A DNA stretch of 10,750 nucleotides from Synergistales bacterium (lineage in GTDB: Bacteria > Synergistota > Synergistia > Synergistales > Aminiphilaceae). The stretch covers positions 1-10,750 of the forward strand of contig JAIPGA010000083.1 of the NCBI GenBank assembly GCA_021736445.1, given 5' to 3'. The position numbers and the translations under genes are program-made. The notes below the pieces were generated by a model. That model saw only the letters and a list, made by a program, of their open reading frames with translations, searched no databases and was not told where the DNA came from. The number at the start of each line of letters is the position of its first letter. The stretch's first letter is position 1. Positions 1 through 10,750 of this stretch are shown piece after piece.

Positions 1-1133
1 TCCGGGACGAACCCCTCGTCGGCCTCCAGGGGCAGATGGACGGCCACCATCTCCCGCACCATCTCGGCGATGGCCGGCGAGGCGGTGAGCCCCGGGCTCT
101 CGATGCCGATGAGGTTGATCAGCCCCGGACAATCCGGAGACTCCTCGATGACGAAGTCCCTGTTGCCGCCTACCTCCGGCGGGGTCTGCTTGGGACGGAC
201 CCCGGCGAAACTCCGGATGAAGTCCCGCATGGAGAGCCCCGGCAGCAGCTCGCGGCCGTGCTCCCGCAGCGAGGCCATCACCTGCCGGGTGGTGGCGCAG
301 TCCTCGCGCTCCCCGACATACTCCGAGCTGGGGCCGATGAGGATGTTGCCCTCCACCGTGGGCGTCAGGTGGATGCCCAGGCCCGGGCTGTCCACCCGGG
401 GGGCGGGGTAGATCAGCGTGGCCACGCTGCCCGCGAGCCGCCGGTCCAGCACGTAGTACTCCCCCCGGCAGGGATAGTGCCGGTAGCCGTCGATGCCGGC
501 CATGGCGGCCACCCGGTCGGCGCCGAGGCCCGCCGCGTTGATGACCACCGGGGCGGAGACGTCACCCGAGGTAGTCTGCAGCGTGAAGCCCCCGGGGCCC
601 CGGTGGATCCCGGTCACCTCGCTCTCCAGGCGGAAGGCCGCGCCGCCCCGCAGGGCGTTCTCGGCCAGGGCGATGGTCAGACTGTAGGGGCAGACGATCC
701 CGCTGGAGGGGGAGTGGAGCGCCGCCACCCCTTCCACGCCGGGCTGGATCCGCCGCATGGCCCCGGGGCCGATCAGCTCCAGCCCCGGCACGCCGTTGGC
801 CTCGCCCTGCTCCCTGATCCGGTGGAGTTCCGGTATCTCCGCTGTACAGCCTGCGACGGTGAGCTTGCCGATCCGCTGCATGGGCACCCGCAGCTCCCGG
901 CAGAGCGGCGCCATCAGCTCGTTGCCCCGCACGTCGAGACGGGCCCGCAGCGTCCCGGGGCGGTAGTTGATGCCCGAATGCACCACGCCGCTGTTCCGGC
1001 AGCTGGTGCCCCAGCCTACGTCGGCCTCCTTCTCCACCACGCAGACCGAGAGCCTGTAACGGGCGAGCTCCCTGGCGACGGCGCAGCCCACCACACCTGC
1101 GCCGACAATGGCCACATCGGCCTCTGACGTCAC
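1..1133 (-). CDS. FAD-dependent oxidoreductase, LhgO/GlpA-like (COG0579 type); partial, C-terminus beyond the left window edge
   Basis: Hand translation of the minus strand from GTG at 1133 (alternative GTG at 1115) gives VTSEADVAIVGAGVVGCAVARELARYRLSVCVVEKEADVGWGTSCRNSGVVHSGINY..., a Rossmann GxGxxG FAD-binding N-terminus, followed by ...IESPGLTASPAIAEMV..., typical of L-2-hydroxyglutarate oxidase / glycerol-3-P dehydrogenase-like enzymes. The frame stays open to position 1. The ORF track misses it because it runs off the window. RBS AGGAGGG at 1146-1152 (minus). Confidence 0.8.
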   Translation of the reverse strand, partial: MTSEADVAIVGAGVVGCAVARELARYRLSVCVVEKEADVGWGTSCRNSGVVHSGINYRPGTLRARLDVRGNELMAPLCRELRVPMQRIGKLTVAGCTAEIPELHRIREQGEANGVPGLELIGPGAMRRIQPGVEGVAALHSPSSGIVCPYSLTIALAENALRGGAAFRLESEVTGIHRGPGGFTLQTTSGDVSAPVVINAAGLGADRVAAMAGIDGYRHYPCRGEYYVLDRRLAGSVATLIYPAPRVDSPGLGIHLTPTVEGNILIGPSSEYVGEREDCATTRQVMASLREHGRELLPGLSMRDFIRSFAGVRPKQTPPEVGGNRDFVIEESPDCPGLINLIGIESPGLTASPAIAEMVREMVAVHLPLEADEGFVP

Positions 1134-1158
1134 GATCCCGACCACTCCCTCCTGCTAC

Positions 1159-1187
1159 AGAAAAACGGCCCTCGTGCTGCAGGGCCG
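1159..1187 (-). terminator. Rho-independent terminator downstream of the encapsulin gene
   Basis: Minus-strand reading CGGCCCT-gcagcacg-AGGGCCG gives a perfect 7-bp GC stem (1166-1172 / 1181-1187) with an 8-nt loop, followed immediately by TTTTTCT (reverse complement of 1159-1165). It lies 57 nt past the encapsulin stop. Confidence 0.65.
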
Positions 1188-1243
1188 CTTGAACATCGCT
1201 CTTGTGTTGTCCGCAGCGTCTGGGCTGCAGATCCCCCGTGGCG

Positions 1244-2050
1244 TTACGAGACGTTGAAGGGGATCACGGCCTCCGGTGTGATCACGCGGAAGGTGAAGGA
1301 TTCCGTGAGGAACAGCTGGACATCCTTCTCCGTGGCCGCCACGTAGCCCACCGAGAGGTCCTGCCCGATGGTGAGCTCCAGATCGTCGCCGCGGGTGGAG
1401 ACCAGGTAGCTCTCGTTGAAATGGGGCAGATAGATGATGTCCCCGCCGTCGGTGATGCTGTCGATGCGCTTGGTCATGGGATAGCCGGTCTCCACGGAGT
1501 AGATGGTGTTCCAGAGATCCTTGCCGGCCACCAGGGCGTAGGGCCCCTCCACGCCGTCGTCGCGCATGGTGTTCACCGCTTCGGCGAGCGCGCGGAGGAT
1601 GCCTGAATTCCTGGCCGTATCCATGTCGATGGAGCGGCTGCTGCCCACCTGCTTCATGCCCACGATACAGCCCTCGTCCAGGCCGTGGTAGACGGCCTCC
1701 TCCTCGAAGCGGGCCATGCTGCGGGCGGCCTCGTCGAGGTTGCCGAAATCGATGTCTTTGGCGCCGCGCACGGCGTTGTCCAGCTCCCAGCGGTCCAGCG
1801 TGAAGGTGCACCGTGTCTCCACCAGGGGCATGATCTCGTGGACGCCGAAGCCCACGTCGTCCTTCTTCCGGTCTTCGTCCACGCGGATCCGGCCGATGGG
1901 ACGGGCCGCGTACTCCCAGCCGTGGGGGCCGGAGACATCTACAAAGCGCCGCGCCGAAAGGTGGCCCTTCAGCACGCTCCGCGCCTGGTCGTCGATCTCC
2001 TCCCACGCCTCGTCGGGAATGGGGGAGAGTGCTCGCTTGAGAATATCCAT
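1244..2050 (-). CDS. Family 1 encapsulin nanocompartment shell protein (HK97-fold, linocin M18-like)
   Basis: The 268-aa product MDILKRALSPIPDEAWEEIDDQARSVLKGHLSARRFVDVSGPHGWEYAA...TFTLDRWELDN...GPYALV...LTIGQDLSVGYVAATEKDVQLFLTESFTFRVITPEA aligns along its whole length with the Thermotoga maritima-type encapsulin ([27 protein letters not shown]...GPYGWEYAA...TFTLDLWELDN...ILGQDLSIGY...LFITETFTFQV). Strong RBS GGAAAGGAG 8 nt upstream of the ATG (reverse complement of 2059-2067). Confidence 0.95.
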   Translation of the reverse strand: MDILKRALSPIPDEAWEEIDDQARSVLKGHLSARRFVDVSGPHGWEYAARPIGRIRVDEDRKKDDVGFGVHEIMPLVETRCTFTLDRWELDNAVRGAKDIDFGNLDEAARSMARFEEEAVYHGLDEGCIVGMKQVGSSRSIDMDTARNSGILRALAEAVNTMRDDGVEGPYALVAGKDLWNTIYSVETGYPMTKRIDSITDGGDIIYLPHFNESYLVSTRGDDLELTIGQDLSVGYVAATEKDVQLFLTESFTFRVITPEAVIPFNVS

Positions 2051-2140
2051 GCTATACGCTCCTTTCCGTGTTCAGCTTCGTCGTTCCTCCGCCCGGCCAG
2101 AGGGAAGATCCCCGGGGCCGGGGGGCGTCCGCAGGGTCGT

Positions 2141-2494
2141 CTACTTCAGACTCCCCAGGCCGAGTCCCGAGCCGTCGGTCCCCGGGGAACCGCCCTCGCC
2201 GTTTCCGCCGCCTGCCTCCTCGACCTCGGTGATCGGTGCCTCGGTGAAGAGGTAGGTCCGGAGATTCTCCTCCCAGGCGGGTACGTTCCTGCGCAGCCAT
2301 TCCAGCACCATGCAGGCGTGTTCGATCTCCTCGTCGCGGTTGTGGGCGAGGATATCGCCGATGGTGTCGTCGCCGGTGGTGGCCACCCGCTGGTGGTACC
2401 AGTCCACGGCCTCCACTTCCTCCTTGAGGCTGTTCAACGCACGATGGATATCCCTGTCTTTCGCCTGGAGTTCCTCTGTCGGTTCATGATACAT
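2141..2494 (-). CDS. Encapsulated ferritin-like protein (EncFtn/Flp) cargo with C-terminal encapsulin targeting peptide
   Basis: The 117-aa product MYHEPTEELQAKDRDIHRALNSLKEEVEAVDWYHQRV...ILAHNRDEEIEHACMVLEWLRRN...LRTYLFTEAPI carries the EncFtn hallmark motifs (HEP..., EAVDWYxQR, HNRDEExEHAxMxLEWLRR, YLFT). It ends in a Gly-rich linker plus GSGLGLGSLK, matching the family-1 cargo-loading peptide consensus (GSLxIGSLK-like). It sits immediately upstream of the shell gene. Confidence 0.9.
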   Translation of the reverse strand: MYHEPTEELQAKDRDIHRALNSLKEEVEAVDWYHQRVATTGDDTIGDILAHNRDEEIEHACMVLEWLRRNVPAWEENLRTYLFTEAPITEVEEAGGGNGEGGSPGTDGSGLGLGSLK

Positions 2495-2514
2495 GGGAGC
2501 ATGTCAACCCCTTT

Positions 2515-2545
2515 CGCAAGAATTACAGTTCCAATTATACACCTT
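2515..2545 (-). promoter_or_regulatory. Candidate promoter of the EncFtn-encapsulin operon in an AT-rich island (perfect -10 TATAAT)
   Basis: The minus strand reads ggtgTATAATtgg, with TATAAT being the reverse complement of 2534-2539, about 40 nt upstream of the EncFtn ATG. It is embedded in a roughly 30-bp AT-rich patch that is conspicuous in GC-rich DNA. The patch contains the direct repeats AATTACA (2521-2527) and AATTATA (2533-2539), 12 bp apart. No good -35 hexamer is present (GC hairpin instead). Confidence 0.45.
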
Positions 2546-2551
2546 TCGGCC

Positions 2552-2577
2552 GGGGCGCCGCCAACAGGCTGCGCCCC
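2552..2577. other. GC-rich stem-loop between the sulfotransferase stop and the EncFtn promoter; possible U-tract-less terminator or operator
   Basis: GGGGCGC (2552-2558) and GCGCCCC (2571-2577) form a perfect 7-bp inverted repeat with a 12-nt loop. It lies 84 nt past the sulfotransferase stop (minus strand) and directly upstream of the TATAAT. No T-tract follows on either strand. Confidence 0.35.
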
Positions 2578-2660
2578 TCCTCTGTGGATGCTATCATACT
2601 TTGGCGGGGATCGGTAAGGTCTCTGCCCTATCGGGACGTCATCCCCGGCATGCCCAGACC

Positions 2661-3644
2661 TCACTGCAGACCAAACCGGCGGAGTCCTTCACGGACCCTG
2701 TCCAGCTCCTCTCCGGTGAGTTCCGCCGACGCCCGGCGCACCGCGAAGGGCTCCGGAGGCTCCTGACGCCGCCGAAGACCGGGCCAGGCATCCTCCAGCT
2801 TCTCCGCCACAGCGGAAAGCACTCCAGCCGGGTCGCGGCAGAGTTCTTCGTAGCGCAGCTCCAGCTTCCGCTCCGCCGGCAGACGGGCAAGCTCGTTGTG
2901 CAGATAGCGGTCGATATAGAAAAGCTGTCCCGCCACCTGGATGCCATAGTGCTCCCGGCAGAGCCGGTCGGCCTCCCTGGGCCGCAGCGAGGCCCACTCC
3001 TCCACGCTTCCCTTGATGCCCCTGCGGAGCTTGACCAGCGACGCGGCATTCTCGAGAGGATCCCTGGTGATCCGGACGAAGATGCTCCGCGGGAAGAGAT
3101 CGGCCATCTCCCGGGTGAACCAGAGGGCGTGGAAGGATTTGAAGACCAGCGGCTTCCCGAAGGCTGCGGCCATGGCGGTGATCCTGCGGACCAGCAGCTC
3201 CCAGTCGATCCCGCTGCGGTCCACAGGCTCCCCCAGATCGCGGTTGCCCAGCAGCTCCGACCAGAAGTATCCGAACTCGTGGGGCTCCTCGATGCCTCCG
3301 GTGCGGCCGTAGCAGGAACGGAAATCCGTCCGGGGCCGGTCGGAGAGGAGCTTTCTGGACAGCGAGACGCCCACTGTCGGCACCTTCCAGAAGGCGGCGA
3401 TCAGATTGTTGATGTAGCCCACATCGAGACAGGAGGAGACCAGCTGCGACAGAAGCGTCGTCCCCGACCGGGGCGCACCGACAAGGAAGACAGGCACTGG
3501 TTCCTCTCCACAGCCGTCAAGGGTCTTCTCCAGCGTCGCTTCCAGCTCTTCCAGACTGATGTTGAGATTCTCCAGAAGGTTCTCTTCGAAGGCGTCCTTC
3601 TCCTTCCAGATCAGCGGCTCCTCCTGCGTCGGATCTGTCCCCAT
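2661..3644 (-). CDS. Sulfotransferase family protein (PAPS-dependent, Sulfotransfer_3-like)
   Basis: The 327-aa product contains VFLVGAPRSGTTLLSQLV, a 5'-phosphosulfate-binding P-loop (PRSGTT) of sulfotransferases. Further on, ...RITRDPLENAASLV... is a 3'-phosphate-binding RDP motif. Its ATG at 3644 lies 2 nt after the stop of the upstream gene (cTAGccATG), i.e. translationally coupled. RBS GGAGG 9 nt upstream. Confidence 0.8.
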   Translation of the reverse strand: MGTDPTQEEPLIWKEKDAFEENLLENLNISLEELEATLEKTLDGCGEEPVPVFLVGAPRSGTTLLSQLVSSCLDVGYINNLIAAFWKVPTVGVSLSRKLLSDRPRTDFRSCYGRTGGIEEPHEFGYFWSELLGNRDLGEPVDRSGIDWELLVRRITAMAAAFGKPLVFKSFHALWFTREMADLFPRSIFVRITRDPLENAASLVKLRRGIKGSVEEWASLRPREADRLCREHYGIQVAGQLFYIDRYLHNELARLPAERKLELRYEELCRDPAGVLSAVAEKLEDAWPGLRRRQEPPEPFAVRRASAELTGEELDRVREGLRRFGLQ

Positions 3645-3646
3645 GG

Positions 3647-4303
3647 CTAGGTTCCTCCCCCTTCCGTGTCCTCCCGGTCCTGGAAGGCTCTCCGGAGCGC
3701 GGCGAAGTCAGGCCGCTCGCCGGAGAAGGTCTGCTCGTCCATACCCTCTCGCTGAATCACCTTGCCCAGGGTCTTCCAGAGGATCTCCAGGTCCAGCGAA
3801 AAGCTCCAGCTGTCCACATACTCCAGATCCTTCCGGAACCGTTCCTCCCAGGAGAGGAGATAGCGTCCCTCGATCTGGGCGAGGCCGGTGATCCCCGGAG
3901 GCAGTCTGTGCCGTTCCATCAGGCGCGGCGGATAGTGGGGCAGATAGACCATCAGCAGCGGCCGGGGACCGACGATACTCATCTCCCCTTTGAGGACGTT
4001 GAACAGCTGCGGCAGCTCGTCGAGACTGCTCTTTCTGAGAAAACGGCCCAGAGGAGTCAGTCTTTCTGCATTAGGCAGCAGATTTCCATCCTGGTCACGT
4101 TCATTTGTCATGGTCCGGAATTTGAGAAGATAGAAAGGAACGCCGCCCCGGCCGGGACGCTGCTGTCGGAAGAGCACGGGCCGTCCCATGGAAACCAGAA
4201 CCAGAAGCGCCACCGCCGCGATGACAGGGGAGAGCAGCAGTGTCGCCGTTCCGGCAATCGTAAGATCGAAGAGACGTTTCCGCAGTGGGTAGGAGGTCTT
4301 CAT
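3647..4303 (-). CDS. PglC-like small monotopic phosphoglycosyltransferase (bacterial sugar transferase family; Und-P:UDP-diamino-sugar-1-P transferase)
   Basis: From the internal ATG at 4303 (RBS GAGGGG 8 nt upstream; the track ORF 3647-4522 is over-extended at its 5' end) the product [66 protein letters not shown]...[31 protein letters not shown]...[13 protein letters not shown]...[20 protein letters not shown] aligns essentially residue-for-residue with Campylobacter PglC (RIFDF...LLSPVIL...IFKFKTM...[24 protein letters not shown]...RPGITGWAQVNGR). It has an extra roughly 30-aa acidic C-terminal tail. Confidence 0.85.
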
Positions 4304-4319
4304 CAATTGTCGCCCCTCA

Positions 4320-5390
4320 TCAGGCTCTGTAGGCCGGGAAGAACCCCTCGCGACGGGGCTCGGCCAGCCCCCGGGACCGTTTCCAGGCGCAGCGCTGTTC
4401 CAGCAGGTCGTCGTACCGCCTGGGATCGACGATCCACTTCCAGATCTTGAAATCGTGCCGCTCCCCGGAAAAACCGGCCTTGAAGAAAAACAGGGAGTCT
4501 TCCCTGTTCCCGACACCTCCACCGAGATGGAAGCGGGACGCCCCCTTCCCGCAGGACCAGCGGCGGACGGTGTCGAAGACCAGTTTCATCGGCGCGGCCG
4601 AGAGGAAGGCCCCCCTGGTCGCGCCGAGGTGATACTGCACCACATCCCCGCAGAGGGTGAATATCCCCGCCGCGGCGAGCTCATCCCGGTAGGTGCAGAC
4701 AAAGAGCTTCGCCGTGAAGTCGCGGATCCGGAGGAAGTCCTCGAAATACCCCCGGGGAAAGAAATAGGATTCCCCGGCCTGGACACGCTCCATATTCTCG
4801 TAATAGGCCTCCACAAAAGCCGCGAGCCAGTCGCCCCTGGTATCGCAGAGACAGCAAAACCCATCCCGCTTCAGCTTGTTGATCCCCCGCTTGTGGTTCT
4901 TCCGGTGCTGCCTCCACTGTTCGTCCAGCGACATCGAGAGATCCACGGACACCGTCTCCGAAAGAGGCACAACTTCCCCCCGGGAGAGCAGCTCATCCTG
5001 TCGGGGAAGCAGGGGGTGCAGCCGCGAGAAGACCGACAGGATCCCCCGGCTGTCGCAGTAGGATGCCAGTTCGTCCATGAAGGGAGCCAGGAGAGGACGG
5101 GCGTTCTCGCCCGAAACGAGAGGCCCGGGATAGCCGTAGACCGATGTGGCGTCCCGCAGCCCTTCGCCGCGGAGTCCTTCCACCGTACCGTCGAGGGAGC
5201 GGATCAGCAGCGGCAGCGCCACGAAGGCCTCGCCCCCGGAGAGAACAAAGAGCAGCGGCTCGCCCTCTCCGTTCTGTCGGGCGAGCTCGTGGTATGAGGC
5301 CAGATGATAGAAATCGTACCGCCCGGCACGTCGGATTGTCTGGTTCCACCTTGCAGGCTCCTGTAGCGACAAGAGATGTAGTTTGGTCAC
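4320..5390 (-). CDS. FemAB-family (BioF2-like / Acetyltransf_6, GNAT-fold) acyl- or aminoacyl-transferase
   Basis: The product carries SVYGYPGPLVSGEN (compare FemA FYSNRGPVIDYEN) and VVQYHLGATRGAFLSAAPMKLVFDTVRRW (compare FemA VVYYAGGTSNAFRHFAGSYAVQWEMINYA). The start is more likely GTG at 5390 (GGAG 7 nt upstream) than the track's TTG at 5423, which lacks an RBS. Its stop overlaps the RBS of the PglC-like gene. Confidence 0.65.
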   Translation of the reverse strand: MTKLHLLSLQEPARWNQTIRRAGRYDFYHLASYHELARQNGEGEPLLFVLSGGEAFVALPLLIRSLDGTVEGLRGEGLRDATSVYGYPGPLVSGENARPLLAPFMDELASYCDSRGILSVFSRLHPLLPRQDELLSRGEVVPLSETVSVDLSMSLDEQWRQHRKNHKRGINKLKRDGFCCLCDTRGDWLAAFVEAYYENMERVQAGESYFFPRGYFEDFLRIRDFTAKLFVCTYRDELAAAGIFTLCGDVVQYHLGATRGAFLSAAPMKLVFDTVRRWSCGKGASRFHLGGGVGNREDSLFFFKAGFSGERHDFKIWKWIVDPRRYDDLLEQRCAWKRSRGLAEPRREGFFPAYRA

Positions 5391-5431
5391 ATGATCACTC
5401 CAAGCTGACGTTGCGGTATGCAACCCACATA

Positions 5432-7258
5432 TCAGACCATTACCCTTTGCAGTGTTTCCATCAACCCTGCATCGTCTTCTTCGTTGAGCAGATCCGCGAT
5501 CGCAGCCCCCACAGATTCGACGGCAACCCCCTCATTCCTGGACAGGAAGATCTTCTCGTGGGCCGTGCGGTCCACGCAGTCCGGGTCGTAGAAGAGCTCC
5601 TCGAAGAGCTTCTCGCCGGGGCGCTTGCCGGTGAAGGCGATCTGGATGTCTTTGCCCGGGGTGTAGCCGTGGAGGCGGATGAGCATCTCCGCCAGCTCGA
5701 CGATCCGCACCGGTTCGCCCATGTCGAGGACGAAGAGCTCGCCGCCCCTGCCCAGCGCCGCCGACTGGAGCACCAGGCTCACCGCCTCGGGGATGAGCAT
5801 GAAGTAGCGCCGCATCTCCGGGTGGGTCACCGTCACCGGGCCGCCCGAAGCGATCTGCTCCTCGAACTTGGGGACCACGCTCCCCCGGCTGCCCAGGACG
5901 TTGCCGAAGCGCACCGCCGCATAGGCCGTTTCGGGGAACACCCGCTGCTGTTCCTGCAGCACCAGCTCGGCCAGCCGCTTGGTGGCGCCCATGACGTTGG
6001 CGGGGTTCACCGCTTTGTCGGTGGAGATCATCACCATCCGGCTGCAGCCCTGTTCGCCGGCGAGACGGGCCACCGTAGCGGTCCCGTGGGCGTTCACGCG
6101 GAGCGCCTCCCTGGCGTTGCTCTCCATGAGGGGCACATGCTTGTGCGCCGCGGCGTGGAAGACGATATCCGGCGTGTATTTCGCAAAGACCCGCTCCATG
6201 GAGGGCGCGTCGGCCACGTCGGCCACCACGGGGATGACGGGGTGCTCCGTGCAGCCTTCCAGCAGCCTGTAGAGGGAGTGTTCCCCGTGGCCCAGGGCCA
6301 CCACGTCGCTGGGGGCGTACTCCAGCACCTGTCGGCAGATCTCGCTGCCGATGGACCCCCCCGCGCCGGTCACCAGCACCCGCCGGCCCCGGAGCAGCGC
6401 CCCGATGCCGCCCATGTCGAGCTCCACCGGCTCCCTGCCCAGGAGGTCTTCCAGCCTCACATTGCGGAGCCGGTTCATGGAAACGCCGCGGCCTGCCAGT
6501 TCGTGGAGCGAAGGCAGCACCCGCACCTCCACACCCTCCTCGGCGAGCCGGTCCAGCAGCCCCCGCAGCAGACGCCCGGCGGCGCTGGGGATCGCCACCA
6601 GGACAACCTCCACGCCGTTCCGGTCGATGAGGCCGGGAAGCTCCGCAACCATTCCCAGGACAGTCAGTCCGGCGATCTGCATCCCCCGCTTGGCCGGATC
6701 GTCGTCAACAAAACCCGCCAGCTCCAGGTCGCCGTCGTTGCGCTGCACGTCCCGGGCCAGAAGCGTCCCCGCCTCGCCGGCGCCCACCACTAGAGCACGG
6801 CGGCGTTTGGCTCCGGAGGGGGCGACAGGGGCCATCCGGCAGAGCCGCCAGGAGACCCGCAGCGCCGCCAGCAGCATGAGCCCCGAGATAGCCATGATCG
6901 CCAGGGAGGTGCGGGGAACGATGAGCCACTCGGGGAGGGCCGTCACCACCCAGAAGAGCAGAAGGCCGGGCAGGTACCACCGGGCGAGCCGGAGGTACTC
7001 CTCCACGCTGGCCTGTGGCCAGAGCACCCGGTAGAGCCCGCCGATCCAGAGGGAGGCGGCGATGGAAAGGGAAAACAGCAGCGCCGCCAGGGCGCAGTCC
7101 GCCAGATAGCGGGGCTCCAGAAAGAGGGTCAGCCGCAGGGCGTAGCCGATATAGGCGGCGAAGGCCAGCAACAGAAGATCCAGCGCGACCAGGCGTCTCC
7201 GGTTCCCCGCCCAGGCAAGCCACTGCCCCGCCAGCCAGAGCTTAGCCCGCCGCACCAT
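5432..7258 (-). CDS. PglF/CapD/WbpM-like membrane-bound UDP-GlcNAc 4,6-dehydratase (polysaccharide biosynthesis protein, SDR-extended)
   Basis: The 608-aa product has an N-terminal region of about 140 aa with 4 predicted TM helices (LLLLAFAAYIGYALRL..., LLLFWVVTALPEWLIV...). A Rossmann-like GxxGxxG segment (ALVVGAGEAGTLL) follows. The catalytic domain starts at VLVTGAGGSIGSEICRQVL, with ...MISTDKAVNPANVMGATKRLAE... and RFGNVLGSRGSV; TGAGGSIG, STDKAV and GATK are canonical for the family. Its ATG at 7258 overlaps the upstream gene's end by 17 nt. Confidence 0.9.
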   Translation of the reverse strand: MVRRAKLWLAGQWLAWAGNRRRLVALDLLLLAFAAYIGYALRLTLFLEPRYLADCALAALLFSLSIAASLWIGGLYRVLWPQASVEEYLRLARWYLPGLLLFWVVTALPEWLIVPRTSLAIMAISGLMLLAALRVSWRLCRMAPVAPSGAKRRRALVVGAGEAGTLLARDVQRNDGDLELAGFVDDDPAKRGMQIAGLTVLGMVAELPGLIDRNGVEVVLVAIPSAAGRLLRGLLDRLAEEGVEVRVLPSLHELAGRGVSMNRLRNVRLEDLLGREPVELDMGGIGALLRGRRVLVTGAGGSIGSEICRQVLEYAPSDVVALGHGEHSLYRLLEGCTEHPVIPVVADVADAPSMERVFAKYTPDIVFHAAAHKHVPLMESNAREALRVNAHGTATVARLAGEQGCSRMVMISTDKAVNPANVMGATKRLAELVLQEQQRVFPETAYAAVRFGNVLGSRGSVVPKFEEQIASGGPVTVTHPEMRRYFMLIPEAVSLVLQSAALGRGGELFVLDMGEPVRIVELAEMLIRLHGYTPGKDIQIAFTGKRPGEKLFEELFYDPDCVDRTAHEKIFLSRNEGVAVESVGAAIADLLNEEDDAGLMETLQRVMV

Positions 7259-8426
7259 GAAGGGCCTCGTGGAGGCTGTCTGTCACATAGTCGATCTCCT
7301 CGTCGGACAGATCGGTGTAGAACGGCAGCGCCAGCACCGAGGCGCAGACCGCTTCGAGCCCCGGGAAGTCGCCCTCCGCGAACCCGAACCGCTCGGCGTA
7401 GAAGGGCTGGTAGGGGATGGGCGTGAAGTAGGGCTTGCAGGCCACACCCCTGGCCTGGAGGGCCTCCATGACGGCGTCCCGGTCGATCCCTTCATCCAGG
7501 CGCACCACGTAGACAAACCAGCTCATCCGGTCGCACCAGTCACCCGGCGCCGGCGGGGTCACCCCGGGGATCGAAGCGAGCCGCCGGCCGTACCGTTCGG
7601 CCACTGCGGCGCGCCGGTCCACGATCGCGTCGAGCCGGCCGATCTGCGACCGGCCCAGGGCCGCCGACATCTCGTCGATCCGGTAGTTGTAGCCCAGCCG
7701 CACATGAGCGAGCCAGGCGCCGCTGTCGTCCCGCCCCTGGTTGATCAGCGACCGGACCGTCGCCGCGATGTCGTCGCGGTCGGTGACGATCATGCCGCCC
7801 TCGCCGGTGGTGATCTGCTTGTTGGGGTAGAAGGCGAAGGCGCCGGCGTCGCCGAAGGCCCCGCACATCCGCCCGAACGCCCTGGTGCCCAGGGCCTCGC
7901 AGCTGTCCTCCACAAAGAACAGCCCGTACTCCGTGGCGATCCGCTCGTACTCGGCCAGCGGCGCGGGCATGCCGAAGACATCCACCAGCAGCATCCCCCT
8001 GAGGCGTTCCGGGGCCAGGGGGGCATCCTCGCCGGGGAGGGTGACGGCCCCCTGGCGCACGCCCTCGATGGTCTGCCGGAGCGTTTCCGGCGAGGGCACC
8101 AGCGTTTCGGGATCGATATCCCCAAAGAGCGGCGCCGCCCCCGTCATGAGGATCACATTGCTGCTGGAGATAAAGCTGAAGGGCGTGGTGAGCACCACAT
8201 CGCCCGGCCCGACACCCAGTGCCTCCAGGGTCACGTGCAGCGCCGCCGTGCCGCTGGAGCAGGCCACGGCGTGCCGCACCCCCACCGTTTCGGCGACGGC
8301 CTGCTCGAAGGCGGCGATCTCCGGGCCCAGGGCCACACGGCCCGACCGGAGCACCGCCAGCACGGCCTGGATGTCGCCGTCGCTGATCTGTCCGCTGGAA
8401 AGGGGGATCTCACGCACCCGCACCAC
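7242..8426 (-). CDS. DegT/DnrJ/EryC1/StrS-family PLP-dependent sugar aminotransferase (PglE/WbpE-like)
   Basis: The 394-aa product has the N-terminal EIPLSSGQISDGDIQAVLAVLRSGRVALGPEIAAFEQAVAETVGVRHAVACSSGTAALHVTLEALGVGPGDVVLTTPFSFISS. This is the classic DegT fold with GPEVxxFE, SSGTxAL and TTPFTF-type motifs. The PLP-lysine motif is FAFYPNKQITTGEGG. Start is GTG at 8426 or, with better RBS spacing (GAGGTGG, 6 nt), GTG at 8417. Confidence 0.9.
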   Translation of the reverse strand: MVRVREIPLSSGQISDGDIQAVLAVLRSGRVALGPEIAAFEQAVAETVGVRHAVACSSGTAALHVTLEALGVGPGDVVLTTPFSFISSSNVILMTGAAPLFGDIDPETLVPSPETLRQTIEGVRQGAVTLPGEDAPLAPERLRGMLLVDVFGMPAPLAEYERIATEYGLFFVEDSCEALGTRAFGRMCGAFGDAGAFAFYPNKQITTGEGGMIVTDRDDIAATVRSLINQGRDDSGAWLAHVRLGYNYRIDEMSAALGRSQIGRLDAIVDRRAAVAERYGRRLASIPGVTPPAPGDWCDRMSWFVYVVRLDEGIDRDAVMEALQARGVACKPYFTPIPYQPFYAERFGFAEGDFPGLEAVCASVLALPFYTDLSDEEIDYVTDSLHEALHGAAG

Positions 8427-8455
8427 CTCGTTTCACAAAGAATGGTCCACGAAGA

Positions 8456-8489
8456 CGCAGCGGGCGACCCCAACCGGCCACCCGCTGCG
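8456..8489 (-). other. GC stem-loop between the small ORF and the aminotransferase gene; candidate attenuator/partial terminator or 5'-UTR structure
   Basis: CGCAGCGGG (8456-8464) and CCCGCTGCG (8481-8489) form a perfect 9-bp stem with a 16-nt loop. It lies 35 nt past the small gene's stop and 30 nt before the GTG of the aminotransferase. The following minus-strand sequence GTCTTCGTGGACCATTCTTTGTG is only moderately T-rich. Confidence 0.3.
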
Positions 8490-8523
8490 CTCCTGCCGTC
8501 TATCCCGGACGCGCCCAGGCCGG

Positions 8524-8961
8524 CTAGAGGATCAGGTTGCTGCCGCCCTGTTGCCCGCCGCCGCGGCGCTCCAGTTCGTTGAGCATGTCCGGCGAGGCCA
8601 CGTCGATACGGGGCTGCTGCTGGGACTGCTGGGCCTCCTTGAGCTGCTGCTCGTACTCGGCCATGTTCCGTTTCAGGCCCTCCACATCGCCCTTGATCCA
8701 CTGGAGGATGCTCTCGGCAACGGCCTCCACGGTCTCCTCGTCGGGAAGCTCGCTGACGAGCTCCAGCTCCTTGAGCATATTGTGTTCCTCCCGGATGGAG
8801 TCCTTGATCTCCTCGTCGGTGATCAGGCCCTTGTTGTAGAGAACCCTGGAGATGATATTGAGCCGGGTCTTCAGGTTCTCGTCGGCCATGGCCAGGCCTT
8901 CCATCCTGCTGAGGAGCATCTGGATCAGTTCGTCGAGATTTACCTGTCTCTGCGACGCCAT
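8524..8961 (-). CDS. Hypothetical small acidic, predicted all-helical/coiled-coil protein (145 aa) with Gly/Gln-rich linker and hydrophobic C-terminal tail
   Basis: The ATG at 8961 has a strong RBS (AAAGGAGG, 8-nt spacer). The product is MASQRQVNLDELIQMLLSRMEGLAMADENLKTRLNIISRVLYNKGLITDEEIKDSIREEHNMLKELELVSELPDEETVEAVAESILQWIKGDVEGLKRNMAEYEQQLKEAQQSQQQPRIDVASPDMLNELERRGGGQQGGSNLIL. It has an ordinary amino-acid composition, unlike the antisense artefact ORFs. I could not place it in a family from memory. Confidence 0.7.
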   Translation of the reverse strand: MASQRQVNLDELIQMLLSRMEGLAMADENLKTRLNIISRVLYNKGLITDEEIKDSIREEHNMLKELELVSELPDEETVEAVAESILQWIKGDVEGLKRNMAEYEQQLKEAQQSQQQPRIDVASPDMLNELERRGGGQQGGSNLIL

Positions 8962-8977
8962 ACGCTTCGCCTCCTTT

Positions 8978-9033
8978 CGCTGATTCCGAAATCAGCGGCC
9001 ATTGTACCACACCTCACCGGGAGGCAAAGACCG
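8978..9033 (-). promoter_or_regulatory. Promoter of the small ORF: extended -10 (TGgTACAAT) plus a perfect 8-4-8 palindromic operator candidate at the predicted TSS
   Basis: The minus strand reads gtgTGgTACAATggccgctgatttcggaatcagcgaaaggaggcgaagcgtATG. TGnTACAAT is the reverse complement of 9001-9009. There is a weak -35 TTTGCC about 16 nt upstream. CGCTGATT-ccga-AATCAGCG (8978-8997) is a perfect 8-bp inverted repeat spanning the expected +1 and the start of the 5'-UTR, just upstream of the RBS. Confidence 0.45.
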
Positions 9034-9046
9034 CCGCTTCGGCACG

Positions 9047-10048
9047 CTACGGCTTGTCCCGGTACGCATCGACGGCGATCTCCCCGTCGATGAGCTGCTG
9101 TTCGATTCCACGGAGCCGCTCCTGCAGGTCCTCGGGGACATTCCGCTTCATCTCCGGCGTCCAGGAGAGCCCCACACCGCCCTCCCTGAACCCCAGGCTG
9201 TAGGTGTGACCCGCTTTGTAGCTGCCGTCGAGCCTGGCCTTGATCAGGTCGTAGACGGCCACGTCGCAGCGTTTCACCATGCTGCCCAGCACATGATCCG
9301 GGGCCAGCCACTCCTGGGGAGCGTCCACGCCGATAGCCCGGAAGCCCCCCTCCCTGGCCGCCCGGATCACACCCTCGCCGCTCCCGCCGGCGATCTGGAA
9401 GATCACGTCGGCGCCCCGGCTGTGCAGGGAGAGGGCCGTCTCCCTGCCCCCGGCGGGATCGGCCCAGCTGTCCACAAAAGCGACAAGGATCTCGATGTCG
9501 GAATCCACGTACCCGGCGCCCTGCCTGTAGCCCGCCAGGAAGTTTCGGATCACCGGGACATCCTCGCCGCAGACGGCGCCGATCGTGCCGGTCCTGGTCA
9601 TCAATCCCGCCAGGGCGCCGGCGAGGAAGGCGCCCTCGTTCTCCTTGAAGTCCACATAGCTGGCGTGGGCCACATCGCCGGACATGTCGATCCGGACGAA
9701 ATCGGTCTCCGGGAACCGCGGAACAACCTCTTCGAAGGCCTCCTCCAGCTCGAAGCCCACCACAAAGACCAGGTCGGCGTTCCGGGCCGCCCTCCGGAGG
9801 GAGGGCAGATAGGCACCGGGGTCACCCCGGCACTCCAGCACCCTCCCCCGCACCTCCAGCTCCCGTTGGGCCTTCTCCAGCCCGGCGTTGGAGCTGTCGT
9901 AGAAGGATTTGTCCCCCAGGGTATCGCCGATGACCAGGGCCACCTCCAGCGGCGCGGCGCAGGCCGCAGCAGCAGCACTGAGCAGCGACAGCGCGGCAAG
10001 CATCGCAATCCATCTCTTCACGGCTGCAGTCACCTCTTCTCTGTACAT
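9047..10048 (-). CDS. BMP-family ABC-transporter substrate-binding lipoprotein (PnrA/Med/TmpC-like, nucleoside-binding)
   Basis: The product ...KRWIAMLAALSLLSAAAAACAAPLEVALVIGDTLGDKSFYDSSNAGLEKA...NADLVFVVGF...GAFLAGALAGLMTRTGTIGAV...DVIFQIAGGSGEGV... follows the BMP (PF02608) pattern (KVALVTDVGGIDDKSFNQSA..., GYLAG, VYQVAGGTGAGV). It has a lipoprotein signal peptide with an Ala-rich h-region and a lipobox Cys. Start is ATG at 10048 (MYREEVTAAVKRW...) or GTG at 10060. Confidence 0.85.
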   Translation of the reverse strand: MYREEVTAAVKRWIAMLAALSLLSAAAAACAAPLEVALVIGDTLGDKSFYDSSNAGLEKAQRELEVRGRVLECRGDPGAYLPSLRRAARNADLVFVVGFELEEAFEEVVPRFPETDFVRIDMSGDVAHASYVDFKENEGAFLAGALAGLMTRTGTIGAVCGEDVPVIRNFLAGYRQGAGYVDSDIEILVAFVDSWADPAGGRETALSLHSRGADVIFQIAGGSGEGVIRAAREGGFRAIGVDAPQEWLAPDHVLGSMVKRCDVAVYDLIKARLDGSYKAGHTYSLGFREGGVGLSWTPEMKRNVPEDLQERLRGIEQQLIDGEIAVDAYRDKP

Positions 10049-10061
10049 TCCACAGGACACG

Positions 10062-10075
10062 CTGCATAGTATAAT
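10062..10075 (+). repeat. Copy 1 of a 14-bp direct repeat CTGCATAGTATAAT (contains consensus -10 TATAAT); candidate promoter/regulator site in the BMP-fur divergent intergenic region
   Basis: It is identical to 10131-10144, and both copies are followed by nnCGG. The reverse strand reads ATTATACTATGCAG, with TATACT acting as a -10 for the BMP gene, whose start lies 2-14 nt downstream. Confidence 0.5.
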
Positions 10076-10115
10076 ACCGGAACGCCGAATTGCCTACGCC
10101 GACCCATCGGAAGCC

Positions 10116-10129
10116 GGAGCGTGCGCTCC
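10116..10129. promoter_or_regulatory. Perfect 14-bp palindrome GGAGCG-TG-CGCTCC at the -35 position of the fur-family gene promoter; candidate operator
   Basis: GGAGCG (10116-10121) and CGCTCC (10124-10129) are exact reverse complements with a 2-bp spacer, ending 9 bp upstream of the TATAAT of repeat copy 2. Confidence 0.4.
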
Positions 10130-10130
10130 C

Positions 10131-10144
10131 CTGCATAGTATAAT
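10131..10144 (+). promoter_or_regulatory. Copy 2 of the 14-bp repeat CTGCATAGTATAAT; likely -10 element of the Fur-family gene promoter
   Basis: TATAAT at 10139-10144 is 40 nt upstream of the ATG at 10185, with RBS GGGAG (10173-10177, 7-nt spacer) in between. Confidence 0.5.
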
Positions 10145-10184
10145 GGCGGCGGATATCCAAAAGAGCAGCGACGGGAGTGATGGC

Positions 10185-10750
10185 ATGCCGGGACGCCACG
10201 GCAGGAGAGGTCACGACAGAGCGCCGGGGGAACGCCGATGGTACATCCAGACCCTCAAGGAGGCGGGGTACCGGGTCACCAGCCAGCGCCGGACCATTAT
10301 CGACGTCCTGCTGGCCCACAGAGGCGAGCATCTCAACGCACGGGAGCTGATGGACCATATCGCCGGGGAGGACCCCGGCGTGGGCTTCGCTACGGTCTAC
10401 CGGACGCTGGAGATCCTGGTGGAGACAAATCTGCTGCACCAGATCAACCTGGAGGAGGGGTTCGCCCGCTACGAGGTGCCCGACGACCGCATGCACATCC
10501 ACCTCTTCTGCTGCCGCTGCGGCAGGGTGATCCACCTCCCCGAGGACGGCGACAAGGAGCAGACCCTCGCCGCCTGGGCGGAGGGCACGGGATTCTCGCT
10601 GCTGCCGCAGACCCTGGAGCTCCAGGGGCTCTGCGAGGACTGCCGGAGGGAGGCGGCCGCCCCCGGCAGGCCGAGACGACGTGGCCGGTGCGGCAACCGG
10701 ATCGTCGAGAATGGGCCCTGGTGCCCACAAGTCCGGGGCCAAGGGGGCTT
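10185..10750 (+). CDS. Fur-family metalloregulator (Fur/PerR/Zur-type), 3' end beyond the right window edge
   Basis: Hand translation gives MPGRHGRRGHDRAPGERRWYIQTLKEAGYRVTSQRRTIIDVLLAHRGEHLNARELMDHIAGEDPGVGFATVYRTLEILVETNLLHQINLEEGFARYEVPDDRMHIHLFCCRCGRVIHLPEDGDKEQTLAAWAEGTGFSLLPQTLELQGLCEDCRR.... It aligns with E. coli Fur (LKKAGLKVTLPRLKILEVL...ATVYRVLNQF...HHDHLICLDCGKVIEF...GHCAEGDC) and has two CxxC pairs forming a structural Zn site. There is no stop codon before the window end. Confidence 0.8.
   Translation, partial: MPGRHGRRGHDRAPGERRWYIQTLKEAGYRVTSQRRTIIDVLLAHRGEHLNARELMDHIAGEDPGVGFATVYRTLEILVETNLLHQINLEEGFARYEVPDDRMHIHLFCCRCGRVIHLPEDGDKEQTLAAWAEGTGFSLLPQTLELQGLCEDCRREAAAPGRPRRRGRCGNRIVENGPWCPQVRGQGG

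Follow-up and report, generated by a model that had tools for sequence, protein, structure and literature searches.

We report that an uncultured anaerobic Synergistales bacterium carries what, on reading its sequence, is almost certainly a complete family 1 (classical) encapsulin operon, made up of two intact genes and belonging to the Flp/EncFtn cargo class. The operon lies within a stretch of 10,750 nucleotides (nt) that we analysed as a whole and refer to as the window, and its two open reading frames, for an EncFtn cargo and an encapsulin shell protein, are both intact on the minus strand at the positions originally predicted (Table 1). The predicted cargo-then-shell layout is borne out by the shared strand, by the distance of 90 nt between the genes and by the related genome loci, all 12 of which place a ferritin-like cargo bearing a targeting peptide (TP) directly upstream of the shell gene. 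Profile searches, which had been suggested as a check, returned highly significant matches for both proteins that exceeded curated cut-offs, and we found no evidence against the encapsulin/EncFtn assignment.

Table 1 Features of the encapsulin locus and its surroundings (window coordinates).
Feature	Position	Strand	Basis or remark
Hairpin GGGGCGC...GCGCCCC, GC-rich, without U-tract	2552..2577	-	Between the sulfotransferase gene and the -10 hexamer
Candidate -10 hexamer TATAAT (putative promoter)	2534..2539	-	39 nt upstream of the cargo ATG
EncFtn cargo gene	2141..2494	-	117 aa; PF22277, TIGR04535, phmmer
Flexible linker A94-D107, Gly/Pro/Ser-rich, AGGGNGEGGSPGTD	2174..2215	-	Translation; past the Pfam domain end (residue 85)
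Targeting (cargo-loading) peptide GSGLGLGSLK	2144..2173	-	C-terminal; aligns to the R. rubrum and H. ochraceum TPs
Cargo-shell spacer, 90 nt	2051..2140	-	Contains AGGAG ribosome-binding site and GC-rich hairpin
Family 1 encapsulin shell gene	1244..2050	-	268 aa; PF04454, NF041155, T. maritima match
Intrinsic terminator (GC-rich stem of 8 bp with an 8-nt loop, followed by UUUUCUGU)	1157..1188	-	ViennaRNA and manual check

The cargo protein

The original prediction had identified the upstream protein as an EncFtn, and this identity was confirmed by the EncFtn-like profile PF22277 (E = 1.6e-40; 137.2 bits, cut-off 27; profile positions 2-85 of 85), by TIGR04535 (153.1 bits, curated cut-off 125) and by full-length matches to solved EncFtn proteins. 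In phmmer searches, residues 3-117 of the cargo matched the EncFtn of Rhodospirillum rubrum (E = 2.8e-34) and that of Haliangium ochraceum (E = 2.2e-31, again over residues 3-117), and the ordered domain proved to be approximately 55-60% identical to both, for each of which the decamer structure has been solved. The score against the EncB family NF058679 (65 bits) fell under the cut-off of 90 for that family, and the cargo is therefore not of the M. xanthus EncB subtype.

The residues with assigned roles in R. rubrum EncFtn are Glu32, Glu62 and His65 (EXXH) of the ferroxidase centre, Glu31, Glu34 and Trp38 of the entry site, and Tyr39 (PMC11202242; bioRxiv 10.1101/785121). Residue-by-residue alignment, with an offset of +6, equated E26, E56 and H59 of the cargo with the ferroxidase centre, E25, E28 and W32 with the entry site and the nearby Y33 with Tyr39, every ferroxidase and entry-site residue being retained. 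The cargo contains the motif H51-xxx-E55-E56-x-E58-H59, and the corresponding HxxxEExEH was found in 120 of 120 homologues among the matches listed. The protein thus has the full set of residues for the di-iron ferroxidase centre, a site that forms at a dimer interface, and we expect it to be an annular decamer that stores iron in a shell-dependent manner and has ferroxidase activity.

The shell protein

Assignment of the downstream protein as a family 1 encapsulin, also part of the original prediction, was upheld by scores far above the cut-offs of PF04454 (E = 4.7e-80; 268.9 bits, cut-off 24.3; profile positions 1-253 of 253) and of the 'family 1 encapsulin shell' equivalog NF041155 (271 bits, cut-off 100; profile positions 1-261 of 261). 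Solved shells from Thermotoga maritima, H. ochraceum and Klebsiella pneumoniae were matched over their full length; the nearest was the T. maritima encapsulin (E = 4e-69, residues 1-263, 42% identity), and the H. ochraceum shell matched with E = 4.5e-58. An AF2 model of the shell protein (pLDDT 94.2, pTM 0.90) was superposed by Foldseek on the T=1 protomers 7kq5, 3dkt, 8u50 and 7oe2 with TM-scores of 0.91-0.92 and an rmsd of approximately 2.2 Å, and less well on T=3 and T=4 shells (TM-scores of 0.74-0.80, rmsd of approximately 7 Å for many), in indirect support, together with the length of 268 aa, of the T=1 shell that had been expected. Judged by this model, in which the P-domain, E-loop and A-domain can be recognised, the protein adopts the HK97 fold that T=1 encapsulins have, and the assembled shell would be a closed icosahedron of 60 subunits with a diameter of approximately 24 nm.

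TP-binding residues have been defined by mutagenesis in the K. pneumoniae encapsulin (PMC10960027). A three-way alignment that included T. maritima showed that R34, D38, T217, D229 and I230 of the K. pneumoniae shell correspond to R34, D38, T219, D231 and L232 here, and the mutagenesis-tested pocket residues, whose conservation the original prediction had singled out as a check, are retained. The 43 closest shell homologues all have R34 and D231, and conservation of D38 and W88 among them is at least 90%. By homology, the shell thus bears, on the luminal side of its P-domain, the pocket residues that match the cargo peptide.

The targeting peptide and cargo loading

The cargo C-terminus reads ...EEAGGGNGEGGSPGTDGSGLGLGSLK. 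EncFtn tails are recognised by a disordered Gly-rich linker of 10-40 aa that ends in a TP (GxLGIxxL or DGSLGIGSLKG), and here AGGGNGEGGSPGTD, which aligns with the variable, gapped linkers of R. rubrum and H. ochraceum EncFtn, is followed by GSGLGLGSLK, giving a Gly-rich linker and then a near-consensus TP. In H. ochraceum, the TP GSLGIGSLR is resolved on the shell in 7OE2 (PMC8791618). Relative to the T1 targeting-peptide consensus DGSLGIGSLKG (PMC7925596), DGSGLGLGSLK has one additional Gly and Leu in place of Ile; the linker and TP described in the original prediction are therefore present, but the peptide is near-canonical rather than canonical. The essentials of the K. pneumoniae TP, namely three hydrophobic anchors, a Gly hinge, a Ser and a terminal Lys (PMC10960027), can all be found in GSGLGLGSLK, which follows the pattern hydrophobic-Gly-hydrophobic-x-Ser-Leu-Lys. 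Both the LGLGSL core and the 'SG' prefix occur naturally among cargo homologues, tails such as GLGLGRLKR, DLGLGDLR and GSGLGVGRLKS are seen on other encapsulin-linked Flps, and the deviations fall inside natural variation. As a natural TP variant, GSGLGLGSLK could interest cargo-loading engineers.

These natural tails bear on a reading in which the altered TP binds weakly or not at all, EncFtn is mostly a free decamer, or the shell has T > 1. The TP departs from DGSLGIGSLKG at two positions, single Ala substitutions in the K. pneumoniae TP can abolish loading (PMC10960027), and the cargo-shell spacer is the longest of the 12 loci compared (1-63 nt in the relatives); yet the exchange of Ile for Leu is conservative, the L-G-[ILV] spacing, the GSL and the terminal Lys are kept, and the T. 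maritima TP GGDLGIRK, which is further from the consensus, still loads (PMC7925596). With the pocket residues intact and the model fitting T=1 far better than T=3 or T=4 protomers, we consider such a departure from the classical arrangement very unlikely, and adopt the reading of a T=1 shell loaded with EncFtn.

One further candidate cargo was weighed in the window and rejected, a 145-aa open reading frame (8524..8961, minus strand) whose C-terminus, GGGQQGGSNLIL, is rich in Gly. Members of its family share a conserved KGGKLII tail that resembles no TP, and in one relative, for which 154 kb of surrounding sequence could be inspected, no encapsulin is nearby.

Transcription signals and genomic context

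A consensus scanner for promoters and terminators was empty in this region, and the terminator predicted at 1159-1187 was therefore checked by hand and with ViennaRNA. It proved to be real: the stem, GCGGCCCU/AGGGCCGU (1188..1165, minus strand; -15.8 kcal/mol for the hairpin alone), begins 55 nt past the shell stop codon and is followed by a T-rich tail (1164..1157, minus strand; six of eight bases T), and the scanner left it unlisted although it meets the stated criteria of that program.

The proposal that the operon has its own TATAAT promoter in an AT-rich island stood only in part. The hexamer is there, as the sole minus-strand TATAAT in the window, and GC content does dip around it, but only modestly, to 47% in 2450-2549 compared with approximately 65% around. 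No -35-like hexamer lies 16-18 nt from the TATAAT, the best candidate being TTGGCG at 19 nt, and the scan gave no complete sigma-70 promoter in the region. With the -10 hexamer standing alone and no -35 to be recognised, an own promoter is no more than plausible. A single transcript probably covers the cargo and shell genes, running from a promoter immediately before the cargo gene to the intrinsic terminator. The hairpin upstream of the hexamer, the only element retained in the centroid fold of 2495-2600, may possibly mark the boundary of the upstream transcription unit. For translation, an AGGAG ribosome-binding site (2063..2059, minus strand) precedes the ATG of the shell gene by 8 nt, and that of the cargo is GGGG, 13 nt from the ATG, a spacing above the optimum.

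Several regulatory and functional links were considered and rejected. The GC-rich spacer hairpin (-34.3 kcal/mol) is no stabler than shuffled sequence (z = -0.42) and Rfam gave no matches across the entire window, which argues against either the leader or the spacer holding a regulatory RNA. A Fur-family gene is present in the window at about 10185-10721 (plus strand), 7.7 kb away; when the 250 nt preceding the cargo gene were scanned for consensus sites, in the window and in 11 relatives, no convincing Fur, PerR or Zur operator emerged, the sole nominal match in the window being Zur-like with four mismatches and not palindromic, and such an operator in the cargo promoter was dismissed. The flanking genes, for glycan biosynthesis and for an FAD oxidoreductase, are unrelated to the operon and are not conserved beside related operons; a functional tie of the upstream sulfotransferase to the operon was discarded because it adjoins none of them.

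A conserved flavin tryptophan

Shell residue W88 aligns with T. maritima Trp 87 ('W90'), and the K. pneumoniae shell has Gln at this position. The T. maritima residue is needed for flavin binding (PMC8086157; PMC8610991), and it is absent from most non-anaerobe shells (PMC8610991). Because this outer-surface, flavin-stacking Trp is kept, the shell is probably a flavoprotein, like other anaerobe Flp-encapsulins.

Directly downstream of the shell gene lies the gene for the FAD-dependent oxidoreductase, which has a Bfd-like [2Fe-2S] domain (DAO and Fer2_BFD). If this enzyme were a cytoplasmic electron donor that reduces shell-bound flavin to remobilise iron, it would be the long-sought electron donor of an Flp-encapsulin in an anaerobe. 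We regard the chance of this as exceedingly slim: the intrinsic terminator stands between the two genes and the enzyme resembles metabolic enzymes of the glycerol-3-phosphate or L-2-hydroxyglutarate oxidase type, both of which count against a donor role. Among related loci with flanking sequence, some of it short, the oxidoreductase is missing beside the operon, and apart from that slim chance we rejected a functional tie.

Annotation and alternative identities

NCBI nr already holds identical copies of the two proteins, which come from a Synergistales MAG and carry generic names. The shell protein is entered as 'bacteriocin family protein [Synergistales bacterium]', and its Pfam family is still named Linocin_M18, which would make the 268-aa protein a linocin M18-like antibacterial and the upstream ferritin-like gene unrelated to it. 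We find this hardly credible, as the name is a legacy label of the whole family, NF041155 designates the protein a family 1 encapsulin shell, the solved homologues are all icosahedral shells, a signal peptide and a secretion gene are absent, and the upstream protein bears a shell-targeting peptide for which the shell has a matching pocket. Encapsulins have the HK97 fold and are often mistaken for phage capsids (PMC8346489), but it is likewise hardly credible that the shell gene derives from a prophage or a phage remnant and encodes its HK97-type major capsid protein, with terminase, portal, protease and tail genes all absent from the window, the best structural and sequence matches all being encapsulins (TM-score 0.9, E of approximately 1e-69) and a dedicated TP-bearing cargo immediately upstream in every one of the 12 related loci.

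The encapsulin operon is a standard member, itself uncharacterised, of the well-described encapsulated-ferritin type, as the original prediction had also judged. Its public names can be corrected, from 'bacteriocin family protein' to encapsulin shell and from 'ferritin-like domain-containing protein' to EncFtn cargo, and the anaerobe Flp-encapsulins that keep the flavin Trp gain an example from the Synergistales, with 52-57% identity to the nearest relatives. Past annotation its significance is small, and it raises no new biological question.

Proposed working of the compartment

By homology we infer how the compartment assembles and with which T number, that its cargo is loaded, and that it has ferroxidase activity and binds flavin. 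EncFtn would assemble as an annular decamer, and 60 shell protomers would self-assemble into an icosahedron of approximately 24 nm, during which the Gly-rich linker and GSGLGLGSLK of EncFtn would dock into the protomers. Fe(II) would pass the shell pores and be oxidised at the EncFtn ferroxidase centre, and the Fe(III) mineral so formed would stay within the shell lumen. For an anaerobe, the outcome would be an iron sink that guards against Fenton chemistry and oxidative stress.

Comparison with known systems

The K. pneumoniae DyP-encapsulin (PDB 8U50) agrees in its family 1 shell fold of the T=1 kind (TM-score 0.92) and has a TP that shares the L-x-I-G-S-L-K pattern; its cargo, however, is a DyP peroxidase, whereas that described here is ferritin-like, and its genomic context is mobile (FDH-DyP-Enc-RpoH, plasmids), unlike that of the Synergistales operon.

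The best match of the shell in both sequence and structure is the T. maritima encapsulin (maritimacin, TM0785; PDB 3DKT, 7KQ5, 7K5W), with which the system shares T=1-type protomers, a cargo-then-shell operon, an anaerobic host, the flavin Trp (W87 in T. maritima, W88 here) and the five-fold pore Tyr (Y188 and Y190, respectively). The two differ in that the five-fold pore His187 of T. maritima is missing here, where the loop is one residue shorter, and Phe8 of T. maritima is replaced by Leu8. Unlike the T. maritima Flp, the cargo is of the EncFtn type (PF22277/TIGR04535) and nearest to R. rubrum and H. ochraceum, and its TP is of the GSLGIGSLK type, in contrast to the GGDLGIRK of T. maritima with its intra-peptide salt bridge.

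On the cargo side, the closest match is the R. rubrum EncFtn-encapsulin (Rru_A0973/A0974; PDB 5DA5, 9RZU), alongside that of H. ochraceum (PDB 5N5F, 7OE2, 7ODW; E = 2.2e-31 for the cargo and a TM-score of 0.91 for the shell). Relative to the TPs of R. rubrum (GSLGIGSLK) and H. ochraceum (GSLGIGSLR), the peptide has an additional Gly and Leu for Ile, and the linker is shorter, the chain having 117 aa compared with 140 and 131 aa in R. rubrum and H. ochraceum. The ferroxidase centre, the entry site, Tyr39 and the HxxxEExEH motif are identical to those of both EncFtn proteins, and the Gly-rich linker and ...LG[IL]GSL[KR] tail are common to all three.

An EncFtn cargo gene precedes a family 1 encapsulin gene

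Profile searches assigned both ORFs, which lie at exactly the coordinates where the original prediction had placed two adjacent genes, to the expected families with scores above the curated NCBIfam cut-offs. The cargo matched Pfam PF22277 (EncFtn-like) end to end (E = 1.6e-40) and scored 153 bits against TIGR04535 'encapsulin-associated ferritin-like protein' (cut-off, 125 bits), and the shell covered the whole PF04454 profile (E = 4.7e-80) and reached 271 bits against the equivalog NF041155 'family 1 encapsulin nanocompartment shell protein' (cut-off, 100 bits). Among solved structures, the shell was closest to the T. maritima encapsulin (E ~4e-69, residues 1–263), followed by that of H. ochraceum (E = 4.5e-58), and also matched the K. 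pneumoniae, R. rubrum and mycobacterial T=1 shells, whereas the T=3/T=4 shells of M. xanthus (EncA) and Q. thermotolerans were reached only at ~1e-9 to 1e-10. The cargo matched the EncFtn proteins of R. rubrum (E = 2.8e-34) and H. ochraceum (E = 2.2e-31), in both cases to its last residue.

The two same-strand ORFs are separated by 90 nt, and an AGGAG ribosome-binding site (RBS) lies 8 nt 5′ of the shell ATG. The shell N terminus (MDILKR) is in register with MEFLKR of T. maritima and that of the cargo (MYHEP) with M(D/A)QYHEP of its relatives, so both gene models are sound. A hairpin in the spacer was no more stable than shuffled sequence, and Rfam returned no family matches across the window.

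Features of the window and of the related Spirochaetia locus
Feature	Coordinates	Strand	Details
FAD-dependent oxidoreductase	1–1145, runs off window edge	(-)	GTG start at 1145; AGGAGGGAG RBS; DAO domain, E = 5e-74
Intrinsic terminator	1157–1188 (hairpin 1188..1165)	(-)	8-bp GC-rich stem, 8-nt loop, -15.8 kcal/mol, then UUUUCUGU; folding and manual check
Shell ORF, 268 aa	1244..2050	(-)	ORF call
Cargo ORF, 117 aa	2141..2494	(-)	ORF call
Candidate -10, TATAAT	2539..2534	(-)	39 nt 5′ of cargo ATG
GC-rich hairpin without U-tract	2577..2552	(-)	Between sulfotransferase gene and TATAAT
Five-gene glycan/cell-surface sugar cluster	2661–8426	(-)	Upstream of operon
Conserved hypothetical, 145 aa	8524–8961	(-)	17 metagenomic homologues, 40–53% identity
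Fur-family regulator	10185–10721, to window end	(+)	PF01475, E = 1e-27
Long opposite-strand ORFs	36–1127, 5144–6793, 7257–8582 and others	(+)	Up to 549 aa
Cargo of related Spirochaetia MAG, SKXS01000009.1	523–882	(+)	119 aa; upstream of related shell

Cargo active site and targeting peptide

Alignment of the cargo with R. rubrum EncFtn (offset +6) placed the ferroxidase-centre ligands Glu32/Glu62/His65 at E26/E56/H59, the entry-site residues Glu31/Glu34/Trp38 at E25/E28/W32 and Tyr39 at Y33. The outer-surface HxxxEExEH motif, H51-NRD-E55-E56-I-E58-H59 in the window cargo, was kept in 120/120 listed homologues; roles of the ferroxidase, entry-site and motif residues have been described (PMC11202242; bioRxiv 10.1101/785121).

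Beyond its ordered domain, the cargo continues as a Gly/Pro/Ser linker (AGGGNGEGGSPGTD) that ends in GSGLGLGSLK. The predicted tail behind a Gly-rich linker is thus present, but the peptide is near-canonical rather than canonical, differing from the published T=1 consensus DGSLGIGSLKG (PMC7925596) by one inserted Gly and an Ile-to-Leu substitution. Its three hydrophobic anchors remain correctly spaced, and it also has the Gly hinge, the Ser and the Lys at its end; a K. pneumoniae alanine scan found loading to depend on each of these (PMC10960027). In the cryo-EM map of the H. ochraceum system, the bound core motif reads GxLGIxxL (PMC8791618). Among the 120 closest listed EncFtn homologues the commonest core was LGIGSL (42 of 120), LGLGSL, GLGLGRLKR and DLGLGDLR were also present, and a spirochaete ferritin-like protein (Flp) cargo ends in GSGLGVGRLKS. 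Because variant tails occur in homologues, the peptide, judged by its sequence, lies inside natural variation. A loading-defective variant is accordingly improbable, its deviations being conservative and naturally recurrent.

Shell pocket, flavin site and fold

The shell was aligned jointly with that of T. maritima and a plasmid-borne one from K. pneumoniae. Arg34, Asp38, Asp229 and Ile230, which bind the peptide in K. pneumoniae, and the alternative Lys partner Thr217 (PMC10960027) corresponded to R34, D38, D231, L232 and T219. R34 and D231 were invariant and D38 at least 90% conserved in 43 shell homologues; the binding-groove residues whose lack would have spoken against the original prediction are thus in place. 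The Trp against which a flavin stacks on the outer face of T. maritima encapsulin (Trp87 in PMC8086157, W90 in PMC8610991) corresponds to W88, whose conservation in the closest shell homologues (n = 43) is 90% or more. According to the literature this Trp occurs in only ~10% of PF04454 sequences and ~35% of Flp-encapsulins, nearly all from anaerobes, which fits the Synergistales host, and the window shell is likely to carry bound flavin. At the five-fold pore, the T. maritima Tyr is kept as Y190, whereas His187 is missing, as from most encapsulins.

An AlphaFold2 model of the shell, built from an alignment of 43 sequences (mean pLDDT 94.2, pTM 0.90), superposed on the T=1 protomers 7kq5, 3dkt, 8u50 and 7oe2 with TM 0.91–0.92 and rmsd ~2.2 Å, compared with only 0.74–0.80 for T=3/T=4 protomers. 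The fit supports a 60-subunit T=1 shell, short of proof, and speaks against a T>1 variant. A phage capsid is disfavoured by the absence of phage genes and the presence of a dedicated cargo. NCBI nr already lists the identical shell protein of a Synergistales MAG as 'bacteriocin family protein' (and the identical cargo as 'ferritin-like domain-containing protein'), but this is a legacy name only and not a sign of a true bacteriocin. Taken together, the bacteriocin, phage-capsid and loading-defective or T>1 readings are very improbable.

Transcription signals

The terminator, predicted at 1159–1187, was recovered by folding and begins 55 nt past the shell stop codon. A consensus promoter/terminator scanner missed it although it satisfies the scanner's stated criteria (8 pairs, 6 G-C, 8-nt loop, 6 T among the 8 bases that follow), so the scanner's negative results call for caution. 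Of the predicted promoter in an AT-rich island, the TATAAT, the sole minus-strand copy in the window, and a local fall in GC to 47% were borne out; no -35-like hexamer lies 16–18 nt away, and the scan gave no promoter call ahead of the cargo gene. A promoter belonging to the operon itself is thus plausible, though short of proven. The 250 nt upstream of the cargo gene contained no Fur/PerR box, although a Fur-family gene lies 7.7 kb from the operon.

Flanking genes

The FAD-dependent oxidoreductase lies directly 3′ of the terminator; its nearest models are type 2 glycerol-3-phosphate oxidase and L-2-hydroxyglutarate oxidase, and it scores below both cut-offs. The full-length protein encoded on the source contig (499 aa) has a Bfd-like [2Fe-2S] domain (Fer2_BFD) as well. 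We rejected it as an operon partner, as it is not conserved beside related operons. The sugar cluster encodes a DegT-type aminotransferase, a Polysacc_synt_2 dehydratase with an N-terminal membrane region, a FemAB-like Acetyltransf_6 protein, an initiating sugar transferase (Bac_transf) and a sulfotransferase (Sulfotransfer_3), which suggests a sulfated amino-sugar glycan as product. The Fur-family gene is divergent from a Bmp gene and falls below all NCBIfam Fur/PerR/Zur equivalog cut-offs. The 145-aa protein, without Pfam or NCBIfam matches, belongs to a family in which an ILQWIKGDVEG motif is invariant and a KGGKLII tail is conserved at the C terminus (GGSNLIL in the window), and its gene lies near Bmp/ABC-permease nucleoside-transport genes in both the window and one relative. 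A link between this Gly-tailed ORF and the encapsulin was rejected: it is a separate family with its own tail and is not near encapsulin in a relative. The long opposite-strand ORFs have Arg/Gly/Pro-rich low-complexity translations without family matches and are artefacts of ~65% GC, not genes.

Distribution and comparison with known systems

A 16-kb Logan contig (run SRR12088347) matches the window at 99.95% identity, and the next-closest shells, from Aminiphilus, Aminithiophilus, Synergistaceae and Thermovirga, are 52–57% identical. A peptide-bearing ferritin-like cargo lies directly 5′ of the shell in 12/12 related loci from at least 8 phylum-level groups, and none of the window's flanking genes was shared beside these operons (some flanks being short); the two-gene unit is thus a conserved module. 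The cargo of the Spirochaetia locus is of another, T. maritima-Flp-like subtype (EYEAIQLY...DEEKVHAGEF), was missed by tblastn with the window EncFtn and ends in GSGLGVGRLKS, having the 'GSGLG' variant in common with the window.

These results confirm the predicted operon as an intact, ordinary family 1 EncFtn–encapsulin operon. By homology, the EncFtn is ferroxidase-competent, the shell is of the T=1 type with an HK97 fold, and the peptide matches the pocket. EncFtn decamers would be held by their C-terminal peptides within a 60-mer shell; Fe(II) would enter through shell pores and be oxidised at a di-iron site at the dimer interface, and the mineral, kept in the lumen, may buffer the iron and oxidative stress of an anaerobic host. 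This member is new and uncharacterised, its sequences being already deposited, and belongs to a well-known system type; Flp cargos rank second in size among the family 1 cargo classes and are found in 23 bacterial phyla (PMC8346489).

Follow-up and report, generated by a model that had tools for sequence, protein, structure and literature searches.

The window, a stretch of 10,750 nucleotides from an uncultured Synergistales bacterium, holds at positions 2661-8426 five tightly packed minus-strand genes, which encode in turn a DegT aminotransferase, PglF-type dehydratase, FemAB-like (here FemX-like) transferase, PglC-type phosphoglycosyl transferase (PGT) and sulfotransferase (Table 1). Both this order and the expected families PF02397, PF01041, PF02719 and PF13469 had been given in an initial annotation of the DNA, and each of the four models indeed matches its expected gene. 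Judged by their sequences, the five genes look like one operon for a lipid-carried bacillosamine-type sugar bearing an amino acid and sulfate.

Table 1. Genes of the putative operon, with positions in the window
Product	Position	Strand	Match and gene call
DegT/DnrJ/EryC1 PLP sugar aminotransferase	7242..8426	-	PF01041 E 4.7e-104; called 7242-8417, 391 aa, on source contig
Membrane-anchored PglF/WbpM/EpsC-type UDP-GlcNAc 4,6-dehydratase, 608 aa	5432..7258	-	PF02719 E 1e-108 and PF13727
FemX-like double-GNAT transferase	4320..5423	-	PF13480 E 5.9e-11; called 4320-5390, 356 aa
Small monotopic PglC-type phosphoglycosyl transferase, 218 aa	3647..4303	-	PF02397 (Bac_transf) E 6.7e-61
PAPS-type sulfotransferase, 327 aa	2661..3644	-	PF13469 (Sulfotransfer_3) E 2.2e-17

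The dehydratase gene starts inside the end of the DegT gene (17-nt overlap) and is followed by the FemX-like gene after 41 nt, counted from the called start of the latter, or 8 nt, counted from a TTG start; the open reading frame from this TTG at 5423 encodes 367 aa, whereas the called gene begins 11 codons further in, at 5390. A further 16 nt separate the FemX-like gene from the PGT gene, whose longest open reading frame spans 3647-4522 and whose true start, according to the gene call, is the ATG at 4303. Only 2 nt (TAG-CC-ATG) lie between the PGT and sulfotransferase genes. A promoter/terminator scan gave nothing above background that would delimit the operon.

The source contig is a 16,117-bp piece of a MAG, and all contig-wide statements on genes made here cover these ~16 kb. 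As had been noted, the window encodes no flippase, polymerase, other glycosyltransferase or oligosaccharyltransferase, and the gene calls show none elsewhere on the contig either. A mono- or short glycan, suggested initially on this ground, is a candidate product as read from these ~16 kb, and the small span of genome in view counts against the pathway proposed below. Likewise, Pfam scans found no Hexapep or PglD_N match in the operon proteins scanned, and none is present among the called genes of the contig.

Dehydratase, aminotransferase and phosphoglycosyl transferase

The dehydratase fits the PglF-type retaining UDP-GlcNAc 4,6-dehydratases, having a Polysacc_synt_2 domain, Thr-Asp-Lys replacing the SDR Tyr and an N-terminal membrane region. 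It scores 295 bits (E 1e-86) against C. jejuni PglF (5bju) but 118 bits against the inverting PseB type (2gn4), and its T-D-K motif aligns with that of PglF ('MISTDKAV', core 'STDKAV'). The N-terminal ~260 residues match CoA_binding_3 and the N-terminal part of EPS sugar-transferase models.

The PGT sequence carries the fingerprint of the UDP-diNAcBac-type small monotopic PGTs, scoring 181 bits against C. concisus PglC (8e37/8g1n) versus 124 bits against WbaP. The motifs described for these enzymes comprise an Asp-Glu dyad, PRP, a GLLLP loop and an aromatic box formed in Cc PglC by Y118, Y122, W150, F154 and F197, and the study that describes them also sets an HMM cut-off of 200 bits (PMC10186338). 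Here D95-E96, P113-R-P115 and G73-N-L-L-P77 (GxLLP) are kept, together with four of the five box residues (Y120, Y124, W152 and F156); the fifth (F197) falls beyond the aligned region, and a C-terminal tail is present. The position of PglC Glu117 is occupied by Val.

The aminotransferase sequence makes it a clear member of the DegT family, with a 'FYPNKQ' lysine motif in its translation. Its top NCBIfam match is PseC (287 bits, under the cut-off of that model), and among solved structures it scores highest against ArnB (200 bits) and perosamine synthetase (193 bits), compared with 96 and 93 bits for the PglE structures 1o61 and 4ztc. By score it is thus no close relative of PglE, so that the C4 configuration of the product may be gluco or galacto. 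The enzyme logic read from the locus in the initial annotation, with dehydration, 4-amination, N-acylation and PglC-type transfer to a polyprenyl phosphate, is supported, not least by the scores and motifs of the dehydratase and the PGT, but the aminotransferase is not PglE-like (96 bits to PglE versus 200 to ArnB), and this poor likeness to PglE counts against the pathway proposed below.

The FemX-like protein and its putative acyl donor

Two Pfam models had been suggested for the FemAB-like protein, of which PF13480 (Acetyltransf_6) is its only match (43 bits versus a cut-off of 22), while PF02388 (FemAB proper) gives none at E<0.01. Many close homologues do have a precomputed PF02388 match, with P0066 scoring 36.7 bits. 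NCBI names the protein a GNAT family N-acetyltransferase, no NCBIfam model, TIGR03019 (PEP-CTERM-associated FemAB-related) included, matches it at E<0.01, and a single-sequence phmmer search of the PDB returned noise only. When a family profile was searched against the PDB, FemX_Wv was found with an E value of 1.4e-14 and Sbb17 with 1e-5, and F303-K304, invariant in 59 family members, was aligned to F304-K305 of FemX_Wv ('VFKHVF'). K305 of FemX has been described as catalytic, and the equivalent Lys329 and Phe328 of DhpH-C have been validated by mutagenesis (PMC12945691).

In the AF2 model (pLDDT 95.5, pTM 0.91), the protein consists of two tandem GNAT domains with a substrate cleft. Foldseek superimposes it on FemX_Wv with TM scores of 0.71/0.76 over ~350 alignment columns (E 1.8e-15), the sequence identity to solved Fem enzymes being only 16-19%. 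PDB ranks 1-28 are all taken by aminoacyl-tRNA-dependent transferases, including FemX_Wv, Sbb17/Sba18 complexed with streptothrisamine, FemA, FemX_Sa and MprF/aaPGS, and the CoA-dependent tandem GNATs appear only below these 28, with far lower scores. On this model the protein is a genuine FemX-type double-GNAT that retains the F304/K305 pair, and its FemAB-like identity, as opposed to a different fold, is upheld.

The fold-match ranking, together with a basic stretch (RKNHKRGINKLKRDG) that sits where FemX has SKTKSKIKRPFRDG, lends indirect support to aminoacyl-tRNA as the putative acyl donor, and the enzyme is predicted to N-acylate the sugar 4-amine in an aminoacyl-tRNA-dependent manner. Counting against this proposal are the placement in an 'acetyltransferase' family by PF13480, the GNAT name and the missing PF02388 and NCBIfam matches, as well as the lack of tRNA genes on the contig and of any aminoacyl-tRNA synthetase gene nearby. 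Since no Rfam family is found in the window either, the locus seems to contain neither a dedicated tRNA nor a riboswitch.

The arrangement is by no means confined to this locus: in a one-genome-per-species collection, relatives of the FemX-like protein occur in 495 stretches from many phyla. Among the 79 loci examined, a PglC-like gene is found no more than 10 kb away from the FemX-like gene in 69, a DegT gene in 62 and a PglF-like gene in 43, with all three within 5 kb in 32, and the FemX-like gene usually shares a strand block with DegT and PglF. The six neighbourhoods that were inspected with their annotation all belong to polysaccharide loci of the conventional kind, with glycosyltransferases and Wzx/Wzy or Wza/Wzc. 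Cultured carriers of the module include Olleya sediminilitoris, Chryseobacterium sp. JM1, Deinococcus hohokamensis, and Flagellimonas and Maribacter strains.

The genes directly adjoining the FemX-like gene, counted by tblastn with the PglD-like query run on related loci only, encode a PglD-like hexapeptide acetyltransferase (8/79 loci), a GNAT (5 loci) or a PylC-like ATP-grasp enzyme (7 loci), and one ornithine cyclodeaminase flanks a FemX-like gene. Such amide-forming enzymes fit a product with a free amine. Because a PglD-like gene is often adjacent, and is even fused to the FemX-like one in P0109, the FemX-like enzyme does not simply stand in for PglD; its suggested place in the PglD slot is in keeping with the absence of PglD from this contig but not with these eight loci and the fusion. 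Two other fusions, P0066 and P0089 (584 aa), have an N-terminal extension of ~230 aa, for which a formyltransferase domain was considered and dropped, as Pfam gives no match there.

It is nevertheless conceivable, though rather unlikely, that the enzyme substitutes for PglD by using acyl-CoA, giving diNAcBac or another N4-acyl bacillosamine with neither amino acid nor tRNA involved. A precedent would be the ATP-grasp enzyme Pyl of UDP-yelosamine synthesis (PMC11257628), and the sole Pfam match ('Acetyltransferase (GNAT)'), the NCBI name, the absence of another acetyltransferase from the operon and the diNAcBac-type fingerprint of the PGT would all agree with it. However, this reading is at odds with the 28 tRNA-dependent best fold matches, far above the CoA-using tandem GNATs, and with the invariant Phe-Lys pair of FemX, and it would render the PglD-like enzymes so often adjacent or fused redundant if both acetylated the same amine.

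We consider it unlikely, too, that aminoacyl-tRNA is used on a different acceptor, namely the Und-PP-linked sugar after the PGT step, or the 3-hydroxyl in an ester, with the 4-amine left free or modified by another enzyme. In S. aureus, FemA, FemB and FemX work on lipid II, and MprF esterifies phosphatidylglycerol. Lipid-acting enzymes of this kind (FemA, FemX_Sa and MprF/aaPGS) are among the fold matches, but the nearest folds belong to enzymes with soluble substrates, FemX_Wv with its UDP-linked acceptor and Sbb17 with an amino-sugar amine. PglD acetylating N4 and the Fem-like enzyme acting on O3 would explain why the two co-occur; yet in the relatives that build polymers an O3 ester would keep the chain from being extended, and in the present operon, which has no PglD, N4 would be left free in front of a PGT with the fingerprint of a diNAcBac user. 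The Caulobacter protein HfsK, of the PF13480 type, is active at the membrane (PMC5362036), as this reading would have it.

The sulfotransferase and its coupling to the PGT

By its motifs and modelled fold, the last enzyme is a sulfotransferase of the PAPS-dependent type. The 5'-PSB 'GAPRSGTT' (56-63; G56/R59/G61/T63) and the 3'-PB 'RDPLENAAS' (194-202; R194/P196/S202) are intact and are invariant or nearly so in the family, in which P121-H122-E123 are further invariants. With the AF2 model (pLDDT 93.9), PDB matches down to rank 45 are exclusively of the sulfotransferase fold (Stf9, Stf1, TPST, CurM ST and 3-OST), at distant TM scores of 0.4-0.5. A single-sequence phmmer search of the PDB gave marginal matches only (CurM ST, E 0.03; Stf9, 0.1), and no NCBIfam model matches at E<0.01.

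The enzyme had been regarded as merely appended to the pathway, a view that its relatives contradict, since the family is recurrently found directly 3' of a PglC-type PGT. Of the 17 close homologues with room for it, 9 have PglC immediately 5' of them, and at least seven proteins (seven among the best 120 matches) are PGT-sulfotransferase fusions, with the domains in the same order as the genes. The full PGT-sulfotransferase-Fem-DegT-PglF set recurs in three loci (L064, L082 and L086) and the first three members without the rest in two (L023 and L035), and in L087 an APS kinase adjoins the sulfotransferase-Fem pair. In 4 of 15 sulfotransferase loci, there is a PglD-like neighbour and no FemX-like gene, meaning that the target need not be an aminoacyl group; this pairing argues for sulfation on the sugar. 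Polymer builders need O3 of the reducing-end bacillosamine for chain extension, and sulfation of O3 cannot therefore be general.

That the sulfotransferase acts on another glycan residue or an unrelated metabolite, its position being incidental, seems quite improbable. The sequence does not reveal its acceptor, the fold matches are distant, and most homologues of <38% identity have no PGT or Fem gene next to them; against this stand the 2-nt gap to the PGT gene, the recurrent fusions in gene order, the PGT-sulfotransferase-Fem order in unrelated phyla and the adjoining APS kinase. A role of the FemX-like protein as a Fem enzyme of the usual kind, branching peptidoglycan and just adjoining sugar genes, is highly improbable, for although it has the fold and catalytic motif of FemX, the PglC-type genes near its homologues in 69 of the 79 loci, which span many phyla, usually in one strand block with DegT/PglF, the PglD-like fusion and the low identity to solved Fem enzymes all speak against it.

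Proposed pathway and known systems

Taken together, we would give an about even chance to a pathway in which the operon turns UDP-GlcNAc into a polyprenyl-diphosphate-linked, N4-aminoacylated and sulfated 2-acetamido-4-amino-2,4,6-trideoxyhexose of the bacillosamine type. The dehydratase, PglF-type by family, would make UDP-2-acetamido-2,6-dideoxy-4-hexulose, and the DegT-family enzyme is predicted to aminate C4 of this UDP-4-keto-6-deoxy-HexNAc. The FemX-like double-GNAT, which has the fold and the Phe-Lys pair, would then transfer an amino acid from aminoacyl-tRNA to the 4-amine, a step modelled on FemX, which aminoacylates UDP-MurNAc-pentapeptide, and on Sbb17/Orf11 acting on the amino sugar streptothrisamine. 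The PGT, with its PglC family and diNAcBac-type fingerprint, would transfer the sugar phosphate to undecaprenyl phosphate, and the PGT-coupled sulfotransferase, with its motifs and its fused relatives, would use PAPS to sulfate the product on the cytoplasmic side, candidate sites being the sugar O3, an aminoacyl side-chain hydroxyl and the aminoacyl alpha-amine. In the relatives, the module would provide the sugar with which Wzx/Wzy-type surface polysaccharides begin, and the free aminoacyl amine would probably be capped by the PglD-like or GNAT neighbours or extended by the ATP-grasp ligase. O-antigens do contain N-(N-acetyl-alanyl)-, N-acetylglycyl- and N-(3-hydroxybutyryl-alanyl)-amino-deoxy sugars (PMC3210612; PMC8074265).

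More generally, we tentatively propose, at somewhat less than an even chance, that a widespread FemX-like clade aminoacylates UDP-bacillosamine-type 4-amines from aminoacyl-tRNA and that, with a dedicated PGT-coupled or fused sulfotransferase, this yields a sulfated, possibly N-sulfated, aminoacyl-bacillosamine on a lipid carrier. If the FemX-like enzyme uses charged tRNA, the making of surface polysaccharides and glycoproteins would, in many phyla, draw directly on translation, and the missing enzyme would be named for the N-aminoacyl amino sugars reported in O-antigens for decades, and also in capsules. That sulfotransferase and PGT are recurrently paired or fused suggests that glycans are sulfated as early as the first, lipid-linked step of their assembly, on which we found no paper in the library searched. 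Our literature search also returned no paper on FemAB with bacillosamine, on a phosphoglycosyl transferase-sulfotransferase fusion or on the combination of a FemX-like enzyme and a sulfotransferase with bacillosamine, in accord with the earlier remark that this chemistry is undescribed.

The operon is a variant of a known, UDP-diNAcBac-like pathway type. It shares with PglF-PglE-PglD-PglC of C. jejuni and EpsC-EpsN-EpsM-EpsL of B. subtilis the dehydratase type, the DegT step and a small monotopic PGT with diNAcBac-type motifs (PMC10186338), but differs in having a FemX-fold protein instead of the hexapeptide PglD, an aminotransferase that is not close to PglE and a sulfotransferase coupled to the PGT; unlike in C. 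jejuni, a PglA-type glycosyltransferase, a flippase and the PglB oligosaccharyltransferase are absent from the contig. In the Bacillus cereus UDP-yelosamine pathway (Pat, Pyl and a small PGT), an enzyme other than PglD, encoded next to a small PGT, likewise acylates N4 of UDP-4-amino-6-deoxy-HexNAc (PMC11257628), although there the acylator is an ATP-grasp ligase adding 2-oxoglutarate, not a Fem-fold protein, and no sulfotransferase is involved.

With FemX of Weissella viridescens and Sbb17/Sba18/Orf11 of streptothricin-type pathways, the FemX-like protein shares a double-GNAT without coiled-coil insertion and the invariant Phe-Lys pair. The acceptor of FemX is UDP-linked, and Sbb17/Orf11 aminoacylate an amino-sugar amine (PMC12945691; PDB 9wqx); the present protein is set apart from them by its 16-19% identity, by a context of surface-glycan synthesis instead of peptidoglycan or antibiotic synthesis and by a donor that is predicted.

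In the Type B flagellin glycan of Clostridium difficile RT027, the amine of Fuc3N is capped with Ala and Gly and a sulfo group is present, and among the genes of the locus are those for a FemAB-superfamily protein, an ATP-grasp enzyme and an ornithine cyclodeaminase (PMC5207246; PMC5207245), recalling the PylC-like ATP-grasp genes (7 loci) and the one ornithine cyclodeaminase that flank FemX-like genes here. In that system, however, the sulfo group comes from taurine with no sulfotransferase gene, the Fem-like gene has a putative role only, and the sugar is a terminal 3-amino sugar placed by a glycosyltransferase, as opposed to a 4-amino sugar loaded by a PGT. Finally, Caulobacter crescentus HfsK and the CelD/BcsL-type PF13480 proteins, from systems that have no bacillosamine module, resemble the FemX-like protein by description, as Fem-related GNATs that are genetically coupled to exopolysaccharide and have been proposed to acylate its precursors (PMC5362036).

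The operon, its sugar pathway and its flanks

Pfam agrees gene by gene with the five-gene series that the initial annotation had described at 2661–8426, all on the minus strand, and neighbouring genes in it either overlap or lie 2 to 41 nt apart. The 10.75-kb window is part, in reversed orientation, of the assembly contig Logan SRR12088347_100964 (16,117 bp), and the lack of a flippase, polymerase, further glycosyltransferase or oligosaccharyltransferase, first recorded for the window, holds for this entire contig, which carries no PAPS-synthesis gene either.

Features of the window (all positions in window coordinates)
Feature	Position	Strand	Match or remark
Family 1 encapsulin shell protein	1244–2050	minus	NF041155, 271 bits
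Encapsulated ferritin-like cargo	2141–2494	minus	TIGR04535, 153 bits; C-terminal GSGLGLGSLK targeting-peptide-like tail
Sulfotransfer_3 protein	2661–3644	minus	Pfam E 2.2e-17
Bac_transf phosphoglycosyl transferase (PGT), 218 aa	real start 4303	minus	Pfam E 6.7e-61
PF13480 'Acetyltransf_6' protein (FemX-like)	4320–5423	minus	Pfam E 5.9e-11
Polysacc_synt_2 dehydratase, 608 aa	5432–7258	minus	Pfam E 1e-108; N-terminal membrane/CoA_binding_3 region
DegT aminotransferase	7242–8426	minus	Pfam E 4.7e-104
145-aa protein	8524–8961	minus	no match in Pfam or NCBIfam
Bmp-type binding protein	9047–10003	minus
Fur-family regulator	10185–10721	plus

The dehydratase matches C. jejuni PglF with 295 bits (E 1e-86), as against 118–149 bits for inverting or epimerising relatives, and keeps the Thr-Asp-Lys motif of PglF. 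The PGT scores 181 bits against C. concisus PglC and 124 bits against WbaP. When aligned to the published fingerprint for diNAcBac-specific PGTs (PMC10186338), it has D95-E96 as the Asp-Glu dyad, the PRP motif, a GNLLP version of the loop motif and four of the five aromatic box residues (Y120, Y124, W152 and F156), together with the C-terminal tail that is absent from non-diNAcBac PGTs. The aminotransferase is a clear DegT enzyme, yet by score it is not PglE-like (96 bits for PglE versus 200 bits for ArnB), so that the C4 configuration may be gluco (bacillosamine) or galacto (AAT-Gal type); the PGT fingerprint favours gluco as the predicted configuration. The DegT genes adjoining FemX-like genes elsewhere (loci L007–L085) fall into two classes of similarity to the window enzyme, one at ~45–49% identity (300–340 bits) and one at ~30% (125–180 bits), so that two different aminotransferase lineages serve the same module.

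Third-position GC is lower in the FemX-like (0.80), PGT (0.73) and sulfotransferase (0.81) genes (2661–5390) than in the dehydratase (0.88) and aminotransferase (0.91) genes (5432–8417) or in most of the flanking genes (0.875–0.90 for encapsulin, the 145-aa ORF and the Bmp gene; 0.82 for the ferritin-like cargo). This hints that the three-gene block may have a history different from that of the dehydratase-aminotransferase pair.

The flanks are unrelated. Immediately downstream lies a complete two-gene encapsulin system (1244–2494, minus strand), and an FAD oxidoreductase is also found on this side. Upstream are the 145-aa ORF, ~100 nt from the DegT gene on the same strand and Gln/Gly-rich in its C-terminal part, the Bmp-type gene with the Fur gene divergent from it, a GGDEF protein, a Na/sulfate-symporter-family transporter and a metallophosphatase. 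The Fur gene and the iron-storage encapsulin system stand on opposite sides of the sugar operon. The transporter (Na_sulph_symp/CitMHS family, 1734–3020 of source contig L002) is outside the window, ~3.7 kb past the DegT end of the operon, and could import sulfate or dicarboxylates.

The FemX-like protein and its relatives

A single-sequence search with the FemX-like protein found nothing in the PDB or NCBIfam. A profile of 59 homologues reaches Weissella FemX with E 1.4e-14 and, with E 1e-5, Sbb17, a peptide synthase that depends on aminoacyl-tRNA, and aligns the family-invariant F303-K304 on FemX F304-K305. FemX K305 has been described as the catalytic residue, and the equivalent pair of DhpH-C, Lys329 and Phe328, has been validated by mutagenesis (PMC12945691). 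The AlphaFold model (pLDDT 95.5) has two GNAT domains without the FemA coiled-coil insertion, and its Foldseek ranks 1–28 are aminoacyl-tRNA-dependent transferases throughout: FemX_Wv (TM 0.71/0.76), FemA, FemX_Sa, aminoacyl-phosphatidylglycerol synthases, and Sbb17 and Sba18, the structures of which contain the amino sugar streptothrisamine. With the FemX fold in the model and the catalytic Phe-Lys pair kept, the FemAB-like identity given initially stands, and we infer that the enzyme uses aminoacyl-tRNA as its donor. The reading of it as an acyl-CoA-dependent analogue of PglD is unlikely; the CoA-dependent tandem GNATs (VipF, clavulanate GNAT and Eis) rank after the aminoacyl-tRNA-dependent enzymes, with much weaker scores.

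The clade is large, with 2,247 matches at E<1e-5 among 8,000 candidates scored, and scanning a collection with a single genome for each species gave 495 confirmed stretches with FemX-like genes, in Chloroflexota, Verrucomicrobiota, Bacteroidota, Planctomycetota, Acidobacteriota, Deinococcus and others. Among the 79 best loci, a gene within 10 kb is PglC-like in 69, DegT in 62 and PglF-like in 43, and all three are found within 5 kb in 32. The annotated neighbourhoods inspected are conventional polysaccharide loci with GT4 glycosyltransferases, Wzx, Wzy, Wza/Wzc and asparagine-synthase-like genes. Thus the concern that the module is simply part of a large conventional locus applies to the relatives, whereas the visible flanks in this genome show no such locus. 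Two FemX-like proteins, P0066 and P0089 (584 aa), carry a ~230-aa N-terminal extension without a Pfam match.

The proposal that a FemAB-like protein takes the place of PglD holds in part: a different, putative N4-acylating enzyme is present here, but PglD is not generally absent in relatives. Of the 79 loci, 8 have a PglD-like hexapeptide gene directly beside the FemX-like gene and 18 have one within 3 kb of it, and in P0109 (L006, 4874–6796) a FemX-like domain is fused to a PglD_N and Hexapep acetyltransferase. Other direct neighbours are PylC-like ATP-grasp ligases (7 loci), GNAT acetyltransferases (5), methyltransferases (3) and a second Acetyltransf_6 gene (2); ornithine cyclodeaminase flanks the gene in one locus. 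Pairs of FemX-like with PglD-like or GNAT enzymes would be redundant if both acetylated N4, and would be explained if an amino acid were added by the FemX-like enzyme and its free amine then capped or extended. The other main rival reading, in which the Fem-like enzyme acts further along the pathway or on a different nucleophile, is slightly less probable than that of an acyl-CoA-dependent PglD analogue.

The sulfotransferase and its coupling to the PGT

In the sulfotransferase family alignment, the 5'-PSB loop GAPRSGTT (residues 56–63) and the P-H-E triplet 121–123 are invariant and the 3'-PB motif (R194-D-P...S202) is present, so the identity assigned initially is upheld. The AlphaFold model (pLDDT 93.9) matches sulfotransferases only, all of them distant (Stf9, Stf1, TPST, CurM ST and 3-OST, TM 0.4–0.5), and the acceptor is not readable from the modelled fold.

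The initial annotation had described this gene as appended to the pathway. Against a mere appendage, 7 of the best 120 homologues, from the same sulfotransferase subfamily (P0131, P0137, P0182, P0197, P0199, P0204 and P0217), are fusions of an N-terminal Bac_transf and a C-terminal sulfotransferase domain, which is the order of the two adjacent window genes; for P0137 the NCBI annotation reads 'Undecaprenyl phosphate N,N'-diacetylbacillosamine 1-phosphate transferase'. Fusions of this type were not found described in the literature searched. In 27 metagenomic loci (≥38% identity; only loci with room counted), a PglC-like gene is immediately upstream of the sulfotransferase in 9 of 17, also counter to a mere appendage, and the gene immediately downstream is FemX-like in 6 of 15 and PglD-like in 4 of 15.

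The set PGT-Sulfo-Fem-DegT-PglF is repeated in a Parafilimonas MAG, a Dokdonia MAG and locus L086, while Anaerolineae and Flavipsychrobacter MAGs have PGT-Sulfo-Fem, with no DegT or PglF found there. The window order, DegT-PglF-Fem-PGT-Sulfo, departs from the usual PGT-Sulfo-Fem-DegT-PglF, so the linkage survives rearrangement. In locus L087 (10001–12755), the sulfotransferase, FemX-like and APS kinase genes stand in a row beside a Wzx/Wzy/glycosyltransferase locus, where the kinase would be a nearby source of PAPS for the sulfation predicted here.

The sole free hydroxyl of the sugar is O3, and a sulfate there would end the chain. This fits the present contig, which has no glycosyltransferase, but disagrees with the polymer loci of relatives. 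The alternative is sulfation of the aminoacyl group, on its alpha-amine or a hydroxyl, which leaves the pairs of sulfotransferase and PglD-like genes unexplained.

Predicted product and comparison with known systems

Taken together, the pathway follows the Pgl/Eps bacillosamine logic with another, putative N4-acylating enzyme, and the best-supported mechanism, to which we give about an even chance, is that the operon makes an Und-PP-linked, N4-aminoacylated, sulfated bacillosamine-type sugar. The observation behind the initial annotation is confirmed and its reading of the pathway supported in part. The interest lies in a conserved and widespread module, predicted from sequence and models, more than in this one Synergistales locus. 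No account of a bacillosamine pathway with a FemX-like enzyme, or of a sulfotransferase coupled to a PGT, was found in the literature searched.

Sugars with a capped amino acid of this kind are well documented, Qui3N and Qui4N being known with N-acetyl-alanyl, N-acetylglycyl and 3-hydroxybutyryl-alanyl groups (PMC3210612; PMC8074265), and no enzyme assigned to them was found in the literature searched. One characterised case of a different N4-acylating enzyme is that of UDP-yelosamine, with the ATP-grasp Pyl beside a small PGT (PMC11257628). HfsK of Caulobacter is likewise Fem-related and tied to exopolysaccharide modification (PMC5362036). Among known glycans, the closest analogue is that of C. 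difficile type B flagellin, whose Fuc3N bears Ala, Gly and taurine as caps (PMC5207246; PMC5207245). Its sulfo group, in contrast, derives from taurine, and the Fem-like gene has a putative role in this glycan. The C. difficile locus carries genes for a FemAB-superfamily protein, an ATP-grasp enzyme and an ornithine cyclodeaminase (PMC5207246; PMC5207245), and the FemX-like genes studied here, flanked by PylC-like ATP-grasp genes in 7 loci and by an ornithine cyclodeaminase gene in one, give the same trio of gene types.
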